DNA from: Escherichia coli | GTDB taxonomy: Bacteria; Pseudomonadota; Gammaproteobacteria; Enterobacterales; Enterobacteriaceae | Reading direction: 5' to 3' (one strand) | NCBI RefSeq assembly: GCF_030384885.1 | Contig: NZ_CP128613.1 | DNA length: 64,000 nt | Shown here: piece by piece, positions 1 to 64,000 of the stretch | Layout of the letters: every line of letters begins with the position of its first letter | How positions within the stretch are numbered: the stretch's first letter is position 1 | Translations under genes and position numbers: made by a program | Notes under the pieces: generated by a model | The model's database searches: none | Seen by the model: the letters and a program-made list of their open reading frames with translations, nothing else | Told to the model about the DNA's origin: nothing

Positions 1-435
1 GGCGATCCTTTTGTCAGCACGCCGCTCATCTCGAGGATCATCGCCAGCAGTTTGACCATCGATCCGCCGATGATCGCCGGGATCAGCGGTGACATGGTGC
101 CGATCAGCGCATCCAGGATCCCCGCACCAATGCGACGTAGCGTGAGTTTGGGTTTCCCCACGGGCTGCGTGGGCTGCATATCTCCAGGTAACAAGCTGAC
201 AACTTCCTGAAAAGCCTGCGAAACCGTATTACCGATAATCACCTGACACTGGTTGTCACTACGTACCACACCGAGCACGCCGGAGATAGTTTTTAACGTC
301 GGGCTGTCGATCAGTGCATCATCTTTGATAACAAAGCGCAAACGCGTCATACAGTGCGTGACTGCCGAGATGTTATCAACGCCGCCCAGTGCCGCTATCA
401 CCGAGCGTGCCAGCGCCGCATAATTTTTGGCCATC
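1..435 (-). CDS. ascF: PTS beta-glucoside (arbutin/salicin/cellobiose) EIIBC component, 5' part only; gene continues beyond window start
   Basis: Reverse-strand translation from ATG at complement 433..435 gives MAKNYAALARSVIAALGGVDNISAVTHCMTRLRF..., the PTS EIIB phospho-cysteine motif (C-x-TRLR); divergent to ascG as in the known asc locus. Confidence 0.7.
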
Positions 436-693
436 GGATTTTATCCTGTTATCAGTAGGGTAGAGGTAGTTGTTATCAGTCGACGTGACGGGAAATTGCC
501 GATGCTGAAACGGAATTAAGAAACCGGTTTCACAAAATCATGAATAGTTGATACTGATTAAGCAAGAGGGTTAATTGCTCATTTTTTATATTTGTGAAAC
601 CGGTCACCTGAATATTTTTCCCGCTGCTTGCGCAAGGACAATCAGCCAACGGTGCAGTACACTGCGTTGATTGCGTGTTAAGGGATGAAAATG

Positions 694-1704
694 ATGACGA
701 CAATGCTGGAAGTGGCGAAGCGCGCCGGGGTTTCAAAAGCGACCGTTTCCCGCGTGCTTTCAGGTAATGGCTACGTCAGCCAGGAAACTAAAGATCGCGT
801 GTTTCAGGCGGTGGAAGAGAGCGGCTACCGCCCAAATTTGCTGGCGCGCAATCTGTCAGCGAAGAGTACCCAGACGCTGGGGCTGGTAGTGACCAACACG
901 CTTTACCACGGCATTTATTTTAGTGAATTACTGTTTCATACCGCGAGAATGGCGGAAGAGAAAGGGCGTCAGCTGCTATTGGCAGATGGCAAACATAGCG
1001 CCGAAGAAGAACGCCAGGCGATTCAGTATCTACTGGATCTGCGCTGCGACGCCATTATGATTTACCCGCGCTTTTTAAGCGTGGATGAGATTGATGACAT
1101 CATTGATGCGCACAGTCAGCCGATAATGGTGCTCAATCGACGCCTGCGCAAAAACAGCAGCCATAGTGTCTGGTGCGATCATAAACAGACCAGCTTTAAC
1201 GCCGTGGCAGAGTTGATAAACGCCGGACATCAGGAGATTGCTTTCCTTACCGGTTCGATGGATTCCCCCACCAGCATTGAACGCCTTGCCGGATATAAAG
1301 ACGCGCTGGCGCAGCATAGTATTGCACTCAATGAAAAACTTATCGTCAACGGTAAATGGACGCCTGCCAGCGGGGCCGAAGGGGTAGAAACGTTGCTCGA
1401 ACGTGGGGCTAAATTTAGCGCGTTAGTTGCCAGTAACGACGATATGGCGATAGGTGCGATGAAAGCGTTGCATGACCGTGGTGTAGCGGTGCCGGGGCAA
1501 GTATCGGTTATTGGATTTGATGATATCGCAATTGCCCCCTACACCGTTCCGGCGCTCTCCAGCGTAAAAATTCCGGTGACTGAGATGATTCAGGAAATAA
1601 TTGGGCGGCTGATATTTATGCTCGATGGTGGTGCTTATACACCGCCGAAAACCTTCAGCGGAAAACTGATCCGCCGCGACTCCCTCATTGCTCTTTCGCG
1701 ATAA
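694..1704 (+). CDS. ascG: LacI-family repressor of the asc operon
   Basis: ORF track 685..1704; N-terminal HTH (MTTMLEVAKRAGVSKATVSRVLSG) and periplasmic-binding-like sugar domain; start refined to the MTTML methionine. Confidence 0.85.
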   Translation: MTTMLEVAKRAGVSKATVSRVLSGNGYVSQETKDRVFQAVEESGYRPNLLARNLSAKSTQTLGLVVTNTLYHGIYFSELLFHTARMAEEKGRQLLLADGKHSAEEERQAIQYLLDLRCDAIMIYPRFLSVDEIDDIIDAHSQPIMVLNRRLRKNSSHSVWCDHKQTSFNAVAELINAGHQEIAFLTGSMDSPTSIERLAGYKDALAQHSIALNEKLIVNGKWTPASGAEGVETLLERGAKFSALVASNDDMAIGAMKALHDRGVAVPGQVSVIGFDDIAIAPYTVPALSSVKIPVTEMIQEIIGRLIFMLDGGAYTPPKTFSGKLIRRDSLIALSR

Positions 1705-1852
1705 GCATTGTCATCACATGTCATCGTCACTAGTGTCGATGACATCGTTTATTCTGCATTGCAGAATTTAATTTCTTTAAATAACAATCAATTAAAAGTT
1801 GGCATGATTTGTGAATGTATCGGCGCATTAACTGTCATTGCTGGAGAATTTG

Positions 1853-2380
1853 ATGAACCGTTTCATCATTGCTGACGCGAGTAAATGTATTGGTTGTCGT
1901 ACCTGTGAAGTGGCGTGCGTGGTTTCTCATCAGGAGAATCAGGACTGTGCATCGCTGACCCCGGAAACTTTTTTACCGCGAATCCATGTCATTAAAGGTG
2001 TGAACATTTCCACGGCGACAGTCTGCCGTCAGTGTGAAGATGCACCGTGCGCTAACGTCTGCCCGAATGGTGCTATCAGCCGTGATAAAGGGTTTGTTCA
2101 TGTCATGCAGGAACGTTGCATTGGTTGCAAAACCTGCGTTGTGGCTTGCCCGTATGGTGCGATGGAAGTGGTAGTGCGTCCGGTGATTCGCAACAGCGGC
2201 GCAGGGCTTAACGTACGCGCTGACAAAGCCGAAGCTAATAAATGCGACCTCTGTAACCATCGTGAAGACGGCCCGGCCTGTATGGCTGCTTGCCCGACCC
2301 ATGCGCTGATTTGTGTCGATCGTAATAAACTTGAACAACTGAGCGCAGAAAAACGCCGCCGCACGGCGCTGATGTTCTAA
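1853..2380 (+). CDS. hydN: 4Fe-4S ferredoxin-type electron transfer protein
   Basis: Multiple CxxCxxCxxxCP ferredoxin motifs in track ORF 1838..2380; start refined to [12 protein letters not shown]; position upstream of hypF. Confidence 0.85.
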
Positions 2381-2532
2381 AAATCTTACAGAACTGTTCT
2401 GGCATCAAAGGAATTCCCGGAAATATTCGTAGAATACGGAGCGGGCGGTATCGCCAACCTGTGACTACCGGATGCGACGCGGTCGTGTCCGGCTGGGCGG
2501 GTTACGCAATTCATGATGGCGGGAATAACTCA

Positions 2533-4785
2533 ATGGCAAAAAACACATCTTGCGGTGTCCAACTGCGTATTCGTGGCAAAGTGCAGGGCGTCGGTTTTCG
2601 TCCATTTGTCTGGCAACTGGCACAGCAATTAAATCTTCACGGCGATGTCTGTAATGACGGCGATGGCGTGGAAGTCCGGTTGCTGGAAGATCCGGAAACG
2701 TTTCTTGTTCAATTGCATCAGGATTGTCCGCCGCTGGCGCGTATTGATAGCGTCGAATGTGAGCCGTTTATCTGGATGCAGCCGCCCACTGAGTTCACCA
2801 TCCGCCAGAGCGCGGGCGGCGTCATGAATACGCAAATTGTTCCCGATGCCGCGACTTGTCCTGCCTGTCTTGCCGAAATGAATACCCCAGGCGAACGGCG
2901 TTATCGTTATCCGTTTATCAACTGTACCCACTGCGGCCCGCGTTTCACCATTATTCGCGCGATGCCTTACGACCGTCCGTTTACCGTGATGGCGGCGTTT
3001 CCGCTATGTCCGGCCTGCGATAAAGAATATCGCGACCCGCTCGATCGTCGCTTTCACGCCCAGCCGGTGGCCTGCCCGGAGTGTGGCCCACATCTTGAAT
3101 GGCTAAGTCATGGTGAACATGCGAAACAAGAGGCGGCATTACAGGCGGCTATCGCTCAGTTAAAAATGGGCAACATTGTCGCTATCAAAGGGATTGGCGG
3201 ATTTCATCTCGCCTGCGATGCGCGTAACAGTAACGCGGTGGCGACACTACGGGCGCGCAAACATCGCCCGGCGAAACCGCTGGCGGTTATGTTGCCAACG
3301 GCAGAAGGTTTGCCCGACGCTGCCCGTCAGTTGCTCACCACGCCCGCCGCGCCGATTGTACTGGTGGATAAAATATATGTTCCGGAACTTTGTGACGATA
3401 TCGCCCCTGGCCTTAACGAAGTCGGGGTGATGTTGCCTGCGAATCCGCTCCAGCATTTGCTGTTACAGGAACTGCAATGCCCGCTGGTGATGACCTCCGG
3501 CAACCTGAGCGGTAAACCACCGGCTATCAGCAACGAACAGGCGCTGGAGGACTTGCAGGACATTGCCGACGGATTCTTGATTCATAACCGCGACATCGTG
3601 CAGCGGATGGATGATTCAGTGGTGCGCGAAAGTGGCGAAATGTTGCGCCGCTCGCGGGGGTATGTACCGGATGCGCTGGCTTTGCCTCTGGGCTTTAAAA
3701 ATATTCCTCCTGTGCTGTGTCTCGGTGCGGATCTGAAAAATACCTTCTGTCTGGTGCGTGGTGAACAGGCGGTGTTGAGTCAACATTTGGGCGATTTAAG
3801 TGACGATGGCATTCAGATGCAGTGGCGCGAAGCGTTGCGCCTGATGCAAAACATCTACGATTTTACTCCACAGTTTGTGGTGCATGATGCGCATCCGGGC
3901 TATGTCTCCAGCCAGTGGGCGCGTGAAATGAATCTGCCGACGCAAACGGTGCTGCATCACCATGCCCACGCGGCGGCGTGTCTGGCAGAACATCACTGGC
4001 CGCTGGATGGCGGTGATGTCATTGCGTTGACGCTCGACGGTATTGGTATGGGGGAGAACAGCGCTTTATGGGGCGGCGAGTGCCTGCGGGTGAACTATCG
4101 CGAATGCCAGCACCTGGGCGGCTTGCCAGCGGTGGCGCTTGCTGGGGGCGATTTGGCGGCGAAGCAGCCGTGGCGTAACCTGCTGGCGCAGTGCCTGCGC
4201 TTTGTGCCGGAGTGGCAGAATTACCCTGAAACGGTAAGTGTGCAACAGCAAAACTGGAGCGTGCTGGCGCGGGCCATTGAGCGTGGAATTAACGCGCCGC
4301 TGGCGTCATCGTGTGGGCGTTTGTTCGATGCTGTGGCGGCGGCACTGGGCTGTGCGCCAGCCACGTTAAGTTATGAAGGTGAAGCGGCTTGCGCCCTTGA
4401 GGCGCTGGCGGCTTCGTGCCAGGGAGTGACGCATCCGGTGACGATGCCGCTGGTGGACAATCAACTGGATCTCGCCACTTTCTGGCAGCAGTGGCTGAAC
4501 TGGCAGGCTCCGGTTAATCAACGCGCGTGGGCATTTCATGATGCGCTGGCGCAGGGTTTTGCCGCGTTGATGCGTGAGCAGGCCACGATGCGTGGTATCA
4601 CTACGCTGGTATTTAGCGGCGGGGTTATTCATAACCGTTTGCTGCGTGCACGTCTGGCGCATTATCTTGCTGATTTTACGTTGCTCTTCCCGCAGAGTTT
4701 ACCTGCGGGGGATGGCGGGTTGTCTCTGGGGCAGGGGGTTATTGTTGCGGCCCGTTGGGTGGCGGGTGAAGTCCAGAATGGATAA
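2533..4785 (+). CDS. hypF: Carbamoyltransferase HypF, [NiFe]-hydrogenase maturation
   Basis: Track ORF 2461..4785; acylphosphatase-like N-terminus ([10 protein letters not shown]), two Zn-finger CxxC pairs, YrdC and Kae1-like domains; start refined to [15 protein letters not shown]. Confidence 0.9.
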
Positions 4786-4807
4786 ACGTGTTGCATTTGG
4801 GCGCAGT

Positions 4808-4893
4808 GCCGGATGCGGCGTGAACGCCTTATCCGGCCTACACATGCGCTCCCCGTAGGTCGGATAAGACGCGCCAGCGTCGCATCCGACATT
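4808..4893. repeat. REP/BIME-type extragenic palindromes between hypF and norW
   Basis: gccggatgcggcgtgaacgccttatccggcctac and inverted partner gtaggtcggataagacgcgccagcgtcgcatccgac read directly. Confidence 0.8.
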
Positions 4894-4911
4894 TTGGGCA
4901 CAGTAGTCCGC

Positions 4912-6045
4912 CTACATCGGCAAGGTTTTCAATAATCCAAACGCCTCTTTCATCCGATCCTCACTGACTACAAAGGCGCGAAGCTGGTCGGCATCGTCAA
5001 CGCCGCGCGCCACCATTCCCTGGCTTTCGGTACAAATCTGCCAGCGCAAATCCCGACGCTGGGTTTCCCCTGCCAGATGCAGCGGTAATTCCGGCGTTTT
5101 GATTTTCACCAGCATCGCCGGTAGTTTCAGCGGTGCGTTTCCACCGAGCAAGTTCTTCGCCAGCACCATCGCGCTAAGTTGAATCGGCTGCAGGAACGGC
5201 AATACCTGACCATTAATTTCTGCGCAATCGCCCAGCGCGTAAATATCGGCATTACTGGTTTGCAGATAACTATCGACGCAAACGCCGCGATTAATCGTCA
5301 GCCCGGCGCGTCGTGCCAGGGCGGTTTCCGGGCGCAGTCCGGTGGCGGCAATTACCGCATCCACTTCGGTGCTGCGCTGGCGGTCCAGCGTTGCCAGAAT
5401 GCCAGAATTCGTTTTTTCCAGCCCCTGCAACTGAGATTTCAACAGCAGATGAACGCCCATCTCCGTCAACCGATGCTGTAAGCGACTGCTTACTTCCGGT
5501 GGCATTAACGACGCCAGAATACTGGCAGCGTTGTCGATTAGCGTGACCGCTTTGCCTGCCCGACAAAAATCCATCGCCAGTTCGCTACCAATCAAACCAC
5601 CGCCTACAATCAACACCCGTCGGGCATCCCGCAGTTGTGTTTCACAGGCGCGATACTCTTGCTGACTATTTAACGTCAGCATTAACTCACGCCCAGGCAC
5701 CGGCGGGACAAAGGCGTTGGCACCGGTTGCCAGCACTAGCTTGTCGTATTGCCACTGATTATTCTGGCTTTTCACCACATGGGCTTCGGCATCGATATCC
5801 GTCACCCAGGTGTGCGGAAACAGGCGCAGATTAAACTGCTCGGCAAATTCACCCGCCGTCTGGCGGGTAAGGTCGTCGGCACGTTGCCCCTGACTGATCA
5901 CATGGCTAAGATCAGGTTTGTTGTACTCATCCATGCTGTCGGCGGCAATCAGGGTCAATGGAATACCGGTATCCTGTTTACGAATATTTTTCACCAGTTG
6001 GCGGGCGGCGAAGCCTGAACCAATGATCACAATGCCGTTGCTCAT
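4912..6045 (-). CDS. norW: NADH:flavorubredoxin reductase
   Basis: Track ORF 377 aa, [22 protein letters not shown] Rossmann motif; 4-nt overlap with norV. Confidence 0.9.
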
Positions 6046-7481
6046 TTTGCCTCCGATGCCAGTTCGTCAAAGACGTCTTTGCCGATGGAGCATTCCGGGC
6101 ACAGGAAGTTATCCGGGACTTCACTCCACGGCGTGCCTGGCGCAACGTCCTGCATTGGCTCGCCTTTTGCCGGATCGTAAATCCACTGGCAGACACTGCA
6201 CTGCATCCGCGGACCGAGATCAGCCGTCGTGGCGGCACAGGTTTCTTCTTTAACCACCGTATTCACCGTGCTTTGCGGCAGCGGCGAAAGCGCCCACTGA
6301 CGGGCAATTTCACGACCGTGTTCACGGCATAACTCCAGCGCGTCCTGGTCCGGTCGCCATTTGGCTTTCAGGCTAAGCGACATTTCGAAACCTGCATCCT
6401 GCAGGCGTGTGGAAAGACGATCCACCGCACCGCCGCTCCAGCCGTGAGAGCCGAAAGCACTGGCGCGTTTGTTACGGAAGCGTAATCCGGTCATCTCCTC
6501 CACCAGCCCGGCGATTTTCGGCATCATCACGTTATTCATCGTCGAAGTGCCAACCAGCACGCCTTTTGAGCGGAAGACATTGGTCAGGATTTCGTTTTTA
6601 TCGCTTCGGGCGACGTTGAAAATTTTCACCGCTACGCGCGGGTCGGTTTCCGCAATCCCCTGGGCGATAGCGTCAGCCATCATGCGGGTGTTATTCGACA
6701 TGGTGTCGTAGAAAATGGTGATTCTGTCTTCCTGATAATCCGCCGCCCATTTCAGGTACAGCTCGACAATTTGCGTCGGGTTATCGCGCCACACCACACC
6801 GTGAGAGGTGGCAATCATATCGACCGGCAAGTTAAAGCCCAGGATCTCGGTGATTTTCGGCGTTACCAGGCGGCTGAACGGTGTCAGGATATTGGCGTAG
6901 TAACGCTGGCACTGCTCGAAAAGCTCGGTCTGATCCACTTCATCGTTGAACAGATGCTCGTCGCAGTAGTGCTGACCGAAAGCATCGTTACTGAACAGCA
7001 CCGCGTCGCCCGTCAGGTAAGTCATCATGCTGTCCGGCCAGTGCAGCATTGGCGTTTCGACAAAAATGAGCTGTTTGCCGTTGCCGATATCCAGCGTGTC
7101 GCCGGTTTTCACCACGTTGAAATTCCACTCTGGATGATGGTGATGACCATTTATTGAGTCGATAGCGTTGGCAGTACAATAGATCGGCGTATCGGGAATT
7201 TGCGCCATCAGTTCGGTCAGCGCCCCGGCGTGGTCCTCTTCAGCATGGTTAATCACGATGTAATCGATATCCGCCAGATCGATTTCATTACGCAGGTTCT
7301 GCACAAATTCGCGGCTGAATTTATGGTCGACGGTGTCGATCAGCACGTTTTTTTCTTCGCGAATGAGGTAGCTGTTGTAGCTGCTGCCGCGCAGCGTTTT
7401 ATATTCTGTACCGTGAAAATCACGCACTTCCCAGTCACGTTGACCAACCCAATGAATGTTATTTTTCACCACAATAGACAT
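6042..7481 (-). CDS. norV: Anaerobic nitric oxide reductase flavorubredoxin
   Basis: Track ORF 479 aa; metallo-beta-lactamase-like and flavodoxin domains with C-terminal rubredoxin CxxC...CPxC. Confidence 0.9.
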
Positions 7482-7528
7482 AGCAACCTCAATTTATTCA
7501 GCGTGTTCTAAAAAGATGTCTTGTTAAT

Positions 7529-7544
7529 TGCAGATTGCGTGCCA
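7529..7544 (-). promoter_or_regulatory. Sigma-54 (-24/-12) promoter of norVW
   Basis: Reverse complement reads TGGCAC-gcaat-cTGCA, matching the GG-N10-GC sigma-54 consensus upstream of norV. Confidence 0.75.
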
Positions 7545-7599
7545 GTTTTTTATCTAATTGTTTTTAATATATAAATTAATTTATGCTCATTAATGAGTA

Positions 7600-7655
7600 G
7601 TCAAAATGACTATCAATCAAATGGTCGATATGACAATATCTATAGTCAAATTGAC
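7600..7655. promoter_or_regulatory. Three NorR enhancer-binding sites (GT-N7-AC)
   Basis: gtcaaaatgac (7600..7610), gtcgatatgac (7624..7634), gtcaaattgac (7645..7655) in the norR-norV divergent intergenic region. Confidence 0.8.
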
Positions 7656-7667
7656 AGTGAGGCAAAG

Positions 7668-9182
7668 ATGAGTTTTTCCGTTGATGTGCTGGCGAATATC
7701 GCCATCGAATTGCAGCGTGGGATTGGTCATCAGGATCGTTTTCAGCGCCTGATCACCACGTTGCGTCAGGTGCTGGAGTGCGATGCGTCTGCGTTGCTAC
7801 GTTACGACTCGCGGCAGTTTATTCCGCTTGCCATCGACGGACTGGCGAAGGATGTACTCGGTAGACGCTTTGCCCTGGAAGGGCATCCGCGGCTGGAAGC
7901 GATAGCCCGCGCCGGGGACGTGGTGCGTTTTCCCGCAGACAGCGAATTGCCCGATCCCTATGACGGTTTGATTCCAGGGCAGGAGAGTCTGAAGGTTCAC
8001 GCCTGCGTTGGTCTGCCGTTATTTGCCGGACAAAACCTGATCGGTGCATTGACACTCGACGGGATGCAGCCCGATCAGTTCGATGTTTTCAGCGACGAAG
8101 AGTTACGGCTGATTGCCGCGCTGGCGGCGGGAGCGTTAAGCAATGCGTTGCTGATTGAACAGCTGGAAAGTCAGAATATGCTGCCGGGCGATGCCGCGCC
8201 GTTTGAAGCGCTGAAAGAGACGCAGATGATCGGCCTGTCGCCAGGCATGACGCAATTGAAAAAAGAGATTGAGATTGTGGCGGCGTCCGATCTCAACGTC
8301 CTAATCAGTGGTGAGACGGGAACGGGTAAGGAGCTGGTGGCGAAAGCGATTCATGAAGCCTCGCCACGGGCGGTGAATCCGTTAGTCTATCTCAACTGTG
8401 CCGCACTGCCGGAAAGTGTGGCGGAAAGTGAGTTGTTTGGGCATGTGAAAGGGGCGTTTACTGGCGCTATCAGTAACCGCAGTGGGAAGTTTGAAATGGC
8501 GGATAACGGCACGCTGTTTCTGGATGAGATCGGCGAGTTGTCGTTGGCATTGCAGGCCAAGCTGCTGAGGGTATTGCAGTATGGCGATATTCAGCGCGTT
8601 GGCGATGACCGTAGTTTGCGGGTCGATGTGCGCGTGCTGGCGGCGACTAACCGCGACTTGCGCGAAGAGGTGCTGGCAGGGCGATTTCGTGCCGACTTGT
8701 TTCATCGCCTGAGTGTGTTTCCGCTTTCGGTGCCGCCGCTGCGTGAGCGGGGTGATGACGTCATTCTGCTGGCGGGGTATTACTGCGAACAGTGCCGCCT
8801 GCGGTTGGGGCTTTCCCGCGTGGTGTTAAGTTCCGGGGCGCGGAATTTATTGCAACATTATAGTTTTCCGGGAAACGTGCGTGAACTGGAACATGCTATT
8901 CACCGGGCGGTAGTGCTGGCGAGAGCGACCCGCAGCGGCGATGAAGTGATTCTTGAGGCGCAACATTTTGCTTTTCCTGAGGTGACGTTGCCGCCGCCAG
9001 AAGCGGCGGCGGTGCCTATTGTTAAGCAAAACCTGCGTGAAGCGACAGAAGCGTTCCAGCGTAAAACCATTCGCCAGGCACTGGCACAAAATCATCACAA
9101 CTGGGCTGCCAGCGCACGGATGCTGGAAACCGACGTCGCCAACTTGCATCGGTTGGCGAAACGTCTGGGGCTGAAAGATTAA
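7668..9182 (+). CDS. norR: Sigma-54-dependent NO-responsive transcriptional activator
   Basis: Track ORF 7593..9182; GAF domain, AAA+ sigma-54 activator domain (GETGTGKE Walker A, GAFTGA motif), C-terminal HTH; start refined to [14 protein letters not shown]. Confidence 0.9.
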
Positions 9183-10144
9183 ATAATCCCGGCCTGATAG
9201 AAATCCTGCAGGTTAATCGCGCCGACGAGTTTGCCGTTTTCATCTACCACCGGTGCGGCGGTGATTTTGCGTTTCATCAGAACTTCTTTGGCGTCGATGG
9301 CGCGGCTTTGCGCCTGTAATGTGGTGCCGCCTGTCGTCATCGCTTCATTAACTGGCGTGGTGAGTGCGCCGCCGCCAACCAGCCAGCGACGTAAATCCCC
9401 GTCGGTAAAGACGCCTTTCACCAGCCGTTGATCGTCGCACACGGCTACCAGTCCCAGACCGGTGCGACTAAGTTCCAGCATCGCATCCATCACGCTGGCG
9501 GTTAACGCCACCTGCGGGATGGCGTCATCACGGCGCATCAGATGATGCACTTTGTTCAGCAAGCGAGCGCCCAGAGCCCCAGCTGGGTGGGAGCGGGCAA
9601 AATCTTCTTCATTAAATCCGCGCGCCTGCATGACCGCCATCGCCAGCGCGTCGCCCATCATCAGGGTATTGACGGTGCTGGAGGTCGGCGCAAGATGCAT
9701 CGGGCAGGCTTCGCGTTCTACAGAGATATCCAGCACCGCTTTCGCCGCCAGGCCCAGCGGTGATGTCGGTTTACCGGTCATCGCCAGCAGCGCGATAGAT
9801 TTGTCTTCTAGACGCGGAATAATCAGATCCAGTTCCTTTGCGCCACCGGAGTAAGAGATAAACAGCATCACATCGCGGCTTTCAATCATCCCCAGATCGC
9901 CGTGCAGTGCTTCTGCCGGATGGACAAAAAAAGCAGGCGTGCCGGTACTGGCAAGCGTTGCGGCGATTTTCTTACCAATGTGGCCCGATTTGCCAATTCC
10001 CGAAACCACCACTTTGCCTTCGCAGTGCAGGATGATATTGGCGGCGCGAACAAAATCATCGCCCAGACGTTCTGGTAAACGGCTTGCTTCCTGCAACTCC
10101 AGCATTAACGTCTGACGTCCCGCGTTCAGTAGTGCTTCACTCAT
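9179..10144 (-). CDS. gutQ: D-arabinose-5-phosphate isomerase (SIS plus tandem CBS domains)
   Basis: Track ORF 321 aa; SIS motif [13 protein letters not shown]; position after srlR. Confidence 0.85.
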
Positions 10145-10910
10145 TGCTCTCTCCGGTTATGATCACATCGATCCCTTTCTCTTCCAGCGCCTGACGAAAC
10201 GCCGGATCGATACCTGCGTCGGTAATTAGCTTATCGACGCTTTCAAGACTGCAAACTACGTTGGGGCTTTTACGGCCAAACTTTGATGAGTCCGCCATCA
10301 AAATCACTTCGCGCGCGGCATTACACATCGCTTTACTGACGGTATAGACCTCGTTGAAGGTGGTTACGCCTGCATTGAGATCGATGCCATCGGTGCCCAT
10401 AAACAATTTATCGAAGCTGAAATGTTCGAAGGCGTTCTCTGCCAGCTGCCCGTGAAATGAGGCCGATTTTTTACGAAATGTGCCGCCTGGCATCAGGATA
10501 GTTTGTTCGTTATCCAGTTCGGATAGCGCATTGACGATGTGCAGGCTGTTGGTCATCACCGTGATGTTATTAAAGCGCGAGAGCAGAGGCACCATCTGTA
10601 ATACGGTACTGCCAGCATCAAGAATGATTGAATCGCCATCATGAATAAAACTGACGGCAGCTTCTGCAATCAGCTCTTTCTTGTGGGTGTTGATGAGCGT
10701 TTTATGATCGATAGGTGGATCGGATTCCTCTTTATTTAACACCACGCCGCCATAGGTACGAATGACGGTTCCAGCATGTTCCAGAATGACCAGATCTTTG
10801 CGAATGGTTGTGCCTGTGGTGTCAAAGTATTGCGCCAATTCTTCAACCGAGCATTTCCCCTGCTTTTGCAGATACTCCAGAATGGCGGCCTGACGCTGAC
10901 GAGGTTTCAT
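10137..10910 (-). CDS. srlR: DeoR-family glucitol operon repressor
   Basis: Track ORF 257 aa with N-terminal DeoR HTH; operon context. Confidence 0.85.
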
Positions 10911-10976
10911 GGGCGTGATTACCTGATTTAGGTTTCAAAATGATAACTTCGCAAGCTAGTAACATTCACAACGAAA

Positions 10977-11336
10977 TTATCCACGTTTCAGTTTAAGCGC
11001 CAATGATAGAGCATTCTGTGATAGTGGATCATGGGGAAAGATCACATCGGGCTGTAAATCAGCAGAATGCATGCCTGTAATTGCGGGAATTTTTTGCGGT
11101 CGGGCGAAGACGGTCAGTCCTTTCATAAACAAGGTGTCGACGATGCGTTGCTGATCGTCCAGCGCGATGGCGACCACGACCCGCGGTTTAAAGCGCCCGC
11201 TGGAACGGCCCACGCCAACCCGCCCTTGCTGGCATAGTGTGTCGAAGGCACGGTTAAAACGAGAAATTTGCCAACCGCCTAAGGCCAGTTGCGCACACCA
11301 GGCGATAACGGCGACGGTGATGAGTGCGGATACCAT
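10977..11336 (-). CDS. gutM: Glucitol operon activator
   Basis: Track ORF 119 aa with N-terminal membrane anchor; between srlD and srlR. Confidence 0.8.
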   Translation of the reverse strand: MVSALITVAVIAWCAQLALGGWQISRFNRAFDTLCQQGRVGVGRSSGRFKPRVVVAIALDDQQRIVDTLFMKGLTVFARPQKIPAITGMHSADLQPDVIFPHDPLSQNALSLALKLKRG

Positions 11337-11370
11337 AACTTTTCCTTAATGTAGTGGCGGAAGTCCTGTA

Positions 11371-11435
11371 TGCCTGATGAGCGTAGCGCATCAGGCATTT
11401 TATTAGTCTCGCGGAGATCCTTAACGGATCTCCGC
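11371..11435. repeat. REP-like palindrome plus a stem-loop between srlD and gutM
   Basis: tgcctgatgagcgtagcgcatcaggca palindrome and gcggagatcc-ttaa-cggatctccgc hairpin read directly. Confidence 0.6.
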
Positions 11436-11441
11436 TGTTAA

Positions 11442-12596
<1,155 letters not shown>

Positions 12597-12606
12597 GTTT
12601 CAGCCT

Positions 12607-14144
<1,538 letters not shown>

Positions 14145-14381
14145 TTATTGTTTTATTACCAAACGGCAACCTAATCTAATCAGATTGAAAGATTTAAAAG
14201 TGTTATTTTGATCGCAAAATGAAAGATAAATATTTTAACTTGAAAGTTTAAATGAAAGGATAGCGAGGAGAATGAGTTGAGTTATGTAAAGTCCGTATCG
14301 GGCGGTGACTACCGCTTCCTTGTGCGGGGCGTGATGCTTTACCATACTTGCCCCTGGTTGAATCTGTTAAATGGACCCCTC

Positions 14382-15467
14382 ATGTTCAAGCGTCGTTATG
14401 TAACATTGCTTCCCCTTTTTGTGTTGCTTGCCGCCTGTAGCAGCAAGCCAAAACCTACTGAGACTGAAACGACCACCGGAACGCCGTCTGGCGGCTTCCT
14501 GCTTGAGCCGCAGCACAATGTGATGCAGATGGGCGGTGACTTCGCTAACAACCCGAATGCCCAGCAGTTCATCGACAAAATGGTGAGCAAACACGGTTTC
14601 AATCGTCAGCAGTTGCAGGAAATTCTCTCCCAGGCGAAACGTCTGGATTCGGTATTGCGGCTGATGGATAACCAGGCACCAACCACATCGGTGAAGCCGC
14701 CATCAGGTCCGAACGGCGCATGGCTGCGTTATCGCAAAAAATTTATTACGCCGGACAACGTGCAAAACGGCGTGGTTTTCTGGAATCAGTATGAAGATGC
14801 GCTGAATCGTGCGTGGCAAGTGTATGGCGTACCGCCAGAAATTATCGTCGGGATTATCGGCGTTGAAACCCGTTGGGGGCGCGTGATGGGGAAAACCCGT
14901 ATCCTCGATGCGCTGGCAACGTTGTCATTTAACTACCCACGCCGCGCGGAGTATTTCTCTGGTGAGCTGGAAACCTTCTTGCTGATGGCGCGCGACGAGC
15001 AGGACGATCCGCTCAATCTGAAAGGCTCGTTTGCCGGTGCGATGGGCTACGGTCAGTTTATGCCATCGTCTTATAAACAATATGCAGTGGATTTTAGCGG
15101 CGACGGGCATATCAACCTGTGGGATCCGGTTGATGCCATCGGTAGTGTGGCGAACTATTTTAAAGCGCACGGCTGGGTGAAAGGTGATCAGGTTGCGGTG
15201 ATGGCAAACGGTCAGGCTCCAGGCTTACCGAATGGCTTCAAAACCAAGTACAGCATTTCACAACTTGCTGCAGCTGGACTAACGCCACAGCAGCCGCTGG
15301 GCAATCATCAGCAGGCCAGCTTACTGCGCCTGGATGTTGGCACCGGTTACCAGTACTGGTACGGTTTGCCGAACTTCTACACTATCACCCGTTACAATCA
15401 CAGCACCCATTACGCAATGGCCGTCTGGCAGTTAGGACAAGCCGTGGCACTGGCGCGCGTTCAGTAA
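14382..15467 (+). CDS. mltB: Membrane-bound lytic murein transglycosylase B (lipoprotein)
   Basis: Track ORF 14277..15467; start refined to MFKRRYVTLLPLFVLLAACSS, which carries a lipobox (LAAC). Confidence 0.85.
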   Translation: MFKRRYVTLLPLFVLLAACSSKPKPTETETTTGTPSGGFLLEPQHNVMQMGGDFANNPNAQQFIDKMVSKHGFNRQQLQEILSQAKRLDSVLRLMDNQAPTTSVKPPSGPNGAWLRYRKKFITPDNVQNGVVFWNQYEDALNRAWQVYGVPPEIIVGIIGVETRWGRVMGKTRILDALATLSFNYPRRAEYFSGELETFLLMARDEQDDPLNLKGSFAGAMGYGQFMPSSYKQYAVDFSGDGHINLWDPVDAIGSVANYFKAHGWVKGDQVAVMANGQAPGLPNGFKTKYSISQLAAAGLTPQQPLGNHQQASLLRLDVGTGYQYWYGLPNFYTITRYNHSTHYAMAVWQLGQAVALARVQ

Positions 15468-15611
15468 CTCTTTGCAAGAGGGGGGCGTGAGCTTCCCTCT
15501 GGCTAATCAGCTTTTTTCTGAATCCTCCTCGTAAAATTGCAACGCCAACACCATCTTCCTGACGAAAGTGCTATCTTGTCCGGCATAAATTTTTGACTGA
15601 CAGAGGTTGTG

Positions 15612-16109
15612 ATGACTGACAGTGAACTGATGCAGTTAAGCGAACAGGTTGGGCAGGCGCTGAAAGCCCGTGGCGCAACCGTAACAACTGCTGAGTCTTG
15701 TACCGGCGGTTGGGTAGCGAAAGTGATTACCGATATTGCCGGTAGCTCCGCCTGGTTTGAACGCGGATTTGTCACCTACAGTAACGAAGCGAAAGCGCAA
15801 ATGATCGGTGTACGCGAAGAGACGCTGGCGCAGCATGGCGCGGTGAGCGAGCCTGTCGTGGTGGAAATGGCGATAGGCGCACTGAAAGCGGCTCGTGCTG
15901 ATTATGCCGTGTCTATTAGTGGTATCGCCGGGCCGGATGGCGGCAGTGAAGAGAAGCCTGTCGGCACCGTCTGGTTTGCTTTTGCCACTGCCCGTGGTGA
16001 AGGCATTACCCGGCGGGAATGCTTCAGCGGTGACCGTGATGCGGTGCGTCGTCAGGCTACTGCGTATGCATTGCAAACCTTGTGGCAACAATTTCTACAA
16101 AACACTTGA
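15612..16109 (+). CDS. pncC: NMN amidohydrolase, CinA C-terminal domain family
   Basis: Track ORF 166 aa (MTDSELMQLSEQ...); immediately upstream of recA. Confidence 0.8.
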   Translation: MTDSELMQLSEQVGQALKARGATVTTAESCTGGWVAKVITDIAGSSAWFERGFVTYSNEAKAQMIGVREETLAQHGAVSEPVVVEMAIGALKAARADYAVSISGIAGPDGGSEEKPVGTVWFAFATARGEGITRRECFSGDRDAVRRQATAYALQTLWQQFLQNT

Positions 16110-17250
<1,141 letters not shown>

Positions 17251-17270
17251 TCGTCTTGTTTGATACACAA

Positions 17271-17299
17271 GGGTCGCATCTGCGGCCCTTTTGCTTTTT
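17271..17299 (+). terminator. Intrinsic terminator after recA
   Basis: gggtcgcatctgcggccc stem-loop followed by ttttgcttttt. Confidence 0.7.
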
Positions 17300-17317
17300 A
17301 AGTTGTAAGGATATGCC

Positions 17318-17818
17318 ATGACAGAATCAACGTCCCGTCGCCCGGCATATGCTCGCCTGTTGGATCGTGCGGTACGCATTCTGGCGGTGCGCGATCACAG
17401 TGAGCAAGAACTGCGACGTAAACTCGCGGCACCGATTATGGGCAAAAATGGCCCGGAAGAGATTGATGCCACGGCAGAAGATTACGAGCGCGTTATCGCC
17501 TGGTGCCATGAACATGGCTATCTCGATGACAGCCGATTTGTTGCGCGCTTTATCGCCAGCCGTAGCCGCAAAGGTTATGGTCCTGCGCGTATTCGTCAGG
17601 AACTGAATCAGAAAGGTATTTCCCGCGAAGCGACAGAAAAAGCGATGCGTGAATGTGACATCGACTGGTGCGCACTGGCGCGCGATCAGGCGACGCGAAA
17701 ATATGGCGAACCTTTGCCAACTGTCTTTTCAGAAAAAGTTAAGATCCAGCGTTTTCTGCTCTATCGCGGCTATCTGATGGAGGATATCCAGGATATTTGG
17801 CGAAATTTTGCCGACTGA
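17318..17818 (+). CDS. recX: RecA regulator RecX
   Basis: Track ORF 166 aa immediately downstream of recA. Confidence 0.9.
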
Positions 17819-17945
17819 ACGCATACGGTATTTTACTTCCCAGTCAAGAAAACTTATCTTATTCCCACTTTTCAGTTACCAGCCCAGCGGTTAAGACACG
17901 CTGTCGCTGGTGGCGATATTTCGTTAGCTTGATTTCAGGATAATT

Positions 17946-20576
17946 ATGAGCAAGAGCACCGCTGAGATCCGTCAGGCGTTTCTCGACTTTTTCCATAGTA
18001 AGGGACATCAGGTAGTTGCCAGCAGCTCCCTGGTACCCCATAACGACCCAACTTTGTTGTTTACCAACGCCGGGATGAACCAGTTCAAGGATGTGTTCCT
18101 TGGGCTCGACAAGCGTAATTATTCCCGCGCTACCACTTCCCAACGCTGCGTGCGTGCGGGTGGTAAACACAACGACCTGGAAAACGTCGGTTACACCGCG
18201 CGTCACCATACCTTCTTCGAAATGCTGGGCAACTTCAGCTTCGGCGACTATTTCAAACACGATGCTATTCAGTTTGCATGGGAACTGCTGACCAGCGAAA
18301 AATGGTTTGCCCTGCCGAAAGAGCGTCTGTGGGTTACCGTCTATGAAAGCGACGACGAAGCCTACGAAATCTGGGAAAAAGAAGTAGGGATCCCGCGCGA
18401 ACGTATTATTCGCATCGGCGATAACAAAGGTGCACCATACGCATCTGACAACTTCTGGCAGATGGGTGACACTGGTCCGTGTGGCCCGTGCACCGAAATC
18501 TTTTACGATCACGGCGACCACATTTGGGGTGGCCCTCCGGGAAGTCCGGAAGAAGACGGCGACCGTTACATTGAGATTTGGAACATCGTCTTCATGCAGT
18601 TCAACCGCCAGGCAGATGGCACGATGGAACCGCTGCCGAAGCCGTCTGTAGATACCGGTATGGGTCTGGAGCGTATTGCTGCGGTGCTGCAACACGTTAA
18701 CTCTAACTATGACATCGACCTGTTCCGCACGCTGATCCAGGCGGTAGCGAAAGTCACTGGCGCGACCGATCTGAGCAATAAATCGCTGCGCGTAATCGCT
18801 GACCACATTCGTTCTTGTGCGTTCCTGATCGCGGATGGCGTAATGCCGTCCAATGAAAACCGTGGTTATGTACTGCGTCGTATCATTCGTCGCGCAGTGC
18901 GTCACGGTAATATGCTGGGCGCGAAAGAAACCTTCTTCTACAAACTGGTTGGTCCGCTGATCGACGTTATGGGCTCTGCGGGTGAAGACCTGAAACGCCA
19001 GCAGGCACAGGTTGAGCAGGTGCTGAAGACTGAAGAAGAACAGTTTGCCCGCACTCTGGAGCGCGGTCTGGCGCTGCTGGACGAAGAGCTGGCGAAACTT
19101 TCTGGCGATACGCTGGATGGCGAAACTGCTTTCCGTCTGTACGACACCTACGGTTTCCCGGTTGACCTGACGGCTGATGTTTGTCGTGAACGCAACATCA
19201 AAGTTGACGAAGCTGGTTTTGAAGCAGCAATGGAAGAGCAGCGTCGTCGTGCGCGCGAAGCCAGCGGCTTTGGTGCCGATTACAACGCAATGATCCGTGT
19301 TGACAGTGCATCTGAATTTAAAGGCTATGACCATCTGGAACTGAACGGCAAAGTGACCGCGCTGTTTGTTGATGGTAAAGCGGTTGATGCCATTAATGCA
19401 GGCCAGGAAGCGGTAGTCGTGCTGGATCAAACGCCATTCTATGCGGAATCTGGCGGTCAGGTTGGCGATAAAGGCGAACTGAAAGGCGTTAACTTCTCCT
19501 TTGCGGTGGAAGATACGCAGAAATACGGCCAGGCGATTGGTCACATCGGTAAACTTGCTGCGGGTTCTCTGAAAGTGGGCGACGCGGTGCAGGCTGATGT
19601 TGATGAGGCTCGTCGCGCTCGTATTCGTCTGAATCACTCCGCAACGCACCTGATGCACGCTGCGCTGCGCCAGGTTCTGGGTACTCATGTATCGCAGAAA
19701 GGTTCATTGGTTAACGACAAAGTGCTGCGCTTCGACTTTTCACACAACGAAGCGATGAAACCAGAAGAGATTCGTGCAGTCGAAGACCTGGTGAACGCGC
19801 AGATTCGCCGTAACTTGCCGATCGAAACCAACATCATGGATCTCGAAGCGGCGAAAGCGAAAGGTGCGATGGCGCTGTTTGGCGAGAAGTATGATGAGCG
19901 CGTACGCGTGCTGAGCATGGGCGATTTCTCCACCGAGCTGTGTGGCGGTACTCACGCAAGCCGCACCGGTGATATTGGTCTGTTCCGCATCATCTCTGAA
20001 TCGGGTACTGCTGCAGGTGTTCGTCGTATCGAAGCGGTAACCGGAGAAGGCGCTATCGCCACCGTTCATGCAGACAGCGATCGCTTAAGCGAAGTCGCAC
20101 ATCTGTTGAAAGGCGATAGCAATAATCTGGCTGATAAAGTGCGCTCAGTACTGGAGCGTACGCGTCAGCTGGAAAAAGAGTTACAACAGCTTAAAGAACA
20201 AGCTGCCGCACAGGAGAGCGCAAATCTTTCCAGTAAGGCAATTGATGTTAATGGTGTTAAGCTGTTGGTTAGCAAGCTTAGCGGTGTTGAGCCGAAAATG
20301 TTGCGTACCATGGTTGACGATTTAAAAAATCAGCTGGGGTCGACAATTATCGTGCTGGCAACGGTAGCCGAAGGTAAGGTTTCTCTGATTGCAGGCGTAT
20401 CTAAGGACGTCACAGATCGTGTGAAAGCAGGGGAACTGATTGGTATGGTCGCTCAGCAGGTGGGCGGCAAGGGTGGTGGACGTCCTGACATGGCGCAAGC
20501 CGGTGGTACGGATGCTGCGGCCTTACCTGCAGCGTTAGCCAGTGTGAAAGGCTGGGTCAGCGCGAAATTGCAATAA
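17946..20576 (+). CDS. alaS: Alanine--tRNA ligase
   Basis: Track ORF 876 aa; class II aaRS motifs, editing domain and C-terminal DHHA1-like region. Confidence 0.97.
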
Positions 20577-20810
20577 TATAAGCGTCAGGCAATGCCGTGG
20601 ACTCGCTTCACGGCATTCGCATTAACGCTATCGACAACGATAAAGTCAGGTTGAAGTTGTGTATATCGGCTAAACTTAGGTTTAACAGAATGTAATGCCA
20701 TGACTGCTTACATGTAATGTGTTTGTCATTGCTTACTTTTTGGCGTTATATGATGGATAATGCCGGGATACAGAGAGACCCGACTCTTTTAATCTTTCAA
20801 GGAGCAAAGA

Positions 20811-20996
20811 ATGCTGATTCTGACTCGTCGAGTTGGTGAGACCCTCATGATTGGGGATGAGGTCACCGTGACAGTTTTAGGGGTAAAGGGCAACCAGGTA
20901 CGTATTGGCGTAAATGCCCCGAAGGAAGTTTCTGTTCACCGTGAAGAGATCTACCAGCGTATCCAGGCTGAAAAATCCCAGCAGTCCAGTTACTAA
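20811..20996 (+). CDS. csrA: Carbon storage regulator, RNA-binding global regulator
   Basis: Track ORF 61 aa [48 protein letters not shown]. Confidence 0.97.
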
Positions 20997-21310
20997 TCTT
21001 TCCGCGTCTCATCTTTATCGGTGAGACGCACCCTCAAAATTCCTCCTTCACTCCATTGTTTTTTCGCTTTACTCCCGTTCATTCAACTTTAGTCTCCATT
21101 TTTTGCATTACTGCTATCTGTCAGACCTCCGTTTTTCTGTTGATAAAACACTCTTTTTGACGTTTTTACAGACTAATTGAGCGTGAAGTGTGCAAGCGAT
21201 AAAAGTGTGGGAAAAATTGTTTGACTTATAAGTCTCAGAAAGTAATATGTGCGCCACGCAGCGACGATGAGCGATAAACAAGTTCTTCGAAGCACTCGTA
21301 AGAGGCGTGT

Positions 21311-21403
21311 GGTGAGGTGGCCGAGAGGCTGAAGGCGCTCCCCTGCTAAGGGAGTATGCGGTCAAAAGCTGCATCCGGGGTTCGAATCCCCGCCTCACCG
21401 CCA
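21311..21403 (+). tRNA. serV: tRNA-Ser (anticodon GCU)
   Basis: ggtgaggtggccgagaggctgaaggcgctcccctgctaagggagt...ggttcgaatccccgcctcaccgcca: long variable arm, GCT anticodon, terminal CCA. Confidence 0.9.
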
Positions 21404-21406
21404 TTT

Positions 21407-21483
21407 GCATCCGTAGCTCAGCTGGATAGAGTACTCGGCTACGAACCGAGCGGTCGGAGGTTCGAATCCTCCCGGATGCACCA
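21407..21483 (+). tRNA. argV: tRNA-Arg (anticodon ACG), copy 1
   Basis: gcatccgtagctcagctggatagagtactcggctacgaaccgagcggtcggaggttcgaatcctcccggatgcacca, 77 nt, ACG anticodon. Confidence 0.9.
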
Positions 21484-21682
21484 TATTCTCCGAAATCTTC
21501 AGCGATGAAGGTGTCGAAGAGGTGGCGGTACTAACCGCAAGCACCAGGGAGGATAACGTTGCTTTAGCAACGGGCCGAAGGGCGAGCCGTAAGGCGAGTA
21601 ATCCTCCCGGATGCACCATCTCTTACTTGATACGGCTTTAGTAGCGGTATCAAAAAATCTGCAGTAAAGTAAGTTTCCCGAT

Positions 21683-21759
21683 GCATCCGTAGCTCAGCTG
21701 GATAGAGTACTCGGCTACGAACCGAGCGGTCGGAGGTTCGAATCCTCCCGGATGCACCA
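21683..21759 (+). tRNA. argY: tRNA-Arg (anticodon ACG), copy 2
   Basis: Identical 77-nt sequence to copy 1. Confidence 0.9.
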
Positions 21760-21956
21760 TATTCTACGAAATCTTCAGCGATGAAGGTGTCGAAGAGGTG
21801 GCGGTACTAACCGCAAGCACTAGGGAGGATAACGTTGCTTTAGCAACGGCCAGAAGGGCGAGCCGCAAGGCGAGTAATCCTCCCGGATGCACCATCTCTT
21901 ACTTGATATGGCTTTAGTAGCGATATCAATATCAGCAGTAAAATAAATTTCCCGAT

Positions 21957-22033
21957 GCATCCGTAGCTCAGCTGGATAGAGTACTCGGCTACGAACCGAG
22001 CGGTCGGAGGTTCGAATCCTCCCGGATGCACCA
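21957..22033 (+). tRNA. argZ: tRNA-Arg (anticodon ACG), copy 3
   Basis: Identical 77-nt sequence to copy 1. Confidence 0.9.
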
Positions 22034-22231
22034 TATTCTACGAAATCTTCAGCAATGAAGATATCGAAGAGGTAGCGGAATTAACCGCAAGCACCAGGAA
22101 GGATAACGTTGCTTTAGCAACGGCCCGAAGGGCGAGCCGCAAGGCGAGTAATCCTCCCGGATGCACCATCTCTTATTTGATATGGCTTTAGTAGCGGTAT
22201 CAATATCAGCAATAAAGTAAGTTCTCCCGAT

Positions 22232-22308
22232 GCATCCGTAGCTCAGCTGGATAGAGTACTCGGCTACGAACCGAGCGGTCGGAGGTTCGAATCCTCCCGG
22301 ATGCACCA
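22232..22308 (+). tRNA. argQ: tRNA-Arg (anticodon ACG), copy 4
   Basis: Identical 77-nt sequence to copy 1. Confidence 0.9.
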
Positions 22309-22588
22309 TATTCTCCGTAATCTTCAGCGATGATGGCATGGAAGAGGCGATGGTAATCACCGTCTGCTCCAGGGAGGATAACGTTGCGGCAGCAACGGCC
22401 CGAAGGGCGAACGCCAGTGAGTCATCCTCCCGGATGCACCATCTTCTCCAAAAAATCCCCTTCAAAAATATTTCATTTCTAAATAACTATTTTATCCATT
22501 TCCTGAATATTCTTCTCCTTCGCCATCAGCGACAAAATCAAGCAATTACGCTAAAGTAGCGTCATATTTTTCGACTTGCGAGAAGACC

Positions 22589-23155
22589 ATGTACGAGCGT
22601 TATGCAGGTTTAATTTTTGATATGGATGGCACAATCCTGGATACGGAGCCTACGCACCGTAAAGCGTGGCGCGAAGTATTAGGGCACTACGGTCTTCAAT
22701 ACGATGTTCAGGCGATGATTGCGCTTAATGGCTCGCCCACGTGGCGCATTGCTCAGGCGATTATTGAGCTTAATCAGGCCGATCTCGATCCCCATGCATT
22801 AGCCCGCGAGAAAACCGATGCCGTAAGAAGCATGTTGCTCGATAGCGTCGAACCACTCCCCCTTGTTGAAGTGGTGAAAAGCTGGCACGGACGTCGACCA
22901 ATGGCTGTAGGAACGGGGAGTGAAAGCGCCATCGCTGAGGCACTGCTAACGCACCTGGGATTACGCCGTTATTTTGACGCCGTCGTTGCTGCCGATCACG
23001 TCAAACATCATAAACCTGCGCCAGACACATTTTTGTTGTGCGCGCAGCGTATGGGCGTGCAACCAACGCAGTGTGTGGTCTTTGAAGATGCCGATTTCGG
23101 TATTCAGGCGGCCCGTGCTGCAGGCATGGACGCTGTGGATGTTCGCTTGCTGTGA
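22589..23155 (+). CDS. yqaB: HAD-superfamily sugar phosphatase (fructose-1-phosphate phosphatase-like)
   Basis: Track ORF 188 aa; HAD motif I FDMDGT near the N-terminus. Confidence 0.8.
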   Translation: MYERYAGLIFDMDGTILDTEPTHRKAWREVLGHYGLQYDVQAMIALNGSPTWRIAQAIIELNQADLDPHALAREKTDAVRSMLLDSVEPLPLVEVVKSWHGRRPMAVGTGSESAIAEALLTHLGLRRYFDAVVAADHVKHHKPAPDTFLLCAQRMGVQPTQCVVFEDADFGIQAARAAGMDAVDVRLL

Positions 23156-23580
23156 GTGAAGCTTTATCGCTTTTCTCGTTGTTTGCCAGTAGTTTCCTCA
23201 GCGCTACACTATTACCCGGTAATTCCGAAGTCGTGCTGGTTGCAATGTTGCTTTCCGGGGTAAGTCATCCCTGGGTTTTAGTTTTAACAGCAACAATGGG
23301 TAATAGCCTTGGAGGGTTAACTAACGTTATCCTTGGGCGTTTCTTTCCATTGCGTAAAACATCGCGCTGGCAAGAGAAAGCTACTGGTTGGCTGAAACGC
23401 TATGGTGCAGTCACGCTATTATTAAGCTGGATGCCCGTGGTTGGCGATTTACTGTGTCTGTTAGCGGGATGGATGCGCATCTCCTGGGGGCCAGTAATCT
23501 TTTTTTTGTGCCTTGGTAAAGCGTTACGTTATGTTGCAGTTGCAGCAGCGACCGTTCAGGGCATGATATGGTGGCACTAA
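23152..23580 (+). CDS. yqaA: Inner membrane protein, DedA/SNARE-associated-like
   Basis: Track ORF 142 aa, hydrophobic; 4-nt overlap with yqaB. Confidence 0.75.
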   Translation: MSEALSLFSLFASSFLSATLLPGNSEVVLVAMLLSGVSHPWVLVLTATMGNSLGGLTNVILGRFFPLRKTSRWQEKATGWLKRYGAVTLLLSWMPVVGDLLCLLAGWMRISWGPVIFFLCLGKALRYVAVAAATVQGMIWWH

Positions 23581-23625
23581 TTGTAGGCCTGCACACATGG
23601 TCACCATTACAGTTATGCTAATTAA

Positions 23626-25209
<1,584 letters not shown>

Positions 25210-25216
25210 CAGAAAA

Positions 25217-25290
25217 GAAAAAGGCCACTCGTGAGTGGCCAAAATTTCATCTCTGAATTCAGGGATGATGATAACAAATGCGCGTCTTTC
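25217..25290 (-). ncRNA. micA: MicA (SraD) small regulatory RNA
   Basis: Minus-strand reading gaaagacgcgcatttgttatcatcatccctgaattcagagatgaaattttggccactcacgagtggcctttttc matches the MicA sequence I recall, ending in a ggccactcacgagtggcc hairpin plus U-run; lies between gshA and luxS. Confidence 0.8.
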
Positions 25291-25358
25291 ATATACTCAG
25301 ACTCGCCTGGGAAGAAAGAGTTCAGAAAATTTTTAAAAAAATTACCGGAGGTGGCTAA

Positions 25359-25874
25359 ATGCCGTTGTTAGATAGCTTCACAGTCGATCATACCCGGATG
25401 GAAGCGCCTGCAGTTCGGGTGGCGAAAACAATGAACACCCCGCATGGCGACGCAATCACCGTGTTCGATCTGCGCTTCTGCGTGCCGAACAAAGAAGTGA
25501 TGCCAGAAAGAGGGATCCATACCCTGGAGCACCTGTTTGCTGGTTTTATGCGTAACCATCTGAACGGTAATGGCGTTGAGATTATCGATATCTCGCCAAT
25601 GGGCTGCCGCACCGGTTTTTATATGAGTCTGATTGGTACGCCAGATGAGCAGCGTGTCGCTGATGCCTGGAAAGCGGCAATGGAGGACGTGCTGAAAGTG
25701 CAGGATCAGAATCAGATCCCGGAACTGAACGTCTACCAGTGTGGTACTTATCAGATGCATTCGTTGCAGGAAGCGCAGGATATTGCGCGTAATATCCTGG
25801 AACGTGACGTACGCATCAACAGCAACGAAGAGTTGGCGCTGCCGAAAGAAAAGTTGCAGGAATTGCACATCTAG
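25359..25874 (+). CDS. luxS: S-ribosylhomocysteine lyase (AI-2 synthesis)
   Basis: Track ORF 171 aa; metal-binding HTLEH motif. Confidence 0.95.
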
Positions 25875-25887
25875 TCAATTGAAGAGG

Positions 25888-25918
25888 CCGGGCAGGTGAT
25901 ATCACCGCCCGGTTTTTA
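25888..25918 (+). terminator. Intrinsic terminator of luxS
   Basis: ccgggcaggtgat/atcaccgcccgg stem followed by tttttatt; the stop codon of the convergent minus-strand gene lies inside the T-tract. Confidence 0.75.
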
Positions 25919-27031
25919 TTACCTGTCAGTCACCCGATATTCCACGCTATGTGCTTCATCAGGTTGAGGAACTTCCAGCCTTGAGGCCATCCGCATCACG
26001 ACCGCTTCAGGAACGGCATACTCGCGCCTGGCATTTTGCTGCTTCCATTGCGCCCATGGCACTTCCAGATAAACGATTTTTACTCGTGCGCCGTAAGCCG
26101 TAAACAGACTGATGAGCTGGCTACGCAGTTGGCGGGTAATGTTCGTTGCATTCCAGATGAACGGCTTTTTCTGGCGTAAAAAAACGCGCGCCTCTTCTTT
26201 TGCCTGTTGCACAATACGCCCGGTCGCGGTTTTGTCGTCCGGGCTGGCATTGATTCGCCGCCGCATATCATCAAGGCTGATAACGTCCATTCCCTGGCAC
26301 TGTTCACTGATATAGCGATCTTTGCCCATACCCGGTAAGCCACACAGCAAAATGACCTCAAAAGGTTCAGCCTCCCAGGGAACAAAATCAGGAGAACTTT
26401 GTTCATGGGTCAGATAATGCCAGCGTGCGGAATCAGACACGAACGAGCGCACTTTTCCCCAACACTGTTGCTCCTGGCAAAATAGCTCGAACAGATCGAT
26501 GCGTTCCAGCATTGATTGCTGATCATGACAATGGCGACCAAGCAGATCGGCACGAGCAAGCAAAGCGAGCAGACGCGTGTCGATACGCATTGCAGCCGTG
26601 AGCAGCAAACGCTCCGGTTCCGGACGTTCTAGTAACCATAGCGGTAACCCATGCAGACGCACCAGTGCAACAATTTGCTCGCGTAGCACGAACGGCGTCG
26701 GGATATCGCGCCATAAAATTTGTCGGGCCGTCAATTCACCCCGACGAGCATGACCAGGAGACTGAATACGTCCGTTTTCCTGCACGGTAGTACTGCGCTT
26801 TTCAACGTCATGCAATAACGCCGCCGCCCATAAAATTTCCTGCTGCTGAGCGGGGAGTTGCTGGAACTCTGGCAGAGCCACGAGTGCATTCAGCACCATT
26901 TCAGTATGCACACCAACGTCGCCTTCACCATGATGCTCCGGGTCTTGCGGCGTATTATGCATATCCTCAACCCAGCTAAAACGCTGGCGTAGCGTCGACC
27001 AGCGTTTGTCGTCGGTAAGTTGCCAAATCAT
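25919..27031 (-). CDS. HD phosphohydrolase fused to a P-loop polynucleotide-kinase-like domain (HD-Pnk-like end-healing enzyme)
   Basis: Track ORF 370 aa: N-terminal HD signature ([10 protein letters not shown] ... LLHDVEK); C-terminal P-loop CGLPGMGKD followed by DDMRRR, the Asp/Arg arrangement seen in T4 Pnk-type 5'-OH kinases; ATGA overlap with the upstream ligase-like gene. Confidence 0.6.
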
Positions 27032-27735
27032 GACTGTTCTCCATAAGCGAACTCATGGGCCATCCGCGCCCGTCGCCAGTGGCGTTTCCAGTGCTCGGTG
27101 GTTTTGACATGATTTTTGCGTACATACTTGAAGACGTTATGCGAAAAGTCAGCGACGGAAAACGCATCACTATTCCGGCTGACAATGCCTTCCAGCGTAC
27201 AGGGTTGTCCGGTTTGCGTATCCCAGGGATCGAACGCACCGCGCGCATTGGTCAGCGCCAGAAAATCACGTTGCCAGCTTTTTTCATCATTCCCCGGCTG
27301 CGGGCCGGAGATTTCGGGAACGCAGGGGAAATCAAACAGAGCGGCGTAAAACTGCACCTCTTCCCAGCTCAGCCACATATCCTGGCAGCGAACGGCAAAC
27401 AGATAAAAATCCTGCTCCAGGGCGCGATATTCAATCGAATGAACGGCATAAAGATTTTCACCAAACAACTCCAGATCGCCGAGATCGTTTTTCAGCAGTT
27501 GCCAGCGTTGGCGAATTTTATAGGTCCATGCCGATTGTGTAGGCGCGGCATGGGAACGGGCAAACACGCCGTAGCGGTTAAGGCAGTTATTTTCACCGTC
27601 GAGTTTTTCAGTATGTACCAACTGCGAAATTGCCTGCATATCTTGCCAGTAACTGGCGTTAATGCGGTCATCGCTGGTGGTGCCAGGGGAGAAGGGGTAA
27701 TGCCAGGTTCTCCCGTATTTACGTTGGGTATTCAT
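27028..27735 (-). CDS. ATP-dependent RNA/polynucleotide ligase-like nucleotidyltransferase, Rnl2-like motif I
   Basis: Track ORF 235 aa: motif I TEKLDGEN (K-x-D-G-x-N), then [12 protein letters not shown] (motif III-like), EGIVSRN (motif IV-like), [10 protein letters not shown] (motif V-like) in canonical order. Confidence 0.6.
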
Positions 27736-27951
27736 AATAATCCATTATTTTTTGTGTAATAAACGTACGCCCGCGAGGGTGCGAGTTATGGGGTTAAAAA
27801 AAATGTGAGTATCACCCGCGAAAGCGAGGGCGAAGAAAAAAGAGAATTAACAACCTGAGCGAATGCTCAGAACCGGTTAATGGTGAATGGAAGAGTTTGG
27901 AGCGGCGAAAAGATACACCGTTTGAGATGATAAAACAACCGTTTACAGAAT

Positions 27952-27982
27952 GAGCAAATAAAAAGGGAGCCGCAGCTCCCTT
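27952..27982 (-). terminator. Intrinsic terminator of emrB
   Basis: On the minus strand, gggagctgcggctccc hairpin followed by a U-run (plus strand aaataaaaagggagccgcagctccc). Confidence 0.7.
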
Positions 27983-27990
27983 TAACAACC

Positions 27991-29529
27991 TTAGTGCGCA
28001 CCGCCTCCGCCGCCACCTGCGCCAAATGGCGGTTTAGCAAACCACACCAGCCCCAGCAGGACGAGGAATATCCCGGCTGACATCCAGAAGATCTCATTGG
28101 CGGAAATAATCAGCCCCTGATTAGTGATCTGCTGGGCAATCCAGCCTGATGCCTGTTGTTGCGTCATCCCCAGCCCTTCCAGTTGGCTGTACATCGCCTG
28201 AGCGTTCGGGTTAAACGGGTTTACCGACTCGGTTAACTGTGCGTGGTGCATCGACTCGCGGTTAGTCCACATGGTGGTGGTGATGGATGTGCCGATAGAC
28301 CCCGCCAGCGTTCGCGTAAAGTTAGAGAGGCTCGATGCCGCCGCCAGTCGCTCCGGTGGCAAACCAGACAGCGTAATGGTGGTCAGCGGCATAAAGAAGC
28401 AGGCCACCGCGAAGCCCTGGATAAACTGCGGCCAGGCCGACGCGCCAAAATCCATCCCCGGTTCAAAGGTATAAGCACGCCAGTAGAAGCAGACGGCATA
28501 CATGATAAAGCTGAAGGTTACCAGTCGCCGCATATCCAGTTTATGCGCGAAGCGGCCGATAATCGGCGACAGGATCACCGGAATAATCCCTACCGGCGCA
28601 GAGGCAAGCCCCGCCCAGGTTGCTGTATAGCCGTAGACTTCTTGCAATAACTGCGGCAGCAGAACAATCGCGCCGAAGTAGAGCATATACGCGAGGCTGA
28701 TACACAAGCAGCCGATGGTGAAGTTGCGCGATTTAAACAACGACAGATCCACTATCGGATTATCGTCGGTCAGCTCCCAGACAATCAGGAAGCAGATAGC
28801 CACCACCGCCACCACGGTGAGGATGATTATTTCCTGCGATGAGAACCAGTCCAGCTCTTTACCGCGGTCGAGCATAATCTGCAGGCTGCCGATACCAATC
28901 ACCAGCAGTGCCAGCCCCACGGCATCAATCCGCCGCCGTTCGGTGCGGGTTTCGCGTCCGCGCAGGGTTTGCAGTGTCATCAACACCACCGCCACGCCAA
29001 TCGGCACGTTGATGAAGAATATCCAGCCCCAGTGGTAATTATCGCTGATATAACCGCCGAGGATCGGGCCGCAAATTGGCGCGACAATCACCGTCATCGA
29101 CCACAACGCCAGCGCGATCGAGCGTTTTGCTGGCGGGTAGTTATTCAGCAATAGACTTTGCGAAAGCGGGATCAACGGCCCGGCGACAATTCCCTGAATC
29201 ACGCGGAAGAAGATCAGCATATTCAGGCTGCTGGAGACACCACACGCCCACGACGCAATAGCAAAGGCGATGGTCGACCAGAGGAACAGCTTCACTTCCC
29301 CAACGCGCTTTGCCAGCCAGCCGGTAAGCGGGATCGAGATGGCATTCGCCACCCCGAAAGAAGTGATTACCCACGTTCCCTGGCTGAGCGATGAGCCCAG
29401 ATTCCCGGCGATAGTGGGGATCGCCACGTTAGCAATGGTGGAGTCCAGCACCTGCATGAATGTCGCCAGTGACAGCGCAATCGTCATAATGACCAGTTGC
29501 GCGCCTTCCAGCGGTTTTTGCTGTTGCAT
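27991..29529 (-). CDS. emrB: Multidrug efflux MFS transporter (DHA2 family)
   Basis: Track ORF 27991..29538; 14-TMS-type MFS; start refined to MQQQKPLEGAQLVIM. Confidence 0.9.
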   Translation of the reverse strand: MQQQKPLEGAQLVIMTIALSLATFMQVLDSTIANVAIPTIAGNLGSSLSQGTWVITSFGVANAISIPLTGWLAKRVGEVKLFLWSTIAFAIASWACGVSSSLNMLIFFRVIQGIVAGPLIPLSQSLLLNNYPPAKRSIALALWSMTVIVAPICGPILGGYISDNYHWGWIFFINVPIGVAVVLMTLQTLRGRETRTERRRIDAVGLALLVIGIGSLQIMLDRGKELDWFSSQEIIILTVVAVVAICFLIVWELTDDNPIVDLSLFKSRNFTIGCLCISLAYMLYFGAIVLLPQLLQEVYGYTATWAGLASAPVGIIPVILSPIIGRFAHKLDMRRLVTFSFIMYAVCFYWRAYTFEPGMDFGASAWPQFIQGFAVACFFMPLTTITLSGLPPERLAAASSLSNFTRTLAGSIGTSITTTMWTNRESMHHAQLTESVNPFNPNAQAMYSQLEGLGMTQQQASGWIAQQITNQGLIISANEIFWMSAGIFLVLLGLVWFAKPPFGAGGGGGGAH

Positions 29530-29545
29530 CACACGCACCTCTGGA

Positions 29546-30718
29546 TTAGCCAGCGTTAGCTTTTACGATATCGTCGATCAGTTTATTGACAGGTGCCAGG
29601 CTGATTTCACGCGCGGTGCTTACCGCGACCGGTGTGGAACGTACTTTATTTGCCAGTACCTGACCGTCACGGTTAGTGGTATTGACGCTCACCAGCGTGG
29701 ATAAACCGATACGCAGCGGGTATTGCTCCAGCTGTTTCTGGTCCAGTTCAATACGAACAGGCAGACGCTGAACGACTTTGATCCAGTTACCGGTGGCGTT
29801 TTGCGCCGGAAGCAGCGAGAACGCGCTACCTGTGCCCATATCCAGACCAACCACTTTACCGGTGTATTTCACATCATCGCCGTAAATATCGGTGGTGATG
29901 GTGACCGGCTGACCGATGCGCATATTGGCAATCTGCGTTTCTTTAAAGTTGGCATCCACCCACATATTGGTGGCTGGAACGACCGCCATCAGCGGCGTCG
30001 TTGGGCTAATTTGCGCGCCAGGCTGTACTGCGCGGCGGGAGACATAACCGGTCATCGGACTGACAATACGGGTACGCTCCAGCGCCAGCCAGGCGTTACG
30101 TACTTCGGTGGCAGCCTGTTGCACGGCAGGCTGATCTTCCAGTTTAGTCCCCAGAATCATCGCCTGATTGGCATTGTATTGTTGAATGGCGACATCCAGT
30201 TGCGCCTGGGCACTGGTCACCGCGTCGCGGGCGTGTTGCAGCTCTTCGCGACCAATCAGGTTGGCATTGCCCAGCGGCACACGGCGGTTGTAGTCGCTTT
30301 GTGCTTTCGCGAGGGCGATTTTCTGCACCTCAATATTCGCCTGCAACTGTTTGCTGTTAATCATCAGCTGGTGGGTTTGGCGCACGCTGGAAGCCAGTGC
30401 CGTTTTGGCTTTTTCAAACGCCTGGCGAGCATCTGTCGGGTCGAGAGTGACCAGCACATCGCCTTCTTTTACAAAATCGGTGTTATCGGCCCAGACTTTC
30501 GTCACGCTGCCAGACACCTGAGACATAATTTGAATCTGATTCCCTGCCACATATGCGTCATCGGTTTCTTCGAAATGACGCAGTACCAAAAACCAATAAA
30601 TCCCTATCGCTACGGCAATAATTATAAAGAGCAAGGTGAGAAGGAGGAGCAGACGCTTACGTTTGCCGCTCTTCTTTACCGGTTGCTGCGGGGTTTGAGT
30701 CTCCGCATTTGCGCTCAT
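29546..30718 (-). CDS. emrA: Multidrug efflux periplasmic adaptor (HlyD family)
   Basis: Track ORF 29546..30730; single N-terminal TM segment then coiled-coil/beta-barrel; start refined to MSANAETQTPQQP. Confidence 0.9.
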   Translation of the reverse strand: MSANAETQTPQQPVKKSGKRKRLLLLLTLLFIIIAVAIGIYWFLVLRHFEETDDAYVAGNQIQIMSQVSGSVTKVWADNTDFVKEGDVLVTLDPTDARQAFEKAKTALASSVRQTHQLMINSKQLQANIEVQKIALAKAQSDYNRRVPLGNANLIGREELQHARDAVTSAQAQLDVAIQQYNANQAMILGTKLEDQPAVQQAATEVRNAWLALERTRIVSPMTGYVSRRAVQPGAQISPTTPLMAVVPATNMWVDANFKETQIANMRIGQPVTITTDIYGDDVKYTGKVVGLDMGTGSAFSLLPAQNATGNWIKVVQRLPVRIELDQKQLEQYPLRIGLSTLVSVNTTNRDGQVLANKVRSTPVAVSTAREISLAPVNKLIDDIVKANAG

Positions 30719-30844
30719 ATTGTTCTCCACGATCTTCTTAACTCATCGGCTGAGCCGACCTGCTTGCCAAAAAGGCCAGCATGTTGCGATGCTGGCCAGT
30801 CATTTTTTCTTTTATAAATCTGGATTTTTGAGCGAGATGACGCG

Positions 30845-31375
30845 TTAGCTCATCGCTTCGAGAACCACACCGTCTTGTTCCATCTGGTCGAGACGGGAGA
30901 GCAATTTGCGGGTGATTTGCTCGAGCTGATCTTTTTCTGTTGTGCTGAGCGCGGACCAGAGTTGATGCAGGCAGTTATGCTGCGGTGGTAAAACCTCGCG
31001 CAAAAACTCGTGACCTTTTTCCGTTAATTGCAGATGCAGGCAGCGGCGATCGTTATCGCTTTCACGACGTTCGATCCAACCGCGTTTTTCCAGTTCATCG
31101 GCAATACGCGTCGCGTTGGTACGGGATGATCCAAGAGCACAACTCAATTCAGAAGGCTGAATACTGTGGTTTTCCTGAGACTCCAGCGTAATCAACGCCA
31201 TAAACAACGTCTCGTTAATCCCCTGAGCCTTCAGCATTTTATTGCGGTTCTCCAGCAGCTTGCTTTGCATGTGCATGCAAAGACGAGTCAGAAGGATCTC
31301 CTGATAAGGAAAATCTTCGTGGCGGCTGGCGCGAAATTTTAGCATTTGTTCAATGGGCGTAAACGAACTATCCAT
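30845..31375 (-). CDS. mprA: MarR-family repressor of emrAB
   Basis: Track ORF 176 aa with winged-helix region; upstream of emrA. Confidence 0.9.
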
Positions 31376-31465
31376 TTGGGTATGACCTCATTAATTTCAG
31401 CCGATATAGTAACGACAGTGACAAATAAAGTAAATGTATTGTTTTAGAAAAATGATTCTTGTGGG

Positions 31466-31801
31466 TTATATAATCGCCATCACTTTCCAGGCGAGCCCAT
31501 AGGCCAGCGCACTAAGCAGTGTTGGGATGATAATGCTGCGTGTTTTATAGAAACTGGCACCCAGTACCGCGAAGCCGACCAGAGTGGGCACGAAACGGCG
31601 TGTATCGTGCATCACTTCTGGTGCGGTAGAGACAACCAGCAGAGCGCATATCGAGGCGATGCCAATGGTGTCGAGCAAAATACCTACCGCGCCACGTTTG
31701 GTTGGGCGGGCATTACCCACACGCAGGCGCAGCGGCAAATAGCGGAAGCAATAATTCGCCGCGCCAACCAGTAACCCAAGCAGCAGAACCTCATAGCTCA
31801 T
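31466..31801 (-). CDS. ygaH: Branched-chain amino acid (valine) exporter small subunit, AzlD-like
   Basis: Track ORF 111 aa, hydrophobic; overlaps ygaZ. Confidence 0.8.
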
Positions 31802-32528
31802 CGGGCGCTCCTTGCCAGAATGCCTGGATTAACGCAGTGAGGCAGCCACAGACAATGCCTGCCAGAATGGCGACGGGAATAGAAAATAGCGTTACGCCTG
31901 CAAGGGCACCAACTAACGCTGCGGTAACGCAAAGAGATTGTTTGCGCTGGAAAGAGGCGAGCAGGAAACTCATAAAGAGTGCCGGAAGCATAAAACCTAA
32001 TGCTGCTTCAACGGCGGGATATCCTTGCAGCAAGCCGCTGCCGGAGAATGCCCCTATTACCGTACCAAATACCCACGATGACCATGAACTGAAGGCAATG
32101 CCGATCATCCAGTTCTCGCTCCAGCGGCGATTATTGCGTACCAGTTTTGCGGTTGCGGCGGCAAAAACCTCATCCGTCAGGCCAAACGCCCACAGGGCAG
32201 TTTTCGATTTTTGCAGACGCTGAATAATACGGCTACGCAGTGACGGGCCATACAAAACATGGCGAACATCCATTGCCATGACGGTCAGTGCAGCAACCCA
32301 CAAACTACTCCCGGCTGCCAGCATCGCGGTAATGACGAACTGGCTCGCGCCTGCATAAATGATGCAGGAGAAAAAAACGCTTTCGAGAGGAGAGAATCCC
32401 AGACGGGTCGCATTCAGACCAAACGCAAAGGCCACCGGAATATAACTAATAACAATCGGTAAACTGTCTTTGCATCCTTCCATGAAGGTCGCCGAACCAG
32501 GAGCAGGCTGTGGAGTAGGGCTTTCCAT
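31791..32528 (-). CDS. ygaZ: Branched-chain amino acid (valine) exporter large subunit, AzlC-like
   Basis: Track ORF 245 aa, hydrophobic; operon with ygaH. Confidence 0.8.
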
Positions 32529-32651
32529 AGAGTGTACGCTTAACGATTGTTAATATTATAAATAGACTGAATGAATATCTTAACCTTATCAGACTGATGG
32601 GCTTCTTAACACCCTTATAAGTGTAAAGCCACGAAAACGGTTGCTGATTGC

Positions 32652-33836
32652 TTAAATTGCGGCTTCCTGACGATGAAAACCTCGCCACCAGACCAGTAAG
32701 TTAACCAGGGCAATCGTCGCGCCAGCCAGACAAACGCCAGCCCAACCGCCATGTTGCCAGGCTGAGGCTGAAATTAGCGAACCGGCGGCACCGCCAATGA
32801 AGTAGCTGGTCATGTAACCTGCGGTCAGGCGATTACGCGCATCAGGGTGTATTCGATAAATTACCGTCTGGTTAGTGATATGCACGCCCTGCACGGTGAG
32901 ATCCAGCACCAGGATGCCGATAATCAAGGCCAGTACGGAAGTGTGTCCAAACCAGATAGCCAGCCATGAAAGTAACAGCAGCAGCAGGCCGAAAGTTGTG
33001 GTGAGGTGTGATTTGCCCTTATCGGCAAAACCGCCCGCCGGACGAGCGCCCAACGCTCCGGCAGCTCCCGCGAGTCCAAACAGACCAATTACGCCATCGC
33101 TGTAATTAAAAGGCGGAGCGGCGAGCAAAAAGGCCATTGAGGTCCAGAGAATGCTGAAGTTGGCAAAGGTCAGGCAGCCCAGCAACGCGCGGGTGCGCAG
33201 AATTTTATCGCTGATAAACATGCTGAAAACGGAACCAAGCAACTGTGGGTAGTTGAGGTGGGTTTCTGATTTCATTTGTGGCAGACCACGCCATAATGCC
33301 AGCGCCATCAGTGCCATTAACACCGAGGCAACCCAAAAGACGGTGCGCCAGCCGCCGAGGTTTGCCAGCAACCCGGCAACGGTTCGTGCCAGCAAGATCC
33401 CCAACAGCAGCCCGCTCATAATGGTGCCGACCACTTTGCCGCGTTTGTCCGGTGAAGCCAGCGTCGCTGCCAGCGGAACCAGAATTTGTGCCACGACCGA
33501 GAATAAACCGGTTAATGCCGTACCGAGGATCATCATCGCCAGCGACTGACTGCTGGCGGTAATCAACATACCGCCCGCTGCCAGTAAGGTCATCGAGACA
33601 ATCAGGCGGCGGCGTTCAAACATATCACCGAGGGGAACAAGAAACAGCAGACCTGCGGCATAGCCCAACTGCGCGGCGGTAACAATAAAGCCCGCCGAAC
33701 TGGCGGAAAGGGAAAAGTTACGCGCGATGGTGTCGAGTAATGGCTGGGCGTAATAGTTACTGGCTACCGCCAGACCGGTGGCGATAGACATCAGCACGAT
33801 CAGTGCCGGGCTAAGCTCATGATTAGGTTTAGTCAT
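32652..33836 (-). CDS. ygaY: MFS transporter, apparently intact
   Basis: Track ORF 394 aa uninterrupted, 12-TMS-like; position between ygaZ and proX. Confidence 0.7.
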   Translation of the reverse strand: MTKPNHELSPALIVLMSIATGLAVASNYYAQPLLDTIARNFSLSASSAGFIVTAAQLGYAAGLLFLVPLGDMFERRRLIVSMTLLAAGGMLITASSQSLAMMILGTALTGLFSVVAQILVPLAATLASPDKRGKVVGTIMSGLLLGILLARTVAGLLANLGGWRTVFWVASVLMALMALALWRGLPQMKSETHLNYPQLLGSVFSMFISDKILRTRALLGCLTFANFSILWTSMAFLLAAPPFNYSDGVIGLFGLAGAAGALGARPAGGFADKGKSHLTTTFGLLLLLLSWLAIWFGHTSVLALIIGILVLDLTVQGVHITNQTVIYRIHPDARNRLTAGYMTSYFIGGAAGSLISASAWQHGGWAGVCLAGATIALVNLLVWWRGFHRQEAAI

Positions 33837-33939
33837 TATTTTTGTTCATCAGGTGATGATTAAGCTGGAAATCAATAATAGCGGATGTTGATGAATATGG
33901 GATGAAAGATAGATTGTTGAAATGTGCGGTGTGGTTTGC

Positions 33940-34018
33940 AGGCATGATAAGACGCGGCCGCGTCGCATCAGGCATTGTGTACAGAGCGGCGGATGAGGCA
34001 AAAGCGCCTTATCCGCCC
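33940..34018. repeat. REP/BIME palindromic elements between ygaY and proX
   Basis: gcatgataagacgcggccgcgtcgcatcaggc and ggcggatgaggcaaaagcgccttatccgccc. Confidence 0.75.
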
Positions 34019-34027
34019 GAATAAAAA

Positions 34028-35020
34028 TTACTTCTGCGCTGCCAGCGCCTCATTCACCCAGCCATCGAACTGCTGCTGGTGGGCTTTGATCCAGCCATCA
34101 ACGTGGCCCTGGATATCGCCTTCTGAGGCTTTGCCGTCATGCATGATGGCGTTCTGGGCGTTAATGTCTGCCACCGGCAACTGCATAATGGCAAATAGTT
34201 TGGCTGCCGCCGGGTTTTTCTCGGCCCAGGCTTTGTTGGCAACGATATGCATGGTGCTGACCGGGAAGCCATAATTCGCACCATTCGGCAGTTTAGTGTC
34301 GGCGTTTTTATCGCCCGGCAGTGCGGAGAACGGCACCTGCAACCAGACGACATCTTTGCCCGGCTTCAGTTCGTTACTCACCCAGTACGGCGTCCAGGTG
34401 TAGTAAAACACCGGCTTACCCTCTTTGTAACGACTGATGGTGTCAGCCATCATCGCTGCGTAGTTCCCCTGATTATGCGTCACGGTATTGGTCAGTTCAT
34501 ACGCTGCAAGCTGGTGGTTGATCGCACCTTCGCAGCCCCAGCCTGGGTTACAGCCAGTCAAATCTGCTTTACCGTCGCCGTTGGTATCGAACAGTTTGGC
34601 GATCTTCGGATCTTTCAGTTGCGCGATGTTGGTGATTTTGTACTGGTCGGCGGTTTTCTTATCGATCAGGTAACCCTGTGCCGCGCCGTTAACGAATACC
34701 CCTTCACGATAAAATTTCTTATCGCCACCGGCAGCTTCGTACATGTTGTCATGCAGCGGCGTCCAGTTCACGGCGGTGAAGGTTGCATCGCCGGAAGCAA
34801 GTGAGGTGTAGCCAACGTTGTAATCCACTTCGCTGGGTTTATTGACGGTATAACCTAATTTCTCCAGCGCGCGGCTGACCAGCAGCGTCTGGAAAGTTTC
34901 TTCGGTGATGGTGCTCTGAACCGGATTAACAGTAATGCCTTTGCCCGGCAGGTCGGCAGCAAAAGTTTGTGTAGAGATAAGCGTGGCAAACGCTGTCGCA
35001 AAAAGTACGCTATGTCGCAT
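34028..35020 (-). CDS. proX: Glycine betaine/proline ABC transporter periplasmic binding protein
   Basis: Track ORF 34028..35062; start refined to [21 protein letters not shown] (signal peptide). Confidence 0.9.
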
Positions 35021-35077
35021 TGTTATTCCTTTTTTTGGCAGGGTGATAATGCCCGGCGTCACCGGGCAAGTGCAGAG

Positions 35078-36142
35078 TTACTTAATGAATGGGCGGGTCA
35101 GCAGACCGACAGGGCCAGTGGTGTACCAGCGACGGTTGCCGCGACTGCGTGAGTCGCGCCCAACGGCCTGCGTCAGGCGGTCGAGGATAATGGCGAGGAT
35201 CACAATCCCGACGCCGCCAACGGTGGCAAGGCCCATATCCAGACGACCGATACCGCGTAGTACCATCTGACCCAGCCCGCCGACGGCAATCATCGAGGCG
35301 ATGACCACCATAGAAAGGGCCAGCATCAGCGTCTGGTTAACGCCCGCCATTATGGTCGGCATCGCCAGCGGTAACTGAACTTTGAACAGCATTTGACGCG
35401 GGCTGGCACCGAATGAGCGCGAGGCTTCAATTAAATCCGCCGGAACCTGATTAATACCAAGAATCGTCAGACGGATAATCGGCGGCAGAGCAAAGATTAT
35501 AGTCACCACTACGCCCGGCACGTTGCCGATACCAAACAGCATGACGATTGGCACCAGATAAACAAACGCTGGCGTGGTCTGCATGGCATCAAGCAGTGGA
35601 CGAATAATTTTCGCCGCTCGCGGACTTCTCGCGAGCCAGATCCCCAACGGCAAACCTATGACGATACAGAACAGCAGGGCGGTTAACACCAGCGCCAGGG
35701 TAACCATGGCCTGCGACCAGGCACCGATTGCGCCGATGGCAATCAGCGAAACCAGCGTCGCCACGCCCATTCCGACCCCGGAAATCTGCCAGGCGATGAG
35801 AGCGAAAACGATAATCGCCACCGGCGCGGGCATACCCAGCAGCAATTGCTGGAAACCGTTGAGGATGTAATCGACCGGAACGCGCACGCCCTGAAAGACG
35901 GGACGAAAATGGGTAACGACCCAGTCGATCCCTTCAGTGACCCAACTGTCGAGCGGGATCAGCGTTTTATGGAACGGATCGAGAATATTAAAATGTTCGA
36001 CATTTGGCGCAGGCGTACTGGTCAGCCAGTCAGCGCCACCGCCGTCAGTCGGTGCAGTCGCCGGTGTACCCCAGGCGTCTGCGGATTGTGCAGCACTGTC
36101 CGCCGCTGGCGTGGTATCCCACGGATTATTTTGATCAGCCAT
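35078..36142 (-). CDS. proW: Glycine betaine/proline ABC transporter permease
   Basis: Track ORF 354 aa with hydrophobic permease core. Confidence 0.9.
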
Positions 36143-37337
36143 TATTTACCCCCTCACGATCTAAAGCGCGCAGCAGCATTCCTTTCGAAATGATGCCGAC
36201 ATACTGTTGGTCCTCGTCGACCACGGGCACCGCACAGGGCGCTTGTCCGACATGAGAGAGCAACTCGCTAAGAGGCGTTTGCGCATCGACTGCTAATGGT
36301 GCATCAATCAGCGCCGCATCAAGACCTTGCTGCTGCGTTAACGCGGTTTTAAGCGAATCGATAGACACAGCGCCGACAAACTTATTACCGCGTTCGATAA
36401 CGTAGCCATATTCGCGGTCTTCATCCTGCAATAATTTCAATGCCGAACGTGGGCCGAAGCCAGGGGTTTTACGAATTAAGCCATTCGGTGTCCGACGGGC
36501 AATATCTTTCGCACTGAATACCTGACTAATATCAACGCCACGGAAGAAGGTACGGACATAATCATTCGCCGGATTATTGAGAATTTCATCCGGTGTGCCA
36601 ACCTGCACCACTTCACCATTTTGCATAATGGCAATTCGGTCGCCAATACGCATAGCTTCGTCGAGATCGTGAGAAATAAAGACAATGGTACGTTGATGTT
36701 TCGCCTGTAATTTTACCAGCTCATCCTGCATCTCAGTGCGAATTAATGGATCAAGCGCCGAGAAGGCTTCGTCCATTAATAATATATCCGGATTAATTGC
36801 TAATGCGCGTGCTAATCCGACGCGTTGACGCATCCCACCAGAGAGCTCGTCCGGGTAGCTATGGGCATAATTTTCCAGCCCGACCTGACGCAGTGCATCA
36901 AGGGCTTTTTCCCGACGTTCTTCGGCATTAATTCCGGCCAATTCCATACCGAATGCAGTATTGTCCAGCACGGTCATATGCGGCATTAAGGCAAAGGACT
37001 GGAAGACCATCGCAATCTTTTTTCTGCGCACCTCACGGAGTTCGGCGTCGGATATTTTGGCAATATCCACACCATCAATCAGCACTTGCCCGCGGGTGGG
37101 TTCAATCAGGCGATTGAGAAGGCGTACCATTGTGGATTTACCCGAACCGGATAATCCCATGATGACAAATATCTCGCCTTCTTCAATGGCCAGACTGGCG
37201 TCTTTTACGCCAAGCGATAGCCCGGTTTTTTCCAGAATTTGTTCTTTTGAAAGTCCTTGTTCGATATATTTGAACGCTCGCTGAGGATGCTCGCCAAATA
37301 TTTTATAGAGATTTTTAATTTCTAATTTAATTGCCAT
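36135..37337 (-). CDS. proV: Glycine betaine/proline ABC transporter ATPase with tandem CBS domains
   Basis: Track ORF 400 aa; Walker [10 protein letters not shown] and ABC signature LSGGMRQR. Confidence 0.95.
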
Positions 37338-37557
37338 GCAATAGAAAGATTCCTGTTATTTGTTTATGTCGATACATTACCCAATGGAAATAGTCACTTT
37401 TTTCTACCCTAACATACTGAGAATCTGAGGCAACCCCTGATGGTAAATGTGGCATGAATATTGATGCGAGCAAATCGCCGGAATTTCCCGTGATATAAGG
37501 GCTGAGAGCGAATCGAGAAAAGTTGATATTTTTTGTCATAGATAGCGAAAAAACGCC

Positions 37558-37589
37558 TGAATATTGTGGTTTCAGGCGAATAATGCAAC
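37558..37589 (-). terminator. Intrinsic terminator downstream of nrdF, within the proU upstream region
   Basis: On the minus strand, cgcctgaaaccacaatattcaggcg hairpin followed by UUUUUU. Confidence 0.6.
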
Positions 37590-37692
37590 AGAGTATCAGT
37601 GTAGATCACCACAAAATATTTGCGTGATAAAAAGCTATTTGGCAGGAATTATTTCCCTACTGTGGTTGGTGATATTTTTGAAAATAACACAC

Positions 37693-38661
<969 letters not shown>

Positions 38662-40806
38662 TTAAAGCGCGCAGGAGACGCAGCCTTCAATTTCAGTACC
38701 TTCCAGCGCCATCTGACGCAGGCGGATGTAGTAGAGCGTTTTGATACCTTTGCGCCAGGCGTAAATCTGCGCTTTGTTGATATCGCGAGTGGTGGCGGTA
38801 TCGGGGAAAAACAGTGTCAGCGACAGCCCCTGATCGACATGGCGAGTCGCTTCGGCGTAGGTGTCGATGATCTTTGCTGCGCCGATTTCGTAAGCGTCCT
38901 GATACAGCGCCAGATTCTCGTTAGTCATAAACGGGGCAGGGTAGTAAACGCGTCCTGTTTTGCCCTCTTTGCGTATCTCTACTTTCGCCACAATCGGATG
39001 AATACTCGACGTGGCATGGTTGATATAAGAGATGGAACCGGTTGGCGGCACCGCCTGGAGATTTTGGTTGTATATGCCATAGCGCATCACGTCGTCGCGC
39101 AGCTGCGCCCACATCTCACGGGTAGGTAACGTAATACCGCTGCGGGCAAACAGTTCGCCAACTTTCGCCGTTTTCGGCTGCCAGTTCCCTTGCAGATATT
39201 GGCTGAAATATTCACCATTGGCATAGCGTGACTGTTTGAACCCGGCGAAGGTTTCACTGCGTTCGCGCGCCAGCAACATCGAGGTACGCAGTGCGTGCCA
39301 GGTGATGGTATAGAAATAGAGATTGGTGAAATCCAGTGCTTCCGGCGAACCATAGGCGATGCCTTCTCGCGCCAGATAACCGTGTAAATTCATCTGCCCC
39401 AGACCGATAGCGTGTGAGGCGGCATTTCCGGCTTCGATGGACGGCACGCTGCGAATATGACTCATATCTGACACCGCAGTTAAACCGCGCACGGCGATCT
39501 CTACCGTGCGGGCAAAGTCGGGGGAATCCATGGTGTGGGCAATATTCAACGAACCTAAATTGCAGGAAATATCATGGCCTGTGCGGGCATAGTCGAGATT
39601 CTCGTCATACTCTGAGGCGCTGTTAACCTGTAAAATTTCTGAGCAGAGATTGCTCATATTTATGCGCCCGGCGATAGGGTTAGCACGGTTAACCGTGTCT
39701 TCATACATGATGTAGGGATAGCCGGACTCAAACTGGATTTCTGCCAGTCGCTGGAAGAAATCACGGGCGTTGATGTATTTTTTGCGGATTCGCTCATCGG
39801 CAACCAGTTCGTCATAGTGTTCACTGATGGCGATATCGGCAAACGGCTTGCCATAAACACGCTCAACGTCATAGGGCGAAAACAGTGCCATCTGCGCATT
39901 CTCTTTTGCCAGATGGAAGGTGATATCCGGGATAACCACGCCCAGCGACAGCGCTTTAATGCGGATTTTCTCGTCGGCATTTTCCCGCTTTGTATCGAGA
40001 AAACGCAGAATATCGGGATGATGGGCATGTAAATAGACTGCGCCAGCACCCTGACGAGCGCCGAGCTGGTTGGCATAGGAAAATGCGTCCTCCAGCATTT
40101 TCATCACCGGAATCACGCCAGAAGATTGATTTTCAATACGTTTAATTGGCGCGCCCGCTTCCCGCAGATTCGACAGCAAAAATGCCACGCCGCCGCCGCG
40201 TTTCGACAGTTGTAGTGCGGAATTTACCGCCCGGCCAATCGACTCCATATTGTCTTCAATACGCAGCAAAAAACAGGAAACCAGTTCGCCGCGCTGCCGC
40301 TTACCGCAGTTGAGGAATGTCGGTGTTGCAGGCTGAAAGCGTCCTGACAGCATCTCATCGGTCAGTTGCGTAGCCAGTGTTTTATCGCCTTGTGCCAGCG
40401 TCAGCGCCACCATCGTGACTCGATCGGCAAAATCTTCCAGATAATGCTTACCGTCGAATGTCTTCAACGTATAGCTGGTGTAAAACTTCCATGCTCCGAG
40501 GAATGTCTGAAAACGAAAACCGCTGGCGTGTGCGTGGGCAAACAGCGTAATGACAAAATCGCGAGAGTAGCGGTTGAGGACGTTTTCATCATAGTAACCT
40601 TCGTTGACCAGCCAGTTCAGGCGCTGCTGCTGGCTACTGAAGGTCACACTGTTCGGACGCACATGTGTCGCCATAAAGGCGTCAACGGCCTGGCGATCTT
40701 TATCGAACTGAATGCGACCTGCGCTATCGTAAAGGTTAAGCATCGCATTCAGAGCGTGGTAATCCATCGTTTCCTGCGTCAGGCGTTCTGCGGTTGTCGT
40801 TGCCAA
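38662..40806 (-). CDS. nrdE: Class Ib ribonucleotide reductase alpha subunit
   Basis: Track ORF 714 aa; C-terminal CVSCAL redox cysteines. Confidence 0.95.
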
Positions 40807-41189
40807 AATTCGGTTACTCCTTTACGAACGTTTTCGATATCGCTTTGCGTACCCATGAGTTCAAAGCGGTACAGCCACGGCACGCCGCATTTCCGGGCAA
40901 TCACATCTCCGGCGCGGCCATACGCCTCACCAAAGTTGCGATTACCCGAAGCAATAACGCCGCGAAGCAACGCCCGGTTATGCTCGTCGTTTAAAAAGCG
41001 AATGACCTGTCGTGGCACCGCGCCAGCTGTACCGCCGCCGCCGTAAGAGGGCACGATCAGGATGTAAGGCTCGTCTACCTGAATCCGTTCCCGCTCATTG
41101 AGCGGGATGCGCACCGCGGGCAGCCCTAAACGTTCGATAAAACGCTGCGTATTTTCGGAGCTGCTGGAAAAGTAGACGAGCTGGCTCAT
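40779..41189 (-). CDS. nrdI: Flavodoxin-like NrdI
   Basis: Track ORF 136 aa; overlaps nrdE start. Confidence 0.95.
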
Positions 41190-41431
41190 GCACTGGCCGC
41201 GTGTGGCGCTGAATGCAGACGATTGATCATGTCCGGGCGGAAACCAGACCAGCTAAGATCGCCTGCAATCACTACCGGCAACTGACGAAAGCCCTGAGCA
41301 CGTAACGCTTCCGCCGCTTCAGGAACGCGATCGACATTAATCATTTCAAAATCAAAGCCCCGGTTTTCCATCGCCCGTTTGGTGGCGTGGCACTGAACGC
41401 AATCGTTACGAGTGTAAATAGTAATGCGCAT
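41186..41431 (-). CDS. nrdH: Glutaredoxin-like protein NrdH
   Basis: Track ORF 81 aa with CVQC redox motif. Confidence 0.95.
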
Positions 41432-41639
41432 GATTCGTATTTCCGTTTAAAATGAAGATACGGCGCGATGATACGCGTCGGGTTGTCTCTCTGCTGATAC
41501 AGAGATACTAGATGTAGTTGAAAAAAGATTCAACCATACAAGATATGGGAATTTTAGATTGATTACACCACCGATGAATGGCTCAACGGGGTAGGGGATT
41601 TTGTGTTTTTTTGCCGGGCGATTGCCCGGCATCAGGAAG

Positions 41640-42071
41640 TTACATCCGCATGGAAACGGCCAGGCGGTTAAAGCAATTCATCAGCCCGATGGCAAATGTT
41701 AAGTCGCTGATTTCTGCTGCGCTGAAATGCTCAAGCAAAGGCTGATAAACGTCGTCCTCCGCATGGGTTCGGGCAATATCGGTCACCGATTCCGCCCATG
41801 CCAGCGCCGCCCGCTCGCGATCGTCAAAATGATGGCTTACGCGCCAGCCTGCCAGGGCATCCAGCTTATGCTGCGGCACACCGGATTTGCGTAATGCTTT
41901 GCTGTGCATCTCCAGACAAAATGCGCAACCATTGATTTGCGAGACGCGCAAATAAACTAACTCCATCAGCGTAGTTTCCAGCGTGCTATTTTCCAGCGCC
42001 GTTTTGGCCTGCACCAGCGCGTTATATACCGTTGGGCTAAGTTCGTAGTAAGGCTGACGTAATGTAGTCAT
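41640..42071 (-). CDS. Carboxymuconolactone decarboxylase / AhpD-like family protein
   Basis: Track ORF 143 aa with the AhpD-core C-x-x-C-x-x-x-H motif (NGCAFCLEMH). Confidence 0.65.
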   Translation of the reverse strand: MTTLRQPYYELSPTVYNALVQAKTALENSTLETTLMELVYLRVSQINGCAFCLEMHSKALRKSGVPQHKLDALAGWRVSHHFDDRERAALAWAESVTDIARTHAEDDVYQPLLEHFSAAEISDLTFAIGLMNCFNRLAVSMRM

Positions 42072-42158
42072 ACAGTTTCTCCTCTTATTAACGCCCGCAA
42101 TGTAGCACTATAATGGACTGCTAAAGAGAGCCATAAATTACCTAAAAAAGCAGACCAT

Positions 42159-43493
42159 ATGCCGCGCTATCAGGATATCGCCCGTCAGTTAAAAACGGCT
42201 ATTGAGCAAGGGGAACTGAAACCCGGCGCAAGGCTACCTTCAAGTCGTACCTGGTCGCAGGAACTGGGGGTGTCTCGATCCACTGTCGAAAATGCGTATG
42301 CTGAGCTGGTGGCGCAAGGATGGCTGATCAGGCGGGGACAGGCTGGCACATTTGTCAGTGAGCAGATATATCCGCAACAATCTACTGTACAAGTTGTGGC
42401 TTTTGCCGGTGAAAGTCAGCAACCGTTGCCATTTCAAATGGGATTACCCGCACTCGATCTCTTTCCGCGAGAGCTGTGGGCGCGGGTGATGGGGCGTCGC
42501 CTTCGTACCCAGACGCGCTTTGATTTGGCGTTAGGCGATGTCTGCGGTGAGGCGGCGTTGCGTGAGGCAATAGTTGATTACTTACGCGTTTCACGTGGGA
42601 TTGATTGTCAGCCAGAGCAGGTCTTTATCACTCACGGTTATGCGGCCTCAATGGCTTTAATTCTGCACGCGCTGGCGAAACCGGGAAACGGGATGTGGAT
42701 GGAAGATCCCGGCTTTCCACTGATTCGCCCGATTGTCACTCGCCACGGTGTGGAAATTTTGCCTGTGCCGGTTGATGACAACGGACTGGATATCACAAGA
42801 GGAATACAAAATTATCCTGATGCGTGTTTTGCCCTGATAACACCAGCACACCAAAGCCCGCTGGGTGTGGCGCTCTCTTTAGCGCGCAGGCATCAGATAC
42901 TGGAATGGGCAGAGCGTAGTCAGGCATGGATTATTGAAGATGATTATGACAGTGAGTTTCGCTATCACGGTAAGCCGTTACCGGCGTTAAAAAGTCTCGA
43001 TGCACCGCAGCGGGTAATTTATGCCGGAACATTCAGCAAAGCACTATTTCCTGCATTGCGCTGTGCGTGGCTGGTGGTGCCGGTGAAGCAAATTGCACAA
43101 TTCCGCCACCAGGCGTCACTGGCTCCATGTGCGGTACCTGTTCTATGGCAGAACACACTGGCAGACTTTCTTCGCGAGGGGCATTTCTGGCGGCATCTGA
43201 AGAAAATGCGTCAGCATTATGCTCAACGTCGGCAATGGATTGAGCAAGCGTTGACGCAGCAGGGATTTCAGGTTGTGCCGCAGAAAGGTGGTATCCAGAT
43301 GGTGATCAGAATGATGGGCGATGATATTGCCCATGCGCGTAAAGCCAATGCTGCAGGCCTTGCGGTGCAGGCACTTAGCGACTGGCGTATCCGCTCAAGT
43401 GGGGAAGGTGGATTACTTCTCTCTTTTACCAATATCGTTAACGAAGGTATGGCGCGACAGGTAGCACAACAATTACGTAAAGCCTTAAGCTAA
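42159..43493 (+). CDS. MocR-type transcriptional regulator (GntR HTH fused to PLP-dependent aminotransferase-like domain)
   Basis: Track ORF 444 aa: N-terminal GntR-like HTH (SSRTWSQELGVSRSTVENAYAELVAQGWL) and fold-type I aminotransferase domain with candidate PLP lysine in YAGTFSKALFP; divergent from the CMD gene across an 87-bp spacer. Confidence 0.7.
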   Translation: MPRYQDIARQLKTAIEQGELKPGARLPSSRTWSQELGVSRSTVENAYAELVAQGWLIRRGQAGTFVSEQIYPQQSTVQVVAFAGESQQPLPFQMGLPALDLFPRELWARVMGRRLRTQTRFDLALGDVCGEAALREAIVDYLRVSRGIDCQPEQVFITHGYAASMALILHALAKPGNGMWMEDPGFPLIRPIVTRHGVEILPVPVDDNGLDITRGIQNYPDACFALITPAHQSPLGVALSLARRHQILEWAERSQAWIIEDDYDSEFRYHGKPLPALKSLDAPQRVIYAGTFSKALFPALRCAWLVVPVKQIAQFRHQASLAPCAVPVLWQNTLADFLREGHFWRHLKKMRQHYAQRRQWIEQALTQQGFQVVPQKGGIQMVIRMMGDDIAHARKANAAGLAVQALSDWRIRSSGEGGLLLSFTNIVNEGMARQVAQQLRKALS

Positions 43494-43517
43494 AAAACCC
43501 CGAAATCAGGCTTCGGG
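43491..43517 (-). terminator. Intrinsic terminator of ygaM (weakly bidirectional)
   Basis: ccccgaaatcaggcttcgggg hairpin flanked by an A6 run on the plus strand (U-run on the minus transcript). Confidence 0.65.
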
Positions 43518-43549
43518 GTCAAAGACGCGTATTTATTATCATTGTTGCA

Positions 43550-43879
43550 CTACGATTTGCGCATGCTTAACAGTGCGCCGATAAAAATACCTACCGCAGC
43601 TGCTGTACCCACGCTACACCAGGGTCTTTCACGAACAAAAGAATCCGCGCAGCCAACGGCATCGCGCGCGGCTTGCTGGACGCGAGTACGACCATGCATT
43701 CGCGCTCTGGTTTCTTTCAGTAGAGCCTGCGCTTTACTACGAGCGGCTTCGGCTTCCCCTTTGGCGTCGCTGCCCCAGGACTTCAATACAGACTCGAGAC
43801 TGTCAGCCAATTGATTGACATCATTCTGGATATCCTGCACGCCATCATCAACGTCGTTGCGGTTCGGTCGGTTAAACAT
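43550..43879 (-). CDS. ygaM: DUF883 (ElaB/YqjD-type) ribosome- and membrane-associated stress protein
   Basis: Track ORF 43550..43891; C-terminal TM anchor AAAVGIFIGALLSM; start refined to MFNRPNRND. Confidence 0.8.
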   Translation of the reverse strand: MFNRPNRNDVDDGVQDIQNDVNQLADSLESVLKSWGSDAKGEAEAARSKAQALLKETRARMHGRTRVQQAARDAVGCADSFVRERPWCSVGTAAAVGIFIGALLSMRKS

Positions 43880-44030
43880 ATGATCCCCCATTAGAATTCG
43901 ATGTAATTTTCAGTGTAGACCATAATTTTCTTAACTGAGGTTCATCGCGGCTTTATGGACTTTTCTGAAAGCGTTGTGAATGCGCAATCAGGTAAGGTAG
44001 GACCGCAGTTGATAATAACGAGGATCAAAT

Positions 44031-44375
44031 ATGTATTTACGACCAGACGAGGTGGCGCGCGTACTTGAAAAAGTCGGTTTTACTGTCGATGTGGTAACCC
44101 AGAAAGCTTATGGCTACCGCCGTGGGGAAAATTATGTCTATGTTAATCGCGAAGCGCGAATGGGACGTACCGCCCTGGTGATTCATCCAACATTAAAAGA
44201 ACGTAGTTCAACACTGGCTGAACCCGCTTCCGATATTAAAACGTGCGACCATTACCAGCAATTTCCGCTCTATTTAGCGGGTGAACGTCATGAGCATTAC
44301 GGTATCCCACATGGCTTTAGTTCGCGTGTTGCGCTTGAACGTTATTTGAATGGTTTATTTGGCGAAGCCAGTTAA
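44031..44375 (+). CDS. ygaC: Uncharacterized cytoplasmic protein (DUF2002)
   Basis: Track ORF 114 aa; conserved neighbor of alaE and ygaM. Confidence 0.75.
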
Positions 44376-44411
44376 AGACGCGACTGGCGATGCCAGTCGC
44401 GAAAAGAAGGG

Positions 44412-44861
44412 TCAGGCTTTTACCTGCTGGTAACGGCTGACTTTAAACAGTCGGCGGCAATAATCGAGGAAGTAGCCATAAACCGCCCCCATCAACATCG
44501 AAACAACGATGTTTGAACTGACCGCCGCCATAATCTGATGCCAGTCTGCGCCCACCACTAACAAGATCGCCACATACACCGGTGACTGGAACGTCACATA
44601 CGCCAGGATATCCGCCAGATTTTTTACCCAGCCCGACGGACTAACTTTGCGTGCCGCGCGCATAAACAGATCGCGGTACATACCGTATGGCCATGCAATT
44701 AAGATGTTTACCGGAATCGCTACCAATCTGGAATAAATAGACTGTTCGAAGCTCATTCCGGAGAGGAAAACTTCAATACACATGTTCACGACAGAACAGT
44801 AAACAACCATCGCGAACGTATCTGCAACTGCATGACGCAAGCGTGACTGCGGTGAGAACAT
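44412..44861 (-). CDS. alaE: L-alanine exporter
   Basis: Track ORF 149 aa with four hydrophobic segments; upstream of stpA. Confidence 0.8.
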
Positions 44862-45528
44862 GCTAATGCTCCTTAATAAAAGCGTAATGGGACGTTAATA
44901 GAGATGAAAGCAGTGGATCTCATTGCCATCTGCATTTTCGCATAGCGTATATCGCTGGCTATGACTAATCAATTAGTGAAAAATTTTTATTTAATCTGTT
45001 TTTGTAGATAAAATATTCCGTAGCGGCGCGTTTTTTGTACATTGTGGATTTTTACATGCTGATATGATTTATTTTCAATTAAATCAATTAGATATGCACG
45101 TATCTTTATTTTCACTAATGAAAGTTTGGGGGTGAGGTAACGCTATAAGCGTAGAGAGTTCGGTGTATGCAGTGACTGGGTCATTTTCAGCATTTTTTAT
45201 GCCAGACAATGTACATTAACAGCAGAAAGCACCAGTGAGTGATGTTTATTTTTATTCGTATATATTGCATTTTTATTCGATTTGGTTTTATCAGGCTTGC
45301 GGGATTAGCGAGCGGCGAGCGCCGCTCTGTTCACCAATAACCGAAATTACTCATCAAATTGGCTAATATATAATCTTGAAATTATTCTGAGAGTTTCAGA
45401 AAATAACAGCTGAAATAATCTCGTGCAGGACTGTAAATAGATTAAATTTTGTGGAAATATAATAAGTGATCGCTTACACTACGCGACGAAATACTTTTTT
45501 GTTTTGGCGTTAAAAGGTTTTCTTTATT

Positions 45529-45933
45529 ATGTCCGTAATGTTACAAAGTTTAAATAACATTCGCACTCTCCGTGCGATGGCTCGCGAATTCTCCATTGAC
45601 GTTCTTGAAGAAATGCTCGAAAAATTCAGGGTTGTCACTAAAGAAAGACGTGAAGAAGAAGAACAGCAGCAGCGTGAACTGGCAGAGCGCCAGGAAAAAA
45701 TTAGCACCTGGCTGGAGCTGATGAAAGCTGACGGAATTAATCCGGAAGAGTTACTGGGTAATAGCTCTGCTGCTGCACCACGCGCTGGTAAAAAACGCCA
45801 GCCGCGTCCGGCAAAATATAAATTCACCGATGTTAACGGTGAAACTAAAACCTGGACCGGTCAGGGCCGTACACCGAAGCCAATCGCTCAGGCGCTGGCA
45901 GAAGGTAAATCTCTCGACGATTTCCTGATCTAA
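45529..45933 (+). CDS. stpA: H-NS paralog, DNA-binding nucleoid protein and RNA chaperone
   Basis: Track ORF 134 aa [33 protein letters not shown] ... TWTGQGRTP (H-NS family DNA-binding loop). Confidence 0.95.
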
Positions 45934-45979
45934 TTACTGAGGCCGGATGTCGCTGCTATGGCGCGTCCGGCGTCGCTTC

Positions 45980-46504
45980 TCAAGCTTGTTGGTTCCACGG
46001 CATCTTATCTAACAACCTTGCCATCCCACAAAAACCGCTAATTCCTGCAAACAGTAACCCGGCACCAACAAAGCCACTTAATAAGAAGAAACCACTATTT
46101 ACGGTATAACCCAGTACAACGCCGATTAATATTAAACCACCCGCGGCGATCTGCACCTGGCGCATTAACGGCAAGGGTTGAGACTTATTTACCGCAACTG
46201 GCAATCCTGCTTTTTTCCAGCCATCAATCCCATCTTCGAGTAAAAAGATTTCTGCGGGTGCGGCAATCGCTGCTAATTTATCGGCGTTATTACTGGTGCG
46301 TTTACCTGCCTGGCAGTGGAATATAATTTGCTCGCGACGTAATTTAGCCGGAAGACCTGACTGTTCGAGCACGGATAATGGAGCCAGATCTGCTTCAGGA
46401 ATATGTTCACGAAGATATTCATCAGCATCACGAATATCGATTAACTTTGCGCCGCGTGCGATTAATTCTTGTGCATCATGCGGCGAAATGGTTGTCAAAG
46501 CCAT
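45980..46504 (-). CDS. ygaP: Rhodanese-domain inner membrane sulfurtransferase
   Basis: Track ORF 174 aa; rhodanese active-site loop CQAGKRT and C-terminal TM helices. Confidence 0.85.
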
Positions 46505-46513
46505 AGTGACTCC

Positions 46514-46813
46514 TTACGGACAATAGACATTTTTCAGGGTGGCGATAATGGCATTTACCGCCTCATTTTTAATGGAATATAGAATGCGTTGGGCATCCCG
46601 TTGGCTGTCGAGAAGCCCTTCGTCTCGCATACGAGCGAGATGCTGTGATGTCGCAGAGGCACTCAATCCGGTAATGCGCGTCAGCTCTCCCGCGCTGGTG
46701 CCGGGTGAACCGCTAAGCATGCACAGAATCAGCAACCGTTTGGGGTGGCTCATTGCTTTCAGTAAGGCTGCTGCCTGTTCGGCACTGGCCTGTAATTGCG
46801 CGAGTTCAGTCAT
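46514..46813 (-). CDS. ygaV: ArsR/SmtB-family transcriptional repressor
   Basis: Track ORF 99 aa with winged HTH; operon with ygaP. Confidence 0.85.
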   Translation of the reverse strand: MTELAQLQASAEQAAALLKAMSHPKRLLILCMLSGSPGTSAGELTRITGLSASATSQHLARMRDEGLLDSQRDAQRILYSIKNEAVNAIIATLKNVYCP

Positions 46814-46995
46814 AGTTATTTAAGTGTTTTCTAAATTAAGAAAACTCTAAACTAAAAATACAACATATGCCAGCATCAGCCGCGTAAATGAGAGTAAAAG
46901 CGTAAGCTGAAACTGGCAGGCTCCGCTAAAATTACTACGCTTAAGAGATAAAATCTCTTTTTAAACAATGAGTAATTTTCTTATAGGGAGTACAT

Positions 46996-47154
46996 ATGGG
47001 TTTTTGGAGAATCGTCATCACCATCATTCTGCCGCCGCTCGGCGTGCTGCTCGGTAAAGGGTTCGGTTGGGCGTTCATTATTAATATTCTGCTGACACTG
47101 CTTGGGTATATCCCCGGTTTGATTCACGCATTCTGGGTGCAAACCCGCGATTAA
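46996..47154 (+). CDS. yqaE: Small Pmp3/UPF0057-family membrane protein (52 aa; not in ORF track because under 60 aa)
   Basis: Translated by eye: MGFWRIVITIILPPLGVLLGKGFGWAFIINILLTLLGYIPGLIHAFWVQTRD, stop TAA at 47152..47154. Confidence 0.8.
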   Translation: MGFWRIVITIILPPLGVLLGKGFGWAFIINILLTLLGYIPGLIHAFWVQTRD

Positions 47155-47237
47155 ACCTGTCCTCACCCCCGCGGCGTTAACGCGCCGCGTTCCTCTGCTA
47201 CACTTTCTGAGTGTTTCCGTTAACGAATGAGGTAGCT

Positions 47238-47687
47238 ATGGGTCTGTTCAATTTTGTGAAAGATGCCGGAGAAAAACTCTGGGACGCGGTTACAGGTCAG
47301 CACGATAAAGACGATCAGGCGAAAAAGGTGCAGGAGCATCTGAATAAAACCGGTATACCTGATGCCGATAAAGTGAACATTCAAATTGCCGACGGCAAAG
47401 CGACGGTCACTGGTGACGGCTTAAGTCAGGAGGCGAAGGAGAAAATCCTTGTTGCGGTGGGGAATATTTCCGGTATTGCCAGTGTCGATGATCAGGTGAA
47501 AACGGCGACACCAGCCACTGCCAGCCAGTTTTATACCGTTAAGTCTGGCGATACTCTGAGTGCCATTTCCAAACAGGTCTACGGTAACGCCAATCTGTAC
47601 AATAAAATCTTCGAAGCGAATAAACCGATGCTGAAAAGCCCGGATAAAATTTACCCGGGGCAGGTGTTGCGTATTCCTGAAGAGTAG
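47238..47687 (+). CDS. kbp: Potassium-binding protein with BON and LysM domains
   Basis: Track ORF 47211..47687; start refined to [16 protein letters not shown]-terminal LysM ([18 protein letters not shown]). Confidence 0.85.
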
Positions 47688-48350
47688 TTAATTGCCAGCC
47701 ATCGCCTGCTGGATAATGGGAATTGGCGTCAGTAAATGTTGGCGCATTAACTCACTGGCGCGCGCGGTATCTCGCGCCAGTACCGCCGCTGTCAGGGTCT
47801 GGTGCTGATCGTGTTTATCCTCCAGCATTTCTACCGAAAGCACTGTTCGCCGCAGCCAGATAAATCGATAACGCGCCGCCAGATCAAACAACCGTTCACG
47901 CATTTGCAGCAAATAGTGAGAACCACAGCCCGCCACAATTGCAGTATGAAACGCCTGATGACGCAGATCCCACTCATCAAGCATTTTCTCACTGGCGTCA
48001 CAGGCCTCAAGCTTACTGAGCAGATGCGCCTTCGCAAGAACGTCAGCCTCCCACTCATCGCCACCGCGGGCAATCGCCAGACTCACCAGCATCGCTTCCA
48101 TATTGGCGCGGGCGTCGAAAATATCGAGCAGCTCCTGCTCTGACATAGAAGCCACCCGATACCCTTTTTGATTCACCACCGTGACCAGTCGTTCTGCTAC
48201 CAGTTGCGAAAGCGCTTCCCGCAACGGCCCAACGCCAAGTGCATAACGCGATGTCAGCAAACTCATCCGTAATTTTTCATCCGGTTGAAAATTACCGCGA
48301 ATAATATCGTTCTTCAGCCAGCGATAGCCATCCAGAGACGTAATGGTCAT
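47688..48350 (-). CDS. csiR: GntR/FadR-family regulator of the csiD-gab operon
   Basis: Track ORF 47688..48368; N-terminal GntR HTH, FCD-type C-terminus; start uncertain (MTITSLDG chosen). Confidence 0.8.
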   Translation of the reverse strand: MTITSLDGYRWLKNDIIRGNFQPDEKLRMSLLTSRYALGVGPLREALSQLVAERLVTVVNQKGYRVASMSEQELLDIFDARANMEAMLVSLAIARGGDEWEADVLAKAHLLSKLEACDASEKMLDEWDLRHQAFHTAIVAGCGSHYLLQMRERLFDLAARYRFIWLRRTVLSVEMLEDKHDQHQTLTAAVLARDTARASELMRQHLLTPIPIIQQAMAGN

Positions 48351-48370
48351 GGTGTGACTCCTGATCATTA

Positions 48371-49771
48371 TTAGCGCGTATTATGAACGGGTGTTTTTTG
48401 CCACAATACCAGTTTTTTCCAGCGCGCCATAATCGGCACGGTACAGATTATCCCTATCGCTAATAAACCGGTGGAGATCACTTCTAACTGTTGCGCCGGG
48501 CGGAATAGCATCACTACCAACACAAAGGTAATAAAGCCGATTACCAGCCAGGTGAGCCACGGATAAAGCCACATCCGCAGGCGAATTTCGCTTCCTTCTG
48601 CTCGCAGAATTTTGCGCATCCGCAATTGTGAAACGGCGATGACTAAATAAACCAGCAGGGCGATAGCGCCGGAGCTGTCGATCAGAAATTTAAACACTTT
48701 CGCAGGCGCGTAATAGTTAACCACCACCGTTAAAAATGCCGCGCCGGTGGAGAGTAATACCGCCACATACGGGGTTTTACTGCGGTTGATTTTACCCATT
48801 ACCGCGGGAGCATCACCGCGACGGCTTAAGGAGTAGAGCATTCTGGAAGCGGTATACAGCGCCGAGTTCAGGCAACTGGTTACGGAAAGTAATATCACGC
48901 AGTCCATGATTAATTTCGCATGGGGAATATTGAGCAATTCCAGAACCGAGCGATAAGATCCAACGGCTTTCAGCCCCGGCATATTCCACGGTATTAATGC
49001 CACGACGACAAAAATAGAGCACAAATAGAAGATAGAAATACGCCAGATAACCGAGTTGGTGGCGCGGACAATATGTTTTTCCGGCGTGTCGGATTCCGCG
49101 GCGGCAATGGTGACAATTTCTGCGCCCATAAACGAGAACATGGTGATCAACATCGCGCTTAATACCGCACCGAAGCCATTGGGCATAAAGCCGCCGCTAT
49201 CCCACAATCTTGAGATCCCGCTCACTTCGGCATAAGGGTAAAAACCGCTAATTGCGACTGCACCAAGGAAAATAAAAGCCAGGATAGCGATGACTTTGCA
49301 CAGCGCCAGCCAGAACTCAAATTCGCCGTAGTTTTTAACGCTTAATAAATTACTGCCAGTTAAGGCGAGGGTAATGACGAGGGAAAATAACCAGATGGGA
49401 ATGCCTGGAACCCACGAGTGCAGGATCATGGCGGCGATGTTGGCTTCCAGCGGGATAACCAGTACCCAAAACCACCAGTACAGCCAGCCGATGGTATAAC
49501 CCGCCCAACGGCCAATAGCTTTATCGGCATAGGTGGAAAACGAACCCGTGTCGGGCGTGGCAACCGCCATTTCCGCCAGCATCCGCATAATCATAACTAC
49601 CAGTAATCCGGCGAACAAATAGGCCAGCAATACCGCCGGGCCCGCTTCGGCGATGGCGACGCTGGAACCAACAAACAGACTTGCGCCGATAACACCTGCA
49701 ATAGACAACATGGTGACGTGGCGTGACTTCAGCCCGCCGCCTAACTCATGTGGTTGTGATGATTGCCCCAT
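48371..49771 (-). CDS. gabP: Gamma-aminobutyrate permease (APC family)
   Basis: Track ORF 48371..49834; start refined to MGQSSQPHELGGGLKSRHVTMLSIAG. Confidence 0.9.
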   Translation of the reverse strand: MGQSSQPHELGGGLKSRHVTMLSIAGVIGASLFVGSSVAIAEAGPAVLLAYLFAGLLVVMIMRMLAEMAVATPDTGSFSTYADKAIGRWAGYTIGWLYWWFWVLVIPLEANIAAMILHSWVPGIPIWLFSLVITLALTGSNLLSVKNYGEFEFWLALCKVIAILAFIFLGAVAISGFYPYAEVSGISRLWDSGGFMPNGFGAVLSAMLITMFSFMGAEIVTIAAAESDTPEKHIVRATNSVIWRISIFYLCSIFVVVALIPWNMPGLKAVGSYRSVLELLNIPHAKLIMDCVILLSVTSCLNSALYTASRMLYSLSRRGDAPAVMGKINRSKTPYVAVLLSTGAAFLTVVVNYYAPAKVFKFLIDSSGAIALLVYLVIAVSQLRMRKILRAEGSEIRLRMWLYPWLTWLVIGFITFVLVVMLFRPAQQLEVISTGLLAIGIICTVPIMARWKKLVLWQKTPVHNTR

Positions 49772-49860
49772 CCTGAATCCTCTCGAAAGTGTGACACTTG
49801 GGAGAGCGGCCCGACATTTCCCGCGTCGGGTCACGCGTTTAATTGTTATTGGTTCTTTTT

Positions 49861-64000: not shown

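Follow-up and report, generated by a model that had tools for sequence, protein, structure and literature searches.

We found that the 186 bp separating norR from norV in a 64,000-nucleotide stretch of Escherichia coli DNA (this whole stretch is hereafter called the window) are, with near certainty, the native divergent norR-norVW control region of this species, operated by NO-activated NorR and sigma-54. The elements of the region are present, with their position and orientation, they are identical to characterised DNA and conserved, and the proteins are intact. We retained this explanation as the best one because of the near-identity of the gap to that of K-12, the match to the published NorR123 fragment, the sigma-54 ChIP-seq and genomic SELEX results, the published site mutations, the presence of full-length NorR, NorV and NorW, and a layout that recurs across species. 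The region had been taken for a known system in an earlier, first-pass annotation of the window, and rightly so: it is the textbook norVW control region, with every listed element in place.

Methods

Sigma-54 elements were scored by consensus matching over 11 positions. For cross-species comparison, norV loci were collected from species-representative genomes by a pattern scan based on norV codons 10-18 with third positions left free. This yielded 120 loci from Enterobacterales, Vibrionaceae, Aeromonas, Shewanella, Pseudomonas and Paraburkholderia; counts given out of 121 include the window. A 50-locus alignment was also used, which comprised mainly Enterobacterales together with some Vibrionaceae and a Shewanella.

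Source of the DNA and genes of the locus

Over its 64 kb, the window differed by 11 mismatches from strain 2013C-4282 (NZ_CP027579.1), a near-identical strain isolated from human stool in the USA. Its identity to K-12 was about 96% overall and 93-99% per kilobase over the 54 kb that the two have in common. The E. coli lineage from which the DNA comes is a deep-branching one; a 361-bp segment that includes the norR-norV gap was found at an identity of at least 99% in only 11 of 5,426 complete E. coli genomes.

The norR-norV gap (7482-7667) extends exactly from start codon to start codon, and its GC content is 30%, compared with 50.5% for the window. Both norV and norW are intact and lie downstream of the promoter, norR is adjacent and divergent (Table 1), and rpoN, ihfA and ihfB are located outside the window. 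NorR was recognised by the NCBIfam equivalog NF003451 with 821.8 bits (cut-off 476), and the Pfam search returned GAF, Sigma54_activat and AAA_lid_14, with no match in that search for the C-terminal DNA-binding region. Identity to K-12 NorR reached 492 of 504 residues (98%); GAFTGA and Walker A were intact, and the 12 substitutions included C482S in the C-terminal DNA-binding region. The true start of norR is the ATG at 7668, the mechanically called open reading frame from 7593 being an in-frame upstream extension.

NorV (NCBIfam NF003954, 1045.6 bits) and NorW (NCBIfam NF003437, 677.7 bits) both scored far over the cut-offs of their families, and NorW was also assigned from the RefSeq annotation of the near-identical strain. 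NorV shared 473 of 479 residues (99%) with its K-12 counterpart. As norV and norW overlap by 4 nt, we consider them to be co-transcribed.

Table 1 Coordinates of the features of the norR-norVW locus in the window
Feature	Position	Strand	Sequence	Remarks
NorR site 1, promoter-proximal	7600-7610	+	GTCAAAATGAC; norV strand GTCATTTTGAC	-92 to -82
NorR site 2	7624-7634	+	GTCGATATGAC; norV strand GTCATATCGAC	GT-N7-AC; one mismatch to GTCA-N3-TGAC
NorR site 3, promoter-distal	7645-7655	+	GTCAAATTGAC; norV strand GTCAATTTGAC	-137 to -127
Sigma-54 -24/-12 element	7544..7529	-	TGGCACGCAATCTGCA (TGGCAC-N5-CTGCA)	Oriented toward norV
Sigma-54 promoter 17-mer	7529..7545	-	CTGGCACGCAATCTGCA	GG at -25/-24 (7543/7542), GC at -13/-12 (7531/7530)
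Presumed norVW transcription start (+1)	7518	-		From footprint numbering and ChIP-seq distance
norV 5' leader	7482..7517	-		Shine-Dalgarno GAGG at 7490..7487
AT-rich spacer	7545-7599			55 bp, 15% GC; presumed IHF-bent loop region
IHF-like 13-mer	7563..7551	-	AAACAATTAGATA	Two mismatches to WATCAANNNNTTR; followed by TGGCAC after 6 nt
norR	7668..9182	+		NO-sensing sigma-54 enhancer-binding protein, 504 aa; GAF, AAA+ with GAFTGA, C-terminal DNA-binding region
norR Shine-Dalgarno	7659..7662	+	GAGG	5 nt ahead of ATG; read from the sequence
norV	6042..7481	-		Flavorubredoxin NO reductase, 479 aa, intact
norW	4912..6045	-		NADH:flavorubredoxin reductase, 377 aa, full length

NorR enhancer sites

Motif scanning of the norR-norV gap for GT-N7-AC returned exactly three copies, all within 7600..7655, where the first-pass annotation had read three NorR sites. 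The palindrome GTCA-N3-TGAC is perfect in sites 1 and 3, and a repeat finder recovered the pair as a direct repeat spaced 45 bp and also as an inverted repeat. Relative to +1 at 7518 the three sites span -82 to -137; with respect to the divergent gene they are situated 13-68 bp upstream of the norR start codon.

The sequences available in Tucker et al. 2010 (PMC2831303) include mutagenic primers for sites 1-3, a 21-bp oligonucleotide carrying site 1 (NorR1, GATAGTCATTTTGACTACTCA) and a 66-bp fragment, NorR123. The latter, used in the published binding experiments, corresponds base for base to positions 7595-7660 of the window on the minus strand. Sites 2 and 3 match the primers Site2 and Site3 (PMC2831303), and the NorR1 oligonucleotide is contained in the 66-bp exact match. 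Because of this exact match, site 1 of the published work can be equated with the promoter-proximal site at 7600-7610, which is reported as the NorR site of highest affinity (PMC2831303). In K-12, changing any single site to GG-N7-CC abolished the induction of norV-lacZ, and the NorR footprint displayed protected G residues only between -137 and -84 (PMC2831303).

Sites 1-3 were invariant across seven Escherichia alleles, E. albertii included, the variation being confined to the linkers and the spacer. The complete 66-bp enhancer was identical in 3,735 of 5,426 complete E. coli genomes.

A fourth NorR-like palindrome, GTCACGTTGAC, which fits GTCA-N3-TGAC perfectly, occurs at 7434-7444 within norV codons 13-16 (+74 to +84) and is also present in K-12. 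Its closeness to the other three seemed non-random, but we rejected it as a NorR site: GT-N7-AC was kept there in 20 of 121 loci, the third position of the glycine codon was T in 42 of 121, and the published protection is given only for -137 to -84 (PMC2831303). This palindrome is probably a by-product of the codons.

Sigma-54 promoter and predicted norV start site

The element TGGCACGCAATCTGCA agreed with the consensus TGGCAC-N5-TTGCW at 10 of 11 positions and was the sole GG-N10-GC element in the gap. A promoter of the form TGGCAC-N5-cTGCA had been claimed at 7529..7544 from the letters of the sequence, and it is indeed present there, on the minus strand. As to whether motif scanning would place the sigma-54 element elsewhere, a consensus scan of 7300-7800 offered no better candidate, the one other GG-N10-GC element lying inside norR with a score of 5/11.

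In K-12, sigma-54 ChIP-seq identified the motif OS25 upstream of norV (Bonocora et al. 2015, PMC4591121), for which the sequence CTGGCACGCAATCTGCA, a score of about 12.3 and a distance of 37 nt between start and gene are given. Positions 7545..7529 of the window are identical to this motif, the 5' C at 7545 included. RpoN holoenzyme was also reported to bind the norR/norV spacer, where a genomic SELEX peak was observed (PMC8743547). The 16-bp promoter is identical in K-12 and six other Escherichia alleles, and the 5' C at 7545 is replaced by T in E. albertii.

We set +1 at 7518 because the outermost G residues of the norV strand in site 3 (7655) and site 1 (7602) would otherwise miss the published limits of -137 and -84. 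The difference 7518-7481 equals 37, which is the distance between start and norV in the ChIP-seq table. With +1 at 7518, the GC at 7531/7530 therefore takes positions -13/-12. In this strain, norV transcription would thus be expected to start at about 7518. An Rfam search of the norR-norV gap gave no match.

AT-rich spacer and IHF

It had further been suggested that an AT-rich stretch between the enhancers and the promoter could accommodate IHF bending. The AT-richness stands, the spacer containing 15% GC, and the cautious wording proved apt for IHF: a consensus scan found no exact or one-mismatch copy of the IHF consensus in the spacer, and no exact copy anywhere in the gap, the match in the spacer being the two-mismatch 13-mer of Table 1.

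Among orthologous loci, the exact consensus WATCAANNNNTTR was present in the spacer in 33 of 112, compared with 1.3% of shuffled spacers. In 31 of these 33 loci, it had the same orientation and lay 5-6 nt from TGGCAC, i.e. where E. coli has its two-mismatch copy. The block AATCAAnnnnTTAAAAA directly upstream of TGGCAC was conserved in the 50-locus alignment and reads as the IHF consensus. For K-12, IHF is reported to bind the region that separates the enhancers from the norV start site, and open complexes are reported to arise without IHF when NorR concentrations are high (PMC2831303). IHF may bind the spacer allele of this strain as well.

Two further features of the spacer were recorded. A perfect 12-bp palindrome, CTCATTAATGAG, is located at 7587-7598, separated by 1 bp from NorR site 1; the K-12 counterpart, CCCATTAATGAG, lacks perfect symmetry, and conservation beyond Escherichia was poor. 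The highest-ranking FNR-box candidate of the gap, with two mismatches (TTTATGCTCATTAA, 7580-7593), was rejected, such matches numbering 40 in the window versus 35 expected.

Comparison with K-12 and other E. coli genomes

Comparison with the characterised norV promoter, which the first-pass annotation had recommended as a check, bore out its reading. The gap aligned with that of K-12 MG1655 without indels and was identical at 179 of 186 positions. The seven differences fall at 7524 (-6) and, in the spacer, at 7556, 7567, 7569, 7577, 7580 and 7587; none affects the NorR sites, the linkers or the -24/-12 element. Divergence from K-12 was 3.8% in the gap versus 4.0-5.7% in norW, norV, norR and gutQ, and the differences reflect a lineage that is about 4% diverged across the whole window.

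The spacer of the window resembles those of E. albertii and of strain SCPM-O-B-8794, which carries a divergent norV promoter allele. The 90 bp at 7510-7599, which cover spacer and promoter, were matched at an identity of at least 99% in one of 5,426 genomes (2013C-4282) and at 90-95% in 4,735. A local import of this rare allele was considered and rejected, as the 54 kb common to K-12 are diverged throughout (93-99% identity per kilobase).

With six substitutions in the 55-bp spacer and one at -6, this near-unique allele might alter IHF binding or loop geometry, in which case the response of norVW to NO would be weaker, stronger or IHF-independent compared with K-12. We regard this as unlikely. 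Admittedly, E. coli already has a degenerate version of the IHF-like 13-mer, and the IHF-independent open complexes mentioned above would be compatible with such a change. However, the spacer length of 55 bp is kept and phasing is therefore unchanged, the sole change within the 13-mer (7556) affects its N4 part, and the surrounding part of the spacer, which showed the lowest conservation in the alignment of 50 loci, probably tolerates change. Moreover, the figures given above for gap and flanking genes indicate that divergence is not specific to the promoter. That the spacer and -6 allele actually re-tunes IHF-assisted looping in this lineage is distinctly improbable, because the spacer length is unchanged and the stretch is poorly conserved in general; were it true, the NO threshold or the amplitude of norVW expression would differ from that of mainstream E. 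coli.

Conservation of the layout across species

The pattern TGGCAY-N5-NTGN was detected 70-140 nt upstream of the norV pattern in 116 of 121 loci, and exactly three GT-N7-AC sites were present in the zone upstream of it in 77 of 121. In 39 of these 77, the sites were spaced by 21 and 24 bp, as in the window. When measured from the start of the proximal site, the distance to TGGCAC fell into two classes, (i) 53-55 bp (32 loci), including Aeromonas, Pseudomonas, Pectobacterium and Paraburkholderia, and (ii) 64-67 bp (66 loci, the window with 66 bp among them), including Enterobacteriaceae, Vibrio and Photobacterium. The classes differ by about one helical turn, which would be expected if looping depends on the face of the helix.

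The conserved blocks of the 50-locus alignment were the three sites, the IHF-like block and the -24/-12 element, followed by CATCTTTTT at the start site and by the leader, where the Shine-Dalgarno sequence and the block GCTGAAT.AATTGAGGTTGCTATG were conserved; conservation was low over the promoter-distal two thirds of the spacer.

At the -12 element, which lies about 90 nt ahead of the norV pattern match, 26 of the 116 sequences with a -24 element had TTGAT or CTGAT instead of CTGCA, i.e. an A replacing the near-invariant -12 C. These loci were found across all taxa sampled (e.g. Enterobacter, Klebsiella, Raoultella, Lelliottia, Pluralibacter, Morganella and Xenorhabdus), and four more of the 116 had TTGT or CTGT at -12. 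In the loci with these variants, the three NorR sites and TGGCAC were intact.

The cross-species survey thus adds three observations which may interest promoter specialists: the two distance classes, an IHF consensus by the -24 element that is degenerate in E. coli, and the widespread occurrence of TTGAT at -12.

The placement of the palindromes close to norR leads to a different reading, in which they serve mainly as operators for repression by NorR of its own sigma-70 promoter, norV activation being secondary. With the end of site 3 lying 13 bp upstream of the norR ATG, a promoter for norR would necessarily overlap the sites, and K-12 NorR is annotated as a 'dual regulator'. Negative autoregulation by NorR was also reportedly described by Hutchings et al. 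in 2002. We nonetheless judge it very improbable that this is their main function. An operator role is compatible with an enhancer role, and the latter is itself backed by experiment, the loss of any site leaving no norV induction; furthermore, the conserved classes of distance between sites and sigma-54 promoter argue for selection on enhancer geometry. No good sigma-70 promoter is apparent on the norR strand either: a standard scan of the plus strand for a norR sigma-70 promoter gave none, and the best candidate of a lenient scan (ATCAAA-19-TATAGT, 8/12, with a poor spacer) was not convincing. Besides their function as enhancers, the three sites are very probably operators for NorR autorepression too, because of the 13 bp between site 3 and the norR ATG and of the 'dual regulator' annotation in K-12.

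Chance expectation

Taken by themselves, the short motifs are not above chance. The bare GT-N7-AC motif occurs 204 times in the window, where two further 56-bp spans hold three copies, and sigma-54 consensus matches with at most one mismatch number 3 versus 3.55 expected. Exact GTCA-N3-TGAC palindromes are enriched (5 in the window versus 0.81 expected, a number reached in none of 100 shuffles), as are those with at most one mismatch (34 versus 20.35 expected). Three such matches (at most one mismatch) within 56 bp would by our own estimate arise by chance about 0.003-0.015 times per window.

The absence of enrichment of the short motifs leaves room for the reading that the matches are fortuitous and that an unrecognised sigma-70 promoter drives norVW, for which a weak sigma-70-like match exists on the norV strand (TTGTCA-16-GATAGT, 7636..7609). 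We give it practically no credence. One such sigma-70-like match was found where shuffled sequences predict 1.2, the DNA concerned is identical to K-12 DNA that has been footprinted, found bound in ChIP-seq and tested by mutation, so that the published K-12 experiments contradict this reading, and the layout is conserved across genera. We consider the control region to be above chance because palindrome enrichment is combined with a placement and orientation that fit a 186-bp divergent gap, with K-12 identity and with the cross-species layout. The decisive evidence is the identity to characterised DNA together with conservation.

Other features of the window

A second sigma-54 promoter, CTGGCATGATTTGTGAA, is located at 1799-1815 on the plus strand, with 38 nt between it and the annotated start of hydN (1853). 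Its sequence equals that of the hydN ChIP-seq site OS26 (PMC4591121), and its -12 dinucleotide is GA, not GC. Repeats of the GTCAT/GTCAC type at 1710-1760, upstream of hydN, are probably the FhlA enhancer. A sigma-54-like sequence, CGGCACTAATATTGCT, with 10/11 consensus positions was found at 62680-62695 on the minus strand, within the ypjA/ehaD autotransporter gene and antisense to it; ypjA does not appear in the main text of PMC4591121.

Two insertions relative to K-12 were noted. The first (25878-27989), between luxS and emrB, is absent from K-12 and holds two genes on the minus strand (25919-27031 and 27028-27735), of which one encodes a 370-aa protein that ends in an AAA_33 (polynucleotide-kinase-like) domain and the other a 235-aa member of the RNA ligase family; the pair resembles a cassette for RNA repair or modification. 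The second (41547-43491), between nrdH and ygaM, carries a gene of the carboxymuconolactone decarboxylase family (41640-42071, minus strand) and, divergently, one of the PLP-dependent aminotransferase family (42159-43493, plus strand).

The segment 58188-61350 begins with tRNA-Ile (58188-58263). Downstream of it, ypjCB and an ATPase gene are frameshifted and a recombinase gene is truncated; these look like remnants of an element integrated at the tRNA site.

Proposed mechanism and significance

By analogy with the K-12 literature, NorR binding, the need for all three sites and the binding of sigma-54 and IHF would be expected to hold for this strain. Sigma-54 RNA polymerase would occupy TGGCAC-N5-CTGCA (7544..7529, minus strand) as a closed complex, and NorR the three GT-N7-AC sites between -82 and -137 (7600-7655). 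Nitrosylation by NO of the iron centre in the NorR GAF domain would relieve the repression of the AAA+ domain, and DNA-bound NorR would form the active hexamer. Bending of the AT-rich spacer by IHF may then loop the hexamer onto the promoter, where ATP hydrolysis would open the DNA and allow norV-norW transcription from about 7518.

The norVW region is already known and nothing in it is new. The norR-norVW system is among the best characterised sigma-54 enhancer systems and has been used as a nitric-oxide biosensor part in synthetic biology (e.g. PMC9954711, PMC11334186); as a discovery, the present region matters little. Since every element was placed to the base from sequence alone, it makes a useful positive control.

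Comparison with known systems

The closest known system is that of K-12. The gap is 186 bp long in both, the two norVW promoters are identical in the 66-bp enhancer with its linkers and in the -24/-12 element, the leader and the Shine-Dalgarno sequences of norV and norR are identical too, and the loci have the same gene order, i.e. gutQ-norR followed by the divergent norV-norW-hypF. The window differs from the K-12 system by 7 substitutions in the gap and 12 residue changes in NorR.

In other Enterobacterales (Citrobacter, Salmonella, Klebsiella and Enterobacter, among others), the norR-norV regions likewise contain three GTCA-N3-TGAC-like sites spaced by 21 and 24 bp; TGGCAC follows the proximal site at a distance of about 66 bp, and an IHF-like block by the -24 element and a conserved leader are present. 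Many other Enterobacterales have the exact IHF consensus AATCAAnnnnTTA, whereas E. coli has AAACAAnnnnATA at that place. The flavorubredoxin loci of Pseudomonas, Aeromonas and Pectobacterium differ by a shorter distance between site and promoter, about 54 bp.

Beyond flavorubredoxin, systems of the NorR family control other targets, i.e. NorR-norAB in Ralstonia eutropha and NorR/FhpR-hmp in Pseudomonas aeruginosa (cited in PMC2831303). According to the literature, these share with the present region the type of activator and a GT-N7-AC core upstream of a sigma-54 promoter, but differ in their target genes.

Follow-up and report, generated by a model that had tools for sequence, protein, structure and literature searches.

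The DNA that follows each of the four tRNA-Arg(ACG) genes of the Escherichia coli serV-argVYZQ operon carries an element which, by its sequence and cognate tail, is a tRNA-linked repeat (TLR) of the rtT/RtT kind, a class already known. To the explanation as a whole, in which a TLR that descends from a duplicated tRNA gene is co-transcribed with its neighbours and excised as a mimic of a tRNA 3' end, we assign a probability of roughly 0.6.

Spacer elements of the serV-argVYZQ array

The window (the whole 64,000-nt stretch of E. coli 2013C-4282 that was analysed) holds the csrA-serV-argVYZQ-yqaB locus, in which the core genes csrA and yqaB lie on either side of the array. The first-pass annotation had described four identical tRNA-Arg(ACG) genes in units of ~275 bp, and both its coordinates and this description proved accurate: ARAGORN and Rfam find four such genes in the window, 100% identical to one another, and the repeat periods are 276, 274 and 275. 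A repeat search returns four 274-nt copies (offsets 276/274/275 nt), and Tandem Repeats Finder gives a period of 274 with 3.8 copies and 92% matches across 21406-22444. A second row of that program, with a period of 135, reflects a recurring 20-mer. The three inter-tRNA spacers measure 199, 197 and 198 nt and resemble each other over their full length (88-96%). The features of the locus are as follows.

21221-21248, + strand, candidate operon promoter, sigma-70-like (TTGACT-16-TAATAT), upstream of serV
21311-21403, + strand, tRNA-Ser(GCU), serV (ARAGORN, Rfam)
21407-21483, + strand, tRNA-Arg(ACG) copy 1, argV position (ARAGORN, Rfam)
21484-21618, + strand, TLR 1, raV orthologue (Rfam RtT 26.7 bits over the full model length; MFE z = -4.7)
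21541-21554, + strand, TLR 1 closing-helix 5' strand GCACCAGGGAGGAT, with a variable hairpin-bearing region 5' of it
21557-21572, 21573-21583 and 21586-21595, + strand, TLR 1 hairpins C, D and E
21600-21618, + strand, TLR 1 pseudo-3' end (19/19)
21619-21682, + strand, 64-nt leader of tRNA-Arg copy 2; a leader of this kind makes up the whole spacer wherever the TLR is missing
21683-21759, + strand, tRNA-Arg(ACG) copy 2, argY position (ARAGORN, Rfam)
21760-21894, + strand, TLR 2, the copy missing from K-12/DH1 (Rfam RtT 34.2 bits; fold z = -5.4)
21817-21830, 21833-21848, 21849-21859 and 21876-21894, + strand, TLR 2 5' strand, hairpin C, hairpin D and pseudo-3' end
21895-21956, + strand, 62-nt leader of tRNA-Arg copy 3
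21957-22033, + strand, tRNA-Arg(ACG) copy 3, argZ position (ARAGORN, Rfam)
22034-22168, + strand, TLR 3, raZ orthologue (Rfam RtT 27.7 bits; fold z = -5.9)
22091-22104, 22107-22122, 22123-22133 and 22150-22168, + strand, TLR 3 5' strand, hairpin C, hairpin D and pseudo-3' end
22169-22231, + strand, 63-nt leader of tRNA-Arg copy 4
22232-22308, + strand, tRNA-Arg(ACG) copy 4, argQ position (ARAGORN, Rfam)
22309-22441, + strand, TLR 4, raQ orthologue, diverged terminal copy (Rfam RtT 28.3 bits; fold z = -1.8)
22366-22379, 22382-22397, 22398-22408 and 22423-22441, + strand, TLR 4 5' strand GCTCCAGGGAGGAT, hairpin C, hairpin D and pseudo-3' end (18/19)
22548-22572, + strand, candidate operon end between TLR 4 and yqaB, a terminator-like hairpin and T run (consensus match only)

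The sigma-70-like sequence upstream of serV is likely to be the operon promoter, and its spacing to serV agrees with a serV leader of 52-56 nt (PMC7049720).

Each element is 133-135 nt long, begins 1 nt past the CCA of its tRNA-Arg on the + strand of the same operon, and has a tail that copies the last 19 nt of the tRNA. The 19-mer AATCCTCCCGGATGCACCA has exact matches at the ends of the four tRNAs and at the pseudo-3' ends of TLRs 1-3, 116 nt past each tRNA, in line with the exact copy that had been placed ~115 nt downstream. In the fourth spacer, rightly described before as diverged, the 19-mer has one mismatch (CATCC..., 18/19), and the element is 79-82% identical to elements 1-3. These eight matches compare with 0.00 expected from shuffles. 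The identity in fact covers 20 nt, since the T following the CCA is also common to tRNA and element. Hairpin C reads cgttgctttagcaacg in the first three copies and cgttgcggcagcaacg in the fourth. Alignment of the units, a check that the first-pass annotation had itself put forward, gives 100% identity for the tRNAs and 92.6-96.3% for elements 1-3; the tandem amplification of a tRNA-plus-spacer unit that it proposed fits the identical tRNAs and the full-length likeness of the spacers.

A + strand ORF in TLRs 1 and 2 (21522-21641, 39 aa, GTG start) is judged spurious because its start codon is lost in unit 3, where it reads GTA, and because the sequence evolves by compensatory RNA changes. The minus-strand ORFs over the array and the minus-strand tRNA-Arg(TCG) calls of ARAGORN are mirror artefacts. 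A functional link through the adjacency of csrA was also considered and judged a coincidence: TLRs occur at ten K-12 loci, and those of tRNA operons are predicted not to bind CsrA.

Kinship with rtT/RtT and the cognate tail

The TLR class, which the first-pass annotation had not recognised, has been on record since 1978 (Egan and Landy, 1978; Rudd, 1999). K-12 contains 22 TLRs over ten loci, each of which closes with 18-19 bp identical to the 3' terminus of the tRNA or 5S gene before it, and the strain table of the same study places raQ, raZ and raV alongside argY, argZ and argQ at the K-12 arg locus (PMC8144298). The present locus is syntenic with and near-identical to that of the K-12-like strain DH1, and the names raV, raZ and raQ are carried over through this table. 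Like their K-12 counterparts (Rudd, 1999; EcoGene), the elements lie in serV-argVYZQ directly past tRNA-Arg(ACG) and end in the same 19-nt tail. In contrast to K-12 and DH1, the array analysed here has a fourth TLR, located after the second tRNA-Arg, which in DH1 runs straight into a 62-nt leader.

Against the Rfam RtT model (RF00391) the four elements give full-length alignments of 26.7-34.2 bits, and none of them reaches its gathering cut-off of 45 bits, which explains why they are unannotated: the NCBI annotation has no feature in the arg spacers, here or in DH1. With the same model the proK TLR (96.4 bits) and the lys TLRs (55-61 bits) pass. Papers that list argV/Y/Z/Q do not discuss the spacers. 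The tyrT repeats have the motif AACGTTGC-loop-GCAACGGCCCGAAGGGYGA...GAGTAATCC in common with the arg elements, and the likeness to rtT/RtT of the tyrT-tyrV operon extends to a position directly 3' of the tRNA, hairpins C, D and E, the GAGTAATCC junction, a tail taken from the cognate tRNA 3' end, a closing helix that uses this tail, and the possibility of tandem repetition. By contrast, of the outer helix and five hairpins that make up the RtT architecture, the arg elements show the helix and the three hairpins on the 3' side; they are a short form in which the two 5' hairpins (T-arm-like; CGAGCG..CGAG) are missing, the 5' strand of the closing helix is relocated and abuts hairpin C, and the tail is that of tRNA-Arg instead of tRNA-Tyr. 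The 5S TLRs RrA, RrB and RrF (rrnA/B/D) likewise carry at their 3' end 18 bp that duplicate the end of the gene before them, and are transcribed with the operon and processed (PMC8144298). However, they are placed between two terminators, depend on read-through for their expression, and bind Hfq and CsrA in vitro (PMC8144298).

The hairpin core was searched for in about 100,000 species with a pattern that fixed hairpins C and D. [quoted passage not shown] Across 64 elements drawn from about 30 genera, 16-19 of the 19 tail positions agree with that tRNA, and cognate tails were found for six tRNAs, namely Arg(ACG), Arg(CCG), Lys, Tyr, Pro(CGG) and Pro(UGG). Lineage-specific tRNA variants are tracked by the tail as well, as in Pseudescherichia, Hafnia/Yersinia, Serratia and Enterobacter BIGb0383. 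One core joined to many tRNA species, each with a cognate tail, excludes a single integrase specificity as its source. Between E. coli and genera such as Hafnia, Edwardsiella and Marinobacterium the core is near-invariant, in contrast to an unalignable flanking spacer, with the qualification that the invariance of hairpins C and D, both set by the search pattern, is uninformative. The junction nucleotides of the element are strongly conserved. Long-form TLRs (proK, the last lys gene, Yersinia arg) are found behind Rho-independent terminators, so that they would be transcribed only via read-through. A core without a tRNA tail forms 76-nt tandem repeats in Alloalcanivorax.

Predicted structure and compensatory change

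The MFE folds of units 1-3 have z-scores of -4.7 to -5.9. The tail and the upstream strand are predicted to form a 13-14-bp helix resembling the acceptor and T stems of a tRNA, in which the ACCA is left unpaired and two mismatches are conserved. The RNAalifold consensus of 15 Arg TLRs contains this closing helix together with hairpins C, D and E; it also has a small hairpin that covaries and lies upstream of the helix. Counted column by column over 51 sequences, 83% of the cells are paired, compared with 30-43% when the partners are slid; 16 pairs have changes on both sides, and none of 500 shuffles attains any of these measures. Hairpin E and the small upstream hairpin vary in sequence and keep their pairing (pair 51-61, for example, is GC in 22 sequences, CG in 15, AU in 3 and UA in 2), and among Arg TLRs changes in the tail are accompanied by changes in the 5' strand of the closing helix. 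These compensatory changes support the modelled closing helix and hairpins, although the covariation of the closing helix could in part go back to the stems of the tRNA itself and not to selection on the element. In a Klebsiella-like copy the MFE fold favours another partner, 5' UAUUCUCC.

When the duplex energy of the tail was calculated with its own and with foreign upstream regions, the own region gave the best value in the Arg, Lys and Tyr types, with Pro as an exception that is explained by GC-rich tails winning by composition; the duplex energies are superseded by an anchored helix count and the column-wise pair counts. The Pro tail matches at 16-19 of 19 positions though it is mostly unpaired and only one tRNA gene is close by.

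Origin, processing and alternative explanations

Two groups of relatives point to the origin of the tail. In Xenorhabdus the Lys TLR can be aligned with tRNA-Lys over positions 2-57 (46/55, z 19.8), and in Yersinia the Arg TLRs can be aligned with tRNA-Arg over positions 22-58 (z 7.8-9.5); in both, the core lies in the T loop. From these copies the tail appears to be the 3' end of a duplicated tRNA gene and not an attR. The ancestor of the arg element would accordingly be a duplicated tRNA-Arg gene, of which there would remain the last 19 nt (end of the T loop, 3' strands of the T-stem and acceptor, discriminator base and CCA) and an upstream strand of 12-14 nt that resembles the fused 5' strands of acceptor and T-stem, with three small conserved hairpins between them. 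The interior of the E. coli copies shows no significant likeness to the tRNA-Arg body (z 0.25-1.1), and neither ARAGORN nor the Rfam tRNA model finds a cloverleaf on the + strand of the spacers. Descent of the unit from an old duplication of leader plus tRNA is unsupported for these copies, the TLR 5' region scoring a z of about 1 against the leader. The array itself may have grown by unequal crossing-over between units.

The proposed processing has parallels. In mascRNA and in mitochondrial tRNA punctuation, tRNA-like helices set the ends of non-tRNA RNAs. A tRNA-like helix thus calls the end-processing enzymes to the 3' end of MALAT1 or to the mitochondrial transcript, and the same scheme is proposed here for the TLR; however, those signals mimic a complete cloverleaf and have been shown to be cleaved by RNase P/Z, whereas the TLR offers only a predicted acceptor/T-stem-like helix and an ACCA. 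The element would be transcribed within the serV-argVYZQ precursor. Because it has a tRNA-like 3' end and the same U-rich trailer, RNase E would cleave just past its CCA, where 3' exonucleases would halt. The element would thereby be freed as a discrete and stable RNA, about 135 nt long (or possibly 79 nt, given an RNase P cut 5' of G21541), and the next leader and tRNA would then mature as usual. Related RNAs provide precedents: rtT RNA is freed from the tyrT transcript (PMC4986893; also noted by PGAP), the 3' end of RrB maps 3 nt past the repeat and is credited by the authors to RNase E (PMC8144298), and the RNase E cut normally falls 1-3 nt past the CCA (PMC2190699). A role for the element as a processing signal in the precursor, which the first-pass annotation had offered as its alternative, is the reading we favour, and it matches the proposal made for RrB (PMC8144298).

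The strongest competitor, though an unlikely one, is that TLRs are neutral or selfish by-products, i.e., remnants of tRNA duplicates kept by recombination of the 20-nt repeats and tandem units without a selected role. The junctions between presence and absence of an element lie exactly at the 20-nt direct repeat, and the arg spacers fall into classes of 59-64 nt (no element), 193-199 nt (one) and 228 nt (two). Copy number differs within E. coli and among genera. TLRs are absent altogether from one E. coli-like locus with three tRNA-Arg genes, and a second such locus has lost the terminal TLR; in Salmonella-like loci the terminal copies are degraded, having lost the CCA and the hairpins. TLRs are dispensable and non-essential; a strain that lacks every one of the 22 has been constructed, and they have no known function according to the same study (PMC8144298). 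Against neutrality stand the near-invariance of the core across loci and genera, as far as Marinobacterium, next to an unalignable flanking spacer, the pairing kept by hairpin E and the small upstream hairpin despite sequence change, and the maintenance of the mostly unpaired Pro tail beside a single tRNA gene.

A bolder and unlikely view treats the core as an autonomous module, installed repeatedly in the T loops of duplicated tRNAs (Arg, Lys, Tyr, Pro) and tail-free in Alloalcanivorax, that is or once was a T-loop-targeting mobile element or was propagated by recombination, the CCA-ending minihelix RNA being a selected, processed product.

It is improbable that the TLR RNA acts in trans, as an sRNA, a protein sponge, or a decoy for RNase P, the CCA-adding enzyme, RNase T or RNase PH. 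The in vitro binding of RrA/B/F mentioned above, the predicted stable minihelix with its free ACCA and the strongly conserved junction speak for such a role, but the 19 TLRs of tRNA operons score <0.01 in a CsrA-binder predictor, the stringent-response phenotype of rtT, the only one reported for the class, was retracted (PMC8144298), and the elements are dispensable and have no known target or partner.

The first-pass annotation had suggested that the repeats may be the scar of an attachment site, and this reading is not supported. Integrases that target the T loop duplicate the tRNA 3' end, from that loop onward, as a direct repeat, and partial tRNA copies mark the attR sites of prophages and islands, e.g., at K-12 prophage ends. 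The arg spacers share with these a direct repeat of the tRNA 3' end past an intact gene, from the T loop on (a feature equally typical of TLRs and hence non-discriminating), and elements that come and go exactly at the repeat. The comparison of copy number across strains that had been recommended did reveal variation, from 0 to 4 TLRs at the locus in natural strains, with junctions of this kind. An attR-like scar at tRNA-Arg in a unit amplified later, or miniature non-autonomous integrative elements moved in trans, is a very improbable source: attR repeats bracket kilobases of mobile DNA and an integrase, whereas here only 116 nt of conserved, structured sequence separate the repeats, core genes flank the array, no integrase, island or prophage remnant is present, no genuine relative of the spacer was found in 50,697 phage records or among mobilisable plasmids (the sole 'plasmid' matches in plasmid records being mislabelled chromosome pieces), one core recurs with at least six cognate tRNA species, the 5' strand pairs and covaries with the tail, and in some copies a tRNA pseudogene holds the core in its T loop.

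Among the operons that house TLRs are some of the most strongly transcribed ones in enteric bacteria, and the arg copies are missed by current annotation, both by the Rfam cut-off and by PGAP. Naming these spacers as TLRs averts their misreading as integration scars. Both the number of tRNA-Arg genes and the content of the spacers are made unstable by the 20-nt repeats, a point of importance when strains are compared or the operon is engineered. The cognate-tail rule, the covarying helix with its free CCA, the short and long forms, the tRNA-pseudogene relatives and the strains with 0-4 copies offer testable handles on the class.

Annotation and identity of the tRNA-Arg array

The window matches the chromosome of Escherichia coli strain 2013C-4282 at 100%, and the locus runs alaS-csrA-serV-argV/Y/Z/Q-yqaB-yqaA-gshA. 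ARAGORN and Rfam both identify its tRNA genes:

21311-21403, plus strand: tRNA-Ser(GCU)
21407-21483, plus strand: tRNA-Arg(ACG), copy 1
21683-21759, plus strand: tRNA-Arg(ACG), copy 2
21957-22033, plus strand: tRNA-Arg(ACG), copy 3
22232-22308, plus strand: tRNA-Arg(ACG), copy 4

The four tRNA-Arg genes are identical in sequence and form part of a tandem unit of 274-276 bp (3.8 copies, 92% identity). Exact copies of their last 19 nt lie at 21600-21618, 21876-21894 and 22150-22168, and a single-mismatch copy at 22423-22441, so that the 19-nt end has 8 matches in the window vs 0 by chance. The spacer hairpin lies at 21557-21572 and at equivalent positions in the other three units. The first-pass annotation, which had described four tandem tRNA-Arg units with 19-nt copies in the spacers, was borne out in every detail.

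All four segments directly after the tRNA-Arg genes align to the full-length Rfam RtT model (RF00391) with 26.7-34.2 bits, where the gathering cut-off is 45 bits; the spacers have no Rfam match at the family threshold and no feature in the RefSeq annotation. RtT denotes the tyrT-tyrV operon repeat, of which E. coli records annotate several copies behind each tRNA-Tyr gene. The tyrT repeats and the arg spacers share the motif AACGTTGC-loop-GCAACGGCCCGAAGGGYGA...GAGTAATCC, but RtT ends in the tRNA-Tyr 3' end and the arg elements in that of tRNA-Arg. These tRNA-linked repeats (TLRs) were first observed in 1978 (Egan and Landy, per PMC8144298); K-12 has 22 of them at ten loci, catalogued by Rudd (1999, per PMC8144298), and their hallmark is a 3'-terminal 18-19 bp equal to the 3' end of the upstream tRNA or 5S gene (PMC8144298). 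The strain table of the same paper places raQ, raZ and raV with argY/Z/Q at the K-12 arg locus. The arg spacer feature is a member of a class described decades ago, with named K-12 orthologues at the same locus. In the K-12-like record DH1, elements follow tRNA-Arg 1, 3 and 4, whereas the second tRNA-Arg has only a 62-nt spacer, in which CCA-T continues directly into the leader (the spacer part between a TLR and the next tRNA). The window strain thus has all three known arg TLRs and one more.

The leaders (21619-21682, 21895-21956, 22169-22231) contain a conserved small hairpin, GATAYGG...(C)GRTATC, which is kept with another loop in Salmonella- and Citrobacter-like loci and may help to direct processing of the real tRNAs. 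Within TLR 1 and TLR 2, the elements after copies 1 and 2, is a 39-codon ORF that starts with GTG (plus strand, 21522-21641 and 21798-21917); reminiscent of the small ORF formerly tied to the tyrT repeats, it is probably spurious, as TLR 3 has GTA and the start is lost. Mirror-image artefacts of the plus-strand tRNA genes account for the ARAGORN tRNA-Arg(TCG) calls on the minus strand of units 2 and 3 (21703-21774, 21977-22048), and for sub-threshold Rfam 'Plastid-ycf2' matches on the minus strand of every tRNA. MicA sRNA (RF00078, 83.9 bits; 25219-25290, minus strand) is a known gene in its expected place, just downstream of gshA.

A repeat family with a conserved predicted fold

The hairpin core was scanned for in one genome per species (~100,000 species), each core being paired with the nearest upstream tRNA. 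Among the matches listed, it occurs behind tRNA-Arg(ACG), Arg(CCG), Lys(UUU), Tyr(GUA), Pro(CGG) and Pro(UGG), in Enterobacterales and one Marinobacterium. At least 64 elements carry a 16-19/19 copy of the 3' end of their own upstream tRNA, 42-49 nt after the core start. Where a lineage has substitutions in the tRNA, the tail carries them too: CCT in Pseudescherichia and Serratia, AATCTTCCTGGGTGC in Hafnia and Yersinia, and ...CCCCCGCC... in one Enterobacter tRNA-Tyr. The RtT model exceeds its cut-off on a proK element (96.4 bits) and on lys-operon elements (55-61 bits); Rfam RtT is therefore in effect the TLR family, of which the arg copies, judged by sequence, are a divergent short form. Long forms have two extra 5' hairpins and are usually preceded by a Rho-independent terminator (proK, last lys gene, Yersinia arg). 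Short forms, in which the 5' strand of the closing helix (the strand paired with the tail) abuts hairpin C of the core, occur in the spacers of polycistronic units (arg and lys of E. coli and related bacteria).

Several loci show variant layouts. At the Escherichia albertii proK locus (L025, 6267-6530), tRNA-Pro is followed by a terminator, a full TLR (RtT 96.4 bits), the same terminator again and another TLR, which a REP-like element cuts short (naRNA4 match 6529-6610); this dual-terminator layout matches the described rrnB T1-rrB-T2. Outside Enterobacterales, a Nevskiales MAG (L085, 10010-10350) has two tandem TLR-like units after tRNA-Arg(ACG), with a covaried hairpin C (CGTCGCC-GCA-GGCGACG) and a partly diverged tail (13/19). 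The first spacer of Klebsiella-like arg loci (L011 and L012, 3683-3832) is 150 nt long and holds a decayed TLR that has lost its tRNA-like tail; its hairpin C, covaried to CGCTG/CAGCG, is followed by GCCCGCAGTGCGAGG.

The arg elements are predicted to fold much more stably than shuffled sequence in units 1-3 (z = -4.7 to -5.9), with unit 4 at -1.8. In the predicted closing helix, GCACCAGGGAGGAU pairs with AUCCUCCCGGAUGC, the tail minus ACCA, which stays unpaired; the helix encloses three hairpins (CGUUGC-NNNA-GCAACG, GCCC-GNA-GGGC and one variable). Its 5' strand is identical at 10/12 positions to the tRNA acceptor 5' strand fused to the T-stem 5' strand, and the predicted helix therefore mimics the coaxial acceptor/T-stem "minihelix" of tRNA. 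RNAalifold independently recovered the same fold from 15 arg elements of about a dozen genera, together with a small hairpin upstream of the closing helix that changes in sequence while keeping its pairing.

Pairs were counted in 51 sequences of six tRNA types, the 5' strand of long forms being spliced beside the core in silico for column alignment. With hairpins C and D fixed by the search pattern in the sequences counted, 83% of cells were paired, vs 30-43% when partners were slid by 1-3 columns; changes occurred on both sides in 16 of 29 pairs, and none of 500 shuffles reached the observed pairing values. Covariation is clearest in hairpin E (pair 51-61: GC 22, CG 15, AU 3, UA 2). Among Arg-type elements, where the tail has changed (Pseudescherichia, Serratia and Hafnia), the 5' strand has changed to match; some covariation of the closing helix may be a legacy of the stems of the tRNA itself, and the Pro-type helix has only 6-7 bp. 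Every TLR also starts with UAUUCUCC (21484-21491 and equivalents), similar to AAUCCUCC of the tail and likewise able to pair with the GGGAGGAU strand; in the Klebsiella-like copy, the MFE fold favours this start as the partner. This second possible partner hints at alternative conformations.

Origin and turnover of the elements

In Xenorhabdus the pre-core sequence aligns to tRNA-Lys positions 2-57 (46/55 identical, z 19.8), and in two Yersinia species to tRNA-Arg positions 22-58 (z 7.8-9.5); in both, the core follows the tRNA-like part and precedes the tail. By these alignments the Xenorhabdus and Yersinia elements are duplicates of the tRNA gene next to them, carrying a ~70-nt module in the T loop, and the tail thus represents the 3' end of such a duplicate. 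In E. coli the remainder of the tRNA copy is eroded: the TLR interior does not significantly resemble the tRNA body, nor the TLR 5' region the leader. In Xenorhabdus mauleonii (L094), the 171-nt stretch following the tRNA-Lys gene holds a nearly full-length tRNA-Lys copy including the anticodon loop, with the ~70-nt core in its T loop. In Alloalcanivorax xenomutans (L058, 5930-6130), three 76-nt tandem repeats each contain hairpins C, D and E (CGTCGC-TTTA-GCGACG, GCCC-GGA-GGGT, GACCGCC...GGCGGTC), followed by a terminator-like hairpin; they have no nearby tRNA, tRNA-like tail or Rfam family match, and the core may exist as an independent module.

Ten arg loci, retrieved via identical CsrA protein, have spacers of 59-64 nt (no element), 193-199 nt (one) or 228 nt (two in tandem), and in every case the element junctions coincide with the 20-nt repeat. 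Elements are absent altogether from one E. coli-like locus with three tRNA-Arg genes, another has lost the terminal element, and terminal elements in Salmonella-like loci are decayed. In the window, TLRs of units 1-3 are 92.6-96.3% identical and their leaders 88-91%, whereas the terminal TLR is 79-82% identical to them, a pattern that fits what would be expected of unequal crossing-over within the array.

Putative processing and function

The operon is probably read from a promoter-like site at 21221-21248, with which the published serV leader of 52-56 nt agrees (PMC7049720), and transcription probably ends near a terminator-like hairpin at 22548-22572. The tRNA and the element share the ending helix-ACCA, with U(A/C)UYCU after it. 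The usual site of RNase E cleavage in tRNA precursors is 1-3 nt past CCA (PMC2190699); the 3' end of RrB, a TLR downstream of 5S rRNA, maps 3 nt beyond its repeat, for which the authors hold RNase E responsible (PMC8144298), and the tyrT transcript releases rtT RNA (PMC4986893; annotation note). Because of this tRNA-like end and these precedents, each arg element would be expected to be excised as a ~135-nt RNA with its 3' end protected as in tRNA; a 79-nt form starting at G21541 would also be expected if RNase P accepts the minihelix. A processing signal, the alternative offered by the first-pass annotation, is plausible. RNase P frees the tRNAs of the lysT operon from one another, RNase E is able to cut long spacers and exonucleases trim long trailers; the paper on this processing leaves repeats unmentioned. 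Spacers of 133-150 nt follow lys tRNA genes there, and two such E. coli spacers hold short-form elements.

TLRs are described as having "no known function" (PMC8144298). Any role of the released RNA would be non-essential, since a strain without all 22 TLRs has been constructed (PMC8144298) and there are natural strains in which some or all of the arg copies are missing; that the arg TLRs are passive remnants seems unlikely. A trans-acting RNA or decoy is more doubtful still, and the stringent-response phenotype of rtT was retracted (PMC8144298). The primary reading of the first-pass annotation, that the tRNA 3' copies are an attachment-site scar, is wrong in all probability: integrases do leave a partial tRNA 3' end as a direct repeat, but these repeats are only 116 nt apart between core-gene flanks, the arg spacers have no relatives among 50,697 phage records (the few 'plasmid' matches are mislabelled chromosomes), one conserved core is tied to six tRNA species among the matches listed, and the tail forms part of a covarying helix.

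The arg-spacer feature is real and striking, but already known as a class; the comparative handles from this analysis make TLR function testable.

Follow-up and report, generated by a model that had tools for sequence, protein, structure and literature searches.

The analysed DNA, hereafter the window, is a 64-kb stretch that runs against the direction of K-12 numbering and carries the region alaS-csrA-gshA-luxS-emrAB. Over 50 kb, 6 mismatches separated it from E. coli 2013C-4282 (NZ_CP027579.1, from position 4726628, plus strand; ~99.99% identity). The genes gshA and luxS lie on the plus strand and are separated by a spacer of 149 bp, within which the small RNA gene micA is read from the opposite strand, convergent with gshA and divergent from luxS. 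The coordinates of all features are given in Table 1. K-12 coordinates were converted as 2840092 minus the window coordinate, a relation derived from the K-12 annotation and the identity alignment. The Term-seq data used throughout were obtained with K-12, in which the spacer sequence is identical, under three conditions: M63, LB at OD 0.4 and LB at OD 2.0.

Table 1. Coordinates of the features in and around the gshA-luxS spacer (window numbering).
Feature	Position	Strand	Basis or remark
gshA CDS (glutamate--cysteine ligase)	23653..25209	+	convergent with micA
sigma-S luxS P1 promoter inside gshA	25013..25027	+	-10 CTATGAT 25013-25019; TSS G 25027; PMC2956633
U-rich terminator tail UUUUUCUUUUCU	25211..25222	-	fills nearly the entire spacer following the gshA stop
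31-nt 3'-3' overlap of MicA (end 25215) and the gshA mRNA end in minimal medium (25245)	25215..25245	both	K-12 Term-seq
micA (MicA sRNA, ~72-76 nt)	25215..25290	-	+1 = G at 25290; Rfam, b4442, Term-seq
Terminator hairpin GGCCACU-CACG-AGUGGCC, 7-bp inverted repeat	25223..25240	both	terminator scan on the minus strand only; folds on both strands
A/U-rich linker AAUUUU between the hairpins	25241..25246	-	unpaired in the fold; A/U-rich in all aligned species
Stem-loop 1, MicA nt 23-44	25247..25268	-	fold and Rfam consensus structure
5' seed, MicA nt 7-24, pairs with the ompA ribosome-binding region	25267..25284	-	fold, RNAduplex
Proximal luxS 5' UTR	25277..25358	+	published 5' end (R3), PMC2956633, mapped onto the identical sequence
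sigma-E-type micA promoter	25297..25323	-	-35 GAACT 25319-25323; -10 TCTGA 25297-25301
AT-rich, UP-element-like tract upstream of the micA -35	25324..25346	-	sequence; putative function
luxS CDS (S-ribosylhomocysteine lyase)	25359..25874	+	divergent from micA; Shine-Dalgarno GGAGG 25347-25351

Two further features of the window were recorded at some distance from micA. Positions 21311..22476(+) hold an array of a tRNA-Ser and four tRNA-Arg genes that consists of four direct repeats, with unit lengths of 274-276 nt and 69-95% identity; the K-12 tRNA-Arg array contains one shortened unit, with an argZ-argY spacing of 139 nt. K-12 Term-seq 'orphan' 3' ends fall within the tRNA spacers and ~100 nt past the last tRNA, which suggests stable RNA fragments derived from the spacers or the trailer. 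Between luxS and emrB lies a two-gene insert (25919..27735, minus strand) that is missing from K-12. Of 5426 complete E. coli genomes, 999 carry it, nearly all of them with only 90-95% identity to the allele of the window. One of its products is a 370-aa 'ATP-binding protein' that has an AAA_33 kinase-like domain at its C-terminus, the other a 235-aa PF09414 RNA-ligase family protein, the two ORFs overlapping by 4 nt. A PADLOC search of the two genes returned no defence-system match, and the predicted pair resembles an RNA-repair cassette consisting of a kinase and a ligase.

Identity, promoter and structure of MicA

The earlier note on this DNA had placed MicA at 25217..25290(-), in what it called a known arrangement, and had suggested a search with the Rfam covariance model of the family (RF00078). 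This search returned a full-length match at 25219..25290(-), covering model positions 1-75 of 75. Its score was 83.9 bits, where the gathering score is 41, and its E-value was 1.4e-11 for the whole 64-kb window and 2.2e-12 in a 10-kb search. Among 4227 Rfam models scanned, MicA gave the sole non-tRNA match in the window. The K-12 gene micA (b4442, an ncRNA between luxS and gshA) corresponded to 25218..25290(-), the sequence from 25193 to 25375 being 100% identical to K-12 MG1655, and the MicA 3' end mapped by Term-seq in K-12, 2814877(+), corresponded to position 25215 in all three growth conditions (Adams 2021, PMC7815308 supplementary file 1). Position, identity, strand and arrangement were therefore borne out. 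The distances proposed earlier also held: the RNA starts 68 nt from the luxS ATG (~70 bp had been estimated) and ends 5-8 nt past the gshA stop codon, depending on the choice of 3' end (8 bp had been estimated). The segment 25215..25290(-) is thus almost certainly micA, the Hfq-dependent envelope-stress sRNA of Enterobacterales.

The MicA found here is the textbook sRNA in its usual locus, with unchanged sequence, and is already known. Its match serves mainly as a sanity check on the window and leaves the textbook picture of a sigma-E-dependent repressor of outer-membrane proteins unchanged. In the RefSeq (PGAP) record NZ_CP027579.1, the gshA-luxS spacer carries no ncRNA annotation for micA, whereas the K-12 record has one. 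This is an annotation gap that is silent on biology, in which the automated annotation of the 2013C-4282 genome leaves out a well-characterised sRNA.

Compared with K-12, the 149-bp spacer showed 0 differences and the 4 kb around it 144 mismatches (96.4% identity), a pattern that is consistent with constraint on the gshA-luxS spacer. Of 5426 complete E. coli genomes, 5423 contained a 361-nt query that had the spacer at its centre. As a separate observation, the blood isolate E. coli p10B (L126, NZ_CP103758.1) carries ISEcp1 between gshA and luxS. The break corresponds to window position ~25302, between the sigma-E -10 and -35 elements of micA and within the luxS leader, and is a natural disruption of both the micA promoter and the luxS leader.

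The promoter motif GAACT-N17-TCTGA ends 6 nt upstream of the MicA +1, and it was the sole match to GAACT-N15-18-TCTGA in the 64-kb window. In most loci from Enterobacteriaceae, the tract directly upstream was rich in A and T; read on the plus strand, it forms the stretch of the luxS leader that immediately precedes the Shine-Dalgarno sequence. Sigma-E dependence of micA was reported by three groups (review PMC4618604) and is taken over for this locus from that literature, which concerns the identical K-12 sequence; what the window itself provides is the motif.

The fold of the minus strand consisted of a free 5' end, stem-loop 1, the AAUUUU linker and a 7-bp GC-rich hairpin followed by UUUUUCUUUUCU. 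MicA nt 7-22 were unpaired in both the MFE and the centroid folds. The hairpin, ggccactcacgagtggcc at 25240..25223(-), comprised a 7-bp stem and a 4-nt loop, after which came TTTTTCTTTT. An AAUUUU linker together with a U-tail is the expected Hfq-binding module, and the arrangement in the window (AAUUUU, then the 7-bp GC-rich stem, then UUUUUCUUUU), which was kept across species, would constitute such an Hfq-type 3' module. Candidate small proteins from the 46-48-aa ORFs in this region were rejected: the minus-strand ATG at 25292-25290 straddles the MicA +1, so it lies outside the RNA, and the sole AUG within MicA is not followed by a stop codon before the terminator.

Pairing with ompA was evaluated with RNAduplex, using the ompA leader of K-12 rather than that of the host strain. 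MicA nt 1-30 reached -23.2 kcal/mol with this leader, a value attained by 9 of 500 shuffles, and nt 7-30 paired with ompA positions -45..-5, beside the Shine-Dalgarno region, in agreement with the published target site. Duplexes computed with full-length MicA were dropped, as they gave an unrealistic 65-nt duplex, and the result for the 30-nt seed was kept. The dependence of MicA on Hfq and its targets, including ompA and phoP, have been reviewed (PMC4618604). Going by the literature on the identical locus, envelope (outer-membrane) stress would activate sigma-E and micA would be transcribed. MicA, its A/U linker and U-tail occupied by Hfq, would then use the 5' seed to pair with ompA, phoP and other mRNAs and so lead to a block of translation and to mRNA decay.

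Conservation across Enterobacterales

Homologues were collected by scanning one genome per species for an exact 21-nt seed pattern, which yielded 120 loci. Because an exact pattern was used, these homologues are close relatives, and the invariance of the seed across species follows from the construction of the search. All but one of the loci (119/120) were Enterobacterales MicA genes. The remaining match (L031), in the Omnitrophota MAG JAHFFR010000071.1, had no MicA hairpins and neither luxS nor gshA nearby, and was excluded as a chance match. Upstream, luxS was found in divergent orientation in 117 of the 119 loci, and downstream, gshA was found in convergent orientation in 110 of them, the remaining loci in each case being without enough flanking sequence; the order luxS-micA-gshA was thus kept in every locus with enough flank. 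The sigma-E-type motif, with the same spacing, was present in 113/113 species. In the same 113 species, 6 or more of the first 8 nt in the tail on the MicA side of the terminator stem were T.

Among 88 distinct sequences, 98.3% of the pair cells of the two hairpins were standard pairs, vs. 29-52% when the pairing partners were shifted by 1-3 columns. In stem-loop 1, 97-100% of the cells were paired, and its closing pair showed compensatory changes from G-C to A-U. In the terminator hairpin 99.5% of the cells were paired, the seventh pair covarying between A-U, U-A and G-C. Double changes occurred in 2 of the 14 pairs only, and this count was reached by 73 of 500 shuffles. As judged from the alignment, support from covariation is thin, and this sparseness reflects the close relationship of the homologues.

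Some loci differed in length between the MicA seed and stem-loop 1, where insertions of UCA (3 nt) or UCUCA (5 nt) extended the AUCAUCAUC repeat. These AUCAUCAUC expansions occurred at alignment columns 26-30 (MicA nt 25/26) in Klebsiella, Siccibacter, Erwinia and others, and the loci carrying them included L034, L078, L085, L042 and L122.

Shared hairpin at the gshA 3' end

The earlier note had described the terminator hairpin of MicA as palindromic and as able to terminate gshA from the other side. The palindrome held for the stem, the arms of which form a perfect inverted repeat, but not for the loop, in which the two central bases differ between the strands. The segment 25223..25240 folded equally well on both strands, at -11.0 kcal/mol each. 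A structure of this kind could serve as a canonical bidirectional intrinsic terminator, at which the transcripts of MicA and gshA would both be ended efficiently, and the gshA strand does offer an A-run before the stem and a short A/U stretch after it, the latter being the reverse complement of the MicA linker. The tail that follows the stem on the gshA side (AAAAUUUC / AAAAUUUCAUC / AAAATTTCAT) is, however, without a U-run, and the terminator scan made its call at the hairpin on the minus strand only, with none on the gshA (plus) strand. In the gshA-side tail, T occurred on average 2.1 times in 8 nt across 113 species, and in nearly every case an A-run stood at the start of this tail; a U-tract on this side was sought in these species and was absent in all of them. 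Set against the at least 6 T in 8 nt on the MicA side, this composition points to no selection for a gshA-side U-tract, and by this comparison of sequences the gshA-side tail is not one that evolved, or was selected, as a U-tract.

Mapped 3' ends gave a mixed answer. In K-12 grown in M63, the 'primary' gshA 3' end was located at 2814847(-), i.e., window position 25245, five nucleotides past the stem (GUGGCCAAAAU; stem+5), and its read count was 177654 (supplementary file 1 of Adams 2021, PMC7815308). This end speaks for termination at the hairpin, although Term-seq cannot tell termination from exonucleolytic trimming. Of the three Term-seq conditions, M63 was the only one in which a gshA-sense end was seen at stem+5, whereas MicA ended at stem+8 in all three. 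In LB, the gshA-sense 3' ends were located at 25231, in the loop of the hairpin (OD 0.4), and at 25178, inside the ORF (OD 2.0). The 'primary' end at 25231(+) (GGCCACUCG-3'), lying mid-loop, is unlike the end expected from a terminator or from protection by a hairpin; it could stem from cleavage of a MicA-gshA duplex or from a mapping artefact caused by the near-palindrome.

Published transcript data also bear on the question from two sides. No gshA-luxS polycistron has been reported, which would agree with efficient termination, but transcripts from the sigma-S-dependent luxS promoter P1 inside gshA cross the hairpin and read through micA to give luxS mRNAs of >800 nt (PMC2956633). Hairpin-dependent, collision-assisted bidirectional termination between convergent genes in E. 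coli has been described (bioRxiv 10.1101/2022.10.23.513370) and lends the idea some plausibility. A literature search retrieved nothing specific on MicA with gshA (RIL-seq) or on MicA as a bidirectional terminator.

Taken together, efficient canonical termination of both genes by this hairpin is unlikely. Of the claim that the hairpin terminates gshA, what stood was its formation on the gshA strand and the M63 3' end at stem+5; the tail without a U-run, the scan without a call on that strand, the LB ends in the loop and the ORF, and the passage of P1 transcripts spoke against it. Because a gshA-side U-tract is absent, the LB ends lie elsewhere and P1 transcripts read through, we conclude that the hairpin is a shared and leaky 3'-end structure, and not a demonstrated canonical bidirectional intrinsic terminator. 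For gshA, it may act as a pause site or as a structure that protects the 3' end against exonucleases, and head-on encounters of polymerases possibly help it at the gshA 3' end.

luxS leaders, antisense overlap and related systems

A potential overlap between the micA promoter and the region upstream of luxS had also been proposed, and published data on the identical K-12 sequence confirmed this but showed that it had been understated. The proximal luxS 5' end (R3, ~25277) overlaps the first 14-15 nt of MicA (Udekwu 2010, PMC2956633), so that the luxS leader encloses the entire micA promoter, carried on the opposite strand. The distal promoter P1 is sigma-S-dependent and starts at -332 from the luxS AUG (PMC2956633); its -10 element CTATGAT was found in the window at 25013-25019. 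The P1 leader overlaps MicA fully, and its processing needs MicA and RNase III. Overexpression of MicA turns the P1 and P2 leaders into the shorter R3 in an RNase III-dependent manner, whereas the level of LuxS protein is unchanged (PMC2956633).

Two candidates on the luxS-sense strand were examined separately. A sigma-70 scan gave a single plus-strand match, ATGATA-18-TATACT (25268..25297), where shuffles gave a mean of 0.7; the corresponding start at ~25304 would agree with no published luxS 5' end, and the match was not used. Inside gshA, an RNA candidate of 152 nt, 25027..25178(+), extends from the luxS P1 start to the Term-seq end observed in LB at OD 2.0 (K-12 2814914). In its MFE fold the first 11 nt pair with 25163-25173, and the fold as a whole had z = -1.7. 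The stem had 11/11 pairs in the window, 10/11 in the E. coli reference (L058) and at most 8/11 in most other genera, with scattered compensation only, and was set aside as probably not conserved.

The extent of these overlaps invites the reading that MicA is mainly a cis-antisense RNA on luxS, and perhaps on gshA, acting through overlap and RNase III, with trans repression as a secondary activity. Its basis would be the full complementarity of MicA to the luxS P1 and P2 leaders and the RNase III-dependent conversion of these leaders to R3 upon MicA overexpression (PMC2956633), the location of the micA promoter inside the luxS leader, the linkage of luxS and micA in 117/117 loci with enough flank, and the 31-nt overlap of MicA with the gshA 3' UTR. 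We regard this reading as improbable, since LuxS protein did not change upon MicA overexpression (PMC2956633), conservation within MicA is highest in the seed that pairs with ompA, and experiments have established ompA, phoP and further mRNAs as trans targets (PMC4618604). Confinement of the gene to a 149-bp spacer could by itself suffice to maintain the synteny. MicA as a trans-acting sRNA remains the preferred reading. Judging from the literature on the identical locus, MicA may in addition pair in cis with the long luxS leaders; given the unchanged level of LuxS protein, the importance of this cis effect is uncertain.

A further proposal is that the 31-nt overlap between MicA and the gshA transcript is itself regulatory, so that sigma-E-driven transcription of micA alters the gshA-sense ends and their stability. 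The effect might arise from head-on encounters of polymerases at the shared hairpin, or from RNase III cleavage once MicA has paired with the gshA 3' UTR and the luxS P1 leader. The condition-dependent gshA-sense ends at 25245, 25231 and 25178 are compatible with it, and if true, it would couple envelope stress to glutathione synthesis. We nevertheless hold it to be very improbable. That the region is only a gshA terminator and a luxS leader, or a short ORF, its resemblance to MicA being a silent relic or chance, is effectively refuted, for although 46-48-aa mechanical ORFs overlap it on both strands and the matching RefSeq record NZ_CP027579.1 annotates no RNA gene, this reading is barely conceivable beside the covariance-model E-value of 1.4e-11, the sequence identity to a locus with mapped RNA 5' and 3' ends, the conserved sigma-E motif at the right distance and the 100% identity of the spacer to K-12 against 96.4% for the flanking 4 kb.

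Overlapping bidirectional terminators between convergent genes were reportedly listed by Ju et al. in 2019 on the basis of SEnd-seq. For such terminators, a mechanism combining pausing at the hairpin with collision of RNA polymerases has been proposed (bioRxiv 10.1101/2022.10.23.513370). The micA/gshA hairpin resembles them in being a single hairpin between convergent units, flanked by the 3' ends of both transcripts with a short overlap (31 nt). Unlike them, it has a U-tract on the MicA side only, its gshA-side 3' end varies with the growth condition, and read-through from luxS P1 is documented.

Among the sRNAs that depend on sigma-E, both RybB and MicL are like MicA in having a sigma-E promoter, a 5' seed and a Rho-independent terminator with a U-tail, and in being Hfq sRNAs that repress mRNAs of outer-membrane proteins or lipoproteins (PMC4618604). 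They differ from MicA in sequence and locus, and neither is wedged between two genes so as to overlap both at their ends; of the three, MicA alone has been reported to act both in cis, on luxS, and in trans (PMC2956633). The closest comparison is with MicA of K-12 itself (SraD, RF00078, b4442), with which the locus in the window shares the RNA, the promoter, the spacer flanks, the strand, the neighbours, the structure and the ompA-complementary seed. The host strain differs, and gshA-luxS is 96.4% identical, whereas the element itself is that of K-12 without any difference.

Follow-up and report, generated by a model that had tools for sequence, protein, structure and literature searches.

Gene content of the emrB-luxS junction

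The window, by which we mean the whole 64,000-nucleotide stretch of contig NZ_CP128613.1 analyzed here, comes from Escherichia coli strain 2013C-4282. In it, the gap between luxS and emrB is filled by two minus-strand open reading frames (ORFs) that overlap through an ATGA, as stated in the original prediction; the ORF list, the sequence and the RefSeq record of the strain, which annotates the identical two coding sequences (CDSs), all agree on this arrangement. The features of the region are as follows.

25359 to 25874, plus strand: luxS, one flank of the cassette
25886 to 25917, no strand given: GC-rich hairpin CCGGGCAGGTGAT/ATCACCGCCCGG followed by T5, read from the sequence, between the luxS and HD-Pnk stops
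25919 to 27031, minus strand: HD-Pnk gene, ORF of 370 amino acids (aa), RefSeq "ATP-binding protein"
27028 to 27031, minus strand: ATGA overlap, composed of the ligase stop (TGA) and the HD-Pnk start (ATG)
27028 to 27735, minus strand: ligase gene, ORF of 235 aa, WP_001097123.1, RefSeq "RNA ligase family protein"
27736 to 27961, minus strand: 5' leader and promoter region
27962 to 27983, minus strand: intrinsic terminator of emrB, from the terminator scan
27991 to 29538, minus strand: emrB, the other flank of the cassette

The overlap of the two ORFs implies that ligase and HD-Pnk are translationally coupled. The emrB terminator sets that gene apart from the cassette, while the hairpin at the opposite end is likely a terminator common to luxS and HD-Pnk, which the simple terminator scan missed because of a bulge in its stem. 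Neither rtcB nor prfH is present in the 64-kb window, and no Hen1 methyltransferase adjoins the E. coli cassette, whose neighbors are luxS and emrB.

The leader and promoter region, including the ribosome-binding region, is conserved across genera of Enterobacteriaceae. A scan with the sigma-70 consensus called no promoter upstream of the ligase, and the elements listed here were located by conservation or by predicted pairing.

27938 to 27933 and 27915 to 27910, minus strand: candidate promoter (TTGTTT, 17-nt spacer, TATCTT), proposed from conservation
27891 to 27886, minus strand: UCCAUU, predicted to pair with AAUGGA (27746 to 27741) over the ribosome-binding site
27871 to 27854, minus strand: hairpin in the leader, invariant across genera

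Folding of the leader gave a minimum free energy (MFE) z score of -3.3. Its alignment had no covariation, and the structure remains predicted. The sole match of the Rfam scan was MicA, the leader itself having no family match.

Domain structure of the two proteins

The ligase protein matches PF09414 (RNA_ligase) as its only Pfam family, with an E value of 5.3e-28 over residues 38 to 205 (model positions 2 to 171 of 171), in line with its earlier assignment as a ligase nucleotidyltransferase. The motif I lysine is K44, within EKLDGEN, and motifs III, IIIa, IV and V were assigned by inspection. Among 30 homologues K44, E93, F113, E182/G183 and K203 are invariant, the invariant motifs being EK44LDGEN, FGE93NLY, F113, E182-G183 and F202-K203-x-V-R206. 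In the fold search, the nearest solved structures were NgrRnl, T4 Rnl2 and the archaeal Rnl3 (E values of ~3e-6 to 1e-5 for NgrRnl and Rnl2 versus ~4e-4 for T4 Rnl1), and Trl1 ligase domains also appeared among the matches. RNA ligases came ahead of DNA ligases by 2 to 3 orders of magnitude in E value, with TM scores of ~0.5 that cover only the nucleotidyltransferase domain. The model is a bare nucleotidyltransferase fold with short tails and without an accessory nucleic-acid-binding domain. By homology, then, the upstream protein is a stand-alone RNA-ligase-type nucleotidyltransferase. In distant relatives, the ligase is joined in one protein with a Pnk-type kinase or a "Swiss Army Knife" phosphatase, and no fusion of ligase and HD-Pnk was found among the long ligase relatives save for one likely frameshift chimera. 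The only PDB sequence matches of the ligase, mollusc hemocyanins, were taken as spurious because single stretches had E values near 1 and the total was summed over repeated units.

The downstream protein is, judged by the same kind of comparison, an HD phosphoesterase (approximately residues 20 to 190) fused to a P-loop polynucleotide kinase (approximately residues 222 to 360). The kinase domain was recognized by AAA_33 with an E value of 6.6e-32. The match to Pfam HD was weak (E = 0.014), but this domain is backed by the NCBIfam HDIG model (E = 4.8e-4), the CCA-enzyme HD region (E = 6e-5) and the invariant H/HD/D residues H34, H74-D75, H94, H127 and D162, and PF01966 is recorded for many homologues. 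The P-loop, GLPGMGKD, ends in GKD and not in GK[ST], as it does in 235 of 238 close relatives; the catalytic Asp is D254, and K237, D254 and R257 are invariant in the kinase. NCBIfam bacter_Pnkp also matches the protein; TIGR04075 matches only its kinase region, with 33 bits versus a cut-off of 750. The best PDB sequence matches of the kinase domain were the CthPnkp kinase and T4 Pnk, which also lead among its fold matches. An AF2 model (pLDDT of 91.5) matched 4gp6 (TMt of 0.73), T4 Pnk (1ly1, TMt of 0.72) and, on the HD side, 3wfp, a tRNA A-/CCA-adding enzyme; the kinase fold also matched mammalian PNKP, a DNA repair enzyme. The profile and fold searches thus placed the two proteins where they had been predicted, in the RNA-ligase and HD/Pnk families and not in unrelated ones.

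Conservation and distribution

To describe the genomic context in other species we used the best 80 of 391 species hits, which fall into 33 genus-level groups. A ligase homologue was found directly upstream of HD-Pnk in all 80 of these loci, so that the pair is co-conserved, as anticipated. Both genes are under purifying selection, with dN/dS of 0.07 to 0.13 within E. coli (intact alleles, dS of 0.17 to 0.28) and 0.04 against Klebsiella.

Within E. coli the cassette is carried by 995 of 5426 complete genomes, and 82% are without it; in K-12-type genomes only 63 bp separate luxS from emrB, the adjacency that had been stated in the original prediction. A 10-bp frameshift interrupts the ligase in 108 of the 995 carriers, corresponding to the Nissle 1917/ATCC 25922/ABU 83972 lineage, whereas BEN2908 and R8, like 2013C-4282, have both genes intact. 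Widespread absence and this frameshift could be read as signs of a decaying, functionless remnant. We find this very hard to reconcile with the low dN/dS of the intact alleles of both genes, with the ~89% of carriers free of the frameshift and with the conservation of the leader and ribosome-binding region across genera.

The cassette was first regarded as an accessory insertion into a conserved core junction. Its accessory character is borne out by the presence/absence polymorphism; insertion is not, as seven other Enterobacteriaceae lineages carry the cassette directly after emrB and its divergence among Enterobacteriaceae is on par with that of EmrA and GshA. The shared site and the flank-like divergence make ancestral presence with repeated loss more likely, and the cassette has probably long occupied the emrB-luxS junction of Enterobacteriaceae, to be lost later from most lineages of E. 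coli. This history also bears on a mobile origin, in which the pair would be an anti-phage defense module or a phage-derived counter-defense module acquired horizontally. Besides the constant chromosomal site across genera and a divergence that tracks the flanks, the GC content of the cassette (0.52 to 0.55) is similar to that of its surroundings, the RefSeq annotation of the neighborhood has no integrase or IS near it and flanking repeats amounted to nothing beyond short chance-level matches, all as first described for this locus. Neither protein matched any PADLOC family (E ≤ 0.01), an IMG/VR scan with bacterial-clade motifs gave no confirmed relative, and the cassette was never on a plasmid in the 5426 complete E. 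coli genomes. The polymorphism itself would fit mobility, and so would the PHROG families that match both proteins, the ligase-then-HD-Pnk pair of a 462-kb uncultured jumbo phage and the ligase relatives of other jumbo phages, while the high identity between Enterobacterales and Bacteroidota (55 to 63%) hints at past transfer. On balance we consider a mobile defense or counter-defense module highly improbable.

RNA-repair genes next to the pair

Among the same best 80 of 391 species hits, 23 have RtcB near the pair and 13 have PrfH; in the loci checked, the spacing of these two from the ligase was 5 to 83 nt. Directly upstream of the pair, on the same strand, lies rtcB-prfH in Serratia and in many Bacteroidota; in Dysgonomonas, Tpt1 is located between prfH and the ligase, although most loci have no Tpt1 nearby; and a Flammeovirgaceae metagenome-assembled genome (MAG) has two RlaP genes at the cassette locus. 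Such neighborhoods favor RNA repair and lend support to the RNA-repair idea put forward for the E. coli pair.

In E. coli the cassette and rtcB2-prfH are unlinked and differently distributed. As overall counts, 4204 of the 5426 genomes had a match to rtcB2-prfH versus 995 with the cassette, the rtcB2-prfH matches being full-length in about two-thirds of the sampled rows. RtcB2-PrfH alone protects ATCC 25922 from colicin E3 (PMC9223846), and the ligase is frameshifted in this strain, which counts against the RNA-repair reading. The PrfH and RtcB papers covered by our literature search contained no link of the pair to rtcB-prfH.

Comparison with known repair systems

By its sequence and gene order, the cassette represents in E. 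coli the family of HD-Pnk/ligase operons known from Runella and Deinococcus. In Runella slithyformis, HD-Pnk consists of an N-terminal HD phosphoesterase and a C-terminal P-loop 5'-OH kinase, and a putative ATP-dependent ligase ORF lies directly upstream, its 3' end overlapping the HD-Pnk start (PMC6097658), so the operon named in the original prediction was the correct one. The Runella cluster differs in having Tpt1 and a methyltransferase-HIT gene in addition (PMC6097658), whereas E. coli has the two genes only. Identity to the proteins of related Bacteroidota genera, among them Emticicia, Dyadobacter and Chryseolinea, is 54 to 60% for HD-Pnk and 52 to 63% for the ligase. No Runella-named entry was among the best 120 matches of an Emticicia-seeded search, and the Deinococcus radiodurans operon (DR_B0100, DR_B0099 and DR_B0098, coding for ligase, macro-like protein and HD-Pnk) served as the partner for sequence comparison. 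Its ligase is 36% identical over the full length (E = 2e-28) and shares the N-terminal signature KY..H.P.SPG...DDR; its HD-Pnk (MP1 plasmid, CDS 27656 to 28897) is 29% identical across both domains (E = 3e-31). The Deinococcus operon differs in the TIGR02452 gene that separates ligase from HD-Pnk, in its P-loop, which is a classical GSGKS instead of the GMGKD of the E. coli protein, in its location on a megaplasmid and in a reported DNA-damage phenotype.

The last two points raise the question of DNA break repair, a role suggested for the Deinococcus operon: after oxidative attack or cleavage by nucleases, HD-Pnk would heal the 3'-phosphate/5'-OH DNA ends, and nicks in DNA would be sealed by the ligase. 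A title connects the Deinococcus enzyme with resistance to radiation and mitomycin C, and Schmier and Shuman reportedly found in 2018 that mutation of HD-Pnk sensitizes D. radiodurans to ionizing radiation and mitomycin C. The Runella HD-Pnk is called a "DNA/RNA end-healing enzyme" in a title as well, and the match of the kinase fold to mammalian PNKP points in the same direction. Nevertheless, the informative conserved neighbors are all RNA-repair genes (RtcB, PrfH, Tpt1 and RlaP), and no DNA-repair gene recurs beside the pair in the best 80 of 391 species hits. The Pfam and fold matches of the ligase favor RNA ligases, and the Runella ligase sealed no DNA nicks (PMC6097658). DNA repair as the main function therefore seems unlikely to us.

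Sealing by the pair, as originally proposed, remains putative: the Runella homologue forms ligase-AMP but sealed none of the tested 3'-OH/5'-PO4 DNA or RNA substrates, DNA nicks included (PMC6097658). The enzyme might instead be an unconventional ligase. It could need a 2'-PO4,3'-OH end, as in a reaction like that of fungal Trl1, after which Tpt1/KptA takes the phosphate off the junction, or could perform only nucleic-acid 5'-adenylylation or another AMP transfer, in which case RNA ends would be marked or processed by the pair instead of plainly rejoined. The bare nucleotidyltransferase domain and the Trl1 fold matches are compatible with such chemistry, as are the Tpt1 genes of the Runella cluster (PMC6097658) and of Dysgonomonas and the macro-like gene between the Deinococcus ligase and HD-Pnk. 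The absence of Tpt1 near most loci speaks against it. Moreover, Munir and Shuman are said to have found in 2017 that Runella HD-Pnk also removes 2'-phosphates, an activity that would destroy the 2'-PO4 end. We rate an unconventional ligase as a rather improbable explanation.

Other repair systems share parts of this design. The analogy with T4 Pnkp and Rnl1, which repair tRNA anticodon breaks, holds for the logic of healing the 3' end, phosphorylating the 5' end and sealing with ATP, and for the kinase fold; it fails in that the T4 phosphatase is of the HAD type and that of the cassette HD, and that the ligase fold is nearer to Rnl5 and Rnl2 than to Rnl1, whose C-terminal tRNA-binding domain has no counterpart in E. 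coli. Rnl5 (Naegleria NgrRnl and Deinococcus DraRnl) and T4 Rnl2 share PF09414 and gave the best fold matches of the nucleotidyltransferase domain, with only 17 to 21% sequence identity; the N-terminal OB domain of Rnl5 and the C-terminal domain of Rnl2 are needed for nick sealing, and the E. coli ligase has neither. RtcB2-PrfH, a module for the rescue of ribosomes and the repair of 16S rRNA, also handles 2',3'-cyclic-phosphate/5'-OH breaks (PMC9304027, PMC9223846), although RtcB joins 3'-P and 5'-OH directly with GTP. Finally, Pnkp-Hen1 and the fungal Trl1 plus Tpt1 likewise employ a kinase, a phosphoesterase and an ATP-dependent ligase in RNA repair or splicing, but in Pnkp and in Trl1 all three functions reside in one polypeptide, and the phosphoesterases are of other types (metallophosphoesterase, 2H).

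Proposed function

The reading that we prefer, with a probability of roughly 0.55, is that the pair forms one translationally coupled operon that mends broken strands of nucleic acid; the most likely target is RNA of the translation apparatus after cleavage by ribotoxins. In this scheme HD-Pnk would prepare the two termini of a break: the HD domain would strip 2',3'-cyclic, 3'- or 2'-phosphates, and the P-loop kinase would phosphorylate the 5'-OH. The ligase, adenylylated on Lys44, would then activate the 5'-phosphate and seal it to the 3'-OH. The analysis shows homology of the domains, preservation of the catalytic residues, strict pairing of ligase and HD-Pnk, purifying selection and recurrent linkage to RNA-repair genes; we infer what the two E. 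coli enzymes catalyze, that they act on RNA and that strands are sealed. The kinase and phosphatase fusions of distant ligase relatives and the jumbo-phage pair also speak for this reading. Against it stand the failure of the Runella ligase on the tested substrates, the bare nucleotidyltransferase domain of the ligase, the DNA-damage phenotype reported for Deinococcus, the separate distribution of cassette and rtcB2-prfH in E. coli, and the GKD ending of the P-loop.

A more specific and clearly speculative version, which we hold to be doubtful, is that the pair represents the ATP-dependent second arm of a ribotoxin-damage repair network together with RtcB2-PrfH and Tpt1/KptA, taking care of the tRNA or rRNA breaks that RtcB cannot seal. 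The conserved leader, if its predicted structure hides the ribosome-binding site, could let the operon respond to damage of translation. In this version the bare ligase may depend on an unusual end, such as 2'-PO4,3'-OH, or on a substrate embedded in the ribosome or tRNA, and a need of this kind would account for the failure of the Runella enzyme on the tested 3'-OH/5'-PO4 substrates. If this second arm exists, bacterial Tpt1 would also gain its long-missing substrate. Should the pair merely act as backup RNA repair, the result would still be a useful annotation upgrade for two generically labeled genes.

HD-Pnk/ligase operons have been described biochemically since 2017, and the intact E. coli copy makes their role testable in a tractable host, for which a cassette-free K-12, the ligase-null Nissle 1917/ATCC 25922/ABU 83972 lineage and a toolkit of colicins and CDI toxins are available. 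The placement of the pair beside rtcB-prfH, Tpt1 and RlaP directs the first experiments to ribotoxin damage of the translation machinery.

Locus and gene layout

The luxS-emrB interval carries two minus-strand genes, one for a ligase (235 aa) and one for HD-Pnk (370 aa), an HD phosphoesterase domain fused to a P-loop polynucleotide kinase domain. The original prediction of two genes of these lengths, coupled through an ATGA, agrees with both the coordinates and the sequence:

25219-25290, minus strand: MicA sRNA (Rfam RF00078, 83.9 bits), between gshA and luxS, where it is expected
25359-25874, plus strand: luxS, flank of the cassette
25919-27031, minus strand: HD-Pnk ORF, 370 aa (RefSeq "ATP-binding protein")
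27028-27031, minus strand: ATGA overlap of ligase stop and HD-Pnk start
27028-27735, minus strand: ligase ORF, 235 aa (RefSeq "RNA ligase family protein")
27736-27961, minus strand: leader, 226 nt, containing a candidate promoter (TTGTTT, 17-nt spacer, TATCTT)
27871-27854, minus strand: leader hairpin CUGAGC-loop-GCUCAG
27891-27886, minus strand: leader UCCAUU
27991-29538, minus strand: emrB, flank of the cassette

As had been proposed, the GC content of the cassette (0.52 to 0.55) is like that of its flanks, and neither the annotation nor a repeat search revealed an insertion sequence, an integrase or a meaningful flanking repeat around it. A 13-nt direct repeat, TTAACAACCT(G/T)AG, is found at 27847-27859 and 27982-27994 (135 nt apart), with one copy at the emrB stop and the other just after the leader hairpin.

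The leader, with its candidate promoter, is conserved among Enterobacteriaceae genera, in which the hairpin and the UCCAUU are invariant; the latter is predicted to pair with AAUGGA (27746-27741) over the ribosome-binding site. Folding gave an MFE z-score of -3.3, and an Rfam search returned no family for the leader. The RNA structure is a prediction, still unproven because the paired bases never vary among the genera compared, so that no covariation is seen.

Protein families and predicted folds

The ligase matched RNA_ligase (PF09414, E = 5.3e-28) over the entire model and no other Pfam family. The nucleotidyltransferase motifs read from the sequence alone were borne out by this profile and by an alignment of 30 homologues, in which EK44LDGEN (motif I), FGE93NLY, F113, E182-G183, F202-K203-x-V-R206 and an N-terminal signature are all invariant. 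The AlphaFold model is of moderate confidence (pLDDT 74), and its top solved-fold matches were all RNA ligases, namely, Naegleria NgrRnl (E ~3e-6), T4 Rnl2, archaeal Rnl3 and fungal Trl1-LIG, with DNA ligases 2 to 3 orders of magnitude poorer; TM-scores were ~0.5 and limited to the nucleotidyltransferase domain. Membership in Rnl5 or Rnl2 was rejected, as the OB and C-terminal domains that these families require for nick sealing are both absent, and for this reason the ligase represents a distinct, minimal clade outside both. Hemocyanins, the only output of a PDB sequence search, were disregarded as sums of many subthreshold repeats.

The predicted fusion of an HD phosphohydrolase to a Pnk-like kinase was likewise recovered. 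HD-Pnk matched AAA_33 (E = 6.6e-32) and, weakly, HD (E = 0.014) in Pfam; in NCBIfam, the kinase part matched bacterial Pnkp and PSTK, and the N-terminal part matched HDIG and the HD region of CCA-adding/repair enzyme. PDB sequence matches were the Clostridium thermocellum Pnkp (CthPnkp) kinase and T4 Pnk. A confident model (pLDDT 91.5) could be superposed over its kinase domain on CthPnkp (TMt 0.73), on T4 Pnk (0.72) and on mammalian PNKP, and its HD half matched a tRNA A-/CCA-adding enzyme. Invariant residues among homologues include H34, H74-D75, H94, H127 and D162 in the HD domain and K237, D254 (aligned with the catalytic Asp of CthPnkp) and R257 in the kinase. The P-loop (residues 231 to 238, window 26318-26341) reads GLPGMGKD: in 235 of 238 close relatives, the position that follows the Walker A lysine and is normally Ser/Thr is occupied by Asp. 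In the Deinococcus homologue, the corresponding sequence is GSGKS.

The arrangement exactly matches that described for Runella slithyformis in PMC6097658, where a putative ATP-dependent ligase ORF lies directly upstream of HD-Pnk and overlaps the start of that gene with its 3' end. In the Runella HD-Pnk, a 2',3'-phosphoesterase HD domain at the N terminus precedes a C-terminal 5'-OH kinase (PMC6097658). Homology extends to the Deinococcus radiodurans pair (ligase, 36% identity, E = 2e-28; HD-Pnk, 29% over both domains, E = 3e-31), although on plasmid MP1 a TIGR02452 macro-like gene separates the two ORFs that overlap directly in E. coli. Because of this arrangement and homology, we assign the cassette by sequence to the already known HD-Pnk/ligase family, as an uncharacterized member. 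Nothing linking luxS, emrB and an RNA ligase was found in the literature that could be searched.

Distribution and descent

The cassette was present in 995 of 5,426 complete E. coli genomes, always at the chromosomal luxS-emrB site and never on a plasmid; the remainder have a 63-bp spacer, with only two stop codons in common with the cassette. Some cassette-free genomes carry an IS30 or IS200C insertion within this short spacer. The presence/absence variation implied by the original prediction is thus real, but the direction, insertion into a core junction, is probably reversed. The order emrRAB, ligase, HD-Pnk, luxS, gshA recurs in Klebsiella spallanzanii, Enterobacter sp., Superficieibacter and cryptic Escherichia, and in Phytobacter, Kosakonia and UBA3516 the pair immediately follows emrB. 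Identities to the window proteins in other Enterobacteriaceae (ligase, 81 to 86%; HD-Pnk, 72 to 78%) are near those of EmrA (82 to 85%) and GshA (86 to 88%) in the same genomes. Given the shared position and these values, vertical descent with repeated loss is probably the explanation, rather than recent insertion; spread through homologous recombination of the flanks is conceivable.

The allele at 25300-28700 is unique among the complete genomes, with ≥99% identity in the source strain only (2013C-4282, a 100% match) and ~94 to 95% in other carriers. Synonymous divergence within E. coli is higher for the cassette (dS 0.17 to 0.28) than for luxS (0.14). Within the species, dN/dS is 0.07 to 0.13 for ligase and HD-Pnk alike, and that of the ligase against Klebsiella is 0.04.

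In 108 of the complete E. coli genomes, among them Nissle 1917, ATCC 25922, ABU 83972 and clone D, the ligase reading frame is shifted by a 10-bp deletion (TGCCAGGATA). These genomes form a natural ligase-null lineage. The deletion lies in the ATCC 25922 locus (L003, 3233-3930) at the equivalent of window ~27378-27387; HD-Pnk is intact in ATCC 25922, the single genome of the lineage examined.

Gene neighborhoods in other organisms

The E. coli neighbors are uninformative on function; those in other organisms are informative. Scanning one genome per species gave 391 species with HD-Pnk relatives; the best 80 (33 genus-level groups within the Enterobacterales and Bacteroidota) formed the neighborhood set. 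A ligase homologue lies directly upstream on the same strand in all 80 loci, so the expected co-conservation of the pair holds. Of the two proteins, the ligase is better conserved (E. coli-Bacteroides identity ~63%, versus ~56% for HD-Pnk).

In 23 of these 80 loci, an RtcB gene in the same orientation lies directly upstream of the pair (5/5 Serratia and many Bacteroides, Parabacteroides, Phocaeicola, Dysgonomonas, Mucilaginibacter and Flammeovirgaceae), and in 13 a full prfH stands between them; RtcB/prfH/ligase gaps were 5 to 83 nt in the loci checked. Bacteroides xylanisolvens XB1A retains a 24-aa prfH remnant between rtcB and ligase (L084, 5171-5242), which suggests secondary prfH loss in loci now reading rtcB-ligase-HD-Pnk. 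Dysgonomonas sp. ZJ279 (L081, 2526-7113) encodes a basic protein, RtcB, PrfH, Tpt1, ligase and HD-Pnk; its Tpt1, an RNA 2'-phosphotransferase located between prfH and ligase, is bona fide (265 bits), and the cluster unites the Runella-type (Tpt1) and RtcB-PrfH contexts. A Flammeovirgaceae MAG (L022, 1610-8854) has RtcB, RlaP, RlaP-like, ligase, HD-Pnk and a second RtcB. The accessible PrfH/RtcB literature names other accessory genes, and the pair was not found among them.

An uncultured jumbo phage (LR756500.1, 462 kb; L086, 4856-7059) encodes an HNH::ligase fusion (364 aa) immediately followed by an HD-Pnk (368 aa) 35% identical to that of E. coli, and ligase relatives are present in other jumbo phages. 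Distant relatives of the ligase form part of multidomain proteins (ligase-Pnk-type kinase-ligase; ligase-ligase-"Swiss Army Knife" phosphatase-kinase). In P0416 (1083 aa) and P0417 (650 aa), the fusion partners are Pnk-type kinases and a "Swiss Army Knife" DSP-type phosphatase, and some chains contain two ligase domains.

Proposed function

HD-Pnk would convert 2',3'-cyclic-phosphate (or 3'-P/2'-P) to 3'-OH and 5'-OH to 5'-P, and the ligase, charged with AMP at K44, would seal the healed ends. Their translational coupling through the ATGA suggests production in a fixed ratio, and they may work together in a complex. The enzyme identities have good support from profiles and predicted folds. Support for RNA as the substrate is moderate; from the neighborhood evidence, RNA of the translation apparatus is the most likely substrate. 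A DNA substrate would fit the phenotype of a Deinococcus HD-Pnk mutant, which reportedly concerns DNA-damaging agents.

The sealing step and a link to ribotoxins are what we infer beyond this. Against sealing, the Runella ligase adenylylates but failed to join any 3'-OH/5'-PO4 substrate tried, whether DNA or RNA (PMC6097658). As for ribotoxins, RtcB2-PrfH is experimentally established to rescue and religate ribosomes whose 16S rRNA has been cleaved by colicin E3 (PMC9304027, PMC9223846). However, rtcB2-prfH and the cassette are unlinked and differently distributed in E. coli (a match in 4,204 of the 5,426 genomes, with about two-thirds of the sampled rows being full-length, versus 995), and ATCC 25922, despite its broken ligase, is protected against colicin E3 by RtcB2-PrfH alone while still sensitive to colicins E5 and D (PMC9223846).

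The cassette is a real feature, correctly described in the original prediction, and a member of a known family. Linkage to RtcB-PrfH, Tpt1 and RlaP, together with the natural E. coli variants, offers a concrete way to test its biological role.

What the first reader, a model, noticed from the sequence alone, without database searches (positions are those of the whole stretch)
27028..27735. Minimal (235-aa) ligase with Rnl2-like motif I and no obvious accessory domain
Motif I reads K-L-D-G-E-N, the K-x-D-G-x-N form typical of Rnl2-like RNA ligases and kinetoplastid editing ligases rather than the K-x-D-G-x-R of DNA ligases and capping enzymes. Motifs III, IV and V follow in order ([27 protein letters not shown]). 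At 235 aa the protein is essentially only the nucleotidyltransferase domain; known Rnl families usually carry an OB or other C-terminal or N-terminal module that directs substrate choice. Specificity might therefore come from the partner HD-kinase protein, which would make this a distinctive stand-alone ligase.
Basis: partly seen in the sequence, partly recalled or inferred. Interest (0 to 1): 0.7.

Follow-up and report, generated by a model that had tools for sequence, protein, structure and literature searches.

The report
Small RNA ligase paired with end-healing enzyme
This is a real, very small ATP-dependent RNA ligase gene that always sits next to a gene for an RNA end-repair enzyme; the pair was already described in another bacterium, and what the ligase joins is still unknown.

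Summary

It is not a new kind. RefSeq already calls it 'RNA ligase family protein'. Its stop overlaps by 4 nt the start of a 370-aa HD-phosphoesterase/polynucleotide-kinase gene. That layout was published for Runella slithyformis (HD-Pnk plus ligase). There the ligase forms ligase-AMP but sealed no tested substrate.

The pair is a 2.1-kb insert between luxS and emrB in 998 of 5426 complete E. coli genomes. The kinase gene follows the ligase in 80 of 80 related loci from Enterobacterales and Bacteroidota. RtcB lies nearby in 19 of these loci. In 9 the order is rtcB-prfH-ligase-HD-Pnk, which points to repair of translation RNAs.

The idea that the partner supplies specificity is plausible but untested; a fused-chain model gave no confident complex. 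Verdict: a new member of a known, biochemically unsolved family. Interest is moderate.

The parts
27028..27735 (-). Ligase gene (LIG), 235 aa, 27.7 kDa; RefSeq WP_001097123.1 'RNA ligase family protein'
27664..27720 (-). Conserved N-terminal peptide, residues 6-24 ([19 protein letters not shown]). It lies upstream of motif I and outside the Pfam match.
   Evidence: Invariant or nearly so in 28 close homologues. K6, Y7, H12, S16, D22 and D23 are at least 90% conserved in 67 diverse homologues. The same motif occurs in eukaryotic multidomain relatives. Its role is not determined.
27589..27606 (-). Motif I, K44-L-D-G-E-N49; K44 is the predicted AMP-accepting lysine
   Evidence: Position. K44, D46 and G47 are invariant. 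Aligned to Rnl2 K35 and to KVDGYN of an archaeal RNA ligase.
27436..27468 (-). Motif III, residues 90-100 ([11 protein letters not shown]), with invariant E93
27388..27408 (-). Motif IIIa, residues 110-116 (FYLFAVR), with conserved F113 and R116
27172..27192 (-). Motif IV, residues 182-188 (EGIVSRN), with invariant E182 and G183
27103..27129 (-). Motif V, residues 203-211 (KYVRKNHVK). K203 is invariant. The family form is K-x-V-R, with no second lysine at +2.
   Evidence: the same K-x-V-R appears in the ligase domains of the proteins
27031..27120 (-). Basic, aromatic C-terminal tail, residues 206-235 (12 K/R/H, 3 D/E). It has no regular secondary structure and is not a separate domain.
   Evidence: Composition. 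H209, W216, W220, R222 and A223 are conserved. The model shows coil with pLDDT 68-95.
27028..27031 (-). ATGA overlap: the ligase stop codon overlaps the HD-Pnk start codon (translational coupling)
   Evidence: ORF coordinates; sequence ...AGTCATGATT...
25919..27031 (-). Partner gene, 370 aa: N-terminal HD phosphoesterase domain plus C-terminal P-loop polynucleotide kinase (HD-Pnk type); RefSeq WP_000638149.1
   Evidence: Pfam AAA_33 E 6.6e-32 and HD E 0.014. NCBIfam Pnkp kinase, HDIG and CCA-enzyme HD region, all below cutoff. By Foldseek the kinase part resembles C. thermocellum Pnkp kinase (TMt 0.73) and T4 Pnk (TMt 0.74).
27736..27961 (-). Conserved leader/promoter region between the emrB terminator and the ligase start; contains three hairpins and a possible anti-Shine-Dalgarno element
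   Evidence: Alignments; terminator-like hairpin at 27871-27854; no Rfam match
25878..27989 (.). Two-gene island that replaces the 59-bp luxS-emrB spacer of E. coli K-12
   Evidence: BLAST of the K-12 locus against the window. Present at >=80% coverage in 998 of 5426 complete E. coli genomes. GC 51.5% against 50.5% for the window.

Best explanation
The 235-aa protein is the sealing enzyme of a two-gene 'heal-and-seal' RNA repair cassette.

Step 2 (shown for the Runella enzyme; inferred here by homology): the partner HD-Pnk removes the 2',3'/3' phosphate with its HD domain and phosphorylates the 5'-OH with its P-loop kinase domain. This gives 3'-OH and 5'-PO4 ends.

Step 3 (ligase-AMP formation was reported for the Runella ligase; inferred here from the invariant K44, D46, G47, E93, E182 and K203): the ligase reacts with ATP, and Lys44 becomes adenylylated.

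Step 4 (inferred; not shown for any member): AMP is passed to the 5'-PO4, and the 3'-OH attacks to close the break.

The ligase is a bare catalytic domain. Substrate choice must therefore come from its conserved N-terminal peptide and basic C-terminal tail, from the shape of a particular folded RNA target, or from the co-translated partner. The two genes are translationally coupled and are inherited as a unit.

For: Partner: AAA_33 kinase plus HD, and a Pnkp/T4 Pnk-like kinase fold. It lies immediately downstream on the same strand in 80 of 80 loci from two phyla, and in two further contigs. The overlap is ATGA.

Rosetta-stone fusions: 14 of 30 multidomain relatives carry a P-loop kinase. Seven carry the 2H and DSP phosphoesterase domains of 'Swiss Army Knife' RNA-repair proteins.

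RNA-repair neighbourhood: RtcB lies within 6 kb in 19 of 80 loci, PrfH in 9 and RlaP-like genes in 3.

Literature: the same gene order, with overlapping ORFs, is described in Runella, where the ligase forms a covalent enzyme-AMP (PMC6097658).
Against: No member of this family has been shown to ligate anything. The Runella protein sealed none of the 3'-OH/5'-PO4 DNA or RNA substrates tried. Motif V lacks the second lysine of the canonical K-x-K. From established knowledge of T4 Rnl2, its catalytic domain alone is defective in the AMP-transfer step, so a domain-less ligase may need help. The fused-chain AF2 model gave no confident ligase/HD-Pnk interface (pTM 0.59).
Confidence: 0.68

Rival explanations
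1. This is a narrower version of the main reading. The cassette is a second, ATP-dependent arm of the PrfH/RtcB2 damaged-ribosome repair pathway. After PrfH releases the stalled ribosome, HD-Pnk and the ligase re-join 16S rRNA cut in the decoding centre, or another translation RNA. They act when the cyclic-phosphate end has been opened or lost so that RtcB cannot use it. The ribosome presents the nick, so the ligase needs no RNA-binding domain.
For: In five Serratia loci and four Bacteroides-type loci the order is rtcB-prfH-ligase-HD-Pnk, co-oriented with very short gaps. PrfH scores 312 and 306 bits against a cutoff of 167, and the Serratia RtcB scores 584 bits on the 'release_rtcB' model. 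RtcB2/PrfH repair colicin-E3-cut ribosomes, and RtcB2 is specific for that substrate (PMC9304027; PMC9223846). This reading would explain why the Runella ligase was inactive on generic substrates.
Against: Only 9 of 80 loci have prfH next door, and 48 of 79 have no close same-strand partner at all. In this E. coli window neither rtcB nor prfH is nearby. Other loci pair the cassette with a different RtcB type, RlaP-like or Ro-like genes, which fits a broader RNA target range.
Confidence: 0.18
2. The protein is not a strand-joining enzyme. It stops at adenylyl transfer. It might put an AMP cap on a 5'-phosphate RNA end, or adenylylate a protein or small molecule.
For: The Runella homologue forms enzyme-AMP but joins nothing tested. 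There is no accessory domain. Motif V has the variant form K-x-V-R.
Against: Motifs I, III, IIIa and IV are all conserved as in true ligases, and motif V keeps its first lysine. The gene is always paired with an enzyme that makes exactly the ends a ligase needs. It is fused to kinase and phosphoesterase domains in eukaryotic repair proteins. The similarly small C12orf29 family does ligate RNA.
Confidence: 0.1
3. It is a tRNA-ligase-like enzyme that needs a 2'-phosphate next to the 3'-OH. It leaves a 2'-phosphate junction that is later cleaned by the Tpt1/KptA 2'-phosphotransferase.
For: In Runella the pair sits beside a Tpt1 gene. The best sequence-level match among solved structures is a fungal tRNA ligase catalytic domain (9qw7, E 1.2e-4). 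E. coli KptA has no known substrate (own knowledge).
Confidence: 0.06
4. It is a DNA nick-sealing or DNA-end repair ligase that works with HD-Pnk on damaged DNA ends.
Against: It has no OB domain, which DNA ligases use to encircle the nick. Its family and neighbours are RNA-repair genes. The Runella protein did not seal DNA substrates.
Confidence: 0.03

Closest known systems
Runella slithyformis ligase of the HD-Pnk repair cluster (Munir & Shuman 2017; described in PMC6097658)
   Same: The ligase ORF lies immediately upstream of, and overlaps, a gene for an N-terminal HD phosphoesterase and C-terminal polynucleotide kinase protein. It is expected to form ligase-AMP. Close homologues of the window protein (62-66% identity) are found in the same phylum, Bacteroidota.
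   Different: In E. coli the pair stands alone between luxS and emrB, with no Tpt1 or methyltransferase-HIT genes. Orthology to the Runella protein is inferred from architecture, not checked by sequence.
T4 RNA ligase 2 (Rnl2) and kinetoplastid editing ligase REL1
   Different: It has no C-terminal helical domain, whereas Rnl2 needs one for AMP transfer at a nick. Motif I has D where Rnl2 has H. Motif V is K-x-V-R rather than K-x-K. Sequence identity is only about 15%.
Rnl5 nick-sealing ligases (Naegleria NgrRnl, Deinococcus DraRnl)
   Different: Rnl5 enzymes carry an N-terminal OB-like domain that is part of the active site. Here only a 37-residue conserved peptide precedes the Pfam-matched catalytic core (residues 38-205).
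C12orf29 / RLIG1 family (Yasminevirus homologue, 242 aa)
   Same: A single-domain 'minimal' ATP-dependent 5'-PO4/3'-OH RNA ligase that works on tRNA anticodon loops without an accessory domain (PMC11071452). It shows that a ligase of this size can be active.
Ligase domains of eukaryotic 'Swiss Army Knife' RNA-repair proteins
   Same: 35-41% identity over residues 5-225, including the N-terminal YP-T-H-PFSPG-DD peptide and the K-x-V-R motif V. They are fused to a P-loop kinase, a 2H phosphoesterase and a DSP phosphatase.
   Different: Those are domains inside proteins of 600-2400 aa, often with a second ligase domain. Here the domain is a free-standing bacterial protein.

Membership tests
Covalent nucleotidyltransferase superfamily (ATP-dependent ligases and capping enzymes) | Motif I lysine in K-x-D-G, followed in order by motifs III, IIIa, IV and V | tested here: met
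   Motifs at residues 44-49, 90-100, 110-116, 182-188 and 203-211. K44, D46, G47, E93, E182, G183 and K203 are invariant in 67 homologues. Motif V is a variant, K-x-V-R.
Covalent nucleotidyltransferase superfamily (ATP-dependent ligases and capping enzymes) | Nucleotidyltransferase fold, with the lysine between two antiparallel strands | tested here: met
Covalent nucleotidyltransferase superfamily (ATP-dependent ligases and capping enzymes) | Formation of a covalent enzyme-(lysyl)-AMP intermediate | not testable with these tools
   Reported for the Runella ligase-like protein (PMC6097658); not tested for the E. coli protein.
Pfam RNA_ligase (PF09414; Rnl2/REL1/DraRnl-type catalytic domain) | Significant match to the family profile | tested here: met
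   E 5.3e-28, residues 38-205 against model positions 2-171 of 171.
Rnl2 family (T4 Rnl2, REL1) | C-terminal helical domain after the catalytic domain, needed for nick recognition and AMP transfer | tested here: not met
Rnl5 family (DraRnl, NgrRnl) | N-terminal OB-like domain preceding the catalytic domain | tested here: not met
   Only 43 residues precede K44. The model shows no N-terminal domain.
Rnl1, Rnl3, Rnl4 and Rnl6 (T4 Rnl1, archaeal Rnl, Pnkp ligase, fungal Trl1 ligase) | Clade-specific extra domains (C-terminal tRNA-binding or helical domain; N-terminal and dimerisation domains) in proteins or ligase modules longer than this one (matched solved chains are 364-610 residues) | tested here: not met
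HD-Pnk-associated ligase (Runella-type repair cassette) | Ligase gene immediately upstream of, co-oriented with and overlapping a gene for an HD phosphoesterase / P-loop polynucleotide kinase protein | tested here: met
   4-nt ATGA overlap. Partner domains. The arrangement is kept in 80 of 80 related loci.
HD-Pnk-associated ligase (Runella-type repair cassette) | Sequence orthology to the Runella slithyformis ligase | not tested
   The Runella sequence and the 2017 paper were not available. Close homologues exist in other Cytophagia and Chitinophagia.
Known anti-phage defence systems (PADLOC) | Match to a defence-system protein model | tested here: not met
   No family matched either protein.

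The most novel reading that the evidence does not exclude
The minimal ligase and HD-Pnk form a substrate-specific second arm of the PrfH/RtcB2 ribosome-repair pathway. The ligase has lost all RNA-binding domains because the damaged ribosome, or HD-Pnk, presents the nick. It seals 16S rRNA or another translation RNA only in that context. This would explain why the Runella enzyme is inactive on generic substrates. It would also give roughly one in five E. coli strains an extra layer of resistance to ribosome-cutting toxins.
Probability: 0.15. Interest if true: 0.75.

Novelty: new member of a known kind. Interest (0 to 1): 0.42.

Why it matters
E. coli is usually described as having RtcB-type RNA ligases only. 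About 18% of complete E. coli genomes also carry this classic ATP-dependent ligase with its own end-healing enzyme. The family is highly conserved, with 62-66% identity between Enterobacterales and Bacteroidota, including gut Bacteroides and Proteus/Providencia. Yet its substrate is unknown, and the one homologue studied would not ligate standard substrates. Having it in E. coli makes the question easy to address genetically. The recurring linkage to rtcB and prfH gives a concrete target to test. It would also help define the smallest protein that can carry out all three ligation steps.

Tried and rejected
1. A single-sequence search of PDB sequences returned only mollusc hemocyanins. These were summed weak repeats over a Trp/Tyr-rich stretch and are spurious. 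The profile search gave weak true ligase hits.

2. NCBIfam has no model for the ligase. PADLOC has none for either protein.

3. The diverse alignment A2 was too variable for the genome scan, so A1 was used instead.

4. AF2 was run on the ligase, a 30-residue linker and HD-Pnk as one chain, with 24 paired sequences. It gave pTM 0.59, and the ligase N terminus lost confidence. This gives no support for a complex, but it is a weak test.

5. I looked for natural ligase/HD-Pnk fusions. The ~590-aa relatives P0260 and P0236 are ligase-kinase fusions with no detectable similarity to the window HD-Pnk outside the P-loop kinase region.

6. Jumbo-phage homologues exist at 32-45% identity. In the two annotated phages I checked, the ORFs I compared just downstream of the ligase are not HD-Pnk.

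7. The Tpt1 link seen in Runella is not general: 1 of 80 loci.

8. hhalign against T4 Rnl2 reached motifs I to IIIa only, with probability 42%. I therefore could not map motif V by alignment.

9. Munir & Shuman 2017 and Burroughs & Aravind 2016 are not in the library. What I say about them beyond PMC6097658 and PMC12776372 is from memory.

10. No newer name or function for the family was found in the literature searches.

Full report
**What is there.** The window is an E. coli chromosome. It is 100% identical to strain 2013C-4282 over the region tested. An ORF of 235 aa lies at 27028..27735 on the minus strand. RefSeq annotates it as WP_001097123.1, 'RNA ligase family protein'. FYLFAVR at 110-116 serves as motif IIIa. 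Pfam RNA_ligase (PF09414) matches residues 38-205 with E 5.3e-28.

**Fold.** I built an alignment of 67 homologues that go down to 30% identity. AlphaFold2 with this alignment gave a single compact domain with mean pLDDT 94.3 and pTM 0.91.
- Foldseek agrees. All RNA ligase clades score a TM of about 0.5, and none is close.
- 173-184 of the 235 residues superpose on these catalytic domains.
- K44 sits between strands 39-44 and 48-53, as expected for motif I.
- hhalign places K44, E93 and F113 on Rnl2 K35, E99 and F119.

**No accessory domain.** Only 43 residues precede K44, and 24 follow motif V. Both extensions are conserved, but they are peptides rather than domains.
- The N-terminal K6[18 protein letters not shown]24 is invariant among close homologues. 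It is largely kept in distant ones.
- The C-terminal tail has 12 basic and 3 acidic residues. It contains conserved H209, W216 and W220 and has no regular secondary structure.
- The defining extra domains of Rnl1 to Rnl6 are all absent.
- Motif V is unusual. The family has K203-x-V-R206 rather than K-x-K. I could not determine which residue replaces the second lysine.
Rnl2 reads KIHGTN, and the exact K-x-D-G-x-N form also occurs in an archaeal Rnl3-type ligase.

**The partner and the island.** The ligase stop overlaps, as ATGA, the start of a 370-aa ORF at 25919..27031.
- That protein has a C-terminal P-loop kinase (Pfam AAA_33, E 6.6e-32) and a weak N-terminal HD match.
- It also gives weak NCBIfam matches to bacterial Pnkp kinase, HDIG and the HD region of the CCA-adding/repair enzyme.
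- By Foldseek its kinase part resembles C. thermocellum Pnkp kinase (TMt 0.73), T4 Pnk (TMt 0.74) and mammalian PNKP.
- The two genes, with a leader of about 225 nt, form a 2112-bp insert (25878-27989). This insert replaces the 59-bp luxS-emrB spacer of K-12.
- 998 of 5426 complete E. coli genomes carry the insert. Its GC content is ordinary.

**Relatives.** Full-length homologues of 228-249 aa at 62-72% identity occur in Serratia, Xenorhabdus and Pragia. They also occur in Bacteroidota such as Chryseolinea, Ohtaekwangia and Chitinophaga.
- A scan of one genome per species found 348 species with the family's signature peptides. The best 80 were Enterobacterales and Bacteroidota, including Proteus mirabilis, Providencia, Bacteroides fragilis and Prevotella.
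- In all 80 loci an HD-Pnk homologue (51-96% identity) follows the ligase on the same strand, overlapping it or within a few dozen bases in nearly all of them. Two further metagenomic or genomic contigs show the same arrangement.
- Farther out, the whole unit of residues 5-225 recurs in stand-alone proteins of about 215-230 aa at 35-45% identity.
- It also recurs in jumbo phages and in HNH fusions.
- It occurs inside eukaryotic multidomain proteins as well. Of 30 such relatives, 14 carry a P-loop kinase, and 7 carry the 2H and DSP phosphoesterase domains that Pfam names after 'Swiss Army Knife' RNA-repair proteins.

**Context that bears on function.** I clustered all ORFs in the 80 loci. The only recurrent operon partners were RtcB (19 loci) and PrfH (9 loci).
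- In five Serratia loci and four Bacteroides-type loci the order is rtcB-prfH-ligase-HD-Pnk, co-oriented with very short gaps.
- The identities were confirmed with NCBIfam. PrfH scored 312 and 306 bits against a cutoff of 167. The Serratia RtcB scored 584 bits on the PrfH-associated RtcB model.
- PrfH and RtcB2 rescue and re-ligate ribosomes cut in the 16S decoding centre by colicin-E3-type toxins (PMC9304027; PMC9223846). Term searches of those two papers (operon, kinase, RNA ligase, neighbour, adjacent, downstream) turned up no mention of a ligase or HD-Pnk extension.
- In Cytophagia-type loci the cassette sits beside a longer RtcB, an AAA/FtsH-like protein, a Ro/TROVE-like protein or RlaP-like nucleotidyltransferases.
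- A KptA/Tpt1-like gene is near only 1 of 80 loci, so the Runella Tpt1 link is not general.
- 48 of 79 loci, including this window, have the pair alone.

**Mechanism and its status.** The best-supported reading is a heal-and-seal RNA repair cassette. HD-Pnk converts cyclic-phosphate/5'-OH breaks to 3'-OH/5'-PO4. The ligase, through Lys44-AMP, seals them. End healing is shown for the Runella enzyme, and ligase-AMP formation is reported there. Both are inferred here by homology. Strand sealing has not been shown for any member.

My only test was inconclusive: AF2 of a linker-joined chain with 24 paired sequences gave pTM 0.59. Specificity could equally come from the conserved terminal peptides or from the structure of a particular target such as the ribosome.

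The rivals are listed with their evidence in the report sections. They are a ribosome-specific substrate (a narrower version of the main reading), an adenylyl-transfer-only enzyme, a 2'-phosphate-dependent tRNA-ligase-like enzyme, and a DNA ligase.

**Verdict.** This is a real gene and a genuine minimal ligase, correctly spotted. It belongs to a family and a gene pair that are already annotated and partly studied, so it is a new member of a known kind. Interest is moderate. The biochemical puzzle of what it seals remains unsolved. The presence of the cassette in E. coli and its recurrent linkage to rtcB-prfH make that puzzle more tractable.

Noticed in passing
window 27736-27961 (minus strand is the sense strand): The region of about 225 nt between the emrB terminator and the ligase start is conserved across Escherichia, Klebsiella, Phytobacter, Kosakonia and Superficieibacter. 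It contains a promoter-like block and three hairpins, one at 27871-27854 that looks like a terminator. RNAalifold pairs a conserved UCCAUU with AAUGGA just upstream of the ATG, which could be an anti-Shine-Dalgarno element. In two sequences an A-to-G change keeps a G-U pair; there is no full compensatory change. No Rfam family matches.
   Followed up: partly
L018-L020, L022, L023 (Serratia); L070, L074, L084, L085 (Bacteroides), about 3800-7800 in each locus: Four co-oriented genes, rtcB-prfH-ligase-HD-Pnk, with very short gaps. This extends the 'two-gene' rtcB2-prfH ribosome-repair operon. Term searches of the two rtcB2-prfH papers I could read turned up no mention of the arrangement.
   Followed up: partly
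L032, L044, L058 (about 900-7800); L051 (2383-9627); L054, L080: In Cytophagia/Chitinophagia-type loci the cassette is preceded by a longer RtcB. In L032, L044 and L058 a 686-aa AAA/FtsH-like protein and a 392-aa membrane-like protein lie between RtcB and the ligase; L037, L054 and L080 carry only a relative of the latter. L051 has two RlaP-like nucleotidyltransferases between RtcB and the ligase, plus a second RtcB downstream. A Ro/TROVE-like gene and a 577-aa regulator-like gene lie nearby in several loci.
   Followed up: partly
window 25219-25290 (minus strand): MicA small RNA (Rfam RF00078, 83.9 bits, E 6.5e-13), in its usual place between gshA and luxS.
   Followed up: yes
window 27055-27759 (plus strand): A 234-aa ORF runs antisense across almost the whole ligase gene. 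Similar antisense ORFs appear in 23 related loci. It looks like a shadow of the conserved coding strand, not a gene.
   Followed up: partly
window 25300-25877 and 27990-28600: The luxS and emrB flanks are only 96-97% identical to K-12. Of the 3912 matching E. coli genomes, 3868 fall in the 90-95% identity band, and a single genome is >=99% identical. The window may come from a divergent Escherichia lineage.
   Followed up: no
proteins P0166, P0171, P0179, P0229: Eukaryote-type multidomain proteins carry two different ligase domains. Both have an N-terminal [YF]P-x-T-x-H-L...DD peptide and a K-x-V-R motif V. They also carry a P-loop kinase, and most a 2H phosphoesterase and/or a dual-specificity phosphatase. 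The conserved N-terminal peptide is unexplained.
   Followed up: partly
L036 9545-10051 (opposite strand): This is the only Tpt1/KptA-like gene (43% identity to E. coli KptA as recalled) found near any of the 80 ligase/HD-Pnk loci.
   Followed up: no
window about 21957-22033 and 22232-22308: Two tRNA-Arg genes are annotated in the matching RefSeq record upstream of yqaB. The long 'ORFs' listed there are translations across the tRNA genes.
   Followed up: no
window 25888-25917: A hairpin CCGGGC-N13-GCCCGG followed by T5 lies right after the luxS stop and abuts the HD-Pnk stop. It is the island's own luxS terminator and differs from the K-12 one. The scan tool missed it because the loop is longer than 8 nt.
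   Followed up: no

Follow-up and report, generated by a model that had tools for sequence, protein, structure and literature searches.

A probable HD-Pnk end-healing enzyme and its partner ligase in a two-gene cassette of Escherichia coli

Our analysis indicates that an Escherichia coli protein to which RefSeq gives the labels "ATP-binding protein" or "AAA family ATPase" is very probably the E. coli orthologue of HD-Pnk, i.e., a bifunctional nucleic-acid end-healing enzyme, and that it belongs to a two-gene "heal-and-seal" cassette together with a ligase. Its open reading frame (ORF) lies in a stretch of 64,000 nucleotides of contig NZ_CP128613.1, which is here called the window; the coordinates of the features are collected in Table 1. 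The HD-Pnk family was published between 2007 and 2018 and, judged by its sequence, the protein is a new, uncharacterised E. coli member of it. A preliminary description of this DNA had placed the ORF in the interval where we find it, but had given no strand; translation confirms that the ORF runs on the minus strand. The same description took the protein to be an independently assembled end-healing enzyme. The analysis presented here supports that interpretation, and the same HD-Pnk architecture has already been published.

Table 1. Coordinates in the window of the HD-Pnk gene, its partner ligase gene and the cassette that holds them
Feature	Position	Strand	Remarks
HD-Pnk ORF	25919..27031	-	370 aa; WP_000638149.1; only long ORF in the interval
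HD phosphoesterase domain	26387..26959	-	residues ~25-215 of the HD-Pnk ORF
P-loop 5'-OH polynucleotide kinase domain (predicted)	25937..26368	-	residues 222-365
Walker A G231-L-P-G-M-G-K237-D238	26318..26341	-	Asp where Ser/Thr is usual; checked by translation
D254-D-M-R257	26261..26272	-	predicted general base (Asp) and Arg contacting the phosphate; T4 D35/R38 and Cth D38/R41 in alignment
F-I-W-N294-A-T-N	26141..26161	-	end of strand 291-294, Walker-B-like position; Asp in T4 (D85), Cth and Deinococcus
N333-A-R-R336	26024..26035	-	R336 aligns with T4 Pnk R126
Adenylyltransferase-only RNA-ligase-like ORF	27028..27735	-	235 aa; WP_001097123.1; directly upstream of HD-Pnk
Ligase motif I E-K44-L-D-G	27595..27609	-	predicted adenylylated lysine; invariant in 18 homologues; aligns with DR_B0100 K40
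Whole accessory cassette	25877..27988	.	~59-bp luxS-emrB spacer in strains without the cassette
Upstream spacer	27736..27990	-	emrB terminator hairpin at 27962-27983; conserved inverted repeat at about 27854-27880
Inverted repeat TTAACCGGTTCTGAG-CATTCGCTCAGGTT	27850-27882	-	~115-145 nt upstream of the ligase ATG (27735)

The two domains of the protein can be assigned with unequal ease from its own sequence. The C-terminal part matches Pfam AAA_33 at residues 226-355 (E 7e-32), and the proposed P-loop CGLPGMGKD is indeed found at residues 230-238, with DDMRRR at residues 254-259. For the N-terminal part, the Pfam HD match of the single E. coli sequence is weak (E 0.014). However, 89 of 103 family members match this model (PF01966) at E<=0.001, so the HD assignment is solid at the level of the family. 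The HD signature had been claimed as a ten-residue string, which lies at residues 33-42, and as LLHDVEK, at residues 72-78, and both are borne out; H34, H74-D75, H94, H127 and D162 are conserved in 139 to 141 of 141 aligned sequences. The candidate metal ligands are H34, H74-D75 and D162, and H42, H94, H127, K78 and R166 are conserved as well. An AlphaFold (AF2) model built with 103 homologues has a pLDDT of 97.5 and a pTM of 0.94. Among NCBIfam models, the kinase part of Pnkp, PSTK, the HD region of CCA addition/repair enzymes and HDIG all gave sub-threshold matches.

The family is very large: HD-Pnk matches more than 2,265 database clusters, and an exhaustive search returned 581 clusters (50% identity) with the same two-domain architecture at E<1e-30; among those clusters listed, nearly all are 355-420 aa long and align from end to end. 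We assessed conservation in an alignment of 141 sequences, consisting of the E. coli query and 140 family representatives. Positions that are nearly invariant (kept in 135-141 of the 141) are H34, H42, H74-D75, K78, H94, H127, D162 and G165-R166 on the HD side, and G231, G236-K237, D254, R257, N333 and R336 on the kinase side; D254 and R257 are each kept in 138 sequences and R336 in 135. Given this conservation, the AAA_33 score and the size of the family, the motifs of the E. coli protein are not chance occurrences. We also collected 82 genome loci, which span Bacteroidota, Gammaproteobacteria, Cyanobacteria, Bacillota, Actinomycetota, Myxococcota and Acidobacteriota. Homologues from Bacteroidota share 55-60% identity with the E. 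coli protein, which suggests an old transfer between phyla. The Runella HD-Pnk is not named among the best 120 matches to the seeds from E. coli, Adhaeribacter and Fibrisoma, nor among 80 of the genome loci.

By sequence, profile and fold, the solved structures nearest to the kinase domain are the kinase of C. thermocellum Pnkp (CthPnkp), T4 Pnk, PSTK, mammalian PNKP and Pnkp1, and fungal Trl1-type RNA kinases are also among its relatives. A profile of the HD-Pnk family matches PSTK at 5e-18, CthPnkp at 2e-15 and T4 Pnk at 2e-12. It is conceivable that the domain phosphorylates an amino acid linked to tRNA, or else a small molecule in the manner of PFK2-, gluconate-kinase- or Zeta-toxin-like proteins, but we regard this as very unlikely. 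When the whole protein was tested against the PSTK model TIGR03574, it scored 26.6 (cut-off 290.5), and an alignment check of the small-molecule-kinase reading found that the Asp and Arg of Pnk are retained and that the metal-binding residues of the HD domain are also present.

The polynucleotide kinase assignment is best appreciated from individual residues. In alignment with T4 Pnk, whose sequence we checked against PDB entry 1ly1, K237 corresponds to K15, D238 to S16, D254 to D35, R257 to R38, N294 to D85 and R336 to R126. In the HMMER alignment with CthPnkp, K237, D238, D254 and R257 correspond to K21, S22, D38 and R41. Because the catalytic residues of both enzymes align in this way, the earlier proposal of a T4 Pnk-like Asp/Arg arrangement is right. 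Its spacing argument holds in part: the distance from the P-loop to DDMRRR, put at about 16 residues, is close to the 17 that separate K237 from D254, but it does not match T4 Pnk, where K15 and D35 are 20 residues apart. The value of 17 is that of CthPnkp (K21 to D38), and the D-x-x-R spacing is identical in all three proteins.

Outside these residues the E. coli protein departs from both model enzymes. Its phosphatase module is an N-terminal HD domain, whereas that of T4 Pnk is of the HAD type and that of C. thermocellum Pnkp is a binuclear metallophosphoesterase. The HAD/DxDxT acylphosphatase domain of T4 Pnk is absent from HD-Pnk, in which T4 matches cover residues 226-348 only. Likewise, the bacterial Pnkp model TIGR04075 scores 32.9 against a cut-off of 750 and matches in the kinase region only (model positions 9-137 of 851). 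With respect to the kinases of T4 Pnk and CthPnkp, Asp replaces the Ser that follows the P-loop Lys, Asn takes the place of T4 D85, and no ligase domain is fused to the protein. The HD domain is nearest to its counterpart in CCA-adding/repair enzymes, whose substrates are tRNA 3' ends. However, the score against E. coli Cca (PRK10885) is 22, with a cut-off of 451, and HD-Pnk lacks the nucleotidyltransferase head of Cca and carries a kinase instead. The same head distinguishes the close HD-domain system of PDB entries 3wfo-3wfs ("Poly A polymerase / tRNA processing enzyme").

The Asp after the P-loop Lys had been called atypical. It does replace the usual Ser/Thr, but it is no oddity of this protein, since GKD is the norm of the HD-Pnk family. 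Of the 141 representatives, 111 have Asp after the Lys, 20 have Ser, 5 Asn, 3 Thr and 2 Glu; of the 82 genome loci, 77 encode Asp at this place and 4 Asn, and the one Ser is that of D. radiodurans. The identity of this residue is coupled to that of position 294, which aligns with T4 D85 and with the Asp of the "VDATN" sequence of CthPnkp. D238 is accompanied by N294 in 108 of 111 sequences and by Asp294 in none, while 17 of the 23 sequences with Ser or Thr at position 238 have D294. No other position comes near 294 as a mutual-information partner of position 238 (0.377, as compared with 0.184 for the next). In a neighbour-joining tree the Ser/Thr-Asp forms are scattered, and each of the two characters requires about 20 parsimony changes, which largely coincide. 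An independent set of 32 homologues from viral contigs gave the pairs D/N (18), S/D (8), N/N (2), T/D (1) and D/S (1) at positions 238 and 294; the pairs D/D and S/N did not occur among these 32. From the coupled states, it looks as though the metal-handling carboxylate has been relocated in the GKD forms from Walker B to Walker A.

The replacement of Ser by Asp could instead have killed the kinase, leaving a pseudo-kinase that binds nucleotides, or the gene could be decaying in E. coli. S16 of T4 Pnk, the equivalent of D238, is reportedly essential according to Wang and Shuman, and some truncated E. coli variants are present in the protein database (clusters of 245-341 aa, mostly from short contigs). 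However, GKD is the majority state across phyla, and the coupled change to N294, which recurs on many branches and in the independent viral set, would be compensatory. Moreover, the other catalytic residues are all retained, the dN/dS ratio of HD-Pnk between two E. coli alleles is 0.09, and all 999 E. coli matches cover the gene in full. We therefore consider loss of the kinase, or decay of the gene, extremely improbable.

The family includes characterised members, of which DR_B0098 of D. radiodurans aligns with residues 5-361 of the E. coli protein at 29% identity (E 3e-31). The two proteins (413 aa in Deinococcus, 370 aa in E. coli) share the order of an N-terminal HD and a C-terminal P-loop Pnk domain, the catalytic Lys/Asp/Arg/Arg and the HD ligands, and in each case a homologous ligase gene lies upstream. 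They differ in that Deinococcus has GSGKS and WD-ATT where E. coli has GMGKD and WN-ATN. HD-dependent activity is said to have been reported for Runella slithyformis HD-Pnk by Munir and Shuman in 2017 and for DR_B0098 by Schmier and Shuman in 2018. The gene for DR_B0098 is on megaplasmid MP1 (PMC6300522). In 2007, Blasius et al. already remarked on the "unusual domain architecture" of this protein and demonstrated a 5'-OH kinase activity that is abolished in the R371K mutant (PMC1997131). A 3'-phosphatase could not be attributed to its HD motif in that study, because the H81A and D82E mutations had no effect and background activity was present (PMC1997131).

A separate observation concerns the numbering of the Arg that was mutated. 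In our alignment, T4 R126 aligns with R375 of DR_B0098 (E. coli R336), and the residue that Blasius et al. mutated as the "R126 equivalent", R371, pairs with T4 R122 (E. coli Q332). The position equivalent to Q332 is Arg in 77 and Gln in 51 of the 141 family sequences.

The second gene of the cassette encodes a protein annotated as "RNA ligase family protein", and its stop codon overlaps the HD-Pnk start by 4 nt (ATGA). It has the adenylyltransferase fold, with the motif I lysine and motifs III, IV and V of Rnl2-like ATP-dependent RNA ligases. In a fold search its closest relatives were T4 Rnl2, Naegleria Rnl, archaeal Rnl3 and REL1, with DNA ligases scoring lower. Unlike T4 Rnl2 and the Rnl5 ligases of Naegleria and Deinococcus, the E. 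coli ligase has no accessory domain at either end: neither the C-terminal (Rnl2) nor the N-terminal (Rnl5) nick-sealing domain is present, and its 235 aa amount to the adenylyltransferase domain alone. It is 36% identical to D. radiodurans DR_B0100 (LigB/DdrP), which forms enzyme-AMP through K40, a K40A mutant being unable to do so. Both homologues of this ligase that have been studied self-adenylylate, and standard DNA or RNA nicks were not sealed. A phmmer search of the PDB with the ligase produced only matches to molluscan hemocyanins (E down to 3e-9), which we rejected as spurious, as they consist of many weak, repeated segments.

A homologous ligase gene lies directly upstream of HD-Pnk on the same strand in 45 of the 82 genome loci, and in 31 of 32 loci of the clade closest to E. 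coli. According to the passage on the Runella cluster in PMC6097658, which cites Munir & Shuman 2017, a putative ligase ORF is found immediately upstream of that for HD-Pnk, with which it overlaps, as in E. coli. The E. coli operon is a minimal form with two genes; it lacks the PARG gene of Deinococcus and the Tpt1 and MTase-HIT genes that the same passage describes for Runella (PMC6097658). In two ligase homologues, those of Budvicia aquatica (~5309-5977) and Fibrisoma limi (~5306-5989), we noticed an in-frame stop within the aligned region, which may reflect a pseudogene or a sequencing error.

The cassette occupies a defined chromosomal site. Homology to a cassette-free strain stops at position 25876, just past the luxS stop codon, and resumes at 27989, at the emrB stop codon; thus, 2.1 kb stand in place of a spacer of ~59 bp. 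The HD-Pnk gene is present in 999 of 5426 complete E. coli genomes (~18%), where it is chromosomal, single-copy and full-length, and always at the luxS-emrB site. Carriers include O25b:H4-ST131, an O2:K1:H7 APEC strain, an O127:H6 strain and "clone D i14", a list that looks like ExPEC/phylogroup B2. The allele in the window is ~95% identical to the common E. coli allele. The cassette is under purifying selection in E. coli: in the comparison of two alleles that gave the ratio for HD-Pnk quoted above, dN/dS is 0.07 for the ligase (one luxS control was left out of this analysis as it was out of frame). The GC content of the cassette matches that of its flanks and gives no sign of a recent foreign origin. 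The order emrB-ligase-HD-Pnk-luxS-gshA is also found in Enterobacter sp. BIGb0383 (locus 3475-9432), where HD-Pnk is 72% identical to the E. coli protein, as opposed to 87-92% for the flanking proteins. On these identities, the island would therefore be either old at the emrB-luxS site or evolving faster than its flanks.

We also searched the spacer between emrB and the ligase gene for regulatory signals. The inverted repeat TTAACCGGTTCTGAG-CATTCGCTCAGGTT is kept between E. coli and Enterobacter sp. BIGb0383, in a spacer that has diverged elsewhere. In other genera, the region upstream of the ligase lacks this repeat, which might serve as an operator or an attenuator or form an RNA hairpin. 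Scanning the spacer revealed no convincing sigma-70 promoter upstream of the ligase, and nothing resembling a sigma-54 or sigma-32 site. A candidate LexA box (CTG-N10-CAG) was rejected, because in this GC-rich spacer it amounts to no more than a perfect hairpin. The only Rfam match near the cassette lies outside it: the MicA sRNA (RF00078, 83.9 bits) is found at 25219-25290 on the minus strand in the gshA-luxS spacer, its usual place in this species.

Relatives of the cassette are also encountered in phages. In PHROGs, HD-Pnk matches the full-length family phrog_6931 (E 2e-16), to which no function is assigned, as well as one labelled "polynucleotide kinase". Among GenBank phages there is one full-length homologue, in the uncultured 462-kb phage LR756500.1 (locus 4856-7059), in which an HNH-nuclease-like N-terminal extension is fused to the ligase, followed after a 2-nt gap by HD-Pnk. 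Another 32 full-length homologues come from IMG/VR, many of them on contigs above 100 kb, and in 20 cases the ligase is located within 3 kb. On some 20 IMG/VR viral contigs, the HD domain (residues ~12-187) has homologues that stand alone, with no kinase attached. Given the parallel with T4 Pnk/Rnl1, the presence of HD-Pnk and the ligase in viral contigs favours a role in RNA repair during conflicts. The PADLOC 2.0 defence-system models matched neither HD-Pnk nor the ligase.

In the mechanism that we propose, the conserved His/Asp residues of the N-terminal HD domain would bind a transition metal, with which the domain would open 2',3'-cyclic phosphates and remove 2'- or 3'-phosphates, leaving a 3'-OH. 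The C-terminal P-loop domain would move the gamma-phosphate of an NTP onto a 5'-OH end. In this reaction, K237 would hold the beta and gamma phosphates and D254 would act as the general base, while transition-state stabilisation and binding of the terminal nucleotide would fall to R257 and R336. The carboxylate that handles Mg2+ would be on Walker A (D238), with an Asn at the Walker-B-like N294, as opposed to the classical Ser/Thr and Asp. Through translational coupling, HD-Pnk would be made together with the upstream Rnl2-like, adenylyltransferase-only ligase, whose K44 is its predicted adenylylated residue and which would presumably carry out the sealing step.

As to what is repaired, we think it more likely that the substrate is RNA broken by ribotoxins or by the nucleases of phage conflicts, and possible that it is broken DNA. 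In the latter case, the same enzyme would act not on RNA but on DNA breaks with 3'-phosphate and 5'-OH ends, such as those of oxidative, radiation or bleomycin-type damage. This has been proposed for the LIG-PARG-HD-Pnk operon of Deinococcus; the homologous D. radiodurans operon is induced by radiation and DR_B0098 mutants are sensitive to IR, so that the genetics point to DNA-damage tolerance (PMC6300522). In addition, DR_B0098 phosphorylates a 5'-OH DNA 25-mer (PMC1997131), and the domain logic resembles that of mammalian PNKP, a structural neighbour. However, RNA ligases are the nearest structural relatives of the partner ligase, the HD domain is nearest to enzymes of tRNA 3' ends, and the cassette recurs in jumbo-phage contigs. 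The Runella cluster, in the passage of PMC6097658 that describes it, moreover includes the RNA 2'-phosphotransferase Tpt1. On balance, we consider a function confined to DNA breaks rather unlikely, and we favour RNA repair.

A broader hypothesis goes further, and we offer it as speculation that is more likely wrong than right by a wide measure. The GKD/Asn form might be a functionally distinct, repeatedly interconverted Mg2+ site, with a preference for metal or NTP donor that may be shifted. At the same time, the cassette might be a mobile RNA-repair module of jumbo phages and of the E. coli carriers, which would reverse the damage done by toxins that cleave tRNA or rRNA (colicins, anticodon nucleases and toxin-antitoxin RNases), with the ligase acting only on structured RNA that HD-Pnk has healed.

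E. coli laboratory strains are stated explicitly to lack polynucleotide kinase (PMC1997131). Against this usual view for laboratory strains, genes for a probable 5'-kinase/3'-phosphoesterase and a ligase occur in about 18% of complete E. coli genomes. The main surprise of this work, which otherwise mainly confirms published knowledge, is that roughly one E. coli strain in five carries HD-Pnk. We regard three points as mildly interesting, namely the swap between Walker A and Walker B, the substrate of the ligase partner, and the probable polynucleotide kinase in roughly one in five E. coli genomes. The coupled change to Asp in Walker A and Asn in Walker B gives P-loop enzymology a clean hypothesis that can be tested by mutagenesis, and the E. 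coli carriers provide a genetically tractable host in which to seek the natural substrate of the HD-Pnk/ligase pair.

Follow-up and report, generated by a model that had tools for sequence, protein, structure and literature searches.

The open reading frame at positions 32652-33836 (minus strand) of the window, the 64,000-nt stretch of Escherichia coli DNA analysed here, is a normal intact allele of ygaY, which is already annotated in RefSeq and not new. With a probability of roughly 0.9 we consider that ygaY encodes an MFS carrier maintained by selection, that the window holds a normal allele of it, and that K-12 is the exception as the result of a recent 7-bp deletion. What is added here is the exact lesion in K-12, its frequency of approx. 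6.5%, and the description of a protein family without the classic antiporter motifs.

The intact ygaY frame

The ORF listing gave a single uninterrupted frame at 32652..33836 on the minus strand, starting with ATG and comprising 394 codons and a stop. ORF, Pfam, AlphaFold2 (AF2) and annotation agreed on an intact CDS for a 12-TM MFS transporter; Pfam MFS_1 (PF07690) matched the protein with 138.5 bits, the cut-off being 33.4 (E 3.3e-40). Aligned to the 1185-nt genes of O157:H7 86-24, Nissle 1917, BL21(DE3), an ST69 strain and Citrobacter, the frame was colinear and free of gaps and stops. The AF2 model was confident over the full length of the protein, from which we concluded that no frameshift had been overlooked. 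A sequence-only reading of this DNA had claimed one unbroken 394-aa MFS ORF, and the ORF listing, the Pfam match and the structural model bear this out. Between the ORF and WP_000165707.1, the 'MFS transporter' annotated in E. coli 2013C-4282, identity is 100%, and a 1501-nt region including ygaY also shows 100% identity to this strain.

The lesion in K-12

The K-12 reference NC_000913.3 carries the annotation 'pseudogene ygaY b2681' with a length of 1178 nt, and on another MG1655 assembly PGAP describes ygaY as 'MFS transporter, frameshifted'. That ygaY is a pseudogene in K-12, as stated in the sequence-only reading, was therefore correct. The K-12 gene (b2681; once split into ygaX/ygaY) shares locus and neighbours with the window, and the window gene belongs to the same orthologue group by its position between proX and ygaZ, by approx. 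96% nucleotide identity to K-12 and by being colinear with it except for a 7-bp indel.

Pairwise alignment of the two copies revealed this indel as the sole length difference, a deletion in K-12 at CDS nt ~255-261. It is the inactivating lesion, and the K-12 ORF is not intact, whereas the window copy is unbroken. The deleted bases (GGCAGCG in coding sense) are found in the window at 33576..33582 (minus strand), in codons 85-87; GGC repeats on either side leave an uncertainty of about 3 nt in their exact position. The site falls within TM3, which corresponds to helix 75-94 of the AF2 model. Past the junction the K-12 frame continues for three out-of-frame codons and then meets a stop, and as the lesion lies in TM3 the predicted product would comprise no more than two and a half helices. 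In addition, K-12 and the window differ by 38 codon changes that are synonymous and 2 that are not. Between K-12 and BL21 we counted 11 synonymous and 0 nonsynonymous changes, which argues for a recent inactivation in K-12. An intact ygaY is the ancestral state, and the loss of the 7 bp, a deletion at the GGC microhomology that flanks them, is specific to the K-12 lineage.

It is through this frameshift that ygaY is known as a pseudogene. One study describes the K-12 gene as cryptic and as having nine in-frame stops (10.1101/2023.07.10.548347); its deletion serves as a pseudogene control (10.1101/072470) and the gene as a neutral integration site (PMC11731478); ygaXY is an older name covering both halves (PMC3946193). 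All 'ygaY' papers found in our literature search dealt with the K-12 pseudogene, the H-NS bridge or the use as integration site. The search returned no paper on the intact YgaY protein, and nothing for the Salmonella tag STM2812.

Intact and broken alleles across E. coli

Complete E. coli genomes were searched with a 100-nt query spanning the K-12 junction, with a match defined as at least 99% identity. The K-12 junction was present in 353 of 5417 genomes (6.5%). To the remaining 5064 genomes the query aligned with a 7-nt gap over a 107-nt span, which corresponds to the undeleted form, and the reciprocal query with the undeleted form agreed with these counts. Junction carriers that were checked turned out to be K-12, laboratory derivatives of it, or identical to it; among them, strain 11202 and the transconjugant THB42-F3 matched K-12 at 2500/2500 positions over the ygaY locus. 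As far as checked, the 7-bp deletion is confined to the K-12 lineage.

At least 80% of ygaY was covered in 5413 of 5426 genomes. When a CDS-only query was used and 60 records were taken evenly down the ranking, 55 copies had a length of exactly 1185 nt, four had 1178 nt and one had a large deletion. Among the four K-12-type records are one O16:H48 strain and one described as 'laboratory developed'. All 11 of the 1185-nt copies whose annotation was checked are annotated as intact (2013C-4282, O157:H7 86-24, Nissle, BL21(DE3), ST69, E2348/69 and five others). From the junction counts, the 1185-nt lengths and the intact annotations we concluded that intact ygaY is the species norm, found in approx. 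93% of complete E. coli genomes, and that K-12 and its derivatives are the exception; intactness among the 5418 genomes was gauged by junction, length and spot checks.

Inactivations other than that of K-12 exist but are sporadic. The urinary isolate S115 carries an independent 19-bp deletion (CDS nt 252-270, corresponding to 33567..33585 on the minus strand of the window), and PGAP labels the gene as frameshifted. The frameshifting deletions of K-12 (7 bp) and S115 (19 bp) overlap in one GC-rich stretch of TM3. We considered a mutational hotspot or phase variation at this site and rejected it, since the CDS-wide spread gave no more length variants apart from one large deletion. S115 surfaced only via a query aimed at the deletion site, so ascertainment bias is possible and no hotspot is claimed. 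In E. coli PCP06021 from Galapagos seawater (L008 2696-3158) a deletion removed all of ygaZ and approx. 87% of ygaY, fusing ygaH to the 5' end of ygaY, so that this strain is left without a valine exporter subunit and without YgaY.

Conservation and selection

Full-length orthologues of 394 aa were found in Shigella, E. fergusonii, E. albertii, E. marmotae and Citrobacter, each named just 'MFS transporter'. The Citrobacter orthologue shows 94% amino acid identity and lies in an identical gene order, nrdF-proVWX-MFS-azlC-azlD-marR-emrAB. ygaY is thus a core-genome gene of Escherichia and Citrobacter. Nei-Gojobori estimates of dN/dS ranged from 0.008 to 0.05 among the E. coli alleles; the comparison with Citrobacter, at a dS of about 1, gave about 0.04. 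These values indicate strong purifying selection on ygaY. From this selection we infer that YgaY is functional. The sequence-only reading had proposed that an intact copy would make the transporter functional in this lineage; its functional half is supported by the purifying selection, while the lineage-specific half does not hold, the gene being intact in approx. 93% of complete E. coli genomes.

The wider YgaY family comprised 1147 clusters at 50% identity (E <= 1e-30). One protein from an ENA metagenome (P0001, 596 aa) outscored the self-match of YgaY with 1096 bits at 73% identity; it has the appearance of a ygaY partly duplicated in tandem, or of an assembly artefact.

Fold, motifs and direction of transport

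A family alignment of 92 sequences with 35-56% identity was the basis of the AF2 model and of all residue counts given below. The model (pLDDT 94.9, pTM 0.93) contains twelve TM helices and a linker helix, with TM1-6 at residues 10-184, the linker at 196-209 and TM7-12 at 211-393. It thus has the two bundles of six helices with a cytoplasmic linker between them that are expected for the MFS fold. Foldseek against the PDB gave a probability of 1.00 to many solved MFS structures. The top matches were SotB (TM-score 0.84-0.89), followed by MdfA and NorA, at 15-18% identity.

Of the classic MFS motifs, motif A (GxLaDrxGrkxxl) was found in the TM2-TM3 loop as P68-L-G70-D71-M-F-E-R75-R76-R77-L, with P-L-G-D-M-F-E-R-R-R encoded by codons 68-77 at 33606..33635 (minus strand). 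It is well conserved in the family (P68 in 92/92, G70 in 84/92, D71 in 91/92, R75 in 76/92 and R76 in 70/92), and a symmetric copy, G268..D272, is located in the TM8-9 loop. Motif C, G(x)8G(x)3GP(x)2GG, was absent from TM5, which reads G142-LLL-G146-I-L-L-A-R151-T-V-A-G155 and is alike in the family consensus. Also absent was the arginine of motif B (lxxxRxxqGxgaa) in TM4, where YgaY has T106 and the family S, L or T; only G110 is kept (89/92). In the place of the motif C 'GP..GG' of DHA1 exporters stands R151 (codon at 33384..33386, minus strand), a near-invariant arginine (91/92) in the middle of the TM5 helix 132-161, and G146-I147 are found instead of GP. A conserved acidic residue, D312 (83/92; codon at 32901..32903, minus strand), is located in the middle of TM10 (helix 301-329) and is a candidate protonation or substrate site. 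R336 is conserved in 91 of 92 sequences.

Comparison with curated families did not place the protein any further. YgaY stayed far below the cut-offs of the SotB equivalog NF002921 (63.4 bits vs 401), of Bcr/CflA TIGR00710 (48.1 vs 200.9) and of the aromatic acid:H+ symporter TIGR00895 (77 vs 418.55, and over residues 20-187 only). None of the 92 sequences of the family alignment reached any NCBIfam cut-off, and assignment to a curated family was rejected for YgaY and its 91 relatives alike. The best full-length profile matches were SotB-like PRK03545 (63 bits, the best of them), Cmx/CmrA and Bcr/CflA, all far below their cut-offs. SotB (PDB 6kki/6kkk/6kkl), MdfA and NorA share the 12-TM MFS fold with YgaY at TM-scores of 0.79-0.89, and YgaY has motif A; in contrast to them it lacks the motif C 'GP' and the motif B arginine, and R151 and D312 are conserved residues of the YgaY family's own. 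As motifs B and C are absent and the family cut-offs are not reached, YgaY was filed as an MFS member and ygaY orthologue, and not as a DHA1, SET or Bcr member. Without the TM5 'antiporter' motif and a curated family it stays an orphan transporter, in agreement with the sequence-only reading, which had assigned it no substrate.

YgaY, an inner-membrane protein, most likely works as a secondary carrier by rocker-switch alternating access, coupled to an ion, probably H+. The membrane-embedded R151 in TM5 and D312 in TM10 are candidate coupling or substrate residues, and motif A would gate the conformational switch. Export appears somewhat more likely than import, because the full-length sequence relatives and the structural relatives are efflux carriers (SotB, MdfA, NorA, Bcr/CflA, Cmx). 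The best-surviving alternative is that YgaY is an importer, an H+ symporter for an organic acid or a similar nutrient. The top-scoring NCBIfam match, the 77 bits to the aromatic acid/H+ symporter TIGR00895, speaks for it, as do the best PDB sequence match, the glucose symporter GlcP (4lds), and the lack of the antiporter motif C. However, the TIGR00895 match is limited to the N-terminal half, and the symporter matches altogether stay within residues ~20-190, the part that forms the generic, motif A-bearing N-domain of MFS proteins, whereas the exporters match YgaY over the full length and lead the structural matches. We regard import as a plausible second choice, with the odds tilted against it.

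Upstream region and expression

The proX-ygaY spacer measures 191 nt in the window and in K-12. It is longer in BL21 (291 nt), where one more REP copy is present, and in an ST69 strain (452 nt), where the insert is a different one. Between the proX stop and ygaY lies a REP/BIME-type palindromic element with inverted repeats (33941..34018, minus strand), which is variable between strains. The Rfam model naRNA4 (CssrE, RF02564) scored 59.2 bits on this element, just under its gathering score of 59.5 (E 9e-9). The ~105 nt directly upstream of ygaY (33837..33940, minus strand) are conserved across E. coli, as seen in an alignment of 6 E. coli strains plus Citrobacter, and presumably hold a weak or regulated promoter of ygaY together with the translation start region.

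A six-codon mini-ORF, ATGAACAAAAATAATGACTAA (MNKNND*), was noticed at 33837-33857 (minus strand), its end overlapping the ATG of ygaY. The E. coli strains share it but Citrobacter does not, and no Shine-Dalgarno sequence is evident. On these two grounds it was rejected as a real uORF and is probably due to chance.

We also considered whether the intact gene could be effectively silent, bound by H-NS, equipped with a poor promoter and contributing nothing under ordinary conditions. A consensus scan of the 191-nt spacer found no strong sigma-70 match, and inspection by eye upstream of ygaY gave nothing better than a weak TATTAT whose -35 element is poor. In K-12 a minor H-NS ChIP peak on ygaY bridges to the proU DRE (10.1101/2023.07.10.548347); with H-NS bound there, expression of ygaY may be low or conditional. 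The transcripts in K-12 are low and rise mainly by read-through from proVWX after osmotic shock, but they are detectable (10.1101/2023.07.10.548347). Against a silent gene stands also the conservation of the 105 nt upstream within E. coli, and a dN/dS of 0.01-0.05 sustained over a dS of about 1 requires that the protein is made and useful in some natural condition. We therefore consider a cryptic ygaY unlikely.

Neighbourhood and possible functional ties

Upstream of ygaY, on the same minus strand, lie proX (34028-35020) and further upstream proW and proV. Downstream follow ygaZ (31791-32528) and ygaH (31466-31801), likewise on the minus strand, and past these emrR/mprA and emrA. The order proVWX-ygaY-ygaZH agrees with the location between ygaZH and the proU operon given in the sequence-only reading. 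Downstream of ygaY a sigma-70 promoter for ygaZH, TTAAGA-17-TATAAT, was identified at 32555..32583 (minus strand) with 10/12 consensus positions. Genomic SELEX has placed a constitutive RpoD promoter with the same hexamers in the interval from (ygaXY) to ygaZ (PMC3946193). We concluded that ygaZH has its own promoter.

This setting raises the idea that YgaY is tied to its neighbours, for example as a valve that releases compatible solutes or branched-chain amino acids and is co-induced with proVWX by read-through on osmotic upshift. The gene order proVWX-ygaY-ygaZH is kept in Citrobacter, and K-12 ygaY transcripts increase after hyperosmotic shock, which was put down to read-through (10.1101/2023.07.10.548347). 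Yet synteny says little when the enterobacteria compared are so close, proX and ygaY are set apart by a REP element and a terminator region, ygaZH is driven by its own promoter, and the authors of the K-12 study found ygaY overall insulated from proU (10.1101/2023.07.10.548347). Guilt by association also failed on a wider view: three distant family members (50-57% identity) were found in contexts without ProU or AzlCD genes, and these contexts were unlike each other. We take the adjacency to proU and ygaZH as synteny of the lineage and not as evidence for a shared function, and a functional tie as quite improbable. The most specific form of it, in which YgaY is a physiologically relevant efflux valve beside YgaZH, osmotically co-induced and exporting a metabolite of the compatible solute or amino acid type, is more doubtful still. 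If it were true, one component of the wild-type response would be lacking in K-12, the very strain used to work out osmoregulation.

The allele in the window

The YgaY of the window carries leucine (L278) and isoleucine (I394) at two positions that are H and N, respectively, in most E. coli. Damaging substitutions were looked for in this allele and discarded, as no change hits a conserved position of the family alignment. The allelic family of 394-aa proteins in RefSeq (WP_000165699.1, WP_000165714.1, WP_000165691.1 etc.), with members from E. coli, Shigella, E. fergusonii, E. albertii and Citrobacter, is 94-99% identical to it and equal in length and position, and apart from L278 and I394 the window protein differs from them in nothing of substance. 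That the ORF could be a disguised pseudogene, whether through a frameshift that escaped notice, a misassigned start or a harmful substitution, found no support in the two amino acid differences examined and is effectively refuted, because frame and length equal those of all orthologues including Citrobacter, the AF2 model of the full length is confident, L278 occurs also in Citrobacter, positions 278 and 394 are unconserved in the family, and the identical sequence is annotated as an intact protein in RefSeq.

The allele itself is unusually rare: over window positions 32530-34030, identity of at least 99% was seen in just 6 of 5418 complete E. coli genomes, the best being 2013C-4282 with 100%. 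Between the ygaY of the window and other E. coli alleles dS was 0.10-0.16, which points to a divergent lineage or to a segment acquired by recombination.

Implications

The intact ygaY in the window is neither surprising nor new and by itself matters little. What follows from the comparison is that K-12 is a poor reference at the ygaY locus. A transporter under selection, present in approx. 93% of E. coli, is missing from the main strain of functional genomics, including the Keio collection and fitness screens. Such studies treat ygaY as a 'neutral' control or integration site, a choice that would lose its neutrality in BL21, Nissle or pathogenic strains. YgaY is a legitimate orphan for efforts to deorphanise MFS carriers.

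Follow-up and report, generated by a model that had tools for sequence, protein, structure and literature searches.

What does a divergent pair of genes, one CMD/AhpD-like and the other encoding a MocR-type regulator, do between nrdH and ygaM in Escherichia coli, and how did it come to lie there? We addressed this question in a 64-kb stretch of E. coli DNA (64,000 nucleotides; hereafter the window). According to the list of open reading frames and Pfam, the CMD/AhpD-like gene, of the PA0269 type, occupies positions 41640..42071 on the minus strand and encodes 143 aa, and the gene of the MocR-subfamily regulator occupies positions 42159..43493 on the plus strand and encodes 444 aa. The two genes are flanked by nrdH (41186-41431) and ygaM (43550-43879 or 43550-43891), both on the minus strand. 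Their divergent arrangement across an 87-bp spacer is as a first, sequence-only reading of this DNA had described it. RefSeq annotates the same two coding sequences in the 100%-identical strain 2013C-4282. Both open reading frames are real genes rather than chance reading frames, because no stop codons were found in five orthologues of either gene and dN/dS was 0.05-0.10 out to Citrobacter (0.05-0.08 for the CMD gene and 0.08-0.10 for the regulator gene). Both genes are under purifying selection. Rfam contained no match to an RNA element in or beside the locus. The whole is best explained as an ancestral two-gene module of sensor and effector, in which a PLP-carrying MocR regulator would be paired with an AhpD-like detoxifier, and which was deleted toward K-12; we assign this reading a probability of roughly 0.6.

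Of the 5426 complete E. coli genomes, 1276 had the full-length pair, with CFT073, Nissle and O157:H7 among them, and 111 more had a partial pair. About 74% of the genomes lack it, and in 2% the half of the regulator that binds DNA is cleanly deleted, while operator and target are intact. Isolate CFE299 (NZ_OZ465017) is an example of the natural regulator-deletion strains. In the K-12 derivatives BW25113 and DH1, nrdH adjoins ygaM across a 247-bp intergenic region with no trace of the pair, in line with the K-12 order given in the sequence-only reading. The pair is also found in E. albertii and E. fergusonii, and it lies beside nrdH and/or ygaM in E. albertii, Citrobacter, Kluyvera, Pseudocitrobacter, Cedecea, Pluralibacter, Pseudescherichia and Rahnella. 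In other genera as far as Rahnella, over 15 species carry the genes in the same order and orientation beside nrdH and/or ygaM.

These data bear directly on the earlier idea that the pair is an accessory element inserted at this site. A horizontally acquired islet that entered a K-12-like nrdH-ygaM junction would fit the minority occurrence within E. coli, the sharp borders of the indel and the high divergence between E. coli alleles (dS 0.28-0.40). However, the site is occupied by the same gene order and orientation in the other genera and by the pair in E. albertii and E. fergusonii, and the borders contain no mobility genes, repeats or tRNA. The high dS, moreover, reaches into the core gene ygaM, which argues for old alleles at the locus rather than foreign DNA. 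The segment missing from K-12-type E. coli (41639..43493, ~1.86 kb) ends on the right at the MocR stop codon; its right edge is marked by the terminator hairpin of ygaM (43496..43520, minus strand), which follows that codon immediately. On the left, the loss includes a further 12 bp within a hairpin that follows the CMD gene; the alignment shows that K-12 keeps the right half of this hairpin as a deletion scar. The occurrence of the pair in the nrdH/ygaM neighbourhood of relatives and the scar in K-12 imply that the K-12 state is a loss. Hence, acquisition by insertion is improbable and, as judged from these comparisons, the pair is ancestral at the Enterobacteriaceae nrdH-ygaM junction and was deleted in ~74% of E. 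coli. The term accessory remains apt for its polymorphism within E. coli but not for its origin, and the view of the pair as inserted has to be turned around, with K-12 as the derived, deleted state.

The CMD gene lies directly upstream of nrdHIEF in the same orientation. It might therefore be tied to the class Ib ribonucleotide reductase, either by read-through co-transcription into nrdHIEF or through a redox partnership with NrdH. CMD and nrdH have stayed neighbours across Enterobacteriaceae, and the CMD protein and NrdH are both CxxC proteins. Furthermore, the GC-rich hairpin just 3' of the CMD stop codon in Escherichia (41612..41631, minus strand; folding energy -21.1 kcal/mol, z = -4.2) is followed by A7 and not by a U-run, such that termination may be leaky; the terminator scanner called no terminator after CMD. 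In other genera, CMD is also followed by hairpins, some with true U-tracts, and canonical terminators separate CMD from nrdH in Pseudocitrobacter, a Klebsiella sp. and Rahnella, which argues against read-through. Likewise, MocR-CMD pairs outside Enterobacterales, where they are conserved across Proteobacteria, never have nrdH nearby, and nrdHIEF works without CMD in K-12 and 74% of E. coli. The conserved adjacency of CMD and nrdH is explained by vertical inheritance, and we give a functional tie to the reductase little credence. The significance that had been attached to the neighbouring nrdHIEF promoter thus found no support.

Turning to the regulator, its domains and residues identify the 444-aa protein as a MocR-type transcription factor, most likely one that carries PLP. 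In agreement with the first assignment, Pfam identified a GntR domain (PF00392, 63.6 bits) at residues 4-66, which forms a winged helix-turn-helix (wHTH), and a fold-type-I aminotransferase-like domain (Aminotran_1_2, PF00155, 92 bits). The PLP lysine K294 aligns with K312 of GabR and the phosphate arginine R301 with R319 of GabR, and K294, D261, Y263 and S293 were invariant in all 80 of the 80 homologues. Three features by which MocR proteins are recognised are found here, namely the wHTH, the aminotransferase-like domain with its PLP lysine, and a predicted operator of direct and inverted repeats near the protein's own gene.

GabR of Bacillus subtilis has the same architecture of wHTH and aminotransferase-like domain and shares the PLP lysine and the DDYDSEF motif with the regulator. 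Its target is divergent and its operator overlaps its own promoter, upstream of the target promoter, a layout that the predicted operator and candidate promoters here repeat. In contrast, the NCBIfam GabR model reached only 262 bits, with its cutoff at 600, the target of GabR is an aminotransferase rather than a CMD gene, and the GabR operator consists of two direct repeats (ATACCA) instead of three ATGGnCTG-type boxes. The GabR residues that bind the carboxylate of GABA, R207 and R430, are replaced by L188 and D408. Because both arginines are replaced, GabR-style binding of GABA, one of the candidate effectors that had been suggested, is unlikely. The equivalents of the GabR effector pocket (positions 187, 188, 408 and 410) vary across the clade, so that a single effector shared by all its members is not assured.

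Some RefSeq records call the regulator gene pdxR. A genuine PdxR, sensing PLP and controlling vitamin B6 biosynthesis or salvage, would agree with the score of the equivalog model NF052282 'PdxR' (408.6 bits, cutoff 320), with PdxR of B. clausii as the best match among solved structures (7pq9, 215 bits; also 7zla and others) and with position 188, which is Leu as in PdxR rather than Arg as in GabR. The NF052282 cutoff is not discriminating, however, because seven of the seven diverse homologues that we scored also passed it (370-428 bits) with neighbours other than pdx genes (CMD in five, NmrA-like in L059, AzoR-like in L053, pdx in none), and because a rhizopine MocR model outscored the PdxR model in three of them. 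GabR was nearly as close as PdxR in the PDB searches (197 vs 215 bits). Moreover, the regulator adjoins CMD, nrdH and ygaM but no pdx gene, its operator pattern was confined to its own spacer within the 64-kb window, and the route to PLP in E. coli is that of PdxA/PdxJ. The operator of B. clausii PdxR, with a PLP-dependent choice between its motifs, was reportedly described by Tramonti in 2015 and Freda in 2023. PMC10790758 gives it as two direct motifs and one inverted motif with such a choice. The regulator resembles PdxR in a predicted operator of two direct motifs and one inverted motif, but not in the sequence of the boxes, and neither pdxST nor a pdx salvage gene lies nearby. Comparative genomics places the COG2128-linked Enterobacterial regulators in a group of their own, 'Spro_3719', apart from the PdxR groups (PMC5320631). 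A true PdxR is very unlikely on these grounds, and the newer RefSeq name "pdxR", which more and more E. coli annotations adopt, is likely over-specific.

The small protein combines a match to PF02627 (CMD, 72.8 bits), a CxxCxxxH core and an upstream relay glutamate (E37), which define membership of the CMD family. The AhpD-core motif that had been read in this 143-aa protein was confirmed by TIGR00778 (AhpD core domain, 52.5 bits, cutoff 27.8) and reads C49-A-F-C52-L-E-M-H56 (CAFCLEMH). Its active-site residues are E37, C49, F51, C52 and H56. In 63 of 63 homologues C49, C52, H56, N47, W76 and E86 were invariant; position 37 was Glu in 41 of these, and position 51 was mostly Phe (51 F vs 12 Y). 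The closest solved structures were PA0269 (2ijc/2o4d/7xw1, E 1e-31) and Atu0492. PA0269 aligned over the full length at ~50% identity, as judged by eye, and its E36/C48/C51/H55 relay corresponds to E37/C49/C52/H56, while its Tyr50 is Phe51 here. We located no mention of PA0269 in the main text of the silver-nanoparticle paper. By analogy of residues, the Cys49-x-x-Cys52/His56/Glu37 centre probably uses thiols to reduce an oxidant or electrophile. That the protein would instead be a classical enzyme of the family, either 4-carboxymuconolactone decarboxylase (PcaC) or a mycobacterial-type AhpD recycling AhpC, is extremely unlikely in spite of the Pfam CMD match, the AhpD core motif and the proton-relay residues in place, since there are no pca genes near the locus, the subfamily model TIGR00777 scored 30.2 bits against a cutoff of 191.95, and AhpF is the partner of AhpC in E. 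coli. PA0269-type proteins also differ from AhpD proper in that the motif is N-terminal and identity to M. tuberculosis AhpD is 9%, and PA0269 is a weak peroxidase, with weak thiol-dependent H2O2 reduction in the FOX assay (PMC3141380).

The divergent control region between the two genes (42072..42158, 87 bp) contains a predicted operator and both candidate promoters. The operator consists of two direct repeats (boxes B and C) and one inverted box (A), with cores that are invariant and a spacing that is fixed in 24 taxa, while the spacer sequence around the three boxes drifts. Box A, ATGGACTG, lies at 42113..42120 on the plus strand (ATGG.C invariant). Box B lies at 42127..42134 on the minus strand and reads AGAGCCAT on the plus and ATGGCTCT on the minus strand (A..GCCAT invariant). 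Box C (42151..42158, minus strand; CAGACCAT on the plus and ATGGTCTG on the minus strand) abuts the MocR start codon. Box A and box B are offset by a fixed 14 bp, and box B and box C by 24 bp. The combined pattern of boxes A and B occurred once in the window, vs 0.01 expected occurrences. Searched as a strict regular expression rather than a motif model, the three-box pattern matched 37 of the 80 homologous loci; many of the others still show an element like box C. Such an element, ..AGG(A/C)CAT, stands beside the MocR start in many distant homologous loci, and reaches distant Proteobacteria, a Sorangium and a Bacillota MAG. Among MocR motifs, the type with two direct boxes and an inverted one is found most often (PMC5320631).

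A consensus sigma-70 scanner called no promoter in the 87-bp spacer, and promoters were therefore assigned by eye from conservation. The candidate -10 element of the MocR promoter, read as TATAAT at 42109..42114 on the plus strand, is conserved within Enterobacteriaceae and was missed by the scanner because it has no good -35 element. Box A overlaps its 3' end. For the CMD promoter, conservation points to TACATT (42099..42104, minus strand) as the candidate -10 element: outside the boxes, three spacer positions are invariant in the 24 taxa (A28, T32 and A33), which on the minus strand correspond to positions 6, 2 and 1 of TAnnnT. Its -35 element is poor, and boxes A, B and C would be located at about -25, -38 and -62 of this candidate promoter. 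Transcription is predicted to start near 42121 on the plus strand and near 42092 on the minus strand.

Regulator and target are also linked in other genomes. A CMD homologue was found within 5 kb in 63 of the 80 loci with a MocR homologue, and was either divergent, one or two genes away, or directly downstream. Further neighbours of the regulator clade in relatives, as genes in between or as alternative candidate targets, are Flavodoxin_2 (AzoR-like), GNAT, Cupin_2, NmrA-like and DJ-1/PfpI genes. A class of MocR regulons that target COG2128 has already been predicted by comparative genomics: Suvorova & Rodionov (2016) found COG2128 in 53 predicted MocR regulons, among them those of STM2803, CKO_04020, Spro_3719 and PA0268 (PMC5320631). 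The regulog 'Spro_3719 - Enterobacteriales' comprises STM2803 of Salmonella LT2, CKO_04020 of C. koseri, Ent638_0497, Spro_3719 of Serratia and others (PMC5320631 Table S1b). The sole predicted target of this Enterobacterial MocR is a COG2128/PF02627 AhpD-CMD gene, and both architecture and target match the pair described here; that work was purely computational, and the one E. coli in it was K-12, a strain without the pair (PMC5320631). PA0268 is the predicted regulator of PA0269, but its regulon also includes a cupin (COG1917), and PA0268 and the Enterobacterial regulators belong to different orthologous groups (PMC5320631). The sequence-only reading had expected the regulator to control the divergent gene, and both the published regulon prediction (PMC5320631) and the conserved three-box predicted operator favour this.

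STM2804 is a gene of no known function, ~5 kb from stpA, that has been used as a neutral marker site. Going by locus-tag order, we take STM2803 and STM2804 to lie between ygaM and nrdH; their putative orthology to the pair rests on this order and the distance to stpA. The searchable literature yielded no experiments on members of the regulator group, and nothing relevant on MocR proteins with carboxymuconolactone decarboxylase, AhpD or azoreductase. An incidental mention concerns z3974, which a salicylidene acylhydrazide probe pulled down in a published experiment that was not confirmed.

In the two-gene module that we favour, the regulator, likely as a dimer, would bind the three 8-bp boxes between the genes, and the pair of boxes occupied would depend on the ligand bound to PLP. 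Box A, over the regulator's candidate -10 element, would make the regulator repress its own gene. The other two boxes, B at about -38 and C at about -62 of the candidate CMD promoter with its poor -35 element, would allow effector-triggered activation; they are laid out as for activators of this type, GabR and PdxR being examples. With box A located within the promoter spacer, simple repression would be just as compatible. The target would be the PA0269-type AhpD-like protein, which would reduce an oxidant or electrophile by means of its thiols. Since the regulator clade is wired to AzoR-like, GNAT, cupin, NmrA-like and DJ-1/PfpI genes, this gene-neighbourhood association suggests that the likeliest role is to detoxify, upon induction, a small molecule that is redox-active or reacts with PLP.

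A more daring extension, possible but doubtful, is that the PLP of the regulator chemically traps a reactive toxin rather than sensing a metabolic amine; the adduct would switch the regulator dimer between box pairs and turn on the AhpD-like detoxifier. Candidate compounds for such a trap are an arylamine, hydroxylamine, hydrazine, quinone-imine or other carbonyl-reactive electrophile. The cyanide-responsive MpaR of P. aeruginosa offers a precedent for a MocR PLP site that senses a reactive toxin other than an amino acid, and its regulon is respiratory/redox rather than one of amino-acid metabolism (PMC10790758). MpaR differs in its ccoN4 cluster targets and palindromic motif. If true, the trap would provide a function for the largest uncharacterised class of MocR targets (COG2128, 53 predicted regulons), in a tractable host with natural presence, absence and regulator-null variants.

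The practical value of the locus is modest. Strains of E. coli B2, such as CFT073 and Nissle, and O157:H7 are convenient hosts for studying the MocR/AhpD-like module, with natural controls in the 74% of genomes without the pair and in the 2% in which the DNA-binding half of the regulator is deleted. The deletion in these natural regulator-deletion strains measures 589 bp.

The divergent CMD and regulator genes are the E. coli member of a widespread, already predicted MocR/AhpD-like module. The CMD gene (41640-42071, minus strand; 143 aa) lies 87 bp away from the regulator gene (42159-43493, plus strand; 444 aa), and the pair is flanked by nrdH and ygaM. RefSeq also annotates both CDS in strain 2013C-4282, whose sequence matches the window at 100% identity across this region. 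In Pfam, the CMD protein matched PF02627 (CMD family; 72.8 bits) and the regulator matched GntR (63.6 bits) and Aminotran_1_2 (92 bits). The CMD protein passed the AhpD core-domain model TIGR00778, fell below the cutoff of the mycobacterial AhpD subfamily, and carries the CxxCxxxH motif C49-A-F-C52-L-E-M-H56. Every comparison showed purifying selection on both genes (dN/dS 0.05-0.10), with zero stop codons. The ORF list, Pfam, TIGR00778 and RefSeq thus bear out the ORFs, 87-bp spacer, domains, motif and flanking genes of the sequence-only reading.

MocR regulons were reconstructed computationally by Suvorova & Rodionov (2016), who found COG2128/PF02627 in 53 of them (PMC5320631). Their group 'Spro_3719 - Enterobacteriales' comprises Salmonella LT2 STM2803, C. 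koseri CKO_04020, Ent638_0497, a K. pneumoniae gene, Pectobacterium ECA2654 and Serratia Spro_3719, each with COG2128 as sole target, and their group 'PA0268' comprises PA0268/PA0269 and relatives in Burkholderia and Ralstonia (PMC5320631). Other co-regulated genes encode COG1917 cupins, COG1182 AcpD/AzoR, PF00583 GNAT and DoxX proteins (PMC5320631). The window locus was left out because K-12 is the only E. coli represented there. Salmonella STM2804, described as having no known function and lying about 5 kb from stpA, would fit the same chromosomal position as the pair. Our literature search turned up no experimental work on a member of the module.

Gene neighbourhoods show the same association. 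A CMD homologue was located within 5 kb in 63 of the 80 homologous regulator loci. The divergent operon reads GNAT, AzoR-like Flavodoxin_2, CMD in Pseudomonas; GNAT, CMD in Pectobacterium; AzoR-like, CMD in Azoarcus, Mixta and Microbulbifer; and cupin, CMD in one alphaproteobacterium. At regulator loci without CMD, the divergent gene was AzoR-like, NmrA-like or DJ-1/PfpI. These neighbours form a set characteristic of defence against quinone, electrophile or carbonyl stress, and the recurring GNAT hints at an amine-bearing compound. The P. aeruginosa MpaR, which responds to cyanide (PMC10790758), offers a precedent for a MocR regulator of a PLP-reactive toxin. This functional reading is one of association rather than demonstration. 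The earlier proposal that the MocR protein controls its divergent gene is supported, by the conserved boxes of the spacer (below) and by the published regulon prediction.

The best solved-structure matches to the CMD protein were P. aeruginosa PA0269 (2ijc, 2o4d, 7xw1; E ~1e-31, full length) and A. tumefaciens Atu0492. PA0269, AhpD-like and all-helical, comes from a structural family that mostly crystallizes as hexamers, and its H2O2 reduction is weak and thiol-dependent (PMC3141380). Its proton relay E36/C48/Y50/C51/H55 (PMC3141380) corresponds to E37/C49/F51/C52/H56 in the CMD protein. Residues C49, C52, H56, N47, W76 and E86 were invariant among 63 CMD homologues.

The sequence-only reading took the pair for an insertion and described nrdH and ygaM as adjacent in K-12. 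The adjacency is right: in the K-12 derivatives BW25113 and DH1 the two genes are adjacent, with an intergenic region of 247 bp. The insertion is wrong. When one genome per species was scanned, 19 further loci carried the regulator at 62-91% identity with an adjoining divergent CMD gene, spanning E. albertii, three Citrobacter spp., Kluyvera, two Pseudocitrobacter, Pseudescherichia vulneris, two Cedecea, Pluralibacter gergoviae and several further Enterobacteriaceae; in most of them the two genes sit between nrdH and ygaM. The four-gene order is preserved even in Rahnella, at 47% regulator identity, and the protein clusters of the pair include E. fergusonii and E. albertii members. When the pair was removed in silico, the window flanks aligned colinearly to the K-12 intergenic region. 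K-12 still contains the right half, GATTCACCAGGCA, of a GC hairpin that directly follows the CMD stop codon (41612-41631, minus strand; 8 bp, -21.1 kcal/mol, z = -4.2). The borders of the pair are free of mobility genes, direct repeats and tRNA. The shared junction in relatives, the hairpin remnant, the clean borders and the purifying selection therefore imply that the pair is ancestral at this junction, was deleted in a lineage including K-12, and is polymorphic within E. coli.

We surveyed 5426 complete E. coli genomes, with matched flanks in 5421. The full pair was present in 1276 genomes, a partial copy (69% of the segment) in another 111, and the pair was absent from about 4034. Carriers include CFT073 and Nissle 1917 (~97% identity to the window) and O157:H7 (~91%). 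The one partial copy examined, in isolate CFE299 (NZ_OZ465017), has a 589-bp deletion equivalent to window 42158-42746, which takes out the start codon, wHTH and linker of the regulator; the CMD gene is intact and the three-box operator is kept minus its last base. Judging by this example, the partial-copy strains look like natural regulator-null strains. Such natural variants make E. coli convenient for asking what the module senses and detoxifies.

An alignment of the intergenic regions of 24 taxa revealed three blocks with invariant core positions and fixed spacing, separated by drifting sequence. On the plus strand these are box A (42113-42120, ATGGACTG, core ATGG.C), box B (42127-42134, AGAGCCAT, core A..GCCAT) and box C (42151-42158, CAGACCAT, core G..CAT). 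Boxes B and C, 24 bp apart, form a direct repeat, of which box A is an inverted copy. The A+B pattern occurred once in the 64-kb window vs 0.01 expected; any single 8-mer box alone was not significant. A box-C-like ..AGG(A/C)CAT directly precedes the regulator start codon in many distant homologous loci, in Pseudomonas, Burkholderiales, Rhizobiales, a Sorangium and a Bacillota metagenome-assembled genome. Apart from the boxes, invariance in the spacer is confined to A28, T32 and A33, equivalent to positions 6, 2 and 1 of TAnnnT on the CMD strand. We infer that TACATT (42099-42104, minus strand) is the -10 element of the CMD gene; boxes A, B and C would then lie at about -25, -38 and -62 relative to it, with a poor -35. 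TATAAT (42109-42114, plus strand) overlaps box A and probably serves the regulator gene as its -10. A consensus promoter scanner made no call anywhere in the spacer.

The closest solved structures to the regulator were B. clausii PdxR (215 bits) and B. subtilis GabR (197 bits). K294 corresponds to the Schiff-base lysine K312 of GabR and R301 to R319, and the DDYDSEF motif is kept. Since K294, D261, Y263 and S293 were invariant among 80 homologues, PLP binding is very likely retained. The two arginines that hold the GABA carboxylate in GabR are replaced by L188 and D408, and these positions vary across the regulator clade. GabR-style binding of GABA is therefore unlikely, to judge from these residues, and one effector for the whole clade is not assured. 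Newer RefSeq E. coli records label the gene pdxR, and it scored 408.6 bits against the NCBIfam PdxR equivalog model NF052282 (cutoff 320). However, the model was also passed by all seven diverse MocR homologues (loci L005, L021, L036, L041, L053, L059 and L082; 370-428 bits), which neighbour CMD, AzoR-like or NmrA-like genes, and a rhizopine MocR model outscored it in three of them. There is no pdx gene near the pair. Hence, the name is no evidence of a B6 role and looks over-specific.

A functional link to nrdHIEF, whose promoter had been considered a suggestive neighbour, is unlikely. The hairpin behind the CMD gene is followed by A7 on the transcribed strand, without a U-run, and was not called as a terminator, nor was a canonical terminator found there in either orientation, so that some read-through toward nrdH is conceivable in Escherichia. 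However, other genera have canonical terminators at the same place, the MocR-CMD pair is widespread without nrdH, and most E. coli lack the pair and run nrdHIEF regardless. A 61-aa ORF overlapping the nrdH promoter region (41447-41632, minus strand) is unannotated in the identical RefSeq strain and is probably spurious.

The distal nrdH upstream sequence (41547-41606) showed only ~50% identity between window/O157 and K-12, against 97-100% on either side. Hence the upstream sequence of nrdHIEF, with a part that resembles the distal NrdR-box area, is allelic along with the indel. Between O157 (L003 1955-4299) and the window (41640-43891), synonymous divergence was 0.28-0.40 across CMD, regulator and ygaM, vs 0.12 in nrdH, while the YgaM protein was 100% identical. 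O157 also has ~93 bp of additional REP-like sequence, placed after the regulator stop and before ygaM. These differences point to old allelic lineages or to recombination at the locus. Going by locus-tag order, O157 z3974 may be one of the pair. Its product belongs to a set of 16 proteins recovered in a pull-down with a salicylidene acylhydrazide affinity reagent; Far-Western confirmation gave no signal (PMC3191033).

Elsewhere in the window, Rfam identified ordinary landmarks, namely a five-gene tRNA array (21311-22305; four genes with identical scores, ~275 bp spacing), the MicA sRNA (25219-25290) and one more tRNA (58188-58260), consistent with the K-12 serV-argVYZQ and luxS-gshA neighbourhood.
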